Positions 1 to 64,000 of a stretch of DNA of 64,000 nucleotides are shown here, one piece after another. The stretch's first letter is position 1. Each line of letters begins with the position of its first letter. The notes beneath the pieces are model-generated. The model was not told where the DNA came from. It did no database searches and was given only the letters and a program-made list of their open reading frames with translations. Source of the DNA: Paramoeba atlantica (lineage: Eukaryota; Protista; Discosea); NCBI GenBank assembly GCA_977017575.1, contig CDRNVI010000051.1, positions 248,001 through 312,000 of the forward strand. Direction: 5' to 3'. The position numbers and the translations under genes are program-made.

Positions 1-960
1 AAACCCTCAGAAGCGGTAGCCGGCGTCTTGGCGCACATTTTCCACCCCCCTACCCGGGGTTGACCCGCCAGCTTATCCGCAGGACAGGTCCGCCCAGTTC
101 GGATTTTTTCGGAAAAAAAATCGAAAAAAATTTCTCTTGGCGAAAAAAATGGAAAAGATATGTTTTCCAAAATTGTTTCCCCTAATGTATTTTGATAGTT
201 TAGGACCCTTACTACCTTCGAGCCGTGGTATTTTTTGACTGAAAAAGGTGAAAAAGTATTTTTCGGGCCCCAAGGGGGCTTTTTGTGTCGAAAGAATGGG
301 GTGTTTGGAGTCGTACCCAATACGTTTGGTAGGCTTTCATTCATTCCTACGAGTGATTTCCCACGCGCAGGTGTCAGATTTAGTGCACTGAGAGCAAAAA
401 TCACCCCACTTTTACCCTAAAATAGGCTACTTTTGGCTACCTTCTGGCTAGTATAATCTTTCCGTTTTCTTCAGCTTTCCAGGCCAAATTTTCTTTTTTT
501 TGGGGGCTCTTCGGTAAACGCGGTGGTAATTTTCAACGCGAAGCGCGCAGAGTGAGTGACTTCTAAGTTGAAAATAATATTTTTCCAAAATCGACTCCTA
601 AAACGCATTTTAAGATTTTTGGACCTCAGCTACCATTCTACGACATTTTTTTCGACAGATTCGCCTCCTGCCCCTACTGCCAAGGCATCAAAAACGGCCC
701 AAATTCGGGTTGAAATTTCGCAATTTGCACTGAAAAATCCAGTTTTTTAACCCAAAAAATAGCTTACTCATGATCGTTTCGCGATTATCCGTTTTTAGGC
801 TCTTCATTAAACGCGGAGGTAGTTTTCAACGCGAAGCGCGCAGCAGTGGTGACTTCTAAGTTGAAAACAACCACCGCGTTTAATGAAGTCTAAAAACGAA
901 AAATCGCGAAATGGTCATGAATAATCTATTTTTTTGGGGGAATAACCTCGATTTTCTGGC
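1..960. repeat. Copy of an abundant dispersed repeat family with a palindromic core (window starts inside it)
   Basis: 1-500 aligns by eye with the reverse complement of about 55950-56490 (e.g. gtcttggcgc.cattttccaccccc.tacccgggg, tatccgcaggac.ggtccgcc.agttcggattttttcgg, tgtattttgatagttt.ggacc). 581-640 resembles 11267-11330. 651-720 resembles the reverse complement of 19195-19290. Confidence 0.85.
751..938. repeat. Long imperfect palindrome: about 80-bp arms around a 29-nt spacer
   Basis: Arm 751-830 (...ttaaacgcggaggtagttttcaac) pairs with arm 860-938 (gttgaaaacaaccaccgcgtttaa...). Spacer is gcgaagcgcgcagcagtggtgacttctaa. A second core with a truncated right arm lies at 510-575. Confidence 0.9.
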
Positions 961-1530
961 AAAAAATGCAAAATTTTTGCGGGGGATACTACTCTCTCGC
1001 TACCGTAGGTTCATTCGTCGTGCCCGATTTGTGGCGCGATTTCGTGTCCGATATACATGAGGGGCTGCGGGTGTGCATCACCGAACCCGCACCGAACCGG
1101 CCCTTTGCATTTGAGGTCGAATGAGGTCTATTTTAGCCCAAATAAATGGATTGGACACGTATAAAGTAGCTTAAAGTGTAGTTTTTTTAGTTTGTTACCG
1201 TACATAGCCGCCTTACTGTGAAAATATGGTGTACGCTGTATACGGTGCTGTATACGAACGGTGTATGCATTACACAAATCAAATGTACAATTAATAAACC
1301 CTCCACAATACATGCATAATTATTTTACATTATCCTCCTTTTTATATGATGAGCCCTGTTGAGAGCTACGAAAATTTCACTTCACGTATGAAGGTCACAT
1401 CTGCGAGGGATGACGTATACGACGTCATTGTCGCATCGCTTATGCGCACCTTCACGAAGCGCAAAACTCCTTTCGCCCTCCAGCGTTCGTTATCACTGAG
1501 GAGGAGTTGGGAGCCAAGGAGGAATAATGC

Positions 1531-1950
1531 ATGAGGCGCGTATCGCGCACGATGGACAGCTACTTACATGCCACACGCTCTGTGTGTGGCGTGGAGGTTA
1601 GCTCCCAAGTGCTGCAGCGTGTCATCTTCCATCTTGTGGAGCGCCGAGGACACCTTCTCTTGGATTGTCTGCCACGAGGGGTCTACTTCCTTGCAGAGGC
1701 GACGCGTGATCTGGAAGCTTTCTTGGAACAGAACCCTCTCTACGCCATTCCTCATGAAGGAGCTGTGGGGGAGTTCGTGGAGAACGTGTGGCTTTCTGTT
1801 TCAGGAAAGCGTTCCAGATCATGCACTCTGTGGCGCAAACGGAAGAGTGGCCAGCGTAAAGAAAACTTAGCAGAGGAATCCCTTTCTTCTACGGTGATCT
1901 CTTCACCCAACTTGCGCACTCAACCTTCCTCGCTCCCTCAACCTTGGTGA
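1531..1950 (+). CDS. Hypothetical protein (possibly continuing ORF 1346-1534; possible transposon accessory gene)
   Basis: 139-aa ORF in a GC-richer island upstream of the transposases; no recognisable motif. Confidence 0.25.
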   Translation: MRRVSRTMDSYLHATRSVCGVEVSSQVLQRVIFHLVERRGHLLLDCLPRGVYFLAEATRDLEAFLEQNPLYAIPHEGAVGEFVENVWLSVSGKRSRSCTLWRKRKSGQRKENLAEESLSSTVISSPNLRTQPSSLPQPW

Positions 1951-2202
1951 AGCCTCTTTGAAGCCACATTCCTCTCGCGTGATGCGCATTCCTTCCCTTT
2001 AGTTTTCCCTCGCAGAAGCGAACGTTTCCCCCGCAAAATGTACGTAAAAGAAAAAGAGCTGAAATTCAAGAGAAGTGATAAGCTCGATTTTTTTGAAGTT
2101 TGGAGTGCTAACCTTTATATATCATTCTTTTTTTAGATGTCATGCATCTTGTATCATGAATAAGTTAGACATCTTACCCATGAACGTCATCTTATATGTA
2201 TC

Positions 2203-3300
2203 ATGAACAAGTTAGGTATCTTACCCATGAATGTCATCTTACTTTTTGTTTTCTCTCTAGACGATATTTTATCCTGCAATTCTATCATGTACGGCATTAC
2301 CAGAGAGCAACTCAGAGATTTTTTTTTTGAGCTACAGAGAGCAAGTCCTCTTGTCGCCACGGACAATGATCTCAGACGCCTTAGCTCTTCCTTAGCTATG
2401 TGCGCTTTGAACTGCACATGGGAGCAACTGTATGATTTACAGCCCATGTGGATTGCTCCCGAAACTCCGCCTCTATCCATCAGGACTCTCCGCGATGACG
2501 TTGGCCGCATCGCTGATCTTTGCCGCTCTCCTGCTTTAATGAATCCGAAACTTCGTTTCAAGCATGGGGTATCTTGGATGTCTGACGTGACATGCATGAT
2601 GGACGTCACGACAATCCCATGTCGTGCAAGGAAACCGCGGGAAGTATGGGACGAAGCCTCTCAGGAAATGAGAAAAAAAGATGCGACCTACTCCGGCAAG
2701 CACAGGGAACACTGTTTTAAAGTGGAGTTCTGGTTTACGCTTGCCGGAGTCCTTATTTTTTTTCGCGGACCCGTTCCGGGCAGTGTACATGACGCGAAAA
2801 TTTATAAAGAAAGAACCACGCACGGAACATTTCTTTTTGACCATCATGAAGATGAAATGTTTTTGGCGGAGCTAGGATACGTGGGTTGCAACCACTGTTT
2901 TGTTCCATTCAAGACACCACGCAAAGGTTGCCTTGATGAACACCAGGATCGGTTCAACCGCATGCATTCTTGGATTCGTTCAAGAATCGAGCGTTGTTTC
3001 GCTCATTTCGATAAATTTCGTTTTTTTCATGGAACGGACCACGATATTACGTGGGTAAAGGATGCCGTTCAGATTGTATCTGTTGCAGTGTATGGTTTGC
3101 TTGCATCAGAACCCCAATACGACTTTGATAGTGAAATAAATGTACGCTTGCAAAATATCGATGACTCATCTTTTTGTTGGTGTAGCAAAGGGTGTGGTTT
3201 AGTCAAACCGATTGATGAACGGATAGATTGGCTCAAAGAACACATATACGATGTGGGATATGTTCCCAAGAAACCACAGCATGGATCAAAAGCTAAATAA
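2203..3300 (+). CDS. PIF/Harbinger-type (DDE_Tnp_4-like) transposase, copy 1; second catalytic Asp appears as Glu
   Basis: Motifs CMMDVTTIP, GPVPGSVHDAKIY, FLAELGYVG (copy 2 has FLADLGYVG) and SRIERCF. Likely real start is ATG 2287, just after the pyrimidine tract-AG at about 2242-2260. Confidence 0.8.
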   Translation: MNKLGILPMNVILLFVFSLDDILSCNSIMYGITREQLRDFFFELQRASPLVATDNDLRRLSSSLAMCALNCTWEQLYDLQPMWIAPETPPLSIRTLRDDVGRIADLCRSPALMNPKLRFKHGVSWMSDVTCMMDVTTIPCRARKPREVWDEASQEMRKKDATYSGKHREHCFKVEFWFTLAGVLIFFRGPVPGSVHDAKIYKERTTHGTFLFDHHEDEMFLAELGYVGCNHCFVPFKTPRKGCLDEHQDRFNRMHSWIRSRIERCFAHFDKFRFFHGTDHDITWVKDAVQIVSVAVYGLLASEPQYDFDSEINVRLQNIDDSSFCWCSKGCGLVKPIDERIDWLKEHIYDVGYVPKKPQHGSKAK

Positions 3301-3454
3301 AATTAAGTATCTAGTCGTTTTCCATGAATTACGAAATGTAAACTACGTAGTCATATTTTATTTATTTTTATTTGAAGTGCTAACATTTGGATATCATTCT
3401 TTTTTAGATATCATGCGTCTTGTATCATGAATAAGTTAGGCATCTTACCCATGA

Positions 3455-4626
3455 ATGTCATCTTATACAGTGATACCGATACATGTACCATATATACCGA
3501 TACATGTATGTATCATGAACAAGTTAGGTATCTTACCCATGAGTGTCATCTTACTTTTTGTTTTCTCTTTAGGCGATATTTTATTCTGCAATTCTATCAT
3601 GTACTGTATTATCAGAGAGCAACTCAGAGATTTTTTTCTTGAGATACGGAGAGCAAGTCCTCTTGTCGCCACGGACACTGATCTCAGACGTCTTAGCTCT
3701 TCCTTAGCTATGTGCGCTTTGAACTGCACATGGGAGCAACTGTATGATTTACAGCCCATGTGGATTGTTCCCGAAACTCCGCCTCTATCCATCAGGACTC
3801 TCCGCAATCAATTTAGCCGCATCGCTGATCTTTGCCGCTCTCGTGCTTTAATGAATCCGAAACTTCGTTTCAAGCATGGGGTATCTTGGATGTCTGACGT
3901 GACATGCATGATGGACGTCACGACAATCCCATGTCGTGCAAGGAAACCGCGGGAAGTATGGGACGAAGCCTCTCAGGAAATGAGAAAAAAAGATGCGACC
4001 TACTCCGGCAAGCACAGGGAACACTGTTTTAAAGTGGAGTTCTGGCTTACGCTTGCCGGAGTCCTTATTTTTTTTCGCGGACCCGTTCCGGGCAGTGTAC
4101 ATGATGCGAAAATTTATAAAGAAATAACCATGCACGGAACATTTCTTTTTGACCATCATGAAGATGAAATGTTTTTGGCGGATCTAGGATACGTGGGTTG
4201 CAACCACTGTTTTGTTCCATTCAAGACACCACGCAAAGGTTGCCTTGATGAACACCAGGATCGGTTCAACCGCATCCTTGGATTTGTTTGGATTGGATCC
4301 AACCGCGTTCTTGGATTCGTTCAAGAAGCGAGCGTTGTTTCGCTCATTTCGATAAATTTCGTTTTTTTCATGGAACGGACCACGATATTACGTGGGTAAA
4401 GGATGCCGTTCAGATTGTATCTGTTGCAGTGTATGGTTTGCTTGCATCAGAACCCCAATGCGACTTTGATAGTGAAATAAATGTACATTTACAAAATATC
4501 GATGACTCATCTTTTTGTTGGTGTAGCAAAGGGTGTGGTTTAGTCAAACCGATTGATGAACGGAGGGATTGGCTCAAAGAACACATATACCATATGGGAT
4601 ACATGTATGTTCCCAAGAAACCATAG
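3455..4626 (+). pseudogene. PIF/Harbinger-type transposase, copy 2, frameshifted
   Basis: Same motifs as copy 1 with an intact ADLGY. An extra stretch near 4270-4310 (ccttggatttgtttggattggatccaaccgcg) shifts the frame; the C-terminus lies in ORF 4288-4626. Confidence 0.85.
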
Positions 4627-4680
4627 CATGGATCAAAAACTAAATGAAATTTAGTATTTAATCGTTTTCCATGAATTGCG

Positions 4681-4786
4681 AAGTAATGCATGACTACCTA
4701 CAAGGAATGTTATGCACACTTCCTGTGGGAGGCTGAGGTCGGATGATACTATATACTAAGTAAGGGATGGGAAGCATGAAAGGGGG
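4681..4786. repeat. Terminal repeat A (106 bp), exact reverse complement of 10575-10680
   Basis: aagtaatgcatgactacctacaagg...gaagcatgaaaggggg versus ccccctttcatgcttccc...gtaggtagtcatgcattactt; no mismatch seen. Confidence 0.97.
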
Positions 4787-5258
4787 TCTTGTTGGTAACA
4801 AGAGCGCCTGCAATCCCCACATGCAAACGCCGCAAGTACCACTCCGGCTCCCGAAATTGTTCCGGGTACGGGGACGCAAGGCTCTCCTAGGTCCTTCACC
4901 AATGACAGAGAACACTCCGTAGTTAGCCTACCATGTGTCAATCCCACTGGGAGGGTTCCTGATCAAGCACGAGTGCCGCTTTTACGCTTTAGAGTAGTGT
5001 AGCTTTTATGTTTCGGAGGTTCTTCAATTAATTATGCATGTGTAAGCAAGAAATTTACGTAGTGAGACGTCTATGTCAATGTGTGAATGTAGATATTGTG
5101 TGGTATATAGAGCATGTATTTGTGCACCCGCTCAGGAGAAATTATTAAAGGATATTTTGTACAGTATAATGACATGCAGGACCGTAAGTGAAAGTATGAA
5201 AATAGCTGATGTCGTATTCTATTTTACGTTTGTATGCTCAGCGGATACCTAAATGTCT

Positions 5259-6992
5259 TCAGTCTCTTGATATGAATGTGAGGCCCTGTTCTGTGAAAAG
5301 TCTCCATGCTTTCTGCAAGCGTTTCCATGAATTGTACAATCTGAAGTTCAATTCATCACTAGAGAACATCCTTTTCGGACGAGTGCCTATGTCAGCTACA
5401 TTTTCTTCTGTAGGTATATCACAAATGATGAGATTACCCGCAAAGCACTCATGCTGGCTGATGACCTCGTCCAAGGGATGCACACGAGAGTACCCCTTGT
5501 CAAAAGCACGAGAAGCCGCGAGATTGTCGCTTGCGATCACCATATTAGCGTATCCATGCTCGGTAGCCATGGTGATCGCTTGTGATATGGCTGTCGCTTC
5601 TGCAAGCGCAATCGGCAGGTCGCACGACTGCTCGAGTAGGCGGTCCTTACAGATATTTCCGTTTTCCATAGGCCACACCGCCCAGCGAGAGGTGGTTGCA
5701 TCAACCGCAGTGTAGAAAACACGTTTCTTGTATGTCAATCTGGAAAACATGGCCCAGTCCCGGGGCTTATTATTCATAGAAAGAACGCGACACATTCCTG
5801 CCTGTATCAGAGACCGACATGGCTTATCAACCGGTACGCTCCAGTCGGAGATTTCGCCCAAGATACTTTGTTGCTTGGAAATTCGACCTAGATTTCTTGT
5901 CGCCACGCCCAGTATAGCGTAAGCATGACGCAAGTAACCTGCGAATTGATACAGTTTCCTTGCAGATACAATATCCATACGGCCTGCTGCAAGTGCCCAA
6001 CTCTTTACAATAACTGGGTCTGGTATCCATTTTGCCCTTCCTTCGCTTTGTATGATTTTTATGCCGCAATATGTAAACGAGCAAGTTCTATTTTCCAAAG
6101 TCATGTATTTCGTGACAACGTTGAAAAGCTTGAAATTTCGCTCAAGGCGATAATACCAATCTCTTACTGTTTGTTTACAAGATACGACTAGAAATGAGTC
6201 GTATAATAGGGCAATGAATCCTCCCTGGGATAAACTTATTAGACCTGGAGCTTCAGTGCATTCATATAAGGTTTTATCTACGTTCAAGTCGAGATCTCCC
6301 TCTTCTTCGTATAGCATTATTGCCCACATAATGCTTTGTGCAATGCCGCATGCATGCTTGTAACCCATCGGTAATACCGCGGGTCGACATATCATAGGTC
6401 CATGCTTTATACAACAGGCATGTCCAAGACCAGATGAGATCGGTATCTGGTAGTAGCAGTTGCGGATGTCCCCATGCAGAAAACAGAAACCATTCATTGC
6501 GCAATCCCCCAACCGAACTAGAGCGCGGACGAGTACTTGTGTGCTCGGCACGTGAAAGGGAACACCCTCCCCGACAACACGTTCATTGGTCCAGCGCAAG
6601 TCAAAAATTGCTCGCGAATACGTCCCATCCTTAAGTACTGCTATGTACTTTCCAAACTCTCGGGCCATCTCCTTTGTAGTCGATATCAATACCCCACATT
6701 CTTGTAGGTAACGAATGTGCCTCCTATACTGGGAGGAGTCTGGCTCAGTCTTTTCAATGTATTGGGTGTCTGGCGGCAAGGGATCAGTGCCTATAAGGGA
6801 GATTGCCTGTCGCGAAAAGGGGAAACGGTCTAGGCCTGCGCTATCTAACCGGATACCACCTACATTTTGTAGAGGGTAGAGAGTATCCGAGTCGTGTGCA
6901 AAGCTTCCGCGTCTGCGAAAATCGCTATCCTCCGGTGCGTAGTACGCATCAAAAGGGGAGGACAGTTCAGAGCTTAGAAGTTCGGTATCCAT
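5259..6992 (-). CDS. Reverse transcriptase-RNase H of the YR retrotransposon
   Basis: RT: SRAIFDLRWTN, HGDIRNCYYQIP, VLPMGY, ALLYDSFLVV (atypical YxDD position). RNase H: TAVDAT, ALAEATAI, IASDNLAA, TEENVADIGTR. Confidence 0.88.
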   Translation of the reverse strand: MDTELLSSELSSPFDAYYAPEDSDFRRRGSFAHDSDTLYPLQNVGGIRLDSAGLDRFPFSRQAISLIGTDPLPPDTQYIEKTEPDSSQYRRHIRYLQECGVLISTTKEMAREFGKYIAVLKDGTYSRAIFDLRWTNERVVGEGVPFHVPSTQVLVRALVRLGDCAMNGFCFLHGDIRNCYYQIPISSGLGHACCIKHGPMICRPAVLPMGYKHACGIAQSIMWAIMLYEEEGDLDLNVDKTLYECTEAPGLISLSQGGFIALLYDSFLVVSCKQTVRDWYYRLERNFKLFNVVTKYMTLENRTCSFTYCGIKIIQSEGRAKWIPDPVIVKSWALAAGRMDIVSARKLYQFAGYLRHAYAILGVATRNLGRISKQQSILGEISDWSVPVDKPCRSLIQAGMCRVLSMNNKPRDWAMFSRLTYKKRVFYTAVDATTSRWAVWPMENGNICKDRLLEQSCDLPIALAEATAISQAITMATEHGYANMVIASDNLAASRAFDKGYSRVHPLDEVISQHECFAGNLIICDIPTEENVADIGTRPKRMFSSDELNFRLYNSWKRLQKAWRLFTEQGLTFISRD

Positions 6993-7281
6993 TGTTTTGT
7001 GTGCGAAGTGCGTTTGAGATATAATTTATATCATATAATTTATTCTACTATGGGTGATCTATTTCCTACACAGCCACTATCTCCACATTTCTTAACTTTT
7101 ATAGTTGGTCCACTTGTCACAGTTTATTGTGACTTTTACTTCAATGACAGTGTGTAACTGTGTTCCCATATCTCTCGTCCTTCTCGATACGATTCTACTT
7201 ATCACCTGTTTAGCTAAAGTGTTCTAGTGATGCATACATTGTGTGCTTTACAATAATGGGACTGATTGTAAATTATTTATT

Positions 7282-8151
7282 TTATTCCATAGAATAACGT
7301 GTTGCAGTGAGTTCTGACATCCAGCGCCCTCTTCGAAGACGCGTGCTCAGATCAACTCCTTGCCGTGTCAAGTGTCCAGCGCAGCCGTGGCGTAGACAGT
7401 GGAACGACCATGTTTGCTGGCTGTTCCATCCAAATCGCGCGGCCGCGGCCGCTATCAAGCGATTGGCTTGCACCTTGTTCCAAGTCGGAAAGAGGCTTGA
7501 TGTTGTTGAGATTGTTTTGAAGTACCCGAGTAAATGGCGTACTTCAGGTGCTTGTACCGTATCAACGGCAAAGTGGTGACGACCTTTCCCTCCACGAATT
7601 TTTATTAGTACATCGCTTTCGCTGATTTCCACGTCTGATGTCTGAAGACCTACGAGTTCGGAGTGTCGCAAAAGGCCAAAGTAACCAATTGCAAATCCTT
7701 GACCATACGTAATCTCTCCCTGGTCAATACAATATGTGGATAGTACGCGAAGCTGGTCACGTGTGATGGAGCCCCGCGGCTTGGGGTCTAAACAAATTTT
7801 GAGCACCCCTTTAAATCGCCTTCGAAATCGAAGGGTTTGCGACCAACACTCGCTCTCTGGAAGGTCCTCAATTTGTCGCCAAACCAGGGCAGCGCGAAAT
7901 GCTTCCAAGGTGGAGGGTCTGTAAAATCTCGACATGCTAGCACATAAGGCAAGGAAATTCTCTTCTGCCATGTTGCATGCACCATGGACACCCATAAGGT
8001 GTTCCAGGCGATAAAAATATTGTGCTCGTTTTTGAGCCGTTCCCGCCGAAACGCCCACCTGAGCGAGCTGTCTATGAATTCCCACTTGAAGAAGAGAACG
8101 ATACCCTCTCTGAATTTCTGCATCCCGCGAGGTTCGAGACTCTAGTGTCAT
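7282..8151 (-). CDS. Tyrosine recombinase (YR) of the retrotransposon
   Basis: Catalytic R-K-H-R-(H/W)-Y pattern: GLLRHSEL, IRGGKG, SFHCLRHG, RGRW, ATRY. First ATG is 8151, preceded by tttctAG; the ORF is open from 8259. Confidence 0.92.
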   Translation of the reverse strand: MTLESRTSRDAEIQRGYRSLLQVGIHRQLAQVGVSAGTAQKRAQYFYRLEHLMGVHGACNMAEENFLALCASMSRFYRPSTLEAFRAALVWRQIEDLPESECWSQTLRFRRRFKGVLKICLDPKPRGSITRDQLRVLSTYCIDQGEITYGQGFAIGYFGLLRHSELVGLQTSDVEISESDVLIKIRGGKGRHHFAVDTVQAPEVRHLLGYFKTISTTSSLFPTWNKVQANRLIAAAAARFGWNSQQTWSFHCLRHGCAGHLTRQGVDLSTRLRRGRWMSELTATRYSME

Positions 8152-8501
8152 GTTGAGTGCTAGAAATGGCGGAACAATAATTACATTATACAGTATGTAG
8201 TATACGTATGATCTGGAGTTTTCATAAAGTAGACACGTACAACTGGCTACCGTGTGCAACGATTCTTAAATAGCTGAAGTATATAGGTACTTCGTAATAG
8301 AACACTTGTTTATAAATATTGTGTCGGCACACTTATCAGCACCCATAATACATTTATCGGCATCCATTTTTAGTATCTTACTACTTTTTCGGGAGTTTTT
8401 ATCAAATGTACGTGAAAAATACTTTTCTAGTGTTTGATACGAACGCTTACTTTGCTTTCCACTCGTTCTTTCATACTTATTTTCATTTTGTGGTTCAATG
8501 T

Positions 8502-9566
8502 TTATTCATCGCGCCCGCGTTTGCCATGTCTAGGGAGAAATGGTTTTTCACGGTCGCGATGTTGACTAGCTTTGCAGTTCCGGGCCTGGTGCCCCCTTTT
8601 TCCGCAGTTCCAGCACGTTCCACCAGATGTACTGGAAACCGTTTGTCTAAAGCCATAACGGGGCTTTAAGTCCGGAGGAGCGCCGCGAGCGGATGCGCGT
8701 CCTTCAAGATTCAGACTCGGACGAGAGTGATGTACCTGCGACACCGCACGTGAATGCGCGGCGAGATGCGCAACAATGGACTTGTTGCTCGTATCGACTG
8801 AATTGTCCCGCATGAGGGATTCCAGCGTTTCACGGGACACTGAGACTCCCTCGTGCCGCAGTCGATACGACATTACGATCGCACCGGGCTTGCACAACAG
8901 CGTCCACACGCTCAGACGAACCCCGTCGTCTTTCGCGTTCGCGAAGGGGACACCTGGTGGAATTTCGGTCAGTGCCTTGGCGTAGTATGCCCAGTCCAAA
9001 CGTCCTGCGGCAACGTCACAAACTTGGCGTTTGACATTCGGAGTAATCCAGGGCTCCGTGCAGAAGCCGGTCTGGGTAAGGCACGTGTGGATCGCCTCCC
9101 CGCACCGGGGGTCTTCTTGGGTCCCGATAATGGATCGAAAAGCCTCGCGGAGGTCTTTAGACGGGTGCTTCGTATTTGCTTCGGGGTGATGCGTCTGAGA
9201 GTTCACCGTAGGTTTTTCGAGAAGAGACGCCTCTTCTGCACCAAGCTCATCACGAAGCGCAACAAGGACTTGCGCGGGCACTTCGCTGCTTGCAAATGTA
9301 CCATTTTGTACTGCAGCCAACGCGAGACGAATGCTCCGCGAGCCTGGTACACTGCTGCCTCTTCCCGCGTGCGCGCACGCACGTTCTAGGAGAGGATCGA
9401 TTGGCATGCGCTCTTTCGCGAATTGGATTGCCCCGGGAATAACGGTGAGTAAATCCTGACGAACAGTCAGTCCCAGGCGTTTCATTGAGCATATTTGCTT
9501 AAATGCCTCCTCAGCCGAAACAGTGGGTGCTGCAACAGGCACCAATTCGGGGATAGCATCAGACAT
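8502..9566 (-). CDS. Gag-like protein with a CCHC zinc knuckle
   Basis: CWNCGKRGHQARNC (CX2CX4HX4C) near a basic C-terminus. First ATG is 9566; the ORF is open from 9638. Confidence 0.85.
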   Translation of the reverse strand: MSDAIPELVPVAAPTVSAEEAFKQICSMKRLGLTVRQDLLTVIPGAIQFAKERMPIDPLLERACAHAGRGSSVPGSRSIRLALAAVQNGTFASSEVPAQVLVALRDELGAEEASLLEKPTVNSQTHHPEANTKHPSKDLREAFRSIIGTQEDPRCGEAIHTCLTQTGFCTEPWITPNVKRQVCDVAAGRLDWAYYAKALTEIPPGVPFANAKDDGVRLSVWTLLCKPGAIVMSYRLRHEGVSVSRETLESLMRDNSVDTSNKSIVAHLAAHSRAVSQVHHSRPSLNLEGRASARGAPPDLKPRYGFRQTVSSTSGGTCWNCGKRGHQARNCKASQHRDREKPFLPRHGKRGRDE

Positions 9567-9881
9567 TGTAGTATTTTGAAAAACGAACAAAGACGTAAAA
9601 CATGCGTTTTTACACTGCTTACGGAGTGAGAAACTCACAGCCGATTACACATTACCTAAAGATTAATCCAACCGTAACAATATCTACATCAAGACGGGGC
9701 TATCCTTCAAATCAAGCAGCCGTGTAAGCCTAAATTAAACGATAACTTGCATCCCGTGCCGATTCTTGCAAACTAGATATTTTTGAGTCACATCACGACT
9801 CATATTACCAAAGGTTGGAGTTATTAACTCGTCACAAGGTAACCTGACGCGCCGCTTCGTACGGCATTTTCAAACGTATCA

Positions 9882-10431
9882 CAAGCTTAAAAACTGCGCT
9901 TGTAACATACAGAGCGCTTGGCGCACGATCACGGCGCTATATTCCTTGCGTTTAACGTAATTACCGAGCCAATGGGCTCATGTAGTGCGCGGCATGGCAA
10001 CTACATCACAAACTTAAAAGCTACGCTCGTAACATACAGAGCGCTTGGCGCACGATCACGGCGCTATATTCCTTACGTTCAACGTAATTACCGAGCCAAT
10101 GGGCTCATGTAGTGCTCGGCATGGCAACTACATCACAAACTTAAAAGCTACGCTCGTAACATACAGAGCGCTTGGCGCACGATCACGGCGCTATGTTCCT
10201 TACGTTCAACGTAATTACCGAGCCAATGGGCTCATGTAGTACTCGGCATGGCAACTACATCACAAACTTAAAGCTACGCTCGTAACATACAGAGCGCTTG
10301 GCGCACGATCACGGCGCTATATTCCTTACGTTCAACGTAATTACCGAGCCAATGGGCTCATGTAGTGCTCGGCATGGCAACTACATCACAAACTTAAAAG
10401 CTACGCTCGTAACACACAGAGCGCTTGGCGC
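9882..10431. repeat. 127-bp tandem array (about 4.3 units) in the 5-prime region of the YR element
   Basis: gtaaca(t/c)acagagcgcttggcgc recurs at 9902, 10029, 10156, 10282 and 10409; one unit has a 1-nt deletion. Confidence 0.97.
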
Positions 10432-10574
10432 TCGCTCGCATTACGTGTCATGGATTTTGAGAGATAAAGGAAAACATGCAATGGCAGTACGTGAAACCAG
10501 TGCTATGATATTTATCGATCTAATTATCTGCATTGTCTATAAATTTATAGATTTTTTTTTTTTTAAATACTTTC

Positions 10575-10712
10575 CCCCCTTTCATGCTTCCCATCCCTTA
10601 CTTAGTATATAGTATCATCCGACCTCAGCCTCCCACAGGAAGTGTGCATAACATTCCTTGTAGGTAGTCATGCATTACTTCCTTTCGTGGGCATCGGTCT
10701 CCTTTAACCCTG
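10575..10712. repeat. Internal complementary block (A-prime + B-prime), the inverted copy of the joined element ends
   Basis: 10575-10680 = rc(4681-4786) and 10679-10712 = rc(10833-10866). The reverse complement reads ...ccacgaaagGAAgtaatgca..., i.e. right end joined to left end. Confidence 0.95.
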
Positions 10713-10832
10713 CCGGTGCAAAGCAGAGGTCGGATGTAATCCCCCCCCTCATTCGGTCGTATTTCCCCCTAGCCTTCCATCACCTTTCCACATTTCCTGA
10801 GAAATGTGGCCCCGGGCTTTGGACCGGAATTA

Positions 10833-10866
10833 CAGGGTTAAAGGAGACCGATGCCCACGAAAGGAA
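10833..10866. repeat. Terminal repeat B (34 bp including the GAA core)
   Basis: cagggttaaaggagaccgatgcccacgaaaggaa is the exact reverse complement of 10679-10712. Confidence 0.95.
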
Positions 10867-12446
10867 ATGTAAACTACGTAGTCATATCGTATATTATGGC
10901 TTATAAATTTTTGTTATTATCGTATATTATGTACACTATGTATGTCGCACATTATGATTTCTCCTTCAATCTAACTATTTTTCTCCTTCAATGTCTGCAG
11001 CTCCGACTATTTTCGCATGCTTTCAGAGGATTTTTTTCACCCCGCGCCGAGCCCGCACCGAACCCGCGACCCTCACATGTAGTTTCAGGTGAGTTTTCGA
11101 AACAATGGTTTACAAAAGGCGTACGAACCGAATTGAGTGACAAAAGCACTAGTTTTTCCACAATTCCAAGAGGTACCCCCTGCCCCTCCCCTCCCCACCA
11201 GGGTGATCATGGCAATCTTTGAAAATTTGAAAAAAACTGAAATTTATCGGTGAAGGTAAAAAAATATTGTTTTTCCCAAATCAACTCCTAGACCGTTTTT
11301 TCAGAGTTTGGGGCCTGAAATACCTGTATACACTTTGGCTTAATTCGATACTTCTGCTCCATGTGTTGTTGGTACACCTACGGAGGCCAAACTTCAACTG
11401 GAAGTGCGTGAAAAGCAAGGCCGTAGAGGAAGGAGGAGGCGCAAGCCTAAAAGGCAGAAGGCGGAACCTTCTGTCTTTTTGCCGCCGCCACGACGACTTC
11501 CTCACGTGAGAAGCTGTAAGAGGTCCTAGGGAGCATGTTTCGATGGCTATGTAACCCAGGCTAAAGTAGACGAGGGAGACACTAAAGGCAGCTTTAGCAA
11601 ACTACCACAAAACTGGAACAGCATCTCCATTTAAAGTTTTTTTTGAAAAAAACTTAAAAAAAAATTATATTTGAGGAAAAAACACAACCCCGATGGTCGG
11701 TAAATTTTATCCGATATACACGTAGATGTAGAATAGATGTAGAACTTGCAATACGTATGTTACACACAGCGCTATGCTCAACCTTCATAGTCTGGAATAT
11801 CAACTGACTCATCCGTGTCACTTTCTTCATCACCGCTTGATTCGTGGCATATAAAAATGGTATTTGAGTTTAAAGAGTCTTAAGAAATATTCAAAGATCT
11901 AATATGGAGTAAGAATTAGGCAGCAAGACTCATTACCGGACAGAACAAGTGTATGGAAAAGCATTTCTGGTGCAAATGTTCTTCATAAACAACAAACTAC
12001 ATCAGGAAATTTATTCGTAGAACATAAATCTCAATTTACCCTCATATTAAAGCGAGTACGGCACTCAAAATGATGAGTACCGCGAGTACCGCACTCAAGT
12101 ACGGTACTCAGGTACGCACGAAAGTATCTTAAATAAGTACGTCGTTAGTGGGAAGATATTTGCGAAGCCGGAGGGCGGGGGTATCGCGAGGGGCCGAGTT
12201 AGCGGGCCTGAGCCATACGCTGCGTCGTTAGTGGGAAGCAATTTGCGATTGCCGGTTACCAACAACCACCACTTTTTAACGAGGCAGCTACCACACCGAC
12301 CTTTTTTATTCGACATGATTCCATTTATGGATTTGTTATACAAGACCCCATATAAGAAAATAAAATATCACCGGAAACCTCGGCCTATTCCGAACGATAC
12401 TTGATACAAACGTGAGAAGCAAACGGACGTGGGCAAAATATACAAT

Positions 12447-15400
12447 TCACAGGCGGCGTGCAAAGGACTGTAACAGGTGGTCATTCATCTCTGTGGCCAA
12501 TTCTTGTTGCACGTACAACAACCAAGCCTCCTCATCTTGGTGCATTGTCAAGTTAGAGAAGCCGTTAGTGTCACAAAGAAACGCAGATATTGGGAAAGCT
12601 ACAGTAGGAGGAAGGATCGTGTCTTGGTCCTGGATACGCCGAGCTTGTCTTATTCGATTCAGCTCCGTACATTGCCATATAACGTTACGCAAACGGGCTA
12701 GAAAATGCCACTTACCGACACTTTCTGTCTGGCGCAATAAGTGTGCTACGATCATTCGGAGCTCTTCTCGGCTCTCATTGATTTTAGACGCACGATCGCT
12801 TGCGCCCATGTGCAAGAAAGCAAATCGGGTCAGTGAGATGTCGAGCAGTAATGTTTGGATGTCTTCTGTTTTGGCACAGTGCACAGCGTGCTGTAAGTGT
12901 ATTTGTGTCGAAGCGCGAAGATAAGACACGCTGTCGAAATTCTCAGAAAGATGAGAATTGTATAACTTTTCGCAAAAGAGGCGCGCTATCTGCGCGTGTA
13001 AATTTCCACGCAGATGGACTCTTTCGTGAGTCGCATTCGCTCGTAAGATATTTAAATTCAAGATTAAAGTTGCTCCGATTGAATCTTCACGTAGCTCAGA
13101 AGTGTGCGATGTCAAAGAAGGTCGTTGCCACCATCGACATGGAGTGCATCGGTTCTCTGTATACGAAGAAAAAGAATCTTCCGGATCCAGCGAAAGAAAC
13201 CACTCACGAATAGAGGAACAACCGCAAGCGTTCAAAAACATAGGCAGACAACATGAATGTGAGACACTATTTTTGTCGCCTATTCGATGCGTAGTATAAA
13301 GCTTTTTCCACAGGTCTCGCAACACGTGAATTTGTGCTCCGCAGAAGTCAGCTTTCTCTGAATTCTTTTTTGATGACGAATGAAGTCGTACCGTGTTTCT
13401 GTGGGCTATAGATTGTCCAGGGTTTCGATGGGATATCCAACGTTCTATCAAATCTAATGAAGTGATACCTTTCAGTAGCGCTTGTAAAGTACTTTCCATT
13501 TCGTTGTCCGCAAGAGTCAGTTTATTGTGCTCTGCACAGTAAATAAGGACAAGGAAGGGGTGCGGGGGTTCGCACCGAACAGCGAGATTCAGGTGCTGCA
13601 AGTATTCATCCTGTCGAGTAGAATGGAGCGCGGCGTATCCATGAACCCAGGAAAGCAAGATGAGGAGAAAATCTTTATCGAGCGTAGGGATTTGCAGTGC
13701 GGTGGTTAATGTCTCGCGCGCTTTTGTAAATCGGTGCCTGCGCGTGTAAAATGTTGCTGCGGAGGCATACACGCAAGTATGCAAATCGCAAATAATTTTG
13801 GAGTGTTCTGCTGACAGTATTTGTATGCTTTCTGTATGCAAAACCGTGTCGATGATTTGTTGGCCCTCACTTAAAAATGAAAGACAGGACTGAAAATGTA
13901 CGGAAATGTCTTTTGATTCCGAACGTATTCGCACGATACAAAGAATAGCATCAGTTAGCACCTGGTTGAACTTTAGTATTGAGATGAATGCGGAGCGTGA
14001 GATTTTGGCATAACGTTCAATACAACGCCTCGCTTTTCTTGCCATATCTAGTACGAACGTTGACAGTTCCATATCCTTCGTCGTTGTAGATAAGAATAAT
14101 TTACAATGCTGCAGAATGCAATGCTGCAACACACCTTGGCACGTATACAAAGCTTCTAAACAAAATTCTTCTTGCGAACCCAGATTTGCTCCAGTGGTAT
14201 GTTGGCATGAAATCGATGATCGGATTTCCTGAATACAATATTGAAAGAACGATTCCAAAGTAGCACATGTGTCACTCAAATGCAACAAGGCGACAAGAAA
14301 TGGGGACTTCTTTTCATGACTATTTTCTGACTTTAGGACGATTTCTTGCGGACGTATCTTGGAGTCTGTTTTACTCGTATATGGAGATTCTATAGATCGT
14401 GTACTCTTTTCAAAAATTTCTATTTCTAGAATTGAAAGCAGCAAATGAATCTGGGCTTCTATTCTGGTCAGTCTAATTCTGATGACGTGTGGCGCACTTC
14501 TTTGCAGGCGCACTGTTGCGTTTAATAGGCCTTCCAGTTCAGAAATTAGTGCCTCGACGTTTACCTCAGAGGTCGTGGTCAGCGTTTGCTCTATAGATGC
14601 TAATCTGGCTACGGTGTGAATCAGTATGACCTCTGTTAGACAACACATGTTCACAATGTTTTCCTGTAGCCCACTTTTTGTTTCATGTTGTCCCTCGTGC
14701 GCTAACCCAAAAAGAACTAAACGTCGAGATTTATCTGAAGAATCGTAGGCAAGTTTGTATGCAACATCCTGTACGCAAGTTCTTTTCAGCCAAAGAAGAA
14801 GCCGCTCAACATTCTGTTGCATCTGGGAGATATTATAGCTCTTGTCGGACTGCTCACTTAATTCCTTAGCGGACAAAATCTTCTCCGTTGTCGTCCCAGC
14901 ATAATTCCAGAGGGTAACGGCTACCCCTGTGGCGCGGCATAGATTGCACTCAAGCCAGAGCTCCGTATAGGGTAGAGAATGTCTTTCATTGTAAATCTTC
15001 CGTAGGAATCTTTGTCCGTTGCCATTCAAAAAACAGGGCGGCGCTGATACTAGGAGTCGAAGTTCGGGCATGGTCCATAGCACAGCGTCATTGAACTCGC
15101 AGGAAGGAGTCATTTCAGCATGCACACTTGTTTGGTACAACGATTTATCATAGGCAAAAGACGATGCCTTCTCAGCTGAATCCGATGCGGACACGTTGGA
15201 TTGAAAAATGTCTCCAAAGGAAATTTTATTCTTTAGAGCATTCTCGAAAGTGTCTACAACGCTGTGTAAGCCACTTATCGGCGTCTGACTCTGATGAAGA
15301 TACAATGTGGAGTGAGCGCGGTGAATAACAAATGAGGAATCCGCATTTCGTGAAGTAATTTGATGCACTAATTTTGTAAGATCCTCCGCTGTGCAAACGA

Positions 15401-16373
15401 ATTGAACGCTGGATTTGCATGACAACATTGCATCAGCGATATTAAGTGCTTTATGGTCGACCGTGACTCTTCTCGACGTGACTAAGGCGTAAGAAATATT
15501 AGAAGGGACGGGCATCGCTCCACATGTATTTCTGAAAAAATGCGAAAAACTGCTCCGCGACGATTCATCTGAAGCATCGTGAAGAGTGGGAGACATGTTT
15601 ATCTGAGTGGTTGGCACTAAGGTCAGGGATGAAGCGCTCGAAAGAAGGCAAGATGACACGTTCCCCGAGGTAGAGCACTCTTCCAAATTATACTGGGGCA
15701 GTCCCCGACATATCGTTTCCTTGCCAGCTATTGCGTGATCTATTACAAGCATTGACACGAAGTGATCTGTCATGGCACATGCAGGTTCCATCAGCGGTGT
15801 GATGTCGAACATTACGAATATTTCTAGTGTGTACCAGCGAGCTTTCTTCAGCGCTCGACTTTGAGGCTTCTTTTTGCTGCGCCTTGTGGGTCTGTAAGAT
15901 TTTTCTCGCATTGATACAATTTGGTGTGCCGAAAAGCTGTTTCTGTCCTCCAAGGTGATATCCGACAGATAATTTTTCCGTGTAATTCTTGTTCCGCCCA
16001 ATCCTTGGTGATGTTCCAGGGCATCTTGCAAGCAAGTCTGTACCATAGTCTCCAAGCAATCCATAAAGAATTGTGCTACTTGAAGCGATTTCCGAAAAGG
16101 GTCCGCTTGTAACTTCTCCGTCGTCAGCTGAAGCAATACACGTTCCACCAAGCGGCGATGACGATTGGGACAAAAAGGTGAATCTCGAATACCGCCAATG
16201 TCACGTACAATGCACTTGATTATCTGTGACCACTGAGCTGGAGGAAATCTGCGATCGCGGAGAAAGTACTCGAGTACACGAACAAGGTCGATGTTTGGAT
16301 ATGCTTCCTGTACTTTCGACCACTCATCGAAACACGGTCCACCACTTTCCTTTACAGGACTAATATGAGGCAT
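12447..16373 (-). CDS. Large protein, probably EDRF1 (erythroid differentiation-related factor 1)-like
   Basis: About 1308-aa intronless ORF (first ATG 16373). Blocks FVCTAEDLTKLV...SFVIHRAHSTLYL, LWTMPELRLLVS, ELWLECNLC and LLLWLKRTC...YKL follow the order of the conserved EDRF1 N-terminal blocks as recalled; helical repeat-like C-terminal half. Confidence 0.55.
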   Translation of the reverse strand: MPHISPVKESGGPCFDEWSKVQEAYPNIDLVRVLEYFLRDRRFPPAQWSQIIKCIVRDIGGIRDSPFCPNRHRRLVERVLLQLTTEKLQADPFRKSLQVAQFFMDCLETMVQTCLQDALEHHQGLGGTRITRKNYLSDITLEDRNSFSAHQIVSMREKSYRPTRRSKKKPQSRALKKARWYTLEIFVMFDITPLMEPACAMTDHFVSMLVIDHAIAGKETICRGLPQYNLEECSTSGNVSSCLLSSASSLTLVPTTQINMSPTLHDASDESSRSSFSHFFRNTCGAMPVPSNISYALVTSRRVTVDHKALNIADAMLSCKSSVQFVCTAEDLTKLVHQITSRNADSSFVIHRAHSTLYLHQSQTPISGLHSVVDTFENALKNKISFGDIFQSNVSASDSAEKASSFAYDKSLYQTSVHAEMTPSCEFNDAVLWTMPELRLLVSAPPCFLNGNGQRFLRKIYNERHSLPYTELWLECNLCRATGVAVTLWNYAGTTTEKILSAKELSEQSDKSYNISQMQQNVERLLLWLKRTCVQDVAYKLAYDSSDKSRRLVLFGLAHEGQHETKSGLQENIVNMCCLTEVILIHTVARLASIEQTLTTTSEVNVEALISELEGLLNATVRLQRSAPHVIRIRLTRIEAQIHLLLSILEIEIFEKSTRSIESPYTSKTDSKIRPQEIVLKSENSHEKKSPFLVALLHLSDTCATLESFFQYCIQEIRSSISCQHTTGANLGSQEEFCLEALYTCQGVLQHCILQHCKLFLSTTTKDMELSTFVLDMARKARRCIERYAKISRSAFISILKFNQVLTDAILCIVRIRSESKDISVHFQSCLSFLSEGQQIIDTVLHTESIQILSAEHSKIICDLHTCVYASAATFYTRRHRFTKARETLTTALQIPTLDKDFLLILLSWVHGYAALHSTRQDEYLQHLNLAVRCEPPHPFLVLIYCAEHNKLTLADNEMESTLQALLKGITSLDLIERWISHRNPGQSIAHRNTVRLHSSSKKNSEKADFCGAQIHVLRDLWKKLYTTHRIGDKNSVSHSCCLPMFLNACGCSSIREWFLSLDPEDSFSSYTENRCTPCRWWQRPSLTSHTSELREDSIGATLILNLNILRANATHERVHLRGNLHAQIARLFCEKLYNSHLSENFDSVSYLRASTQIHLQHAVHCAKTEDIQTLLLDISLTRFAFLHMGASDRASKINESREELRMIVAHLLRQTESVGKWHFLARLRNVIWQCTELNRIRQARRIQDQDTILPPTVAFPISAFLCDTNGFSNLTMHQDEEAWLLYVQQELATEMNDHLLQSFARRL

Positions 16374-16629
16374 TAAAAAAGTCAAAAAGGTGTGCAACTG
16401 GTTAGCGCACTACCTTAGCATTAGCACATTATAAATCCATGAGAAAATAAAAGCTCTTCACGTTTCCAGAAAGAATATTGTTACGCTAGGTTAGTATACT
16501 TTTCTCTACTTTGTCATGATCTCTGACATATCCCAAAGCACCACATACATGTACAGTGTATAGTGAAGTACAGTGTATAGTGAAGTGAACACAGCGCTCT
16601 AGCCGCTGCGCCCCAACACTACTTCAACC

Positions 16630-17729
16630 TCAATCCCTCACATCCGCAATCCCATCCTCATAAATCCCAAACACCGCCTCGCTCTCCGGCAAGCACGGGG
16701 AGTCATATACCTTCATCACCCGTTGCTCCCCCTTCCCCTTCCGCAAACTCAACCGCGTGGTACTGGCGTGGGCCATAATATGCCCCCCAATGGGCTTTTT
16801 CGCATCCGACCCCGCCATCGGACCCGCATCCGGTTGCGCCACCACCTGATTCGTCAGCACCACCGCCACCCCAAACTCCTCCGCCATATTCGTAAGTCCG
16901 CGGAGGAACCTCCCCAAATGGCCCTGTCGTGCGGCCAACTCCCCCCTCCCTGTGTAATCCGTCCGGTACAGCGCCGTGGCGGAGTCAATCACCACCAACG
17001 CAAACCGGGTCTCCGCCATCATCCCCCCCGCCTTCGCGAGCAACTCCAGCTGGTGGTCCGAGTTAAACGCCCGGGCGTAGGCCACATTATCCAGCACCCC
17101 CGCGGGGTCGAGCTGGTAACGCTGCGCAATCGCCTCCAGCCGCTCCGGCCGGAACGTCCCCTCGGTATCGATATACAGCGCCATCCCCTCCGCCCCCCCT
17201 GGTCCACCGGGAGCTGACACGTCACACACAGCGTGTGGCACAGCTGTGTTTTCCCACAGCGGAACTCCCCGAAGAGCTCGGTGAGGGATCCCGTCTCGAC
17301 CCCGCCCCCGAGGAGCCGGTCAATCTCCCGGGCGCCCGTGGTGACCCGGAGGATCTCCCTGCGTGCCTCCAGGCACAGCGTCGCGGTGGTGAACCCCATC
17401 GGGACCAGCCGCTTCGCCTCGGAGAGGATGCGCTCGGCCTTGGTGTCCGAGATGCCGCGGACGGCCAGGAGGGCCTTGAGGGGGGCCTGGGCGACCCCGT
17501 CCACGGTGTGGAACCCGTGGTCGATGAGCCGCCGGAGGTCGGTGCTGGGGATACCGCAGGCCTCGAGGCATTGGAGGGGTTTGAACCCGGTGGTGGAGGT
17601 TGGGGGGTCCTCGAGAAGGGGAGAGGAGGACTGTTGTTGTTGTAGGGGTTGGGGTTCGGTTGTGGTTGTGGTGGTGGTATCATGGCGGTTACGTTTTGCG
17701 GTGGATTTTTTGGCACTGCGCGTTTCCAT
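16630..17729 (-). CDS. RAD51: RAD51 recombinase (one-base frameshift in a G run, probably a sequencing error)
   Basis: [26 protein letters not shown] (Walker A), [63 protein letters not shown]. One extra G at 17193-17199 joins both halves into about 366 aa. Confidence 0.95.
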
Positions 17730-17928
17730 GAGGAAGAGGAAGGGGGGAGATAAGGGAGAGAGAAAAGAATGGAGGGTGAGAGACCGATTTTTGCAAGCGA
17801 AAAGAAGAAGACAGTAAAAAAATGAATTGGACGCTTAAGTGAGGGATCAGAAGTTTCCGGACTCTTACGTGGGGGATTTTAACCTATGAAGGTGGACACC
17901 TACGTGGGTGGGTTAAGAAATTAACCTA

Positions 17929-18843
17929 AACCCCTCTCACAGTTATTATTCACAAGTACAGTTATTATTCACATTTTTTATTATTCACATTCGTTTTGGT
18001 TTTGGAAATTTTCATAAAAAGTCCTTATTTCATGCCTTTGACTATCGAGCTCGTTTCTCTCGTGGACAACTTGTTTGAACTCAAGATAGATGCGCACAAA
18101 GAAGGAGTAAAAGATGCAAATTTTTATGAGGTTAGCGATGATAAAGTGAGCTCTCTCACCCTCTTATAGGGTCTATCATCTGAAGTGAGCTCTATCAGCG
18201 ACTTCGTTTGTAGATGATAATGTTGAGAACGCGGAGGCCAGTGATGGAGACGATCGCGAACAAACTTACACTGATTCTGAACTTTCGCCGTCCGATTTAT
18301 CGGAGTCATGCGATTCTTCCGAACAGGAGTCGTCTGAACAAGAGACTTCTGAAGAAGACAATGGATCTTAATTTTTACCCTCCTTCAATCAAAGGCGCGG
18401 AACTCGCAAAATACCTGATTTTGCTATTGCTATTCTGCTACTGCTCGCCTGCAGCACAGGGTACGCGTGACCCGGAAAGGATTGTATGCCGTCCATCGCA
18501 GAGAGTAGCTTTATAAATGGAAAGAAGAAGTTGCATCGTCACGTGGGTCAGTTGCATCGTCACGCCGCGACCATCTTTAGCGATGTGTCCCAGCTCTTGG
18601 ACTACTTTTTAGCAATGAACTTCGACGAGATCCCTATTTCTCTTGCTGGGCGCATGGGAATAAGTATAATTGTGAATAATAAGTGTCAGTTACACATATT
18701 ATTCACAATTACACTTATTATTCACAAAGTTCCTGTTTTTGAATGTGAATAATAACCTCCCATGAACTCCCCGCCCAGCTATCCCCGTATTAATAATAAT
18801 ATATTAGAATTAAATTATAATAATAATAACTGTGTGGGGGGTT
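17929..18843. mobile_element. Degenerate TIR element (about 915 bp), possibly TA-flanked
   Basis: aacccctctcacagttattatt versus aataataactgtgtggggggtt; TA outside both ends; subterminal ttattcaca repeats at both ends; acidic ORF remnant inside. Confidence 0.55.
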
Positions 18844-18898
18844 TATGAGTAGGATTAGGAAAAGAGTAGGTTAAAAAATTTTTCACGCTAAAGAGTAC

Positions 18899-18962
18899 TG
18901 TACGCCCCCTATTTAATTGTCACCGCTTTTCGGGAAAACGGACAATTAAATAGGGGGGTGCA
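18899..18962. repeat. Solo TA-CTGT type transposon end with an internal hairpin
   Basis: TActgtacgccccctatttaattgtc...gacaattaaatagggggg (16-bp perfect stem); same layout as ends at 38130, 38344 and 51811. No partner end found. Confidence 0.5.
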
Positions 18963-19134
18963 AATATTAATATTCTTTTTGCTACTGAATACTGTGTGGC
19001 CTAGTTTACCTGTCTGGAGGGCTCGTTGTGCTCTGTATTTTTGGTGTAGTTAACACGAATATGCGTTTAGCGTAGTGCTCTTTTTTGCTACTTTTAAAAG
19101 GCTTTTGGATTATTTTAATTTCTTTCTTAGTGGC

Positions 19135-19300
19135 TTCGTTCGGTGATTGTTTTCAACTTAGAAGTCACTCGATCTTTAGGCGAAAAGAGCAAACTTTTAC
19201 CCCAAATTTGGGCCGTTTTTGATGCCTTACCAGTACCCCACCTCCCCTCCTGTAGGGGTAGGAGGCGAATCTGACGAAGAAACTTTTAAAATTTTTGGGG
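19135..19300 (-). repeat. Partial reverse copy of the palindrome-cored dispersed repeat
   Basis: gttttcaacttagaagtcact half-core, plus aaatttgggccgtttttgatgcctt and ggggtaggaggcgaatctg matching rc(651-720). Confidence 0.8.
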
Positions 19301-19562
19301 GCAAAAAGGGACAGTTTTGACTGGAATCTCGCTGCGTAACCACAGAAAAATACGGTAAACGGATATCTTTTGAACAGACATTTTTGAGTAAAAAATTATG
19401 AGTTTTTTTTTTTGGATTTTTCCGAAATGATATCGTGTATGTACAAGTCCATACACAATAACGAAAGAATCGCTGAAATACTTTTCGCGTTTTTACGTTT
19501 CGCATTACGTTTCTATGTTTCGCATAAGAGGGGGGAATCGCAACAAAACGATAGACTTAGAA

Positions 19563-20522
19563 CTAGGCCGGCTCAACCTGAAGGCATGTATGGTATGCAC
19601 TGAATCCAACCAATGATGCAGGAAAAACAGACTTATTAATTTTACCACACAATTCTCTATTCCTGCTCAAGTCCAGATTTTCTAATTTTGTCGGCAAAGT
19701 GCCGAGCTTTTCCAATTCTTCAAAGCGATTGCTAGATAAATCAATTCGGAATAAATTTTGCGGCAAGTACGAAAGGTTGATGTGCCCAGAAAGTTGGTTT
19801 CTACTAAGACATAGTTTAGTCATATGCGGCGGCAAATGCGTGAACTCAACACACCCTTCAAAATGATTGCAGGACAAGTCAAGATTCTTCAGCGAGCCCG
19901 ACAAAGAAACCAAGTTTATACCTCCTGAGAGAAGATTTCCTGAAAGGTCCAAATGGACTATGCCTGGCGGCAAATGGACTAAGTCAATGGGGCCTGATAA
20001 CTGATTCGAATGGGCGGAAAATAGTTTTATATTCTCCGGGAGGTGCCTTAGCTCCAACGACCCGCTGAAGGTGTTATCATTGAGATCGAGGTGGATCAAT
20101 CTTGATGGAAGTAAATTCAGTGCAAGGTGCCCTGTGAGCTCATGTCCCCCAATCGAACAATCAACCACGGTACGGGGGAAATACCCCCACTGTAGTGAGC
20201 CGGAGAAAACGATGTGACCGTGCCACGTCCAGAAGCTTTTCCACTGAAGCTTTCTGACCAGCAGGTCTGTGTCGCATATGACGCCCTCCCACTGACACGC
20301 AGGCGTTGAAGGCTTCCATGAGGGGTGCGGGTTTTGAATATGAGATATAAATCGTACAAGGTCGTATTCTTGGGGCAAGGTGGCACCGCGTACTTTAGCG
20401 GTACGCACACTCGAGAGTGCGGTTTGTGGCGTCTCGTCAGGTTCCGGAGAAATGTAGTCAACTCGATGACACTTTGACGGTGATGATTGTGTGTCCTCGA
20501 GCTGGAGTCTGAGACCGAACAT
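19563..20522 (-). CDS. Leucine-rich repeat protein (plant RLK-like N-cap plus LRRs)
   Basis: ACQWEGVICD cap; repeated LxxLDLSxNxLSGxIxLxxLP units. First ATG is 20522. Confidence 0.9.
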   Translation of the reverse strand: MFGLRLQLEDTQSSPSKCHRVDYISPEPDETPQTALSSVRTAKVRGATLPQEYDLVRFISHIQNPHPSWKPSTPACQWEGVICDTDLLVRKLQWKSFWTWHGHIVFSGSLQWGYFPRTVVDCSIGGHELTGHLALNLLPSRLIHLDLNDNTFSGSLELRHLPENIKLFSAHSNQLSGPIDLVHLPPGIVHLDLSGNLLSGGINLVSLSGSLKNLDLSCNHFEGCVEFTHLPPHMTKLCLSRNQLSGHINLSYLPQNLFRIDLSSNRFEELEKLGTLPTKLENLDLSRNRELCGKINKSVFPASLVGFSAYHTCLQVEPA

Positions 20523-20621
20523 CGCGAATTTGACACAGGAAAGAAAATGTAATATAGGAATGTATGGGAAAAAAGACTTTCGAGGACCGTGAAAGTAAGA
20601 GATACAGGAACGCAATGTGTA

Positions 20622-20952
20622 CAGTGCGGGGCTTTATTACGGGACGGGTTAATTAAGGGACACCCCCCATCAGGGCCAAAGTGTCCCGTAATTAACCGTC
20701 CCTTAATTCTCCGTTTTGTTTTCTAAGCCTCTACTATACCTTTTTCTTTCAATTATCTTCCTTTATGTATCTCCTTTTTGTTCAGTTATCTTACAAATAC
20801 ATTTTTATGTGTGCCTGATAACTTGCGCGCTCTGCTACTTGTACGCTACACTTGTAGTTTTCTTGTCCCATTCCAAAAATGACCCCACTCCTATATTGTC
20901 CCTTAAATACCTGTCCCGTAATTAAGCCGTCCCGTAATAACACCACGCACTG
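20622..20952. mobile_element. Tc1/mariner-type MITE, 331 bp, TA target duplication
   Basis: TA|cagtgcggggctttattacgggacgggttaattaagggaca ... tgtcccgtaattaagccgtcccgtaataacaccacgcactg|TA (about 41-bp imperfect TIR). Confidence 0.88.
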
Positions 20953-22279
20953 TAAAACGGCGCTTCAGTTGCAGAAGCCTTTGCTTACTGGAATACTAAT
21001 AGCCTTTGCATATTCAATGGTCAGTTTCCTTTCATTCCCCCCTTCAAAGTGGCGTGGGGCACATGTCTCCTACATTTCTATTAAGAAACAACGGATGTTC
21101 AAATTCCGTGCGGTTCAAATTCCTCATTCTGTCTTCCAAACCATTTTACCCCCTCACACCTGAGGGGCTGCGGGTGAGGCCCAAGACAAGATCACACGAG
21201 ATCACATGAGATCGCTTCGCGAGATCTCTCGAGAGCGGATTTGGCTCGGGAAGGTGGTTGAACGACCTCAAAACAGGGTCATACCCGAAGCCTCTCATCT
21301 ACATAAGAACTCTCCCTCATCTACGAATATAACAACTCCGATACATCTATTGTCAACACCCTACATATTTCCCATGGTATTACTTAATGTACTACAATGT
21401 ATATCCGTGATACTTTTGTACGTGGTGGAATTGATTTGCACATAAATGCGGCTCATGTGAAACGAGGTCAACATGCGCTTTAGTCTATGTTGAAAAAAAC
21501 CACCGCATTTAACGAAACCACGAATTGAGTGCTCAGTGAATTTTAAGTATTTTTCTTCCCTTTTTAAGGGACAAACAAGATTTTCTTCCCCACTTTCGCC
21601 CCTCCCGAAAAAAAAGGCTCCCCCTCAAAAAAATTCTTCACCCAATCTTGTCTCTATTAAAGGGGGGTCTGAGGGGGGGCTCTATCAAACGGGGAGCACA
21701 CTAGGTTCAACACACTAAGTTGAATTTTTTTTCTGCACTCAAAACTTTAAAACTCCCCAAAACTGTGAAATATTTGAACAAATCGAATTTTGCTTTAATT
21801 TACCCGAAATTGGAAACACCTACAGAGGACATACGAGAGACCAAGTAAAACCACAGAAAAACTTAGATCCGACGAATAATTAAAACGGTGCTGTGAACGA
21901 ATTTCAACACAGAATTACTGGAAAGAGAATTTTTGCTTGTTGTATTACCGTATGGGACCATACATAGAGTAATGGCTCCGAAGACTTTCTTCCTTCATGT
22001 CGGTAAACGTCTTTCATTTCAAAGTCTTTCATTTCAACAAAATATTTTTTCATAGCATTGAGACATTTTTTAACGTCACTGTGTATTAAGCTCCTCCAAG
22101 TATCGCCCCAGACCAAGCATGTATACCTCAAGCATTTAATGGCAATCCTCCAACGTCTGGACCGACATCGTCTTTGCAAAATGTTCTCGAAGACGCTAAT
22201 AAGACAGGGGGCGGCAATCCCAAGGCGGCAAGCCGCACCAATCACGAAGAAGAAGAACAAGCCGGGTTACAGTACTGGA

Positions 22280-23340
22280 ATTCCTCTTGAAGATTCTTCA
22301 GCGCAGGCATTTGCACGCTTTCTTGAAGCTTTTAAATGTAAATCCCGAAGACGTCGTCGAGAGACACAGCTGGAAGAATTGGCTACGCAGGCTGCAAGGA
22401 CCTGGGAGATTATTCGGGTGCCTCCACTTTCCCCAATGTGTACTTGGTGTGTAGGGTTGTATGTCGTCGGCTCCTCGTACTTTGTATCGTCTCCTCGTAC
22501 TTTGTGTGTGTCATGACGTGTCGTGGCGTTGTGAATGTTCCACAAATTCTTGCCGCCGTGCGTTGTGTGAGAATATCATGGCCTATTCCAGAAACCAACG
22601 TGCCCTGAGCATGAAGATCACATGGTTCGCATTGCAGGCTGGCCCAGTGATGTCGTGATGTGCAGTTACCATGAAATATCAGCACAAAACCGCTGCAGGC
22701 GAAAATTTAAATTGCCATGTTTCATGACATTTCTCACTACCAGAACATGACACGACGTTTGCTTTTCAGTTTGTGGGAGGACATAGCAAATACTTTGAGC
22801 CCCGGACAAATCAGTAGGAACCGTGGTTTGCGCCAGGACATGGCGCACCAAGAGTCTCCATGACGTAGGAAATGCCACCCTTCATCAAGAAGAAAATGCA
22901 AACTATGAGCTCTCAGAAGTTCAAGTTGATAAAACTTACGTTGGCAAAAGGAAACATAACCGCGGAAGACGACAACCAAAAGAATGCTGGTGGCTTGTGA
23001 CCAATTCCGAGGTGATTGGACGGAAAAGTGGAAGAACCCACTGGAAATTGGTGAAGACTCGTGCGAAGGCTACCTTGGAGAATTTTATTCTGATAAGTGA
23101 ACGCTCCCTCGTGGTTTTTGATTGTTGGAGTGGTAGGTTGATTTTGGGAAATGCTGCAGATACATTGCTCTTAATCATAGTAAGGAGTTCGTTGTGGCCC
23201 ACGGGTACCATCAAATAATGCCGAAGGCGTGAAGAGTACGATCAAAGGGTAAGTAAAGCAGCAGCATCACGTATTCGGAATGATCTCGATGGACCTGAAA
23301 AGGAACGTTGCACTTCAGTGCATCAAGCTTCGATCCTTCC
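22280..23340 (+). pseudogene. Decayed Merlin transposase, same family as 40610-41827
   Basis: Fragments AFARFLEAF, EVQVDKTYVGKRKHNRGRRQ...WW, THWKLVK and EGVKSTIKG*VKQQ...RNVALQCIKL match the intact copy; multiple stops and frameshifts. Confidence 0.88.
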
Positions 23341-23559
23341 CTAATCAGTAGAGAAACGCGTGGCAAATTCGGGCTTGGGACAGGTGACAAGCGTGTTTAC
23401 AGAGTCCCTGATAATGAGCGATTTTGGTAGCCCTAGCAACAATAAAGGGTATCCCCTGAAATAAACGGCGTAGAAGGTTAGTCGAGGTCCCAAAAAAGGT
23501 CTCAAAAGAGAATAAGTGACACATTTTTGTTTAAAAGGGGACGTTGTTTACCATTTTCG

Positions 23560-23720
23560 ACGGACGAAAACAGGGAAAACATAAAGAGGAACACAGTAAT
23601 ATAATAAAAAAAAATATTAATTAGGGCCCCGGTGGTCCAAAAGAAGACCCAAAAAGGGAAGAAAATGGGAGTCCATGCTCGGGCCTATGGAGGGACGGTG
23701 TATGGGGGGTCTGTGGGGCA
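23560..23720 (-). repeat. Partial copy of the dispersed repeat, matching rc of 56520-56700
   Basis: aaa.ataaagaggaacacagtaatataata and ccggtggtccaaaa match the reverse complement of 56611-56685. Confidence 0.75.
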
Positions 23721-23977
23721 ATACGCACGAAATGTTTAGAAGAGCCCATTTTTCGTCGTTGTATGACTGCCGCTCTACCCTAGATTACTGAAACGTATTT
23801 GCTTCTCAATCATGCTTCGTTCAATCAAACATTTACATTTTACAAATATTCAATCTGCTTTTCAATTGCTGTACAAATACGTCTCTGCCTTCGCTCCTGT
23901 ACACGCTTACTACGTGGGTCCATTACTTCGGTGACCATAAATTTCTTTATTTCTCGGGGTGTTGATCTTCCTTTTAA

Positions 23978-24052
23978 TCTCCGACAAGTAGAACGAGTCG
24001 CATTACATGATGAAGCAATCACGACCAGCTGGTTGTCGTTTGACTTTCCCTA
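23978..24052. repeat. About 70-bp element present three times (also 34834-34896 and 35211-35286)
   Basis: tctccgacaa.tagaacgagtcgcatt...caatcacgaccagctggttgtcgtt conserved; contains the near-palindrome cgaccagctggttg. Confidence 0.9.
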
Positions 24053-24477
24053 AGAGACTTCCCTAGACCTTTATACTACTCCCACCTACTAATTAATTAG
24101 TTTTAATAATGATAAATACAAACAATTTAATATTTTTATTGCACCCCCCTAGTCAGCTGTCATCTTTTCACTAAAATGACATCAAAATATTATTATGCCA
24201 TGCTTTCATATCAGATAATAGATACAAATACGTCTCCTTCCTTCGCTCCTATACACAATTACTGCATGGGTCCATTAATTCGGTGACCATTAATTCGACA
24301 CATTAATACGGTATTTTTTATACTTTACTCAGCAGTCCCACTCTAAAAAATGTTCAAATTCGTATTAAATCATGTGTTAGGTATTGCTAGCAGCTAATGA
24401 AAGAAATAAAAGCTTATCCATGTATGAAAACAAAAGCTTATCCATGTACGTACAGGTAAACTAATCAAAGGATCCAC

Positions 24478-24793
24478 TTAGCATACTTGGGTGTTTAGCA
24501 TGTTAAAAAAACACTTCTTAATCGCTCCACGTCTCCATAACGCATATTTGCGATGAAAAAAAGTTAGCGATGCAGGAAGATATGAAGTGCGAACAACACC
24601 CTCAAGCTCTTTATTTCCGTTCACCATTAGGAGTTCCAGGTCTGGAGGAAGAGCTTTAAGCTTAACTGCACCGGAACAATCGTTGTATTCCAGGTTAAGG
24701 CCTTTTAATGTAGACGGCAAATGCCCCAAATTCAGTATCCCCGTCAAGTTGTTATCGCCTATTTATTATTTCATACAGGGCGATTGCCTGTAG
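24478..24793 (-). pseudogene. LRR gene 3-prime fragment
   Basis: TGILNLGHLPSTLKGLNLEYNDCSGAVKLKALPPDLELLMVNGNKEL...LPASL resembles the C-terminus of the LRR at 19563; no upstream part. Confidence 0.75.
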
Positions 24794-25060
24794 AGATTAA
24801 GGGATATGGTTTGCTTCGCAAAGCACGTGCAAGCCATACCCTGTTAAACCGAATTATGTTATAGCTCCCGAGAGAAGAAAGCACGATGAGAGAGCCGGGG
24901 AGGGAAGAAAGCTCACTCGAAGAGAGCGAGCCGGGGAGGGGTGACAAGTCCGAAGCGCGTCCCCTGCTTCCGCGACAAAGAGAGATAGTTCGAGCTAGCC
25001 TTGTCCGTAAAATTGGTACTTAGTATTTAGTATTCCCCCCACGAACCTTCAGCACTGCCG

Positions 25061-25797
25061 TCATACTGGCAGGCATACTGTCCACCTGGGCACGGTATAC
25101 TGGGGCGGTATGTTCGCCCATTCCATCTTTACCCCCTCCCACAACTCTCGGACTCCGTTTGGGGTATTATCGTGCGCTGCAAGGCGCCGCTTGAGTTCCC
25201 CCCAAACATTCTCAATTGGGTTTAAGTCGGGGGATTGCGGGGGCCACCGCATGCCTTCAATCCCGGTACCCCGAAGCTACCGTTGTGCGCAATGGCTTGT
25301 GTGCTTCTTGACTTTTTACCAGAACTCGATCCTTCGCCTTGACATGGCGCTCTGGCCTAACACCCTTTTGGGTTAACCAAGAAAGGATCTACCAGTATAT
25401 TCTCTACGATGATGTTTAAAAACTCTTATTCATGATACATGTTCATGGTATAGGTGTGTGTCAAGTTTTCGAAATAGATATAAACGTCCTCCTGCAACGT
25501 GATTGGGTTTTTGTGTAAGTTTAGTTGTGTAAGTTTAGGCGCAGCTGAGATGAAACCTCTCACGCATAATTGCCGGAGAACACAAGTCGTCGCACACGGC
25601 TCGGAAGGCTTTCGAGGGCGTCCACCCTGCAGCCTGGTAGTGTCAGGTCCTTTTTCTTTTAGAATTATTGAAATTTTTGAGATGCTTAAATATATTGCAT
25701 TGGAGATAGACTTCATAGACGCACCGTTGTCGTAGAGCTCTGCAATTCGTTTCTTTGGATAACGTGGTGTGGGCCTCATAAAGAGTACAAAAAACAA
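25061..25797 (-). pseudogene. Internally deleted Tc1-family transposase
   Basis: C-terminal WPPQSPDLNPIENVWGELKR; N-terminal HTH-like RIAELYDNGASMKSISNAIYLSISKIS...GGRPRK; stops in between. Confidence 0.88.
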
Positions 25798-26289
25798 TGT
25801 AATAGTGGAAGATAAAATCTATAGCCTAAAAGTTCTTCTTTTCTATGAGGCCCACACCGCGTTATCTAAAGAAACGAATTGCAGAGCTCTACGACATTCT
25901 TTCGTGGGCCCTGGGACCATACAATTCTGGTCCAACGATGACAGAAAGCTAGCCTTCGTTCGGCCCTTGGAAGCTGTGGCTGAGTTCCCTTTCTCTAAAA
26001 CAAGGAGGCCAATGAAAGGATCAATAAAGACTATATTAAAAAGCAGAAAGTACACGAAAAAAAGTCCTGTAGCAGAAAGCACTCCAAAGTAAAGAAAGTT
26101 GTGGTAGTTAATACAGTAATGTGGCTACCCGAAATATTGCTGTAAGAAATAATGTTTCTCCATGTATGCTAGGAACACATACTTTTATCATTCTTACTTT
26201 ACACTCCCCCTACACCCTTCCTATGCCCGACGTCGGCGTTCAAACTTCAGGCTTTCAGGACCTTTTGTTGTAGGTTTTGTAAAATTAAG

Positions 26290-26787
26290 TTGTCTGAACT
26301 GTTTACACAAAGACTCCGAAGTCCCACCGTAACCCTTGCGGACGCCGTGGCCGCGTCACCCGCTACCTCCCACGTGCATTTCGACCTGCACTTATACAGG
26401 AACCCACCATCCCTGCTCTCGCACCAAACTGAAGTGAGACCAGACGGGTGGGTGAAGCTGCACAATGGGACGGAATTTATCATCGAATTAACCTCCCCCT
26501 GGGAGGAAAACTTTACAGAGGCTCATGAGCGGATGGTTCGGAAATACAGCTATATCTATAATCAATGGAAACTACATAATCCTTCGACGTTTGTTCTAGT
26601 CTTTGAAGTAGGGGCAAGGGGGAAGTTAAACTCTACTACGCGTGCACTAAAGTCCCTATTCGGAGGCAGTAAAAGTGCTGCTTCTGCGTACCGGGAGAAG
26701 ATGGACCAGCGCGTTATTCCAGGTAGCTTTGCAATCTACCAGTACCGTGACAACCCTACGTGGGAGGTGCTCAACTTTCAGCAGTGA
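26290..26787 (+). pseudogene. 3-prime fragment of an RLE-type non-LTR retrotransposon (HERO/R2/CRE-like endonuclease)
   Basis: RPD...IIELTSPWEEN...AHERM.RKY...FEVGARG restriction-like endonuclease motif; no RT upstream (5-prime truncated). Confidence 0.82.
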
Positions 26788-27037
26788 CGACTGCTGAGCA
26801 AGCGGCACGTTTTGTGCGTGTCTTCTTTCTCAGTGCTTATCTCTGCAGCCCAGCTGCATGATTAATGTACTAGTTCAGGAAATATTCCTCATTGGTCGCA
26901 TTTTAGAGAGATCTCATTAGCAGACACATGCGTGTTTAAGGTTGTAGCGGAACGCCAAGCGAAATTTCTCGGATCCCAGTACGGCGATCCACCGCGACTA
27001 GAAGGGAATCCGCTTATTCGTCCGAGAAAGAAGAACT

Positions 27038-27322
27038 ATGAGTGATTACACTCTGTGTCATGGATGTGCGGAGTTCGGTTGTGTTAAAGAGTGGCGTTTT
27101 AAGCTACAAGTCCCTTGCGGTGACGATATCATTCAATGGTCGAAAAAACATTTTCCTTGCAAGCCAGCGATCTGTCCTGAGCATGGGCCGCAATGTATGG
27201 AGCAATCCGAGAAGCTGGGAACCATGATTTACATGCACCGCGGTCATGGCCAACGCAATCGACGCCGCAAAAAGATCAATATCCTTTCTTCCGCCATCAT
27301 GCTCGATTTCCTGCATATTTGA
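27038..27322 (+). pseudogene. N-terminal Cys/His-rich fragment of a Merlin-family transposase
   Basis: LCHGCAEFGC...W...P.GDD...WSKKH...CPEHG parallels ICKGCPGYAC...W...PQGND...WMKCH...CPNHG in ORF 40610-41827. Confidence 0.65.
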
Positions 27323-27718
27323 TTTATATTCCTGCAGGCGATTTCCTGAATATTTGAGCCGATGTCGCCGATGATTTTTCATGATTGTACATCCGGGGGG
27401 ACCGTATGGAAGCTCGTCACCGATCTACGTTAACTGCATTCGTCGAAGAACACATACAGGGAGTAGGCACCGTCGTGGTCACCGAGTGTTGAAAGGGTTA
27501 TGCCGGTATCTCTGAAATTTGTGAACATCACCGTGTAAATCATCAAGTTGAATTCGTATCCGAGGAAGGGTATCACAAACAACGGAGAAGACATGTACAG
27601 TAGAGTGAAGGACTGGGTTGAGAGGCATACAAGGAGCAGGCATCGTGGTGGTCACCGCCTGTTGGAAGTTTATGCCGCTCTCTCCGAAATCTGTGAGCCT
27701 CGCGGTCTGAATCATTAA

Positions 27719-29273
27719 GAGGGTTGAAACATCCCCAGCCGCACCCACCCGCACCCAGCCGCACCCACCCGCACCCAGTGCATCTTCAACGGCAAAGACT
27801 TAGCGAAATTTGGGAGATCCAGAAGGAACCCCGAAGGTTCGGGGTAATACTCCCCGAGAGGGATGACTTTTTTTTTCAGTCAATTTGTACGTGTGCTTCA
27901 CCATACGCGTTTTTTTTGCAGAATGCAACCCAAAAGAAAGTGCGAACTGTGCAGACTAAAAACCTTTCACAAAATGAATACATGTATATCCCTTATATCC
28001 TTATATTGACATATAAAATTTAAGAAAATAATTTGGCGTTGTCCTTTTTTTCCCGCGCAAGATCCTTCTTTCTCTGCTTTGACTTCATTTGCTTCAAAGC
28101 GCTCTCCTCAGCTCGCTTCTGACGCATCTCTGCCTGCGTCAACTTTCTGTAAGTCTTACTTCCTTTGCGTCCGTGAGCAGGGCTTTTTCCAATTTTTGTG
28201 ACACCAGTGCGCTGTAAATTTTGTTTTACCTCTTCTCGGTACTCTCGCATAGCATCTTTATCTTTTTTGTCACCTTTCTGAAAATGACAAGAGCAAAAGT
28301 CTCGAGAAGCCCATTCTCTAACGACGGAATGCGTGGAATCCAAATATTCTACGGAGTCGTCGTACAGTGTTACCTGGTGAACTTTCCAGTGCGTACACTC
28401 TGCATTCCAGAGCAACCCGAAAGCAGATCTTGCTAAATCTTTCCGATGCTGATTATAGTGCAGCAACTTGTGCTGATCCATATGGGCAAAAAACCTTTTT
28501 ACACGGTTTCTTATCCGGCGAAACTCCATATCAAATGTTTCGTCAATTGCAGGACCAACTTCTTGGCAAAAGCAATGACGGTTATCGATATATGCCTTGT
28601 CTGCTATTATCATTTCATCACGGCGATGCATGAAACTAGGTATGTCAGATTGGGCTAAGCATTCGCTGTCATGAATCCGACCCTCGAAAGGTCCACTCCA
28701 GGCCAAAGGGCAACCGTCCATCATGAGAAGAACTTGAAATGTCCAATACTTCGCGGCCTTTTTCGCGTTATATAATTCACTGGGCCCACGGCTGTACATG
28801 GGGACGCCGTCGAGTATACTTAACACCATGCAAAATGCTTTTTCTCGGATAGAAAATCTTCTCTCTGTGTCGGCCAGATTGCCAGCCTCATCAGAAAGCT
28901 TCAAGGCCGGCTGAATATATTTTTTCCATATATGGGGTGCTGAATAATGGCCCCCCACATAAGGAATGAGAACAGCCGCTGCTTGTTCATGGGTCAGATT
29001 CAAATGAAGCATTGCCAGAGCGCAGAACACGTCAAGCGTGGGGCTTTTTAAAGATATGCTCAGCTCTACAACCACATCAGAACAATACCCGGTAAAAGCG
29101 TGTGAAACGTCTTTCCAGGGAAGAAGTATCATATCGAGAAGTTGAAAATGAGAAAAGTAACTCTGTTGTCATTCAAAAGTTTAGTGATTTTTGCTCAATA
29201 TTTTCTGCTTTACTGACAGTAACTAGCGTTTCATATTCTGTACACCCAGACCCACCCACCTGTTTCAACCCTC
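27719..29273 (-). mobile_element. PIF/Harbinger element, 1555 bp, 13-bp TIR, TAA target duplication
   Basis: TAA|gagggttgaaaca ... tgtttcaaccctc|TAA; subterminal gcacccacccgcacccag repeats; empty site supported by the paralogous sequence at 27536-27580. Confidence 0.93.
28020..29132 (-). CDS. Harbinger (DDE_Tnp_4-like) transposase; third catalytic Glu appears as Lys
   Basis: SILDGVP, GPFEGRIHDSE, IIADKAY, RNRVKRFF (codon AAA where GAA is expected). Confidence 0.85.
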   Translation of the reverse strand: MILLPWKDVSHAFTGYCSDVVVELSISLKSPTLDVFCALAMLHLNLTHEQAAAVLIPYVGGHYSAPHIWKKYIQPALKLSDEAGNLADTERRFSIREKAFCMVLSILDGVPMYSRGPSELYNAKKAAKYWTFQVLLMMDGCPLAWSGPFEGRIHDSECLAQSDIPSFMHRRDEMIIADKAYIDNRHCFCQEVGPAIDETFDMEFRRIRNRVKRFFAHMDQHKLLHYNQHRKDLARSAFGLLWNAECTHWKVHQVTLYDDSVEYLDSTHSVVREWASRDFCSCHFQKGDKKDKDAMREYREEVKQNLQRTGVTKIGKSPAHGRKGSKTYRKLTQAEMRQKRAEESALKQMKSKQRKKDLAREKKDNAKLFS

Positions 29274-29896
29274 TAAGGCGAATTCATATCGGAGGAGGGG
29301 CTATCATAAACCCCCCTCACTTAATATTTATACACTTTTATTAACCTTTTATTGATTTACTGGACACTTAATATTTACATCGACATTTATTATTTACACA
29401 CTTTTATTATTTACATGGCTTTTAATCTCTCAAAATTTTGAAAAATATCACTGTAGCAAATTACAAAAACTCGATGAAAGCGGTTCCTACGACTCAAGCG
29501 TCGCACCCGAATACTCATCGGAAAATTTATCCGGTGAAGGTGTCCAACCTTCAGGTGAGCAGCCCAACCGGCCACGGGCAATGAGTCACAGCAGAGGCAT
29601 GAGAAAAGTAAGACTCGGAACGAATGACCCACGGCATCACATATTGAAGGACGTTCCATCATCAGCGAAAAAACGAGTTGTTGAAAAATGGAATGAGATG
29701 AAACAGCATGATAACAGTGCCTCCTCTTACCACACCCTGGAGTAAGTGGCTTGAAAGTTACAATTGTAAGTTACAACTTACAACCTATAATGTATTTTTT
29801 TTGTTTCATCAAACTTATTGTCGATGAAAGTAATCAAAGGTGCTATTGCAATAAACTAGCTTTTTGTCAAGTCTTCAACTGTTATACCTTATCCTC

Positions 29897-32376
29897 ATGA
29901 GCCCAGGCAAGGCAGGTAAACGTTCCAAAGCAAAGCGGTCGTCCGACAACCAAACTGAGTCACAGGAAACGGTAAATTCAAAAGCGTCACCGGCAACACA
30001 AAGTGCTTCTCAGGCGCGGAGACAAATTTCTCAGGATCTCTCCGGCTCGTTGCTTGAGTCGCGGTCTCAAGCTGCACTGTCCTCGGAGCTCACCCCAATC
30101 AGGAACACTACGAAGTCCAAATCACACACCGGAAACGTGGAAGACCCTCTAAAACATGGAAAGCTGCACAATTTTTTCTCCTATGAGCTTTGTTTGTTTA
30201 CCGATGACGTAAAATCAAAGTCATATAAAAAGGAATTGGATCGTAGATCCGAAGCCGGTACATATTTAAAAGACCCTGCGAATCAGAGGTGTCACGCAGT
30301 GTGGAACCTTTGTTTTACCATATTTCACAGCAAGTGTATTCAAACGTATACCCAACACAAGAACAGATGTACGGCACTGGATGAACAAGTTAACGAACAT
30401 ACCTTGGACAATCAGGTTGTATCCAAAGAGCATTTTTTCAGCGAGTGTCTTTCTTTTCCCGAGGCAAAATTTAATATGTCTACTGAGAGTTTTTTGTGCT
30501 TCATCCGTACTTACGAAGAAATGCGACCTAATGATACACCGACTTCCATAATGACCGGCCTACCGTGCCCTAAAACTTTCCATGTCAAAGAAAAACAACT
30601 GGCTTGCAAGCTTTGGGAAAGAATCCGAGAAGTCGTGAGTACGCATGAATTTTTTGGTTTGTCAATAGACGCAGGGATCGATACCATAAAACCCCAACAT
30701 CTTGTCATCACCGTACTGTACGTCGGTATGGAATTTTTCGTGCTTTCCCCCGTATACCACCAGCGCAAAAAGGCGTTTAACGGTGTGGAAATGGCGTCCC
30801 ACCTTGTCACGATGCTTCGTGGTGGACTGGGGGACACTGTGCAGAAACTAAGGTATCTCATGGTTGATGGTTGTCCAATGAATCACGTTGCACGTGCTGC
30901 CACGGAAACCCGGCTTAAAGAAATATACATGATCGCTACCAAGCCGTGGGAACGCTGGACTATGCCAATTTAAGTCAAGGAGTGCGAGCAAAAATTCCCT
31001 GCGTCCTAGAGCTTTCATGTTTCGGGCGTCTTTTGAACCTTGTGGCTCGTGATTCTCTGGCTCATTACAGAGATCGTCCGTTCATGCAACTTCGCAAATC
31101 GTTTGCACAGATGTTTTATTCAGGAGGTAAGCCATCAGCAAAAAAGGGGAAATTTATGGGAAGAGCTCTAGAAGAGTTGCTGTCTACGTTTGATAGGGAG
31201 ACAAACTCTGCGATCGATTTTTTCTCGCAGTGGTACCTTGTCGTTGGTGATGAAAATCTTCAGGACCATCTCCGAGAAAGTCACCTCGAGAAGCTGTGCT
31301 CTGCGCTTGAGAAATTCCGTAGGGTATCCTCGCTCCCTATGGATGACTTACTTCTTTCTTTGCGAGCACCGGGTCCTTTGCATGATAAAAACGAAATTTT
31401 AAGAACATGGGGTCCTAAAATAATAAACGCTATAGATGCACGTAGAGTTAGTACCGTACCCGCCCCACGTCTAGGTGGGGACACACGCTGGTGCACCGAC
31501 CATGTTGAAAGTGTATTGTATATTGCTGGACAGTTACCATCAATAGCAGCTTATGTGAAAAGCGAAATCGATGCAGGAAGGCCGTCAGACTCAGTACTAA
31601 TTCTGTCCAAAATTATTACTGAAGAGGGAATTGAAGCCCTTATAAAGGAAGCTCAATTTTTTTTGAACGAGTTACACCCCCTTCATAAAGCCCTCAAACA
31701 AGTTTCAGATGTGCAGAATGTCTCCATAAGCCTTCTTCCATATCAGATCATGCAACGGTTAGAATGCGAGTGTCAAAGGGAGTCATGCCCTCCCAAGCTC
31801 GGTGAATCTTTCCAGAAGCACTTACGGAGACTGCATCAAAAGTCTTTTATGTCCTTCTGGGAAGGTGCCATGAGCTTTTCTCCGTTACACATCTTCGTAA
31901 ATCGTGAACGTACATCGGGATGCGGAGTGCTTACTGTGGACGAAGCGAACGATCTTTTCCATAGCGGTGAGTCCTTATTTCGAATCAGCGCCGAGGAGTG
32001 GTCAGACTACATCACATGCCAAAATTATGAGTGGCACCCTGAGCAATATACCACTACGTGGAAATGGTGGGAGACTGTTGGTTGCGATAAGTTCCCTGCT
32101 ATATACGAAGCAGCTAGACATTACTTGTGGGTGCTTCCCACTGTAACTGCTTGCGATTCTCTTTTATCCATAATGGGGTGGAAGTATGACCCCAGACAGT
32201 CATGCTTAGATTCCGACACGATTGCTACCCAAATGTTCATCAGAGTAAACCTTAATAAGTTTTTTGTGGGGGAGTATAAAGACTTTGACGTCGAGGAAGG
32301 AGTCCTTAAATTAAATACTATGCGAGGTGAAACAGAACCAATATTCGCACTTTTCTCAATCTGGCAAAATTTTTAG
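29897..32376 (+). pseudogene. hAT-like transposase split by one frameshift near 30945
   Basis: GLSIDAG, YLMVDGCPMN, CFGRLLNLVARD (CxxH position), GGDTRW, and the C-terminal dimerisation-like ARHYLWVLPTVTACDSLLS. ORFs 29864-30973 and 30946-32376 overlap in different frames. Confidence 0.72.
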
Positions 32377-32452
32377 CTGAACGTTTTATCGCTCCTTTCT
32401 TTTATTCTGAATCATGGTTCTGCACATTAATTTTATATAAGCATTCTGTTTT

Positions 32453-33454
32453 TTGAATCCATTAGTGCTTGTTTATTGCTCTTCTCACGTTTTAATGACG
32501 TGCACTGGGTGCGGTGGGTTCTCGTGCCGTTCGAAACTTACGATCAGAAGAATTTCTTCCTGGAGTGAGAATCAATGTCTGGACTGGATGAAAAACCACT
32601 CTCTAGTGGCGCAGAAAGTTATTTGCTACAAGAAAAATCACAGAGCTCCGCACACCATGGCATTAGTCGGGAATAAATGGGTCTGCACCAAGCATTGTAA
32701 AGGGAGGTACGGAGCTATGGGGCCGCTGTTGCCCAGCAAGAGCCAGCGAAGCGCTAAACGGACTCTCCTGTACATCGTTTTGTACTCTAGGGGTGGGCGC
32801 CATGCGTCTTCAGTGGCGGAAACGGAGTTAAGCGAAAAAACGGTGATTAAATTGCGTCAATGGCTGGATTCCCTCATGGCCACAGCGCATATACGCCGAC
32901 GAGTTCGACTGCGATCCAAGGTGACCACAATGCAATGCGATGAAACTTTTTTTTCTGCCCGAAAGAGGGGCGGTTGCCATCGAGCAAAACGTGTTCGCCA
33001 AGATGGTAATCAAATTGCTCAGTCGATAGCGGTCACAACGAGGGACAACAAATTATCTGAAATTCTCATGGAATCTGTTCCAAATCGAACATCTCAGAGC
33101 CTTCTTCCGAACATCCAGAATCTAGCTTCGGGAAGTCGTACAAAAATTTGGACTCATGGTGCCCGCCATAATTTGTCTCTCCGCGGCAAATATAAGTGGG
33201 AAAGTGTAAACCACAAGGGACAGTGGGTTACGAATGAAGGTGTGCACACTAATACTGTGGAGTGCGCGAACTCCATGGTCAAGAAGCGTCTAAAGCGGGA
33301 CGGCAATGTTCTAGGTCGAAAGTTGGAGAAGAGGGGGGATCGAATACAAGCATATGCAGAGGTATGCACCGGAAGTTTGAAGTGCAATGGGGGTGATACA
33401 CTGCTTCAAGTCTTACGAAATTTGAAGGAGCACTGCGTATGCCTCCATTTGTAA
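32453..33454 (+). CDS. Merlin/IS1595-like transposase; second Asp appears as His
   Basis: MQCDETFF, KIWTHGAR (TDG expected), WESVNHK, GVHTNTVECANS; N-terminal Cys/His cluster. Confidence 0.78.
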   Translation: MNPLVLVYCSSHVLMTCTGCGGFSCRSKLTIRRISSWSENQCLDWMKNHSLVAQKVICYKKNHRAPHTMALVGNKWVCTKHCKGRYGAMGPLLPSKSQRSAKRTLLYIVLYSRGGRHASSVAETELSEKTVIKLRQWLDSLMATAHIRRRVRLRSKVTTMQCDETFFSARKRGGCHRAKRVRQDGNQIAQSIAVTTRDNKLSEILMESVPNRTSQSLLPNIQNLASGSRTKIWTHGARHNLSLRGKYKWESVNHKGQWVTNEGVHTNTVECANSMVKKRLKRDGNVLGRKLEKRGDRIQAYAEVCTGSLKCNGGDTLLQVLRNLKEHCVCLHL

Positions 33455-33843
33455 GAAGTAATCAAGTTTAAGTGGAGAAAAGTTTAAAGTGTAAGCAAAA
33501 AGGGACGTGAAATTTTGAAAATTCATAAATTTGCGAATATTGGTTCAGTTTAACCCTATGCGATTATTGTCCTGTTCCGAATACAGCATGATATCTCGAC
33601 GCTTAGCGTTGCCCACAACAAAGACGTAAGGCGGAAATCGGATAACTAAAGGAATCGTTGAAAATTTTGAATGAACACCGCTCGACGAGCGTGACGAGCG
33701 CTCCATCACTGGAGTACTGTCCACTAAAAATGAGGAGCCACAGGGTGATCCTGCGCGATCTCACACGATTTCGCGATTTAATCAAACGTCGAACGTGTAA
33801 ACTAATTACGGATTAACTCTTTCGTAAAGTGTCAAATTTGCAC

Positions 33844-34530
33844 TTACTCCAATTTACCCCCAAACTCAAATCCCTCCCTTTGCATGCCTAGCCACCGGTA
33901 AATCCGGTATACGGTCCAATCCAAGGACGGGATGGCTACGGGCTGGAGTCTTTGCCACTCCGCTCGTGCGGCATCCCCGAGTGGGGTCCTGGCGCTCAGC
34001 GCCTCGGAAAGAAGAGCGTAATGTGGGAAGTAGCGCTCATACCACTGTTCCGCGATCAGTGCCGCAAATGGGATCGCCCAGGCACCGTGCCGATACGTCC
34101 GTAGTCGACTTTGTGCGACGCGCAGGAGCAGATAACACGGGGGAAGGGAAGTCAGGAAAGGGGTGATAAAAAGCTGGGTCTTTTGCCACGGATAGGCATC
34201 CCAGAACGCCCTCTCCCGGGGCGTCTGTGGAAGTAAGTCATATCGTGAGAGGTCACACACATTATCCAGTAGCACATGGATGTTGTGCGCACGACGGCGG
34301 CAGTGAAATTCGGAGGGGGTTGCAGCCGGGAGAGGGATTTCGTACACAATGCCGTCCTCCCCTGGGTAGCCTCGTAAGCTTATGTCGTACGTGTCCTCGT
34401 GGGTGTGAGAATGAGCAGGCCGTGCGGGAAGTTTGGGGGAAGACCAAAGAAGGCCTTCCGTGACGTCCTGCGCGGCATCGGTAACCAACGACAAGATGTC
34501 ATGAATCTTGGGAGTTTCACCGGATTGCAT
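33844..34530 (-). CDS. Hypothetical protein
   Basis: 228-aa ATG-initiated ORF in a GC-rich island on the same strand as the gene cluster; no motif recognised. Confidence 0.55.
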   Translation of the reverse strand: MQSGETPKIHDILSLVTDAAQDVTEGLLWSSPKLPARPAHSHTHEDTYDISLRGYPGEDGIVYEIPLPAATPSEFHCRRRAHNIHVLLDNVCDLSRYDLLPQTPRERAFWDAYPWQKTQLFITPFLTSLPPCYLLLRVAQSRLRTYRHGAWAIPFAALIAEQWYERYFPHYALLSEALSARTPLGDAARAEWQRLQPVAIPSLDWTVYRIYRWLGMQREGFEFGGKLE

Positions 34531-35484
34531 AGTACCGGTAAATAGCCTCTAATTATTAGAGATGGAAATCCTAACCGCGAAATTAGTCGGTCCAACGCGA
34601 AGTAGCTTTCAAGTAAATTCCCTCACGGACTGTACAGGGAAAAAGCAAAATAAAATGTGAAATTTCGCAATGCATTAAAATTGAATTATATAAAAATATA
34701 CGAAAGCGGCACTTTGAGAATTTGAGAATGAAATTTATTTTTAAGTCTACTGTAGGTACGAATTACTACGTACGATTTTTTTTGGCAACATTCAAGGTGT
34801 ATCTGTACAAGGTGTATGTGTACAAGGTGTAGTTCTCCGACAAATAGAACGAGTCGCATTGCACGATATTTCAATCACGACCAGCTGGTTGTCGTTCAGT
34901 GCTTATCCTCATTGTTTTTCTCTTATCCTACGAACTATTACATCGATTTACTATCTCCCCCTACTTAAGAGACAGCCGATTTTGGACATTTGGACTCTTA
35001 AGTGGGGATATGTGTTTCTGTTATTAAATTCCGAAAAGAGTAGTTCCATCTTTTTTCCTTACAACTTTCTTTATTTATCGTTCCCGAACCCCTACCCCCC
35101 TACATCGTTACAAAAAATTGAAAGTCTTTAAAAAAACTATCCATTTGATAGCAATGCCAGGTACGACCATGAGAAGCCTCTTTATATCTCGTGACAAGTT
35201 TATCTATATTTCTCCGACAAGTAGAACGAGTCGCATTGCATTGACGAAGCAATCACGACCAGCTGGTTGTCGTTTGACTTTCCCTACTGATCTCAGTTTT
35301 CTCCTACTGGTTGTATAATTTTTTTCTAATGTGTTTTCGAAAAGGGTTCTGAAGTAGGGCACATGCATGTACTGTACTGCAATATAAAGCCATTACATGT
35401 ACAGGTACGTACAGGTAGCATATCTACATGTGCTAGCATGTACGTGATATAAGGCATCGTTCATACTATATTATTATCGAGTAC

Positions 35485-38052
35485 TTAATTCGGTTTACGA
35501 CATATATTTTTTCGTAATCGCTTCGGTAAGGAATCCAATGGAACATGTAACAGAAGTTCCTCGTCTATGCGAACAACTCTTAGTTTCTTGGGTAAGTACC
35601 TTCCACAAAGAAATTCTTGAAACTTATTTTGTCGGATGTCCAGAACTTGCAAAGTCTCTGAAAGTACTCTCAGGTCGACGAGGCCCTGAATTTGATTATG
35701 CGAGCACAATAGCTGTCGAATTTTGGGCGAGAGACTTGTAAAGTCTATTTCTCCGTAGAAGGTATTATCATTTAGGGCAATTTTCCATATGTTCGAGCGC
35801 GCGGAAAACAAATCATTCACTCTGCCCGTAAGTTGATTGTGTGAAACATCCAGCGTAAGCAGTGTTGAGGGAATAAACTCCAAAGTCATGTTTCCTTTTA
35901 GTGAAAGCGATTCAAATCGCAGCTCAGATATATTTTGCATGGGATCACACTTTACCCCGTGCCACAGGCAAGGCGAGTTTGAGGCTCTCCATGAAACATG
36001 AGGGTTTCTGATATGACGAACGAAACTGTACAGTTTTTCGTCATCACGAACAAACGTTTTTATCTGATCACATCTTCTTGAAGTTGTTGCAGGACGTCGA
36101 GCGATTCTTAGATCTGCCCTCTTTTCATCTGTGACCAGTGTCAGATTTTCCATTGAAACGAGTAAAAAGTGGGGTAACTGCAAACTTGGGTCCAACAAAA
36201 GTGGGTTTCCACGAAGGTTCGCAATTTGAAGACTTTTGGGAAAAGCACACCCTTCCTTAGGTATCACGATTGTATTAAGTAAATTACTCTGTATTCGGAG
36301 CATTTCCATCGAAGGGGGCAGTAAGGACAGCGACACTCCTCCAGAAAAATCGTTGGATGAGAGGTCAAGGACCTGAAGCCCAGTAGGAAGTGACGTTAAA
36401 TCTATGTGGCCCATGAATAAGTTCTTACGGAGCAGCAGTGTGTGTAGAAAACTGGGCAGTGCTTCCCACATTATCTGACCTCCTAGCCTATTCTCGCTTA
36501 AATCTAACACACGGAGGTCTCGAGGGATGTAGCGCCACGTAAGGTTGCCGAACAAACCAAACCGGGACCAGCGCAAAACGACAACTTGTTGCCACGCGTC
36601 ACATATCACAGGCCACCATTGTATACACACGGTTTTCCCTGTCAGCCAACTCGGGTGTTGCCCCGCAACATTGTGAATAAAACGAGGCAGAAGAACATCT
36701 TGGGACTCAAGCGCATCTAGCATTAGGTAAAATTGAGGGCTGATTTTAACCTCAGCAGGCGCTGTCTTTTGCCACCCGTACCGTACGTTGCATTTAAAAG
36801 AATCACGCACCTCAGGACTGATATTTGGGAGGTAATTTTCATGTAGCGAAATCTTAAATCCGATCGGCAACCCATCAAGTCCTTCAACTGATGTGAACTG
36901 ATTATGATCGGCCACAAGAGAACACAACTTTGGCGGAAGCCTGCTAAGATTCAAATGTCCTATAAACTCATTGTACGATATATCTAAGGAATTAAGGGAA
37001 TGCGGTAGATGGATAAGCGATACTTCACCAGACAGTTTGTTCTCTTTCGCGCATAGTCTCGTCAGCCGACGGGGAAGGTGCTCCGTATCAGTCTCGCCTC
37101 GAATTTGGTTCCGTGATATGTCAAAGCGCAGCAAATTTGTAGGCAGTTCTCGCCATGTCAAATTCCCACTTAGGTCCTCATCCTGCAAAGTTAACGCTAT
37201 CACTTCGCCCTGGGCATTACATTGCATGCCGTGCCACAAACAAACATTTTCAGATGATTTCCATGTATGATGACGCGGATATAAATTTTGGACAAGGAGT
37301 GACAAACTACGATACTGTTCATCGTATTTAGAGAGGCTCATGTTAATATTTTTGTCCTGTGCCTCGCAATAATTTTGTCGAAGGATGGTTTTCTGAGGTT
37401 CCACTAAAACAAACTCGGGCAACATGTCCAACAACTCTTCGCGTAGCGTAAACTCATTCCACTGCAGGGAAATCAGGATTAACCCAATAGGATAACTATT
37501 GTCACGTGCTAGCTCCAATTTCGTAAAGGAATTGTAGCGTAGCACTAAGCGCTGCATATCCCGCGGCAACCCGGTTAGATCGACAGAACCGTCGAGTCGA
37601 TTTCGTGACAAGTAGAGGCTCTGTAATTTGCTGGGCAACGAACTCAGCTGAACGTGACCTACAAAGTGGTTCCGATCAGCCCAGAGTGTCCAGAGTTTGC
37701 GAGGCAAGTAGCTGAGATCAACTTCCCCTGCGAGCCGGTTTCTATGTACATCCATAAAGCACAATTCCGAGGGAAGATATAGCCAGGATAGGTTACCGCT
37801 CAGGCCCTTTAGTTTCCACACAATTTTGTACACGTAGGGGGCGTGCAATCCCTTTTCACAGTACACACCACTCCATCTATCAATGGGCGTGTCGGAATTC
37901 CAAGTTTCATCAGGATTCTCGATGTTACGCACAAGCAGTTCCATCTTCATCTCATCCGGAAGAATCGATGCAGAAGACTTTGCCCCTTTCCGAACTCTGT
38001 TTCCTGGATCAGAGCAGGTGACGCGTGGCACTGAATTCATACCATTGGGCAT
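35485..38052 (-). CDS. Multi-module leucine-rich repeat protein (four cap+LRR modules)
   Basis: Four caps (RWSGVYC, CLWHGMQC, CIQWWPVIC, CLWHGVKC), each followed by LxxLDLSxNxxxG LRRs. First ATG is 38052; no obvious TM or kinase domain. Confidence 0.92.
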   Translation of the reverse strand: MPNGMNSVPRVTCSDPGNRVRKGAKSSASILPDEMKMELLVRNIENPDETWNSDTPIDRWSGVYCEKGLHAPYVYKIVWKLKGLSGNLSWLYLPSELCFMDVHRNRLAGEVDLSYLPRKLWTLWADRNHFVGHVQLSSLPSKLQSLYLSRNRLDGSVDLTGLPRDMQRLVLRYNSFTKLELARDNSYPIGLILISLQWNEFTLREELLDMLPEFVLVEPQKTILRQNYCEAQDKNINMSLSKYDEQYRSLSLLVQNLYPRHHTWKSSENVCLWHGMQCNAQGEVIALTLQDEDLSGNLTWRELPTNLLRFDISRNQIRGETDTEHLPRRLTRLCAKENKLSGEVSLIHLPHSLNSLDISYNEFIGHLNLSRLPPKLCSLVADHNQFTSVEGLDGLPIGFKISLHENYLPNISPEVRDSFKCNVRYGWQKTAPAEVKISPQFYLMLDALESQDVLLPRFIHNVAGQHPSWLTGKTVCIQWWPVICDAWQQVVVLRWSRFGLFGNLTWRYIPRDLRVLDLSENRLGGQIMWEALPSFLHTLLLRKNLFMGHIDLTSLPTGLQVLDLSSNDFSGGVSLSLLPPSMEMLRIQSNLLNTIVIPKEGCAFPKSLQIANLRGNPLLLDPSLQLPHFLLVSMENLTLVTDEKRADLRIARRPATTSRRCDQIKTFVRDDEKLYSFVRHIRNPHVSWRASNSPCLWHGVKCDPMQNISELRFESLSLKGNMTLEFIPSTLLTLDVSHNQLTGRVNDLFSARSNIWKIALNDNTFYGEIDFTSLSPKIRQLLCSHNQIQGLVDLRVLSETLQVLDIRQNKFQEFLCGRYLPKKLRVVRIDEELLLHVPLDSLPKRLRKNICRKPN

Positions 38053-38129
38053 GACATTCAATTAAACGTCGTAGCTGAAAATTGTTCTGTAGCAATGCTC
38101 TGAAAATTATTGAACCAGTCCAATCAATT

Positions 38130-38462
38130 TACTGTCACCCCCCCTTTATACTTCCGCCGGTTTCGGTACTTTTGGAAGTATAAAGGGGGGAGTCTGACTT
38201 TCGGAAGTATAAAGGGGGGGGTCTAATTTTTTGAAAAATCCGCGAAAAACACATGAACGAGCGAAATGGGAAATTGAAAGCACGAATGGCCTATATTTCA
38301 GCCTCAGAAGATGAGCAGATGAAATACAAGTAACTAATTTTATTACTGTCACTCCCCCCCTTTATACTTCCGCCGGTTTCGGTACTTTTGGAAGTATAAA
38401 GGGGGGGGGGTCTAACTTTCGGAAGTAAAAAGGGGGGGTCTGATTTTTTGAAAAATCCGCGA
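38130..38462. repeat. Two tandem copies of a TA-CTGT type transposon left end (about 105 bp, period about 214)
   Basis: tactgtcac.ccccc.tttatacttccg...ggaagtataaagggggg at 38130 and 38344; related to the end at 51811. Confidence 0.8.
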
Positions 38463-38946
38463 AGCAAATATTTTTGAAAAAGGGGCAGAAAAAAATGCGC
38501 CGCTTCGCGGCGCTGGTTTCCTATTATTCTAGCTAAAAATCAATCATCTAATCTCCAAACATGCAGGGCATAATGTTTGCTTCCGTGTTCCTCTTGCACA
38601 CAATCAACATACGCTGTATACTACGCTGTAGTGAATACGTGTCGGGACGATCTACCATTAGAAGCTTCTTGAGACAGTCTTTGAAACGAGGTACATTCGC
38701 CTTGCTGCAGCAGGCGCATGTCCGCGCTGGCTGTCATCTCGCCCAGTTCGCTAAGGAGGAGTTCGTTAATTTTTTCGCATCTCGACATGTTTGTCCTTGT
38801 GCAAACCCCATCGCGCTTGCGACTACGATAGATTTACTTTTTTCTGGAAAAATCCGACACCATTTTTCCGGATGGAGCGGATGGTTCGAGATCAGACGCT
38901 GTACTTCTCGCTGATTTGTTTATAGCAAAGCGACCATGAATGTGTA

Positions 38947-39270
38947 CTCCTCCTCTCATTAATTTCCATAAATATAAATTATAACAAAAAAGAAAATTTA
39001 TATTTATAGAAATTAATGAGAATGGTTAGGCAAAAAGTCCTGATTGATGATACTGCCTGATGGAAAAACGATATTTTTCTGCGATAAGCTATCGCGGAAC
39101 GTGAGATCCAAGGCCCTTGTCGGAAGTGAGGGTCAAATCTTTCTGCGGTGTTCTCCCCTCTATCCTAGCTTTTCCTGTTTTTTTTCTTCAAAAATAGAAT
39201 TTTTTGAAAATCTATATTTTTTTTTTGAAAAATTAGGAATGGCATTTATAGAAATTAATGAGAAGAGGAG
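38947..39270. mobile_element. MITE, 324 bp, 27-bp TIR, TA target duplication
   Basis: TA|ctcctcctctcattaatttccataaat ... atttatagaaattaatgagaagaggag|TA (2 mismatches); an extra inverted TIR copy at about 38995-39020. Confidence 0.85.
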
Positions 39271-39350
39271 TATGCAGTCTTTTCGGTATCCGCAATAATA
39301 AGGAGTACATTCCCACAAACCCCGCCTACTTTGTGTGCTGCACAACGACG

Positions 39351-40295
39351 CTACTTTTTCAACACCTTTTTCCTGGGAGAAGCGTCTTCGAGTAGAGGTA
39401 ACCCCAGTCTTTCTCGCACAAAATTAGACAAGGAAAAATACGAGAACCCGCCTTCATGCCAGTAATGTGATTTAATCCTATACCCTGTCTTGTCTTGTTC
39501 CCTCGATACGATCTCTATTTCCACAAAACCAACCACGGGGTAACGCGGAATTGTCACCTTATCCGAGACCCATTCCACGACCTCACTCCCTTTCCTCACC
39601 CACACAAATTGCACCTTTTTCTCCCCCCAGCTCGGGTCACACCCCAGCACACTAAACAACGCCCCTACCTTTTCTTTCTCCGTAAAAAGAATCACGATGT
39701 TAAGGTTTCGTACCCCCCCATCATCGTCTTTTTCTCCTTTTCCCTGTTTCCGGTAACCCCCCCTCTTCCCTGCGTCCACCCCCAACCCCTCCACCCTCCC
39801 CACCCCCCTCACGCAGCTCGGCTCCACCATCCCCAGCATAAACGCGGCCATCTCGCGTGCCCCCCTCCCCCCCTCATACGGTCGCCACCCCTTGGTTTTG
39901 TTCATGCCGTAGACCACCAGCGTGGGGAACCCTTTCACCTTATACTTATGGGCGATGGGTTTGTGCTTATCGGCATTGATCGCAGCCACTGCAATCACGC
40001 CTTTGGTCTTCGTGGCTACGGCCTCGAGCGCGGGTCGGAGGGCGTGGCAGTGGGCACACCAGGGCGCGTGGAGGAGGAGGAGGAGGGGGCGGTGGGGGTG
40101 GGAGGCGAGGAGGAGGGCGTCGAGGGCAGCGGGGGTGGGGAGATCGGTGACGGCGCTGCCTGTGTTGGGGTTTTGTTTTGGATTTTTATGGGATGATGAT
40201 GAGGAGGAGGAGGAGGAGGGAAGAGCGGGAAGGGAAGGGGAGAGGAGGGGGGAGAGGAAGAGGAGGAGAAGGTGGGATGAGGTGGGAGGGTTCAT
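39351..40295 (-). CDS. Protein disulfide isomerase / thioredoxin-fold protein
   Basis: Hydrophobic N-terminal stretch; HAPWCAHCHALRP active site; KYKVKGFPTL cis-Pro loop; YEGGR; second non-catalytic domain. Confidence 0.88.
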   Translation of the reverse strand: MNPPTSSHLLLLFLSPLLSPSLPALPSSSSSSSSSHKNPKQNPNTGSAVTDLPTPAALDALLLASHPHRPLLLLLHAPWCAHCHALRPALEAVATKTKGVIAVAAINADKHKPIAHKYKVKGFPTLVVYGMNKTKGWRPYEGGRGAREMAAFMLGMVEPSCVRGVGRVEGLGVDAGKRGGYRKQGKGEKDDDGGVRNLNIVILFTEKEKVGALFSVLGCDPSWGEKKVQFVWVRKGSEVVEWVSDKVTIPRYPVVGFVEIEIVSREQDKTGYRIKSHYWHEGGFSYFSLSNFVRERLGLPLLEDASPRKKVLKK

Positions 40296-40609
40296 GTAGG
40301 GCGGAGTCACGATTAATTTCTTTTGAAGTTAATAACTTTTTTTAGTAATACTGACCCCTCCGTTTAAGCGCACCGGTTAAACGAAAAAATGTTTTTTTTA
40401 GAAAACAAGGCGCCGTGAGTTTTGGAAAGGGAAGGCACGCAAGAGCTTAGACGTACAGAAACAGTATCTTTACGATTGGAAGGATTAGAGCTTTGCGAAT
40501 TTTAATTCCTCAGAGCCCAAAACAATTTTTTTTTTAGCCAGTCAGGTTGAGCCCTGAGTCCCAGCAAAATATGTAAAGCACTATGTACAAAAAAACAAAA
40601 TTTATTGAA

Positions 40610-41827
40610 TTATAAACCGTCGTCAGAATCTCCACTAACGTCGCCGTCGCTACACGAACTCTCGCTGACTTCCTCCCATTCAGGATTTTCAGCCCCGTAG
40701 TGTAGCAGGACGCAGTTAAAAAGATTCTGCATCCGACATTGCCAAGCTTGGTCTCTACCCATGTGAGTAGCATCAAGCTTCACGCACTGAAGTGCAACAT
40801 TCCGCTGGAGTTGCAAAGGGGTGGCCCCGTAATTGTAATGTTGACGCTTAACCCAACCCTTTATGGTACCGTGGACGCCCTCCGAGTGGTTGGTATGATA
40901 CCCTTGATAGGTCATGAACTCCTTACTGTGGTTCACCGCGTAATGCCGGCAATACTCACCGAGGTTGGCGTACCTTTTCCAGCAATCGCTGACCACAGCA
41001 GTCCGCGCGCTGGCCAGATGCGGGAGAATGAAGGAATGCAGAGTTTCCAGGTCACGACGCTTTACCATCTTCCAATGGGTAAGATCCATTTTCCGACGCT
41101 CCTGCTCAGTTAGTGTTGCAAACCACCAACCCGGCTGGCGTTGTCGACGACGTCGGTTGTATTTCCGCTTACCAATGAACGTCTCGTCCACTTGGATTCG
41201 CGAAAAAGAGTGATCAAATTTGCGTTCTTGATCAAGCGCAGCCTCCCCGAGGTTACGCAAGATTTCCTCTACAACCTTTCTTCCGATACCACGGTTCCTG
41301 CAAATCTGTCCAGTGCATAAATGGTTAGCGATATCGGCCCACACCAAGAGAAGCATGCTCGGAGTCAGCAAAGTGCGCGTAGAAATATATGGAAGAAATC
41401 TGCTAACGTGCGCTCGGCAAGAATTCCGATAACCAGGTTCACGGTGCACACAAAGCCGCATCCGATCATTACCCGGGATGTCAACCATGAACTGGTTCCC
41501 ATGATTTGGGCATTCGGGGAGGGCAAACAGACCATGACACTTCATCCACTTCTCCGCATCATTCCCCTGAGGAATAGCGGCAACGCTTCGCCATAGCCTC
41601 ACGCAGGCGTATCCCGGACACCCCTTACAAATCGGCCGAAGCTCAAGATTTCGCCACGTACGGCGTGGTGTACCATTAGTTTCAACGAGGTCTGGCTGAG
41701 TCCCATCACGTTGATCACCACCCTGCCGATCATCCCGCCGTTGCGCAGTGTATTCGAAGGCCGCAAGAAACCGCGCAAACAACCTCTCGGCACCCTGAGA
41801 AAACAAATCCTCGTCCCCAGGATCCAT
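40610..41827 (-). CDS. Merlin/IS1595-like transposase with an intact DDE triad
   Basis: IQVDETFIGKRKYNR, VVSDCWKRY, AVNHS, GYHTNHSEG; N-terminal Cys/His motifs; acidic tail. TIRs not found. Confidence 0.9.
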   Translation of the reverse strand: MDPGDEDLFSQGAERLFARFLAAFEYTAQRRDDRQGGDQRDGTQPDLVETNGTPRRTWRNLELRPICKGCPGYACVRLWRSVAAIPQGNDAEKWMKCHGLFALPECPNHGNQFMVDIPGNDRMRLCVHREPGYRNSCRAHVSRFLPYISTRTLLTPSMLLLVWADIANHLCTGQICRNRGIGRKVVEEILRNLGEAALDQERKFDHSFSRIQVDETFIGKRKYNRRRRQRQPGWWFATLTEQERRKMDLTHWKMVKRRDLETLHSFILPHLASARTAVVSDCWKRYANLGEYCRHYAVNHSKEFMTYQGYHTNHSEGVHGTIKGWVKRQHYNYGATPLQLQRNVALQCVKLDATHMGRDQAWQCRMQNLFNCVLLHYGAENPEWEEVSESSCSDGDVSGDSDDGL

Positions 41828-42158
41828 AAAAGGTGAAAGTAGAAAAAAAGCCTTAAGGAAGCAAGATAATTCATACTAATTATTGCCTCTGGTCAATCCT
41901 GCGGAAGTAGCAGACAGAGGTTCTCAGTGCGCGACCCGCGCGCTGGAGCGCGAGGGTCGCAAAAAAATATAATTATGTCCCAGGGTTACGCCCACAGTTG
42001 GGCCTTGCTCGCAGACGTGGGCTTCGCTCACAGTTGGGCCTCTAGACAGGTAAACTAGGTGTCGCAGCCATTCCAGTCGGAGGGGAAAATATTTTTTGGG
42101 GAAATAAATTTTTTTTGTGGAAAAAATTGCATCCCCAGGGGGCACGTTCATTGAATGT

Positions 42159-42468
42159 TCAACGAACGGGCACTCAGTTCGTTGAAGACTCAACGAACGG
42201 GCACTCAGTTTGTTGAAGATTCAACGAACGTTCCCTCAAGCCGAAAACTATGCCTAACGGTTGCCAAACACATACGATCACAATGCAAGATCGCTTGGAG
42301 ATTTGTCGCTCCCTTCTAAGTGTAAGTCAGCTATGCCGCAAATACGGAACAACAAGATGGACGATTATGAGGACGAAAAGCAAAGGTGAGGCTCACGTAA
42401 ATCGGGGGGACGGGATAGAAAACGGGAACGTGGTTTTAACAGCGAGCGTCAGTTGTGAAAATGTCTAA
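42159..42468 (+). pseudogene. pogo/CENP-B-like HTH fragment preceded by 31-bp hairpin repeats
   Basis: ITMQDRLEICRSLLSVSQLCRKYGTTRWTIMR resembles a CENP-B/psq HTH; tcaacgaacgggcactcagtt(c/t)gttgaag repeats at 42159, 42190 and 42221. Confidence 0.55.
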
Positions 42469-43076
42469 CATTTTCTATTCTGCTATTTACCCTATAAATT
42501 AAAGGTGCGTTCCGAGTTTCAACTACTGTGCTACTGCTGCTGTGCTACTACTACGTGCTTAGTTACTCGTGTAATTGATTTTTTGGGACACTGGGTTTTT
42601 TTCCGCTGCGCTACTAACCACAACCAGTAAGCTTTTTCCCCTACCTGTGAGTATTTATGACATTATTTATTGACACTGTATATTGAAAATGGAAGAAGTG
42701 TGTGAGGAACTATGGGCGAGATAAATATAGTTTATTCTTCCCAACGGGAAAGCATGGTCGGGACCGTAATATAAAAAAAGGAAATTCGGGATAGAGGTGA
42801 CGTAGAGCGTTGTAGTGGGAAAGGGGTAAAGAAATAAATAAGATAGGTTTACGGGAGAAGGGGTGATTTTGGGATAAAAAAGGGGTAAGGCGTGAAGGTT
42901 GTGGGTGTGATCGTGATGTGCTTCTCTTTGTTTTGCGAGGGCAAAAGGATGCACATTTCTCTGTAAGCGAAAGCAACAGGGGAATGGACTGTAAAGAACG
43001 TGGAGAACCCTGTAAATCGTATTAGGAGGAATCCGAATACCATAAGATGCAGCGAGGCATCGCACTTAGGTATTTT

Positions 43077-46000
43077 TTACCCATCTTCCCACTTGAAAAA
43101 AGTACAGCGCGAGGGATCACCCATACGCCGCGCACAGGCGTAGAATGCCCTCCCTGCCGTTCCGGTCTGCTTTGACACAAATCGTGTTGCAGGACGCTCG
43201 CACTCGCAGCATACGTCCCGGGACTTTTTGCTTGTTTTTTTCTCTGATTTCGGCTTGGGCTTTGCTGCGGTTTCTTTTCTTGCCCTTTTTGGTCTCCGTG
43301 TACTGGTTTCCGTTGTCGTCGTAGGAGAGGATCCGTGTTCACCCGACGTAAAGTTTTGTCCTCCAATTTCTGTATTTCTGCCCTCGTAGTGGTTTATTCG
43401 AGCATCGGTGTGAGATGCTCTCGAATTTTCTCTCCCCATGCTGTTTATAGTGGGCGTCTGGGGTGCAGCACGAGAAATAGTATGGAATCCTTCGCGCGCT
43501 ACCTCTTGCCCCGTGTTGGTTTGGTTTCCATTTATCCCATGTCTTTGTACCTTTCCTCTACGTTGAAAACTCAAATATGGCGCTATCTCAGGGGTACACC
43601 ACAGGCAGAGCTCCACGACGGGTTCCAGCCCCATCGGGGGACGGCCCCCGTGTTGAACAAAATCAACACGAACGTGTTGAGATTGCTGACATCGACGACA
43701 GCGCACGGCAGGCTCAATGACTGAGATTTCCCATCCCTGCGGTAACATCACAAAATACGCACACTGGGAGCATCGAAGCGTTGGGGTCGAGAGTGCATTT
43801 TGGTTCCCTTGATTTGGAGGAGACGCCGAGAGTGTAACCTTTCCTCCCTCACAGTACTCACAAGAACGAACTACGCTCGCGGCTCGTGGGGCTAGCGCAC
43901 ATTTCGTAGCTGCTGGACATTGAAAACAGCGCATCGTGTCGGCATGGGGGGAACTATTGAGAAACTCATCCGGGGGATTGGCAAAACAGTACGTGCAGAG
44001 ATAATGCGAAGTATTCTTCTCCGTGTTGGTGACTTGTATTACGGGAAACTGGCATAAGGGACAAATGTGATTCGAGGGTCGAAAAAGGCCATGCGGCGGG
44101 AGAGGAAGACGGAGTGCACAAGTTTTGCACCATCCCACACGCTCGACGCGCGGTTCCCGGGTCTCAAAAACGACAACTGGGGTGCGCTGGCAGGAGCCAC
44201 ACAGCCCAAGCGTCAGAAGCTCCCGCATCCCGGTTACTGTTTTCGAGGGAAAGTAATGCGAAACCGAACGGACTAAAATATTCGCATGAGATTGGACGTA
44301 TAAAAAGATTTCCTTGTATTGTGCCACGGCGGCTTGAATTACCTCGGTCTTGGACTTACGTCCAGCGGCGATGAGCGCAAGATCGGCTTCCATGTTCGAA
44401 CGGATGTACGGTAGCAGAAGGTCGTTTAACTCCAGCGAGGTGTACGCGTTGGTTAGCGCCAGACCCAGCTGGGTGGGCACAAAGAGCCCGGTAGGTTCGC
44501 GATTCACATAGTTCCGATCTTGTATGGTCTGGATATGAGTCGCAATCGTGGCGTCGGTGCCAATCCCGTGGGCGTCCATAAGGGAAATCAAGTCCACTTC
44601 GGAGAGTAAATTTGGTGGGGTCGTTTTTCCGGCTACGACTTCAAACCGGTCCGGTTTAAAACGGTCCCCCAGGGCTAATGGGGGAAGGGTACGGTCTTGC
44701 CATTTAGCGTACCGAAACACCTCCAGCCAGTGGGCTTCCTGGACGCAAAGCCCTCGTGCGGAGAATCTCTCCTCTCCGAGTTTCACATGAAGCAAAGTTT
44801 CGGCTCCAATCGCATCTGGACTGCATACGGCAAGAAAATGCCGTGCAATTAACTCGTAGAATTTGTATTTCTCGTCGTTGGTGTCATCGCGAGCGAGGCT
44901 TTTTAAAGGATGAATCGGAGGGTGGGCTTTATCGTCATGGGACCCGGCTCGTGGGCGGGTGTAGGTGGATTGCAGCAGCCGCTGGGCATAGGCCCCCCAT
45001 GGATTGCTGGATGGGGTTTGTACTTGGATAAAGTCACGAAGCTCCTCATTACTCGCGGAGAAAGAGTCTGTCTCAGTACGGGGGTAGGAAATAAACCCCT
45101 CCTGGTACAGGGACTCGGCGAGAGCCATGCAGCGAGTGGAGTTCATGTGCAGATGTCGTGAGGCGAGTTTTTGCAGCTCCACGGTGGCGAGCGGGACGGG
45201 ACGGAGTTTGCGTGTGGTTTTTGGGTGAACTTGTGTTACTTCTGCGCTAACATGGGAGAGGAGGATCTCGATGTCTTCGGTAGAGGCATCCGATGTGAGC
45301 GTTCTTGCACTATCGCGACCTGGTTGTTCGGCAGAAGAATCCAAAACACTGAGCACATAAAATAAGTTCACAGCCATCTCATCAAAAAGAACACCTCTAG
45401 ACCACCTAAATTCTACATTCTGGAACTCGAAAGCTATTTTCCAGAAAGCCTCCTCGACAAAAGATTCACGCTCGTGATGACGGTGAACAATGAATCCAAG
45501 AGTCGGGAACTGACACGGACCGTAGCTGACTAAATCTGGCAGCCCTTCAAACCTCTCACGCAGCTTTAGCGTTTGAAACCGCGTAAAAGCGGCACCAATA
45601 CGCAAATCAATCTCCGAACGTGCCTGGGCAGCATCGGAAAGCCGTACGTCCGGCTCTACCAAGTGGTTCAGTGCATATACAATCTCCGTTTTACGTAAAC
45701 TACTAAACTTAGCGCGTTTGATCCTTAGCCGGGGGTTCGCCCGGGTACAAACTTCCACGACCTCAAACGCAATATTCTCTCCCTCTCGATCACAATCCAG
45801 CCAGCACACCAGCACGGTGGCCTTTGTCGCGACCTGGGTTAAGTGCCTCGCGACGTCCTCAGCGTCTCGTTTCACACTTTTTTGTAGTGGTCGGGCAAAC
45901 AGCTCAACAACAGGCAACTTTTTCCATCCTTGCGCCTTTGTGGCGGCATCAAAGTCAGTCTCCATCATGTGACCAGCAACGCTGGTAACGAGCATGTGGA

Positions 46001-46187
46001 TTTTTTGATTTCTACGCCCCTCTTCGCGAGATCCACTCGCAGAGGAGCCCGATAAAGAATAATCAAACTCTAGCAGCGGATTAAATCGCGCGCAGGTGCG
46101 GGAGCTTCGAAAATGGGACCCGGCGAGCAGGTGAGTGAGCTCCCGAGCAACGCTGGGTTTCTCTGCTACGTGTAGCCACGTCTCCAT
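43077..46187 (-). CDS. TOP3A: DNA topoisomerase III alpha
   Basis: VAEKPSVA Toprim, WLDCDREGENI, SYGPCQFPTLGF, GFISYPRTET (catalytic Tyr), Zn ribbons, C-terminal GRF-type finger (GRAFYAC...CTFFKW). Confidence 0.93.
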   Translation of the reverse strand: METWLHVAEKPSVARELTHLLAGSHFRSSRTCARFNPLLEFDYSLSGSSASGSREEGRRNQKIHMLVTSVAGHMMETDFDAATKAQGWKKLPVVELFARPLQKSVKRDAEDVARHLTQVATKATVLVCWLDCDREGENIAFEVVEVCTRANPRLRIKRAKFSSLRKTEIVYALNHLVEPDVRLSDAAQARSEIDLRIGAAFTRFQTLKLRERFEGLPDLVSYGPCQFPTLGFIVHRHHERESFVEEAFWKIAFEFQNVEFRWSRGVLFDEMAVNLFYVLSVLDSSAEQPGRDSARTLTSDASTEDIEILLSHVSAEVTQVHPKTTRKLRPVPLATVELQKLASRHLHMNSTRCMALAESLYQEGFISYPRTETDSFSASNEELRDFIQVQTPSSNPWGAYAQRLLQSTYTRPRAGSHDDKAHPPIHPLKSLARDDTNDEKYKFYELIARHFLAVCSPDAIGAETLLHVKLGEERFSARGLCVQEAHWLEVFRYAKWQDRTLPPLALGDRFKPDRFEVVAGKTTPPNLLSEVDLISLMDAHGIGTDATIATHIQTIQDRNYVNREPTGLFVPTQLGLALTNAYTSLELNDLLLPYIRSNMEADLALIAAGRKSKTEVIQAAVAQYKEIFLYVQSHANILVRSVSHYFPSKTVTGMRELLTLGLCGSCQRTPVVVFETREPRVERVGWCKTCALRLPLPPHGLFRPSNHICPLCQFPVIQVTNTEKNTSHYLCTYCFANPPDEFLNSSPHADTMRCFQCPAATKCALAPRAASVVRSCEYCEGGKVTLSASPPNQGNQNALSTPTLRCSQCAYFVMLPQGWEISVIEPAVRCRRCQQSQHVRVDFVQHGGRPPMGLEPVVELCLWCTPEIAPYLSFQRRGKVQRHGINGNQTNTGQEVAREGFHTISRAAPQTPTINSMGRENSRASHTDARINHYEGRNTEIGGQNFTSGEHGSSPTTTTETSTRRPKRARKETAAKPKPKSEKKTSKKSRDVCCECERPATRFVSKQTGTAGRAFYACARRMGDPSRCTFFKWEDG

Positions 46188-46636
46188 GGGGGTATAGAGT
46201 TATTCAATGCACCCAAATGTGTGTTCTACTATATTTTTAATAGACACAGCAAGTTGGGAGGCTGGTCAAATCGGCGGAGAATGTGGCCAGAACTCATAGA
46301 AAGTGTAGCGCGATCGAGTAAAGTGAGAGACGAACTACCGGAGAGTATTGAGAAAAAGAAGGAGCGATGACGGGGGTCTGGGGAGTCATAGAAAAATAGT
46401 TGCGTAAGTAACTTGAACTAAAGAGTTTGCTCGATGCCGAATGTGAGAGTGACAGAAAAACAGGGTAAAATAACGCGTGGTGTCTGTATTTTTATTATTT
46501 CTTTATTACTCTATTTTAATATCCTTAGTTTTATTACCCTATTACTTGGCACATTTTCTAAGGCCACGAAATTCGTCCTCCATGATTCCATCAAGAGCAA
46601 CACCTACCCGGCGATTCAATTCCCTGCTCCACGCTA

Positions 46637-49243
46637 CTAGTGCAATATTCCATTCTGCAAGCGCTGAAAAGCATCATACGAGCGTGTCCTCCAGTTATCC
46701 ATGCTACACTCGACCAAATCCTTAACGGCTTGCATCAGCTGATCCTCCGAAAGCGAGAGCAGCGCACGACGCCGCAATCCCTGGGCCGCAACCCACGGAT
46801 CCTCACCCACACACGGCAGACACTGCGGATCGGTCATCTCCACAAGCGAGGCAATCCGCTCAATCTGGGGACGCAAATGCCGTAACCCCAAATACAACAA
46901 CAACTGAAACAGCAGAAACCCATCGGTGCCCATCACCTCGATATACTCCTGCGGAAGTTTAAACGGTCCGGATTCAAAATTCCATCCCCCGGGACTTGTG
47001 GTTAAGCAATACCCAAAATCAATATGCACCACGGTGCCATCCGCGCATAACAAAATATTCCCATTATGCCGGTCCCGGACTTGTAACAAATACCCCACCA
47101 GGGAGTAGGCCGCACAGCTTTCGGTAAAATTCTGCTGTGCTTTTTTAAAGCGGTCCCCCCGAGGGTTCCCATACACCTTTTCAAAGTGTTGCCGTAGACG
47201 AGGAGCGCCCCCGTCCCCCTCCCCGCTCTCCACATAGGCCCGTTTTACCCCATCCATGCTGGTGGCGTCCCTCACGCAGGTGAGGAGCCCGCAGCGGGGG
47301 CCCACCACCAGGATGTCGTAGGGGAGGAGCCGCAGCGGGAGCGCGGCCTCCCGCCACACCGCGGCGAGGGTCCCGATGAGTTGCATCGCGAACAGCTCCT
47401 GCAGCAGCGCGTCCCCGGACTTCACAATGTAGCTGCGGAGGGACCAGCCGGGGAGGTGGCTGTAGGGGGACTGGAAGCGGAGGGCGGCCTGCCGTCGCGA
47501 CCAGGGGAGGGGGGAGGGGTTGGGGTTGTGGTTGTAATCATTTCGATTCTTTTTGGTCTCATGGGACGAAGAACCACTTTGGGGGCTATGGTTGCTGTTG
47601 TTATTTTTGTTGTTGTAATCATTTTGACTCCTTTTGGTATCATGGGATGAAGAACCACTTCGGTGGTTATTGCTGTTGTTGTTATTGTTTTGATTCCCTT
47701 TGGTATCATGGGATGAAGAACCGTTTTGGTGGCTATTGTTGTTTTCATTCCTTTTGGTCTCATGGGATGAAGTACCACTTATGTGGCTATTTTCATTTTT
47801 GTTGTTGTTGCTGTTGTTGTCATTGTAGTGATGGTGATGATAGGAGGTTGATGAGGAAGAGGAGGAGGAGAGATAATGAGAGAGAGGTTCGATGATGGGG
47901 AGGGGGGTTGTTGGGGTGAGAGGGGTTGGATGCGTTTTTTGTGGCTGTTGCGCTGTGGATGTATCGGGGATAGGTGTTGCTGGGGATGGTTCTTCTTGTG
48001 TAGGTGAGCTGTTCTCACGTACAGGTACGCCGTTGTCTTGTACAGGGTTGCTTGCTAAAATGTTGTCCTCCAACTGTGCGGGAGAAATTTCGCCCAGGGT
48101 TCTGGATGTGTCCACTTGCATCTCAACTAACACTTCATATGGCGTTCGACTTCGTGTATTGAATATATTTCCCCCTTGAGGAACAACGCGGAGGACGCGA
48201 TGGAGTGGCGAGCTAGGGATTGAAATAGGGAGCAATAAGGCATCCTGCACAGTAAATTGACCCACCGTGGGTCGTATGAAATCATTCAGAGTGTCGAGCA
48301 TGTGCGTCATTGTGCTTTGCTGCTCCTGGGGGGAGCTACTGTGTGCTAAACATCGTGAAATGCGAGCAAGCGATTCAAGAAAAAAGAACGTCCGACGTTG
48401 TACCGTATTTGGAACTGCTACTGATGCTATGCGCAACACTCTATCGAGTCTGCGCCGGATTTCTGTGTCGTTTGGATGAAACTCCATAACAGTTCGCGTC
48501 AGAAGAATCATACGCATACATAAATAAGGCGATGTGGAGCACGTAGATTCTAGAAATCCTAATATCCATTCATGTGCTGCGTCCGCTTCCGCATGGTTAC
48601 TGGAAGGAGAATTCACCAACAGGTAGATCATAGTAGGGAGAAACCAATGAACGGTATCATAGTCCGTCTGATTTCCGTCATCGCTGAAAGATGTGGAAAG
48701 AATGCCCAGATTCCCTCCATTATTTGGAAGGGAGTGCAATTTTAAAAAGGGAGGTGATAATGGAGAAATACCAATCTTTTCGGAAATCATTTCCTCTGGA
48801 TCGATTTCGGCACGACGTGGAAAACCCATGTGCTCTGGTGGGTTGGAATTTACATCTTCCTTTGGCTCTAAAACATTCAGCTGTGTATCAGCTGAAATGC
48901 TGGATCGCTTAATGCGAGATCCAGCTAGATTAGTCTTTGTAGAACCCCCTCCAGAGCCCAAGAAAAAACTCTCGGAAAGAGATATTTGCCTCGGGTTATC
49001 ATGCCGCACTTTGTTCAAGCGATCGACACCGCCAAGTGAAACAATCGAATACTTTTTATTCCACTTCCTTGCGTTTCTGTGATTCGTTTTTAACACTTTT
49101 ACGTGTGTTTCGGGAGGTCCCGCCACTGCCTGAAAGGATTCATCTATTTCCGCGTTGACATCATCAGGAAGCCTTGGAGAAGAAACACCGACACGAAGCT
49201 CGGTTAACCAACGCCACAAGTTGTGTGCTCCCGCGGGCTCCAT
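46637..49243 (-). CDS. Phosphatidylinositol 4-kinase III beta-like
   Basis: IVKSGDALLQELFAMQLI, QVRDRHNGNILL, HIDFGY, PGGWNFESGPFKL; low-complexity Asn/Ser insert. First ATG is 49243. Confidence 0.92.
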   Translation of the reverse strand: MEPAGAHNLWRWLTELRVGVSSPRLPDDVNAEIDESFQAVAGPPETHVKVLKTNHRNARKWNKKYSIVSLGGVDRLNKVRHDNPRQISLSESFFLGSGGGSTKTNLAGSRIKRSSISADTQLNVLEPKEDVNSNPPEHMGFPRRAEIDPEEMISEKIGISPLSPPFLKLHSLPNNGGNLGILSTSFSDDGNQTDYDTVHWFLPTMIYLLVNSPSSNHAEADAAHEWILGFLESTCSTSPYLCMRMILLTRTVMEFHPNDTEIRRRLDRVLRIASVAVPNTVQRRTFFFLESLARISRCLAHSSSPQEQQSTMTHMLDTLNDFIRPTVGQFTVQDALLLPISIPSSPLHRVLRVVPQGGNIFNTRSRTPYEVLVEMQVDTSRTLGEISPAQLEDNILASNPVQDNGVPVRENSSPTQEEPSPATPIPDTSTAQQPQKTHPTPLTPTTPLPIIEPLSHYLSSSSSSSTSYHHHHYNDNNSNNNKNENSHISGTSSHETKRNENNNSHQNGSSSHDTKGNQNNNNNSNNHRSGSSSHDTKRSQNDYNNKNNNSNHSPQSGSSSHETKKNRNDYNHNPNPSPLPWSRRQAALRFQSPYSHLPGWSLRSYIVKSGDALLQELFAMQLIGTLAAVWREAALPLRLLPYDILVVGPRCGLLTCVRDATSMDGVKRAYVESGEGDGGAPRLRQHFEKVYGNPRGDRFKKAQQNFTESCAAYSLVGYLLQVRDRHNGNILLCADGTVVHIDFGYCLTTSPGGWNFESGPFKLPQEYIEVMGTDGFLLFQLLLYLGLRHLRPQIERIASLVEMTDPQCLPCVGEDPWVAAQGLRRRALLSLSEDQLMQAVKDLVECSMDNWRTRSYDAFQRLQNGILH
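47545..47830 (-). repeat. Coding repeat within PI4K: four (N-rich)-GxSSH(D/E)TK units
   Basis: Translated SGTSSHETKRN, NGSSSHDTKGN, SGSSSHDTKRS and SGSSSHETKKN, separated by poly-Asn. Confidence 0.9.
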
Positions 49244-49787
49244 GTAACCCCTTACCACCGAATGCCTACACGCATGTGATATTCATGAGGGGCTTCGTAA
49301 AAAAGCACTTTTTTAAATCTCCTAAAGATTGAAGAAAGGGTGAAAAAACTGGCTGAAAAAACATCTAACGTTCTTAGTTAAGAGAAATAATTAAATTTCT
49401 AAAGCCAACGAATCATGAAATCAGTGAAACCGATTCTTTAATCCCCAGTAAAGATCTGCAAAAAGACGTCTTGAAGTACTGTTTCCACATGGAGGGCCCA
49501 GGTGCAATTTCATGTGATCTCCTTTGATCCCGCGAGCCTTGGAAGAGTTTCACGTGATTTCTCATGGCATAAATGCTGTGAATGAAAAAAATAGTTTTTT
49601 TCAAAACACTACGTGACTTCAGGGCTTCCCCGACAATTGAGTGCTACCTGAAGTTCTCTCTTTAGCCGAAGTATTCAACACGCAATGCTGTAGCACTGTA
49701 CTGCTGTAGTTGTACTGTACAGTTGTAGTACTGTACTAGAAAGGCGCATGGAAATAGGTAAGACATTATGTTCAATATGTGCAATTC

Positions 49788-50891
49788 TTATCTTCCCCAC
49801 CTGCGCGAGCGACTAGGATATTCTTTAAGAACGATGTTTCGAAATCGGTCTCGGGTAAGTTGCGGCCATAAGGTTTCTTCGAAAAATAGTTCACTGAAGC
49901 ATCCTTGCCATAGTAAGAAATTACTCATTCGTTGTTCACCTGACGTGCGCAGAATGAGGTCCGGATCTTGATTGCCTCTTGTCGCAAGATACGACTCAAA
50001 AGATTTCTCCGTTAAGCTGCTTATGTCGTAGTGCGGATCATCTATAGCCTTTTGTGCAATTTTATAAACCGCGTTCAATATCTCACTACGCGCCCCGTAA
50101 CTGACGCATAGATTTATCGTCATCGCGCTATGACTTTCCGTTATTTTTTCCAACTTGCACATTAGCTCCTGAATATGATCTGGAATTTTTCCCCGATCAG
50201 TGATCAGAAATCGTACCCTCGCATGATGTTTCGCCGCAAAATCTTGCATCTCTGGAATGTACGACTCTAAAACATCCAACAAGACTTCGATTTCATTTGG
50301 ATCCCGATTCCAGTTTTCAGTAGAGAAAGCAAACGCCGTAATGGTGGTAATATCTAATTCAAGACACCAGTCCAGCACTTCTAGCAATTTCTGTGCCCCT
50401 GCTATGTGGCCCTGCGATGGAAGGGCACAAAATCTTTTTCCGTATCGACGATTGCCATCCATAATAAGTCCTAAGTGTCGTACGCGATTCTTCGGTAAGT
50501 CATTCGTAAACAAGGATCTTTTCTTGGAACGGATAGACGGTGACAAGTTTACCGAATTTTCCTTTTTGGTGACACAGCTATTTAAACTTGCCTTTGACAA
50601 CTCTTCAACAAAAGTAGGCAGGAAATAGTTTCTAGACACAACCGATGAAAAGCTGTTAAATACGGTACAAAAGATGCCTCCAGCGATGCTAGATTGCGTT
50701 AGAGGATTATAAATCCGTTTGTTCTCAATATTGTATCGAATTGAAACAAAGACAATCATCCACAGAAGAACGCACACAATAGAGGTTAGGAATTCGGGAA
50801 AAGTATGACGAACAGCATAATTGTTTAAAGCAGAGCTTGACCGGATAGTTCCTGGAGCTAACGCGCCATAGAGAGAGCGAATATCAAGCAT
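49788..50891 (-). CDS. cis-prenyltransferase (dehydrodolichyl/undecaprenyl diphosphate synthase family)
   Basis: HLGLIMDGNRRY, GHIAG, FAFSTENWNR, SYGARSEI, PDLILRTSGEQRMSNFLLWQ; hydrophobic N-terminal segments. Confidence 0.95.
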   Translation of the reverse strand: MLDIRSLYGALAPGTIRSSSALNNYAVRHTFPEFLTSIVCVLLWMIVFVSIRYNIENKRIYNPLTQSSIAGGIFCTVFNSFSSVVSRNYFLPTFVEELSKASLNSCVTKKENSVNLSPSIRSKKRSLFTNDLPKNRVRHLGLIMDGNRRYGKRFCALPSQGHIAGAQKLLEVLDWCLELDITTITAFAFSTENWNRDPNEIEVLLDVLESYIPEMQDFAAKHHARVRFLITDRGKIPDHIQELMCKLEKITESHSAMTINLCVSYGARSEILNAVYKIAQKAIDDPHYDISSLTEKSFESYLATRGNQDPDLILRTSGEQRMSNFLLWQGCFSELFFEETLWPQLTRDRFRNIVLKEYPSRSRRWGR

Positions 50892-51125
50892 GCATGTATC
50901 GCACCTAATGAAAAAGTGGTGGTACGTGTAGAAACTAGCACGCTCGAGTGCGTATTTGAGATGTACTTATAGTATTTAGGTCACATACAAACATCAACTA
51001 CATTGACACATCCAGGTGTGCTATACGTTTTCAAAAAGGGAAACGTTCAGTGCTCTTCAATATTTTTTATGTGTTCTGAATTTACAGTCACATTGACTAT
51101 TTCACACAGCCCTTCCCTTTTTGCC

Positions 51126-51716
51126 TCAATACCCCCGCATCGGGGAGTACCCTTGCATGTGGTCGGAAAGTTGCCACATTAGCGTCCTTTTCTTCTTCCA
51201 CCCATGGGCCCTTCCCCCACACCGTTCCCCGACCACACTCTTGTCCGCGGATCGGAAACCCGCGGACCTCGACAGCTCACCGCCCGCCTGGCTGTGGTAC
51301 GGTTTCACCGTACTCAGGGGTCTCCAAACCTTCATACGGTCCGGGACCCACTCAGGGTAACACAGTTGGGTTAAGTGGGTTACGTTGGTACGTGGGAGTG
51401 GGCGACCCGCTCCATCTCCCATATCCCATGCCCCGCGTGTGCCTTTCCCGGCATGCATCCGGAACAGCTCCTTTTGTCTCTCCTCTCGTAGTTTCTGTTT
51501 TTGTGCAAAAGGGAGGTTGACGGGGAGCAGGGCGTGACGCACGGGCCACAGGAAGTGCCACCCGCTGTGGGTGAGGTCACGTTCCTCGACGAGCGTGGGG
51601 AGGGGGGTGCGGGCCGAGGAGACCCGGTGGAGGGGGGGAGGGGGGGCGAGTAGACCACGGAGACGAACCCCGGTGAGGGACTCACGCCACGCGGTGATGG
51701 AGATGGGGTATTGCAT
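51126..51716 (-). CDS. Hypothetical basic protein (possibly mitochondrial)
   Basis: 196-aa ATG ORF in a GC-rich island on the cluster strand; Arg-rich N-terminus; no family recognised. Confidence 0.55.
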   Translation of the reverse strand: MQYPISITAWRESLTGVRLRGLLAPPPPLHRVSSARTPLPTLVEERDLTHSGWHFLWPVRHALLPVNLPFAQKQKLREERQKELFRMHAGKGTRGAWDMGDGAGRPLPRTNVTHLTQLCYPEWVPDRMKVWRPLSTVKPYHSQAGGELSRSAGFRSADKSVVGERCGGRAHGWKKKRTLMWQLSDHMQGYSPMRGY

Positions 51717-51812
51717 ACTAAAAAAACGTGGAAAAGGTACCCAAACTTATATTTTGTTTCTGGAATTCAAATTCCGTTTCTGCATGAGTTCAACACATGT
51801 CTTATTGATGTA

Positions 51813-52917
51813 CTGTGACCCCCCCTTTAATACGGACAGATTTTTGGACATTGTCCGTATTAATGGGGGGGTACTAAAGATAAGAAAGTGACCCTGTTTT
51901 TAAGCTAAAAAATGCGACAAAGAAGTTTCGCGCCGCTTTGCGGCGCCTATTTTTTTTGATGAAATTGGTGAAGGGGGGTGATCTGTAGGGGAAATAAATT
52001 TTACGAGCACGACCCAGACTAAAGTGGACGAGGGAGATACTAAACCACAGTGCAGTTTAACATTCCGGGGAGAATGTTAAGTAGCTACAGGAATGTTAAC
52101 TTTTTTTTGAGTTTGGTAATCATATTCTTCAAAACAATGATGGCATAAAAGTTAACATACCTGTAGCAAGATATCTGTAACAAGATAACGTACCGGGGGG
52201 TATGTTATCCTGTAACACCATTTACAGGATAATGAGACGTTTCCTTCAGGAAGTAAAAAGTTCGATTATTTTGAGTCGCCTTTTTCCGATATACCGTAGA
52301 CCCACAAGTAATAGACCCCCCAGTAACAAGGATTTGGCTTGGGAGGGTGGCACAAGGGGGGAGGGGGATTTGTGCGGGGTAAGGGCGGTTGCGCGGGAGC
52401 GAGTGTTCTTCTTTTACCCTAAATGGGTTGCCCGGGCTGCTCCGATTTTTCATGCACTGATAAGTGGTCCAATACTTTGCTTTATATGGCAACGGAAGAC
52501 AGCATCATATTCCGGATAAAAATCATACTCTTATGTATGAGGCCGTTACTTGTTCGCAAGGTCATGAGACACGGGTACGTACTCTTAAGGAAGATCATTG
52601 GTTATGCTTCGATATAAAGTGCCGCGGTAAAACTTAATTTTGGGAACCTCTTCTGATGGCCGCACATGGGCGCACCGCAAACCAGGTTTTTAAAGTCTTA
52701 TACGGCATCACTTCTGTAGCCGGCTACTGATCTCAACGAAGAGTGGACTTGGGGCAAAAGCGATCACTCGGCTGACAAACATCCCTTTGAGTCGTGCTCT
52801 CGAACAATGAAAAGCGAAAAAATAAAAATCGAAGGTTTTCCTTCCAAAAAACTTCAAAAAATTCCGTATTAAAGGGGGGGATCAGGGGGGTCCGCATTAA
52901 AGGGGGGGGGGTCACAG
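51813..52917. mobile_element. Non-autonomous TIR element, 1105 bp, TA target duplication, with nested repeats
   Basis: TA|ctgtgacccccc.tttaatacgga ... tccgcattaaaggggggggggtcacag|TA; internal 21-bp inverted pair at 52084-52104 / 52147-52167; 52011-52044 matches 11555-11588. Confidence 0.85.
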
Positions 52918-53053
52918 TATTGAAAAGAGAACGCAAGACACTTTTTTATTTCGAACACCGCTCTCTTGTGTTGCAGTAATATTCAAATTTGTTTGTTTGG
53001 ATGATTTACATTCACAGAATAAATGTAAATGTGTATAAACATAGTAAATGTAA

Positions 53054-53506
53054 ATGTGGGTAAATTCCACTGTAAAAGAGGGGGCGAACCAAATTACACC
53101 CCCTTTTACACTTCGACTTGCAACAATACAGAAACCCCCCGCCCGGCTCTCGCAGGAAACTGAATTGAGACCAGATGAATGGGTAAAGTTGCATAATGGG
53201 GCGGAATTCATTATCGAGTTGACTTCCCCATGGGAAGAAAACTTTTCCGATGTTCACGAGCGGAAGGTTCGTAAGCATTCGTTCATCTACAATCAGAGAA
53301 AGCTTATTAATCGATCTACATTTTTACTGGTATTTGAGGTAGGCGCAAGAGGAAACTCCACTACTCGCGTGTAAAACTCTCTTTTCGGAGGAGACAAGAG
53401 CCTTGCCTCCGAATGTAGGGAAACAATGGTTCAGCGCGCTATCAGGGGAAGCCTCGTAATATATCCGCACCGCCAGAACCCTACGTGGGAGCTTTTAGTG
53501 AAATAA
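53054..53506 (+). pseudogene. Second 3-prime fragment of the RLE-type non-LTR element
   Basis: LRPDEWVKLHNGAEFIIELTSPWEENFSDVHERKVRKH...FEVGARG; frameshift near 53370; ends NPTWELLVK*. Paralog of 26290-26787. Confidence 0.82.
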
Positions 53507-53760
53507 CAAAACTAGCAAAACATTGCGAGATCCAATGTGTTTACGAAACCACATTCGGAAATCTCAATTGAAAATCTGAAAGGGAAAATCGTAGAGACAG
53601 TGAAGCGAATTACCCGTACGATGGATACGTACACGTACAAATGGGTAATGGTACATACGTACATGCATGTCCACTGCGGCGTTCCACTTCGGGTGTGACG
53701 CTCTCGCACTCGCTTATGGAACTTTCTTTGAAGGTGGTTCAAGGGTTGAGGAACTCTCTT

Positions 53761-53790
53761 TAACGATAAAGATACAGTTTCTGTATCTTG
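53761..53790 (+). other. Spliced-leader-like sequence relic (tentative)
   Basis: taacgataaaGATACAGTTTCTGTAtcttg shares TAACG and a 15-nt exact run with the trypanosomatid SL exon as recalled (AACTAACGCTATTATTGATACAGTTTCTGTACTATATTG); it is also part of a local 9-bp hairpin. Confidence 0.3.
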
Positions 53791-55629
53791 CTGAATCCTT
53801 TTTCTTTTCTTACCTCTACTCTTCTCCCCCGGGCACAAGCCCACGACCCGACTTCGGCGTGACCTGTGGGGATTTGACGACCAGGCATGAGAATCGCCTA
53901 TGCGATGAGTGCGTCACTCTGCGCTCACGGCACAGAAACGACATTAGAGCACGCGCGCCGGTGCAAGCCTCTGGGACCCCTTCCTCCCGATCATCGCCGT
54001 CCTCTCCATCCTTTCGACCCAATTCTTCGCTCAGCAGGATCCCACGCTCTTCTTCTTCCAGGAGCCGATCTAGGCTCAACTCGAACATCCACTACGGTCG
54101 CCCCTACCCCGATCCTTAAGAAATCCTATAACGTTTCTTTCGCTCCATTCCCCGGATCCGACAGCTCTCGAGAGTCCTTTGCCCGCGTTTTTGTGTCAGG
54201 CCATGAGATCGCCCTTTCGACTGCTTTGGACACTACGGACAGCGACGCTCCCCCTTGGATGAGCATCCGCCAAAATTGGCCACGATGGCGAAACTGTTCA
54301 AAGCGATGGACGCGGTGCGCCATAGACTCCTCCCTGCCTTTTCCAGCTCGGGACGCCCCTTAGCCGAAACCGGAAGATGATCCGCCTCTCTGTGTCTGGT
54401 GAGGGACCTGAGGTTCGAGTACGAGGGCCTCACAGGAGGAAACAGAGGCCCGGGATCGCCGCGAGTTAATCCTCGAGGCCTTTCGTGGTCTGCACGCCAC
54501 CCAGAAGGCCATTGAGGACCGCCTCTACCTCATCAACGCGGGTAACATAGTATGCACCGAATGTGGTGCCCCACATCAGGTCGCCCTCCAAACTCATCTT
54601 GTCCGTCTCTCCTGACAAGGCCCCTCCACGCCTTAAGACCAAATACGCAGGGCGCCGCTACCGAGCCGGGCCACATACCCCCGTCCCCCGACTGCCTTGC
54701 CCAGTTCCTAGGAAGGAGTTTGGTGCGTAAGCTATGCACAGTCCAGTGCCCTGCGCGGAAGGGTCCAGTAGCTTCCCACGGAAGACAGACGAAGGGAAGG
54801 TCAAGATCGCTTGGGATCTCCTCATGGGGGTCAAGCGATTCCTGTTCCCGAGGACAAGCTGTCCCAGAGGCAGCTGGCCGAAAGCTTCGCTAACAGCGAC
54901 ATTTGGAGGGGTCGGAAACCCTTGTCCCTACTCCTCAACGCATTCCCCAAATCTGTTATGAAACATGTAGTAGAGCTGTTACCGACAGGGGCGGCCGAGA
55001 TCCTTGAACACCATAATTCCTCATTACCGTATGCCTGTAGAGGTGAACAAGGAAAGCCTTCGAACTTTTTTTTCATCCTTCGGAAAGATTTCGAAAATAC
55101 CCCTTCTGTCTAGCAAACTTCTCGCCTTTGTTTGTTGTGAAACAATTGAGCAGGCGAAACGTGCTGAATACGCATACCCATGCATGCAAGCGCTTTTAAA
55201 GGGAAAGATCAAAAAGCAGAAGGAACGGGATTAAGATTGGTAAAGTTCAAGGGTTCGAAGGAAGTTTTTTAAGGGGTGAATTACAATATATTTTTGAGAG
55301 GTTTTCCGTGCACGTTTCCATATCTTTTCACCCACTTTTTCCCAACAATTCTTTTCCATAAAACGCTTACAATTTTTTTGTAGCACGTCACGCTGATCTA
55401 GTATCATTCTCTTTCGTACTAGCGTAGTCATTTAGTATAGGAGTGAGAAAGTAAAAGCATGACCCTACATGTGCTTCTTTTAGTATCGAGAGGTTTTTAA
55501 AAGTGTTGTTAAAACATTTTCTTTTCAGTGCAGAGCGCGCTGCAGTTTATTGGCCTACAGAACGTTTCTTATTTTATTGGATTTCTACGCCTTCTTTAAA
55601 AGTGGTATTATTCCCTAGTGAGCGTTAAC

Positions 55630-57216
55630 CAATTCTGCGGGACAGTCAGTAGGGGTTTCGCCCAGAGCGCTCTACATCTGGCGCGCAAATACTCCTCAAC
55701 GAGGTGAAGACCAGGGCTTGTCGAGACAAGTCTGGATTAGTGGTCGCTTTTCTAGCCTTTGTCAAAGCTTTTCCCTCCGTCTCTTTTCGGGCTATCAAGG
55801 CTGCCCTGCAGGCTTTCCACGTTGGCCCTGCAATGCTGCGAACTATAATTTAGGCTCTTCGTTAAACGCGGTGGTTGTTTTCAACTTAGAAGTCACTCAT
55901 GCTACGCTCTCCGAGTTGAAAACCACCACCGCGTTTAACGAAGAGCCTAAAAAAGAAAATTTAGCCTGGAAAACGGAAAGATTATAGCCAAAAATAGCCG
56001 AATTTCGGGTACAAATGGGGTCATTTTCGCATATTTTTGCTCTCAGAGCACTAAATCCGACATTTGCGCGTGGGAAATCACTCGCAGGCATGAATGAAAG
56101 CCTACCGAACGTATTGGGTAGAGAATGCGACTCCAACCATACCATTCTTTCGACACAAAAATGCCCCTTTAGATCCGAAAAATACTTTTTCACCTTTTTT
56201 AGTCAAAAATGGGTCATTTTGAGGGGCGCACCACGGTTCGAAGAAGGGATACCTTGCGAAAACAACTGCGGAGAAAGCTAGTGTAGGTCCCAAACTATCA
56301 AAATACAATAGGGGAAACGATTTTGGAAAAATATTTTTTTTGCCATTTTTTTCGCCAAGTTGAAATTTTTTTCAAATTTTTTTTTCCGAAAAAATCCGAA
56401 CTTGGCGGACCCGTCCTGCGGATACGCGGGGGGGTCACCCCCGGGTAGGGGGGTGGAAAATGCGCGCCAAGACCCCGGCTACCCTTTCTGCGGCTTTTTT
56501 TCGAAAACTAATTTTTTCGAAAAAATTTGCTCGACCATGCCCCCCCCCCCCTGGACCCCCCCCCTGGACCCCCCCCATGGACCCCCCATTTTTTTCAAAA
56601 AAAAATTTCAGTTTTGGACCACCGGAGCCCCCTTTTATATTTTTTTCTTCTATTATATTACTGTGTTCCTCTTTATATTTTCACTGTTTTTGTTCACTTT
56701 TTTTTCAATAATCGAGTGTAGAGCGGTAGTTTTACAACCACCGCAATGTCTATATACATAGGTCTTGAGGGTGTTGTTCGGACCCCCTACGGAAATACGG
56801 ATTCATTTCAAATCACAACTGGTATTCTTCAAGGGGACGTTTTGGCACCTTATCTTTTCATTCTTGTCATTGACCGCATTCTACACCGAGCATTGGACGG
56901 CAAGCCCCTTGGGGTTCTTCTTAGGAGCCAAAGGACAAAGAGCAGAGGGTTACAAGAGGTACGGCTACAAGACATCAACTATTCTGATGATATCGCTCCA
57001 TTGGTATCAACTAAAGGTGAGATCTCCCGCATGATTGACCTCACGGCTCAGGAGTCTCAACGAGCGAATTTTCAAATCGCCATAGGCAAGACGAAAACAG
57101 CATGGATGAGATTTGGTAGAGTTCCAGGTGGACAAAAAGAGCTCAGCACGGCCTACCTGGGCAAAATTTCGTACGTTGACAAATACAGGTATCTGGGGCA
57201 GCTTCAAGAATCATAA
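55630..57216 (+). pseudogene. Non-LTR (LINE-type) reverse transcriptase remnant split by an 895-bp insertion
   Basis: Left part: SQ*GFRPERST...AFLAFVKAFPSVS...AMLRTI. Right part: MSIY...TGILQGDVLAPYLF...NYSDDI...KYRYLG. The two parts join in frame when 55850-56747 is removed. Confidence 0.88.
55850..56744 (-). mobile_element. Insertion of the palindrome-cored repeat into the RT remnant, flanked by AAT
   Basis: AAT at 55847-55849 and 56745-56747. Starts with a 36-bp/29-nt/36-bp palindrome (1 mismatch), ends with mini-hairpin gcggtagttttacaaccaccgc, and the body matches rc(1-500). Confidence 0.72.
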
Positions 57217-57289
57217 AAAATAGGCAAAACGTCACTCTATTTTTACTCAACAAAAGGCTATTCCCTCTCGCTTCTTCCTTCCAATTTTG

Positions 57290-57400
57290 CTTTTTTGGGC
57301 TTTTCCTTAAACGCGGAGGTAGTTTTCAACGCAAAGCGCGCAGCAGTGGTGACCTCTATGTTGAAAACAACCATCGTGTTTAAGGAAGAGTCCAAAAAAG
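57290..57400. repeat. Another palindromic core with a 29-nt spacer
   Basis: ttccttaaacgcggaggtagttttcaac-gcaaagcgcgcagcagtggtgacctctat-gttgaaaacaaccatcgtgtttaaggaa. Confidence 0.88.
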
Positions 57401-57793
57401 AAAAATGAGATGATCCGGAAATTCGCTCAAGAAGAAATTTTGGCAAAACTTCGAAACGCAAAGGGCCAACCACTGCAAGTGATCCCTTGCCCAAGCTACC
57501 TTCCTATACAAGATCCGGACGTTTCACCCTGTGGGGAAATACAATGACACACAACATCTGTACGCGTGGAGTAAATTATAGAGAGAAGATGGTCGATAAT
57601 TCAATCTAAAAATTTTCCTCTGCAATAAAATATAAAAAACATATTGAAAACCAAGAAAAAAGAATATTTGCCGCACTAAAGGGCGGCATCCGGGGGTTCG
57701 TGTTAAACGGGGGCGCCACAGTATACGTCAATTGTACATGGCGCAAGCTCCGGCAAGACCAGCACGATCCTTCCACTTCCGCTTCCCATCCCC

Positions 57794-60700
57794 TCACAAC
57801 GACGGCAACCCCTCTAACAAACAACGCCGCAGGGTCTTCTCCCGCCCCTCCATCACCTCCCTCCCCTCCTCCACCCCCCTCCCTTGTCCCACCCCACCCC
57901 CTAACAACGTCTGTGCCATACGTTGAATCGTCCCCGAATGCAACAACCCCTCCACCCCCTCCTCCCCCCCTTCCCCACCCCCCTCCCCCTTCCCCCTATG
58001 ATACCGAATCACCGGCACCGTCTTTTTCTCCCCTTTCCACACCCCCTCCCCCTCCCCCTCCCCCCCTCCCCCCATCGCCCCCCTCAGCACCCCCTCCCCC
58101 ACCACCCTCTTCCGTGCCGCGATCCCCACACACAGCCCCTCCACGCTCCCCTTCGTCACGCACCGGTGGACGAACACCTCCTTGGTTTGTCCGATCCGGT
58201 GGGCCCGCCCCACGGCCTGCTCCTCCACCGCGGGGTTCCACCACGGGTCCGCGACCACCACGTGGTTGGCCGCCGTGAGGTTCAGCCCCACCCCCGAGGC
58301 CATCTTACTCGCGAGCAGGACACCCACCGAGGGGTCCGTGGCGAAGGTGTGGAGCACCGCGGCGCGCTCCGCCGGGGGGAGCGACCCGTGGAGGGAGAGG
58401 CTGGGGATGTTGCTTCGGGAGAGCGCGATCTCGAGGATGGCCAGGAAGGAGACGAAGTGGGAGAAGAGGAGGATCTTGTCGTGGGGGTGGGCGGCGCGGG
58501 TGGAGGAGAGGATGGCGAGCAGCATGTCGAGTTTGCTGCTGGAGTGGAAGGGGCGGGCGCGGTAGAGGGCGCGGCGGGCGTCGAGGTCGAGGGGGGGGCG
58601 GGGGGAGGAGGCGCGGAGGGTGGCGCGGGTGAGGAAGGCGGGGCAGCCGGGGTGGGGGCAGGGGATGCGGATGGGGGTGGGGGTGGAAGCGCTGGGCTCG
58701 GGGGGGGGACCCCGGGAGGGGGGTGCGGTTGGGGTGGATTTCGTCGGGGGGTTGCCCAGCATGAGATGGGCGGAATGGGGGAGTGGACCATCGAGGGGGT
58801 GTTGAGGTGAGTGCGGTACTTCGTAGAGGGTATCCGCGCCTGGGGTGGTGCGTTCGATCTTTGAGGGGGGAGGGTCGGCGGCGCGCTCGAAGGCCGCGTT
58901 CAGGCATGGATGACACAGGGAGTGTCCACAGGGGGTGCGAACAGGGTACTCCAACACTTGTTCGCAAATGTCACACAAGACATCGTCCTCGGTCAGGTCC
59001 GCCCCCTCCACGAGCCAGGGATGACAACAGACCTGACGCAGCCGGCAGAGCATGGCGAAAACCGACATGGCCGTTTTGGAGCTCGTGGACCGGGAGAGTT
59101 TGGTCTGGGTCCGTTGTATGATACGGTTGTACAGGGAAGCTTCCAGCCCCGTGGGGGTACACAAGTCAACAAACTCGTGTTTGGGCGGAAGGGCCACTAA
59201 GGTGCGAAAGGCGGGTTTGGAGTCGGTGCCACGTGGGCCACGTGTAGTGATGGGCATCACGGGCTCGCGTCGGAGCACAACGTTACGTAGCGAGCGCGCA
59301 AGGCTTCGGCGTAGCAGGGTGTCACTGAGGAACATCGCGTTGTCCACCTTCTTGGACACGGGCAACTCCGGCGCCCCCACAAAGCGAAGGAGGGATTGTA
59401 AGTCGAGTACGGAGTTGTGCAATGGGGTTGCGGTCACGCACCAACGTTTCATCCCAAGTAGTTGGTGGACAGCTTTCCATCGTAGCGTGGTAGAATGACG
59501 AATAATGTGGGCTTCGTCGAGAATTATCCGCTTCCAGTAGACATTAAACATGGGACCACATTGGTCACGACGCCACAAGTCTTCCTTGTTGTTAGAACCA
59601 CCTATGTGGGTGTCGTGCCCGTCACCCGATGGCCATTCTACAGAGTTGAGCTCCGACTCGTCTGACTTTTCCTCTGGGGCGGACTCCGGATCAGCGTCTT
59701 TTCGACACAGGCTGTCCGCTGCATGAGACACAAGTGTGTCATACGTGGTTAAAACAAAGTCGTATTGCTCGAGAACGGCAGAAGGGAGATTCTTGATCCC
59801 TTGCCCATGCGCAATGAATGTACGAAGCTTTAGCTCCGGTCTTATGCGGGTTTCTAATTCATGTTTCCATTGCATAATAATCGCACTGGGAACAATAATC
59901 AGAGTCCGCAGCTCCGAGGTATTTTGGCATACCGCTTTGGTCGACACAGGCGCATCCAAAAACGCTCGGCACTTTCGCAGATAGTTTGGAAATGACCGAG
60001 CGGCGTATTTCAGCCACGGTTCTATACGTGCAAGACTCTTGCTAAGAATTTCTTTATGGTTCTCCGGAGTGAGGTTCTCTGTCTCTTGATCAAGTCGAAT
60101 CCGTAGTTCAAGTAAATCCTCCCCGGGTCGAGTAAACCGTGAGCAACTTCCAATCCCAGGCAAGCGATACAGTAACCGAGTTACTGTCACAATACGGTGC
60201 ATGTGAGCAACGCTTGAGGCTTCCGGCCCCGCACTTTGAACAATTTCATGTGCCAATTGGGTATCTGAGTGCAGTAACCGCAACGGGTTGGCCAGCATAA
60301 GACCGATGAGTTCAACGGTTTTGCCGAGCCCCAGGAAATCGGCTAGTATGCCGCCATTGGAAATAATCTCACGTCGCACCATCCAAGCCACTGCTTCTTT
60401 TTGAAAAGGAAGTAACTCGATATTCAGTCTGGAAGACGGGACAATTCGTTGAATAAGTTCCTCCGAGATTGTATTTTGTGATTCCTTTTGGGTAAGTTGC
60501 TGACAAAACTCCGCTGAGAGTTCGGTTATTGGACCTTCAAGGGAGGTATCCGGATTATCTGCAGAACAGGTTGGAGGAAGCGTGTCATGAGATCCTGTTT
60601 CGTCGGTTACGTCTTTTAGATGTCTTTTTTGTGGAATAGCTGATGTTTTCGCGCAGCCTAAAACGGCATCTGACTCAGCCATCTCCGGTTTCGAACCAAC

Positions 60701-60838
60701 AGGTGAGGAGCTCCCACCTTGCTGTTTCTTAGAAAAGGTTGTGTGGCATAGCGATCTTGCTGCTGTGCACGTACGGTCCAAGTGAAAAACGGAAGGACGA
60801 ATCCTCAGAAAATGTCTTCGGGGGAGGGAAAAGTTCAT
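57794..60838 (-). CDS. RAD5/RAD16-family SNF2 helicase with RING finger
   Basis: LLPFQKEAVAWM, GGILADFLGLGKT, IILDEAH, VTATPLHN, RING CDIC...CGHSLCHPC...CPHPGC, SSKLDML, GVGLNLTAANHV..DPWWNPAVEEQAVGRAHRIGQ. Confidence 0.94.
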   Translation of the reverse strand: MNFSLPRRHFLRIRPSVFHLDRTCTAARSLCHTTFSKKQQGGSSSPVGSKPEMAESDAVLGCAKTSAIPQKRHLKDVTDETGSHDTLPPTCSADNPDTSLEGPITELSAEFCQQLTQKESQNTISEELIQRIVPSSRLNIELLPFQKEAVAWMVRREIISNGGILADFLGLGKTVELIGLMLANPLRLLHSDTQLAHEIVQSAGPEASSVAHMHRIVTVTRLLYRLPGIGSCSRFTRPGEDLLELRIRLDQETENLTPENHKEILSKSLARIEPWLKYAARSFPNYLRKCRAFLDAPVSTKAVCQNTSELRTLIIVPSAIIMQWKHELETRIRPELKLRTFIAHGQGIKNLPSAVLEQYDFVLTTYDTLVSHAADSLCRKDADPESAPEEKSDESELNSVEWPSGDGHDTHIGGSNNKEDLWRRDQCGPMFNVYWKRIILDEAHIIRHSTTLRWKAVHQLLGMKRWCVTATPLHNSVLDLQSLLRFVGAPELPVSKKVDNAMFLSDTLLRRSLARSLRNVVLRREPVMPITTRGPRGTDSKPAFRTLVALPPKHEFVDLCTPTGLEASLYNRIIQRTQTKLSRSTSSKTAMSVFAMLCRLRQVCCHPWLVEGADLTEDDVLCDICEQVLEYPVRTPCGHSLCHPCLNAAFERAADPPPSKIERTTPGADTLYEVPHSPQHPLDGPLPHSAHLMLGNPPTKSTPTAPPSRGPPPEPSASTPTPIRIPCPHPGCPAFLTRATLRASSPRPPLDLDARRALYRARPFHSSSKLDMLLAILSSTRAAHPHDKILLFSHFVSFLAILEIALSRSNIPSLSLHGSLPPAERAAVLHTFATDPSVGVLLASKMASGVGLNLTAANHVVVADPWWNPAVEEQAVGRAHRIGQTKEVFVHRCVTKGSVEGLCVGIAARKRVVGEGVLRGAMGGGGEGEGEGVWKGEKKTVPVIRYHRGKGEGGGEGGEEGVEGLLHSGTIQRMAQTLLGGGVGQGRGVEEGREVMEGREKTLRRCLLEGLPSL

Positions 60839-61660
60839 TACATGCGACAGAGTAATAACCTAGAGTAGTAATAAGACCTACTGAGTAATAACGAAACTAC
60901 TCGAATTAGTCAATAAAAGGAAAGCAAGGTGGAAGTACTTTTTAATCAAAGGTGCAGAAAATCACCTAAATAATTCTTGTCTAAAATGGTCCAATACATA
61001 CCTGGGCATGGCTTCTATGCCTTCCATAACGCGTTCAAGATATGGAACGATAAATGTAGGTAATGTTTCGGATAATTTGCAAGCTAAACATAGAGGGAAC
61101 TATTTACTAAATATTCTAAAACGTTTATGAAAAAGAGAGGAAAAAGAGAAAAAGAAGGAAAGGTGGTATCTTTTAACAATGCTATTGTTTTTTTTTGTTT
61201 TTTTATTGTTGTAACCTACGCGTTCAAGCCTTGCAACTATTGCATTGTGGGGTGAAAGTAAAGGAAAATTCGCTTCTTTATGACTTTTTAGCTTGACATT
61301 TTTCTTTTCAACAAAAGGACATTATCTACGTACATAATATTGTATATGACTATTGTATACTCATTTTCCGTTATTTTCTATGGTATGCCAGGGGTGTCGT
61401 GGGTTCGCTTGTCGATGACAGTTCACCCTCAGCCGTATATCACGCTGGTCGGAAGCACAGTGCGAGCACTGGCTTCGAAGGCACGGGCTTGTCACGAGAA
61501 GCGTTTTCTGTGGAAAAAGGGCACACTCATCAACAAAAGAAATGGAATTAGAGGATAGTGTGTGGCACTGTACTAAGAAATGCAAGAGTAGATTTCTAGA
61601 TAGGGTGTAAACTAAGGTGTAAAGCAAATGTTTTTCAAAAAGGGCGAATTTTCCTTTACT

Positions 61661-63754
61661 TTAACCCATTGTGGCAAGTTTGGACAGCGGTCCTTCCATG
61701 AGCACCGAAAGCTCGGAACAGTAGGAAACAAGTTCCCCCCAAAGGGGATCTTTTCGCAGTGTGTGGGAGTTCCCAACAATAATCAAACCCTCCTGTGCCC
61801 TTGTCAATGCAACATTCATACGACGGCGTTCGGAAAGAAACCCGATTCCGCCATTAGGACTGCTCCGTACACAACTAAACAGAATGTACTTCTTCTCGCG
61901 TCCTTGAAATGCATCCACCGTGTTGATCTCGACGCGGAGAAAGTCTTTTGAAACTTTTGTAGGCGAACTCAGCGCGAGGGACTCGACATGACGGGCAATA
62001 TACGCACGCTGTCCTTGATAGGGCGTAATCACCGCGATGTCGGTGGGACTCACCCCACCCTTGAGGAGTCGGGAGACGCAGCTCTCGATGAGTGCCGTCT
62101 CACCCTCATTCAGATACGACTCCTGGAGATTACAACGTACGTCACGGCCCTCACTGTGATAAAACAAAATCGGGGCTTCCCGATTGGGCCACGGGAAGTG
62201 GGACCGGTTCGCACGATACGACACCGGCCAGTCCTTATTCTGAACCGACCCCCCATAGAAATGTTTCGAGGAAAACTTTGCAATCGCGGGGTGCATACGG
62301 TATTGCACACGGAGCATATACGGGCGTACGCCTAACGCGATCAGACGCTCAAAAAGCGTCCCGCAAAGCCCCTCTTTTTTCGCCTTCTCGGAGAGGATCG
62401 TGGGCCCCAGTTGTTTGTGGTCACCGACGAGAACCGTGTGACGGGTGCCGCGGACCAACGGGATCAGTGTCTCCGGTTCACACGCCTGCGTGGCCTCATC
62501 GACCAGGACCTGGTGGAAACAAAACGTGGAGAGGCGTTTGTCTGCGGCCCCCATGCACGTAGTGCAGATCACACGTGCCTTGCGAAGAATCTCAACTTCA
62601 AAAGGGAGACTCAGGTGTTGAATGCGTCGGCGTTGTCGGATGGTGGTATACTTCTTCCTTGCCTCTGCGAGATCTCGACACCGAGGGTCGGTTTTGATCA
62701 TCTCATCAAGCCGTACGTGGAGGTCGTACGGGTGCTTCGGGGTTAGCGGACTCATTTCCCTCTTGCGGGAGTACAGCCGGACAACGCTAAGGCCACAGCT
62801 GGAAATACGTTCCGCGATGTGATCCACCGTAACGTTACTGGGGGAGCACACCAGAATTTGGGAACGCACCGATTTTACCATTTGGTAGACTATGGTCGCA
62901 CTGGTTGTCGTCTTGCCGGTCCCAGGCGGGCCTTGGATGAGGGTGAGACAACCCTGCAGCGCACTTTGAACGGCTTCCAATTGACTCTCGTTTAACGTTG
63001 GGAGCATTGGGGCGTCGACATGAACATTGTGACGGGACGGGGCGGGGAGGTATCGACTGATATTATTTCCCAGCAAAATTCTATAAATATATTCCGAAAA
63101 AGTGGTGAGATCGGGACCTAGGGCAAACGTCAGCAAGGCGTCGTTCATGCGCCGATAACAAGTGTCATCCCATGTCTTTTTACGGGTGACGGTCATGCGG
63201 CTCCGTGAGGGCTGTGCTCGAGTAGTACTTTCGTACAGCAATCTCACATTTAGCATTCCTGTCGTAGTGGAAGGTGAAATGTCTTTAATCACTGCCATTT
63301 CTTTAGTATAATTATTTACCTTTTGCACTTGAAGCTGTGACATACGATCGCACAGAAGATTCTCTCCCGAAAGGCTAGAAGCAGATGGTTTTCCAACCTC
63401 AGTTTCCTTCGCAAAGCTCTTTAGTAAATCCCCGCGCTGCATAGTGTTCACGTACGTTGTGACTCCACCCTTTTTTCGACGACGCCCCTGGCCTTGCAGA
63501 AGGGTGAATTGTGTGTTCTGATGCAAAGAAATCTGATCTCCGGCGACCAGGTGCATACCTCGAAGCAAGTGCTCCCAAACCTGAAAAGTGCCGTACGTGT
63601 CACCCTCATCATCAACCTTCCAGTTCACCGTAATCTCAGTCAATTGTTTCTTCGATTGCGAGTCGCGATTATGATTTTTTTCCAAATGCACTAAATCTCG
63701 ATAAACTAGTTGATATGCTCGCCCACTGTGGTAGCTCAATTCTGTTTTTGACAT
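61661..63754 (-). CDS. UPF1: UPF1-like SF1 RNA helicase lacking the N-terminal CH domain
   Basis: LIQGPPGTGKT, VCSPSNVTVD, VLVDEATQACEPE, LVGDHKQLG, VQYRMHP, ITPYQGQ, VDAFQGREK, RRMNVALTRA. The start aligns with the UPF1 segment just after the CH domain. Confidence 0.8.
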   Translation of the reverse strand: MSKTELSYHSGRAYQLVYRDLVHLEKNHNRDSQSKKQLTEITVNWKVDDEGDTYGTFQVWEHLLRGMHLVAGDQISLHQNTQFTLLQGQGRRRKKGGVTTYVNTMQRGDLLKSFAKETEVGKPSASSLSGENLLCDRMSQLQVQKVNNYTKEMAVIKDISPSTTTGMLNVRLLYESTTRAQPSRSRMTVTRKKTWDDTCYRRMNDALLTFALGPDLTTFSEYIYRILLGNNISRYLPAPSRHNVHVDAPMLPTLNESQLEAVQSALQGCLTLIQGPPGTGKTTTSATIVYQMVKSVRSQILVCSPSNVTVDHIAERISSCGLSVVRLYSRKREMSPLTPKHPYDLHVRLDEMIKTDPRCRDLAEARKKYTTIRQRRRIQHLSLPFEVEILRKARVICTTCMGAADKRLSTFCFHQVLVDEATQACEPETLIPLVRGTRHTVLVGDHKQLGPTILSEKAKKEGLCGTLFERLIALGVRPYMLRVQYRMHPAIAKFSSKHFYGGSVQNKDWPVSYRANRSHFPWPNREAPILFYHSEGRDVRCNLQESYLNEGETALIESCVSRLLKGGVSPTDIAVITPYQGQRAYIARHVESLALSSPTKVSKDFLRVEINTVDAFQGREKKYILFSCVRSSPNGGIGFLSERRRMNVALTRAQEGLIIVGNSHTLRKDPLWGELVSYCSELSVLMEGPLSKLATMG

Positions 63755-64000
63755 ATATTTTGTATACGGTGTATGATATACCTCGTAGTTTTTTTTGAAA
63801 AATGAGTGCAGATGTGGTAAAAGGATGAGAACGAAAGAATCTTAAACACAACTTGAAGCACATACAGGGGTGTAAATTTGGATGTGGAAAATTTATAAAA
63901 CTTGACCAAGTTTAGAACATAATAGCGCATTCGAGAGCTCTCGAACAGGACGCATGAACGTGCATGTACGGCATCTACGTTAAGTAGATTTTCGGGAGCA

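What the first reader, a model, noticed from the sequence alone, without database searches (positions are those of the whole stretch)
4680..10866. YR retrotransposon with split INVERTED repeats: both ends fold onto an internal circle-junction copy upstream of gag
Seen: in sense orientation the element reads Bc(34 bp) - 120 nt - B.A (138 bp) - tandem array - gag - YR - RT/RNaseH - Ac(106 bp), where c means reverse complement. The internal B.A block is exactly complementary to the two ends joined through GAA, and no mismatches were found. Established: DIRS1-type elements have ITRs plus an internal complementary region near the 3-prime end, with YR after RT; Ngaro/PAT and, as recalled, kinetoplastid VIPER/TATE (gag-YR-RT order) have split direct repeats. 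Inference: this combines VIPER/TATE gene order with a 5-prime-located complementary template, implying a different route to circularising the cDNA. It may be an undescribed YR retroelement architecture, and perfect repeat identity suggests recent activity.
Basis: partly seen in the sequence, partly recalled or inferred. Interest (0 to 1): 0.92.

Follow-up and report, generated by a model that had tools for sequence, protein, structure and literature searches.

The report
Ribozyme-headed recombinase retrotransposon, mirrored end-template
This is an intact, recently active jumping gene of a kinetoplastid protist that rebuilds both its ends from an internal template placed near its front, just after a probable self-cutting twister RNA, a layout not found in the papers searched for this group of elements.

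Summary
On the minus strand, window 4680-10866 reads Bc (34 nt), 120 nt, B.A (138 nt), 127-bp array, gag, YR, RT/RNaseH, (CAA)n, Ac (107 nt). Both arm pairs are 100% complementary and overlap by TTC.

It is not a one-off. Seven further copies in at least five diverged subfamilies of this genome share the topology. So does a metagenomic element from another assembly whose RT is about 35% identical.

1. A twister-class ribozyme motif sits at the 5' end. Its predicted cut lies 27 nt inside the element, so segment B is the template that restores those 27 nt.
2. Paralogous empty sites show precise integration that shares one GAA/TTC.
3. About half the copies lack Ac and end at (CAA)n. Three of the four Ac-less copies whose flanks could be compared carry long target duplications (about 70-95, 615 and 1415 bp).

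The inner Ac border differs between sister copies, with filler or microhomology, so Ac appears to be re-copied from A in each cycle.

The papers read on VIPER/TATE report only split direct repeats and no ribozyme on these elements. DIRS-1 has its complementary region at the 3' end.

Verdict: a new variant of a known kind (DIRS-order, VIPER-like gene order). First readers of this scan flagged related elements on other pieces of this genome (s1-399672, s1-403585). The mechanism is inferred, not shown.

The parts
4680..10866 (-). Whole element (6187 bp), including one shared GAA/TTC trinucleotide at each end
   Evidence: Boundaries are set by four near-identical copies whose flanks diverge here and by paralogous empty sites reading flank-GAA-flank.
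10833..10866 (-). Bc: the 5' terminal 34 nt, complementary to B
   Evidence: pair I2, 100%. Equivalent arms of 31-40 nt occur in 9 subfamilies (57 nt in L069), always starting at (A)CTTCC, with compensating changes.
10772..10845 (-). Twister-class ribozyme motif (P1, P2, P4, P5, pseudoknots T1/T2). Predicted cleavage U|AA falls between 10840 and 10839, 27 nt inside the element
   Evidence: Rfam twister-P1 scores 17.7 bits here, 28.8 bits at E 9e-5 in family 2, and Twister-P5 21.4 bits in another subfamily. Covariation was tested on 14 diverged copies. Own model R1 gives 92 bits here and at least 62 genome hits.
10713..10771 (-). Rest of the loop between the ribozyme and B, including a G-run and a conserved TCCGACC motif whose complement lies in A
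   Evidence: Together with A it forms a strong hairpin around the core (z -6.0).
10679..10712 (-). B: first half of the internal complementary region, complement of the 5' end
   Evidence: pair I2.
10575..10681 (-). A: second half of the internal complementary region, complement of the 3' end. It ends in a purine tract (GAAAGGGGG)
   Evidence: pair I1. The inner border differs in the sister copy on C3.
9890..10437 (-). Tandem array, about 127 bp x 4.3, between the complementary region and gag
   Evidence: family D1. Unrelated arrays sit at the same position in other families.
8502..9638 (-). gag-like ORF (378 aa) with a CCHC zinc knuckle
7282..8259 (-). Tyrosine recombinase ORF (325 aa)
   Evidence: Pfam PF00589, E 6.8e-10.
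5259..6992 (-). RT/RNaseH ORF (577 aa). RT motif C is an invariant YDS; the RNase H acidic residues are conserved
   Evidence: Alignment with 10 relatives. 465 relatives in the representative library. Atlas look-alikes are Euglenozoa clusters and RVT_1/RT_RNaseH clusters. Pfam gives only a weak RVT_3 hit.
4795..4968 (-). Conserved 3' UTR block of about 175 nt, nearly identical between families whose RT is only 49% identical; a structured RNA
   Evidence: The consensus fold has 5 pairs with compensatory changes.
4787..4794 (-). (CAA)2 microsatellite plus 2-nt filler GA. Other copies have (CAA)6-10 or (CAAA)n
4680..4786 (-). Ac: the 3' terminal 107 nt, exact complement of A. Absent from about half of the copies

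Best explanation
This is an autonomous, recently active tyrosine-recombinase retrotransposon of a kinetoplastid-type protist. It has the VIPER-like gene order gag-YR-RT/RNaseH. It restores its ends with a DIRS-1-type internal complementary region (ICR) that lies at the 5' end instead of the 3' end.

Proposed cycle; every step is inferred unless marked shown:
1. The element is transcribed as part of longer transcripts.
2. A 5' twister-class ribozyme cuts 27 nt inside the element, so the template RNA starts at AACCCUG and lacks the first 27 nt.
3. Minus-strand cDNA starts at the (CAA)n tail, downstream of a conserved structured 3' block.
4. When the cDNA reaches the RNA 5' end, its 3' end (...CAGGGTT) anneals to the copy of Bc inside the same cDNA. 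This would explain why B always reaches 5-20 nt past the cut.
5. The cDNA is extended, which restores the 27 nt, and runs on through the complement of A.
6. The extended end is joined to a (CAA)n end by template switch or end joining. This makes the circle or tandem junction ...(CAA)n-Ac|Bc....
7. The recombinase exchanges strands within the TACTTCC core with a target that shares 3-5 nt of it.

Shown: the window copy is flanked by a single shared GAA/TTC.

A second outcome joins only the Bc side at a core-like site. The (CAA)n end joins upstream DNA, which gives Ac-less copies with long target duplications.
For: Architecture:
- Exact arms in the window.
- The same topology in C3, L065, C84, C20, and the C12/C2 short copies.
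- The same topology in foreign contig L069, with 57-nt and 106-nt arms and a 3-nt overlap.

Ribozyme:
- The best Rfam hit in three separate scans is the twister clan: 17.7, 28.8 (E 9e-5) and 21.4 bits.
- 15 of the 16 bases CCGGUCCAAAGCCCGG match the twister core. The single C-to-A change is matched by a G-to-U change in its T1 pseudoknot partner (alignment; inference).
- 85% of cells are paired, against 31-57% when the partner is slid. Ten pairs change on both sides, reached by 0 of 500 shuffles.
- The motif lies about 3.5-6.5 kb upstream of, and on the same strand as, ten of the listed RT matches across families.

B arms: they end 5-9 nt past the predicted cut in 9 subfamilies and 20 nt past it in L069.

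Ac is re-made each cycle:
- A/Ac identity is 99-100% in the five copies where it was measured and 98% to a sister copy's A in the two short copies.
- The inner border and junction differ between sister copies: window GA filler, C3 about 21 nt of filler plus 5 more paired nt, L065 CAA microhomology, C20 a 10-nt slipped filler.

Integration:
- At least 15 paralogous empty sites differ from the filled site only by the element plus one GAA.
- End overlaps are TTC, TAC, CTT and AACTT, all inside the core TACTTCC.

Two outcomes: Ac-less copies C6, C56/L064 and L062 carry target duplications of 615, 1415 and about 70-95 bp, with filler or microhomology. Ac-bearing copies do not.

Precedent: the DIRS-1 complementary region is essential for retrotransposition (PMC7192593). 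Twister variants process the 5' ends of non-LTR elements in Schistosoma (PMC8501958).
Against: - No RNA or cDNA data exist for this organism here. Only DNA-type contig runs were found, so the cut, the RNA ends and any circle are unobserved.
- All twister scores are far below Rfam's gathering score of 67.2. P2 has a C.U mismatch in most copies.
- Bc/B pairs are not always perfect. C84 and L069 each have one mismatch upstream of the predicted cut. This is unexpected if that part is freshly copied, unless the mismatches arose after insertion.
- Why extension would stop after 44-157 nt of A is not explained, except by a purine tract in family 1.
- One Ac-less copy (C12:45315) shows no duplication within the 1.2 kb of upstream flank available.
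- The RT lacks the canonical YxDD motif; it has an invariant YDS. Conservation argues for function, but activity is untested.
Confidence: 0.6

Rival explanations
1. The Ac-less form is the true unit. The element would insert like a non-LTR element, by priming cDNA on a chromosomal 3'-OH at its (CAA)n tail. The recombinase or the B hairpin would then only finish the 5' end. Ac would be an occasional by-product of the polymerase running on from B into A, not a working part of a circle junction.
For: About half of the copies lack Ac. The element has a 3' microsatellite of variable length and a conserved structured 3' block. The 3' junctions show filler or microhomology together with variable target duplications. 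The (CAA)n-Ac junctions are irregular.
Against: The window copy sits in a site that differs from at least 15 empty paralogues only by the element and one GAA. That is a conservative event needing both Ac and Bc at a junction. Ac-bearing copies exist in every subfamily examined and in L069. Short non-autonomous copies keep Ac. No endonuclease domain was found in the ORFs. Tyrosine recombinases leave a 5'-OH, not a priming 3'-OH (established enzymology).
Confidence: 0.22
2. The conserved 5' motif is not a working ribozyme. It is a structured signal for packaging, a promoter or recombinase binding that happens to resemble twister. The RNA would then start at or upstream of position 1, and the Bc/B hairpin would serve only as half of the splint.
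For: Rfam scores are well below the gathering threshold. P2 is weak. The Bc-B pairing competes with twister P1/P2 for the same bases (folds the region differently). The distant relative L071 has a 113-nt 5' hairpin but no match to the motif.
Against: Three independent scans of 4227 families each pick the twister clan first. P1 covaries, and P4 and T1 are invariant. The T1 change is compensated relative to the Rfam consensus (alignment; inference). The end of the B arm tracks the predicted cut within 5-9 nt in 9 subfamilies, which a mere binding signal would not explain.
Confidence: 0.2
3. The inverted arrangement is an assembly artefact or a copy-specific rearrangement.
For: None beyond the a priori possibility. 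Perfect inverted repeats can arise from misassembly.
Against: The same topology is found in at least 7 other copies on different contigs, in a second assembly (ERZ24900291: L065) and in an unrelated short-read metagenome contig (L069). Arm sequences differ between families while their complementarity is kept.
Confidence: 0.01

Closest known systems
DIRS-1 and DIRS1-like elements (Dictyostelium and others)
   Same: Both have an internal complementary region whose first part complements the 5' terminus and whose second part complements the 3' terminus. In DIRS-1 this is 33+55 nt; here it is 34+107 nt. In both, a trinucleotide is shared by the circle junction and the target, there is no ordinary target duplication, and the genes are YR plus RT/RNaseH plus gag. 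The DIRS-1 region is experimentally essential (PMC7192593).
   Different: Here the region lies near the 5' end, upstream of gag, not next to the right repeat. There are no long inverted terminal repeats. Gene order is gag-YR-RT, not gag-RT...YR. No methyltransferase was found. This element also has a 5' ribozyme motif, a (CAA)n tail, and an Ac-less class of copies with long target duplications.
VIPER and TATE (VIPER-like elements of kinetoplastids)
   Same: Both have the gene order gag-YR-RT/RNaseH and a kinetoplastid host. The RT is divergent and barely seen by Pfam, and hepadnavirus polymerase appears among the look-alikes (compare PMC6681497). Some related copies form tandem arrays.
   Different: The published structure is split direct repeats A1 ... 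B1 A2 B2, with no complementary region and no ribozyme reported for these elements (PMC6681497, PMC12278014). Here no terminal direct repeats exist and the ends are templated by an inverted internal copy. Phylogenetic membership was not tested.
Twister-variant ribozymes at the 5' ends of Schistosoma mansoni non-LTR retrotransposons; HDV-like Pr77 of L1Tc
   Same: A small self-cleaving ribozyme at the 5' end of a retrotransposon, which would free the element RNA from read-through transcripts (PMC8501958; Pr77 as cited in PMC12278014).
   Different: Those are non-LTR elements. The cited work was not read closely enough to say where those ribozymes cut relative to the element's 5' end. Here the predicted cut lies 27 nt inside a YR element, and an internal template is available to restore the lost bases.
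Ngaro and PAT-like elements
   Same: YR retrotransposons in which terminal repeats are thought to template the completion of ends.
   Different: Their repeats are direct (split direct repeats), and YR comes after RT. Neither feature is present here.

Membership tests
DIRS order (YR retrotransposons) | Encodes RT/RNaseH and a tyrosine recombinase, with a gag-like ORF and no DDE integrase or protease | tested here: met
   Pfam PF00589 on the YR ORF and zf-CCHC on gag. The RT/RNaseH motifs are conserved among 11 relatives. The only RT-related Pfam match is a weak RVT_3 hit, and no integrase or protease match was found.
DIRS1-like superfamily | Internal complementary region exactly complementary to both outer termini | tested here: met
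   34+107 nt at 100%, with a 3-nt overlap.
DIRS1-like superfamily | Long inverted terminal repeats, with the complementary region next to the right repeat | tested here: not met
   One search finds no inverted repeat between the two terminal regions themselves. The complementary region lies 154 nt from the 5' end.
DIRS1-like superfamily | Gene order gag, RT/RNaseH, (methyltransferase), YR | tested here: not met
   The order here is gag-YR-RT/RNaseH. There is no methyltransferase match.
VIPER-like (VIPER/TATE) | Gene order gag-YR-RT/RNaseH in a kinetoplastid | tested here: met
   Gene order. The host rests on earlier notes (spliced leader, KKT proteins) and on Euglenozoa look-alikes. The host was not independently verified.
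VIPER-like (VIPER/TATE) | Split direct repeats A1 ... B1 A2 B2 | tested here: not met
   One search finds no direct terminal repeats. The only long repeats are the inverted arms and the internal 127-bp array.
VIPER-like (VIPER/TATE) | RT and YR group with VIPER/TATE in a phylogeny | not testable with these tools
   No named VIPER or TATE sequence could be retrieved.
Twister ribozyme (Rfam clan CL00120) | Reaches the Rfam gathering score | tested here: not met
   17.7 and 28.8 bits against 67.2 for twister-P1, and 21.4 against 37.6 for Twister-P5. P3 is absent and a P5 hairpin is inserted, both of which cost score.
Twister ribozyme (Rfam clan CL00120) | Conserved core (UAA cut loop, CCGGUCCCAAGCCCGG P4 loop, AAA junction) with helices P1, P2, P4 and pseudoknots T1 and T2 supported by covariation | tested here: met
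   Alignments. The pair count shows P1 with 3 covarying pairs, P4 and T1 invariant, T2 93% paired and P2 75% paired.
Twister ribozyme (Rfam clan CL00120) | Self-cleavage at the U|A step | not testable with these tools
   This needs in vitro transcription or RNA end mapping. No RNA runs were found.
Non-LTR (target-primed) retrotransposons | Endonuclease (APE or RLE), 3' tail and variable target duplications | tested here: inconclusive
   The 3' microsatellite and variable duplications are present in Ac-less copies. No endonuclease domain was found, and the Ac-bearing window copy integrated conservatively.

The most novel reading that the evidence does not exclude
A clade of YR retroelements in free-living kinetoplastids uses a self-cleaving twister ribozyme to define its RNA 5' end. 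It repairs the resulting 27-nt loss from a 5'-located complementary region. It also completes integration by two routes: conservative circle integration at a 3-5-nt core, and a one-ended recombinase event whose other end is repaired with 0.1-1.4 kb target duplications. This would be a fifth end-architecture in the DIRS order and the first report of a ribozyme on a YR retrotransposon that I could find.
Probability: 0.45. Interest if true: 0.85.

Novelty: new variant of a known kind. Interest (0 to 1): 0.8.

Why it matters
How YR retrotransposons complete their ends is still largely a paper model. Only DIRS-1 has been tested, and the primer and the circle have never been seen there.

This family offers a mirror-image natural experiment:
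- The lost 5' bases are defined to the nucleotide by a predicted ribozyme cut.
- The templating segment ends just past that cut.
- The junction scars (filler, microhomology, variable Ac border) record how the cDNA ends were joined.
- Empty sites show the crossover core.

It would also extend ribozyme-processed retroelements from non-LTR elements to the YR class. It shows that VIPER-like gene order and a DIRS-type complementary region can occur together, which bears on the modular evolution of the order. The Ac-less copies with long target duplications point to an unrecognised, error-prone integration outcome for tyrosine recombinases.

Tried and rejected
I worked from about 3-5 kb loci plus small targeted fetches.
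- Naming relatives failed. The 10 word-search hits and the 10 clusters looked up carry no names. No RT/YR tree against DIRS, Ngaro, PAT, VIPER or TATE could therefore be built.
- Pfam does not recognise the RT at E 0.01. Only a weak RVT_3 match appears.
- Rfam at gathering thresholds finds nothing in the window. The 3' end has no Rfam match even at E 10.
- The single-sequence fold of the 3' block is not better than shuffles (z -1.27). Its case rests on conservation and 5 compensated pairs.
- Two metagenome pattern scans for the ribozyme core gave zero and then seven GC-rich partial matches without the full motif. They say nothing about distribution.
- Read laying was not used. Only Logan contigs of one study hold the element, and no RNA run does. 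Contigs cannot show RNA ends or rare circles, and the element plus both flanks exceeds the 6,000-letter limit.
- L062 first looked like a different topology, with an A-like arm upstream of Bc. This was rejected: the flank is a separate palindromic repeat that is duplicated at the 3' side.
- The hairpin-ended snap-back dimer was considered as the integration substrate. It was set aside because it predicts inverted dimers, which were not seen.

Full report
**Observation**

- Arms 4680-4786 and 10575-10681 are 107 nt and 100% complementary.
- Arms 10679-10712 and 10833-10866 are 34 nt, 100% complementary, and 120 nt apart.
- The two internal arms overlap by three bases. The 138-nt internal block is therefore the exact reverse complement of the 3' end joined to the 5' end through one TTC.

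On the minus strand lie three ORFs:
- a gag-like ORF with a CCHC knuckle (9638-8502),
- a tyrosine recombinase (8259-7282; PF00589, E 6.8e-10),
- a 577-aa RT/RNaseH ORF (6992-5259).

A 127-bp x 4 array (9890-10437) sits between the internal block and gag.

The genome (45.7 Mb, 248 contigs) holds four copies at 99-100% identity, on C51 (this window), C6, C56 and C3. It also holds families whose RT is about 67, 50, 35 and 30% identical. All four young copies share the 5' boundary TTCCTTTCG.

The topology Bc, loop, B.A ... Ac recurs in these copies:
- C3, in family 1.
- L065, which is C53: arms of 39 and 157 nt, both 100%, with a 3-nt overlap.
- C84: arms of 37 and 111 nt.
- C20: arms of 40 and 114 nt.
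- Two 3.8-kb copies on C12 and C2, for which no RT match was listed.
- L069, a contig of another assembly from a different metagenome, with an RT about 35% identical. Its arms are 57 nt (96%) and 106 nt (100%), again with a 3-nt overlap.

Arm sequences differ between families while complementarity is kept. The arrangement is therefore a selected family trait. It is neither a rearrangement nor a misassembly.

**A ribozyme at the 5' end**

The 5' ends of diverged families share a nearly invariant stretch.

Rfam evidence:
- A scan of the window's 5' region at relaxed thresholds puts twister-P1 first among 4227 families (17.7 bits).
- The family-2 copy scores 28.8 bits at E 9e-5 over the full model.
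- A third subfamily hits Twister-P5 (21.4 bits).
- All three scores are below Rfam's gathering thresholds. P3 is missing and a variable P5 hairpin is inserted.

Sequence match: CCGGUCCAAAGCCCGG matches 15 of the 16 bases of the twister core. By my reading of the alignment, the single C-to-A change is matched by a G-to-U change in its T1 pseudoknot partner.

Covariation on an alignment of 14 diverged copies, using the twister structure:
- 85% of cells are paired, against 31-57% when the partners are slid.
- Ten pairs change on both sides, a count reached by 0 of 500 shuffles.
- P1 has three covarying pairs. P4 and T1 are invariant.
- P2 is the weak point, at 75% paired.

Distribution: a covariance model built from this alignment finds at least 62 matches in the genome. 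Ten of the listed RT matches have such a match about 3.5-6.5 kb upstream on the same strand, including one copy of the 30%-identity family. L069 also matches, at 39 bits.

By the known twister geometry, the cut falls at U|AA. That is between window 10840 and 10839, 27 nt inside the element. The template RNA would then lack the first 27 nt.

B is the only internal copy of those 27 nt. In nine subfamilies the Bc/B arm runs from the element's first base to just 5-9 nt past the predicted cut; in L069 it runs 20 nt past.

This gives the 5' position of the complementary region a rationale. The 3' end of the minus-strand cDNA (...CAGGGTT) can anneal to the internal Bc copy in the same cDNA and be extended to restore the lost bases. 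This step is inferred. It is the mirror image of the Cappello model for DIRS-1, whose complementary region is experimentally essential (PMC7192593).

**The 3' end and the origin of Ac**

Upstream of Ac lies a block of about 175 nt that is almost identical between families whose RT is only 49% identical. It is followed by (CAA)n or (CAAA)n of variable length. The consensus fold of the block has five pairs with compensatory changes.

The join between the microsatellite and Ac is irregular:
- The window copy has (CAA)2 plus GA.
- Sister copy C3 has (CAA)6, about 21 nt of filler, and an Ac that pairs 5 nt further into the region.
- L065 shows a CAA microhomology.
- C20 shows a 10-nt slipped filler.

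A and Ac are 99-100% identical in the five copies where the pair was measured directly. In the two short copies, Ac was compared only with a sister copy's A and matched at 98%. I read this as Ac being copied afresh from A in each cycle and joined to a (CAA)n end by template switching or end joining. That step is inference.

**Integration**

The window copy lies inside a DDE_Tnp_4 DNA transposon. At least 15 paralogous copies of that transposon have the two flanks separated by exactly three bases, GAA. The filled site differs only by the element plus one GAA. Integration was therefore conservative and site-specific, as proposed for DIRS elements.

In other copies the shared bases are TAC (C3, C84), CTT (L065) and AACTT (C20). 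All lie inside the junction core TACTTCC. This suggests a crossover region of about 7 bp that needs only partial identity with the target.

**A second class of copies**

Six of the twelve distinct 3' ends in hand lack Ac and stop at the microsatellite: C6, C56, C12:45315, C83 (L062), C15 and C53:679236. Their 5' boundary is the normal one where it could be checked.

In three of the four whose flanks could be compared, the 3' flank is a direct copy of the DNA immediately upstream of the 5' junction:
- C6: 615 bp, after 19 nt of filler.
- C56 (also seen as L064): 1415 bp, with an AC microhomology.
- L062: about 70-95 bp, after 20 nt of filler.

The fourth, C12:45315, shows no duplication within the 1.2 kb of upstream flank available. 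Ac-bearing copies show no such duplication.

The simplest reading is a one-ended event. The Bc side is joined at a core-like site, and the (CAA)n end is joined or primed upstream, so the interval is duplicated. The mechanism could be break-induced repair after recombination on a linear substrate, or priming on a chromosomal 3' end. It is open. The second option is the main rival reading of the whole element.

**Comparison with what is known**

- DIRS-1 has inverted terminal repeats and an 88-nt complementary region (33+55) beside the right repeat. Its YR is not placed between gag and RT (PMC7192593).
- VIPER and TATE share the gag-YR-RT order and the host group. As recently as 2025 they are described as having split direct repeats A1...B1A2B2, and no ribozyme is reported on them (PMC6681497, PMC12278014).
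- Twister variants are known at the 5' ends of Schistosoma non-LTR elements (PMC8501958).
- Full-text searches found no paper that links a ribozyme to a YR retrotransposon, or twister to kinetoplastids.

The element therefore passes the DIRS-order test. It fails defining features of both DIRS1-like elements (position of the region, ITRs, gene order) and VIPER-like elements (direct repeats).

Its RT belongs to a small, unnamed group with 465 representatives. The nearest Atlas clusters are from Euglenozoa. A formal phylogeny could not be made.

**Limits**

No RNA data exist for this organism in the runs reachable here. Cleavage, RNA ends, cDNA forms and circles are all unobserved. The kinetoplastid identity rests on earlier notes of this scan and on Atlas taxa, not on a test of mine. 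First readers of this scan flagged related elements on other pieces of this genome (s1-399672, s1-403585), and another read of this same stretch noted the 3-bp core (s1-396344).

**Verdict**

- It is a new variant of a known kind.
- The architecture is near-certain, the ribozyme is probable (about 0.75), and the full replication scheme is plausible (about 0.6).

Noticed in passing
window 3455-4679 and 10867-11075: The element is inserted in a DNA transposon with a DDE_Tnp_4 ORF (3455-4399, plus strand). At least 20 paralogous copies at 90-95% identity exist in the genome. At least 15 of them show the uninterrupted site ...gaattgc GAA atgtaaac....
   Followed up: partly
L062:5538-5632 and 12157-12295; also the 3' flanks in L040, L041 and L066: A dispersed palindromic repeat with 41-nt arms and a 29-nt loop containing GTGACTTCTAA recurs next to several family-2 copies. 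It appears with its loop in both orientations. It may be a preferred target that carries the ACTTC core.
   Followed up: partly
G000:C6:141382-141996 and at least 40 other places: The C6 copy sits in a very young high-copy repeat, with at least 40 copies at 99-100% identity and spaced several kb apart on some contigs. Its nature was not determined.
   Followed up: no
G000:C54:646342, 652873, 659401; C99:50396, 56914: Related ribozyme-headed elements lie head to tail at about 6.5-kb spacing. The copy held as L023/L024 has no B arm within 1.5 kb. Tandem units cut by the ribozyme would need no internal template. This is a possible link to the tandem TATE arrays.
   Followed up: no
window 5259-6992 (minus strand), residues around 'ALLYDSFLVV': RT motif C is an invariant YDS, in place of YxDD, across 11 relatives down to 30% identity. 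This is an unusual catalytic motif that appears to be under selection.
   Followed up: partly
G000:C19:81718, C43:229827, C45:202662, C54:210681 and at least 10 more: A second tier of ribozyme-model hits (33-38 bits, many with identical scores) is not near any listed RT match. They may belong to another repeat family that carries a twister-like motif.
   Followed up: no
G000:C12:1042276-1046077 and C2:921429-925141: Elements of about 3.8 kb keep Bc, the ribozyme, B.A and a 44-nt Ac, but no RT match is listed for them. They are probably non-autonomous derivatives, which would argue that the ends act in cis.
   Followed up: partly
window 10575-10736 (minus strand): The complementary region folds on its own into a strong hairpin (DNA, z -6.0). 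In it the core GGAAGT pairs with a second ACTTCC 40 nt into A, closed by a conserved TCCGACC/GGTCGGA stem found in all families.
   Followed up: partly
L071:81-193 and 968-1080: A more distant metagenomic relative has a 113-nt-arm hairpin (96%) upstream of gag. It has no match to the ribozyme model, and no terminal complement was detected on the 6.6-kb contig.
   Followed up: no
G000:C51:195478-195576: An isolated Ac-like segment matches A of a related subfamily at 83%, starting exactly at the B/A border, about 53 kb from this window. It is probably the 3' end of another element.
   Followed up: no
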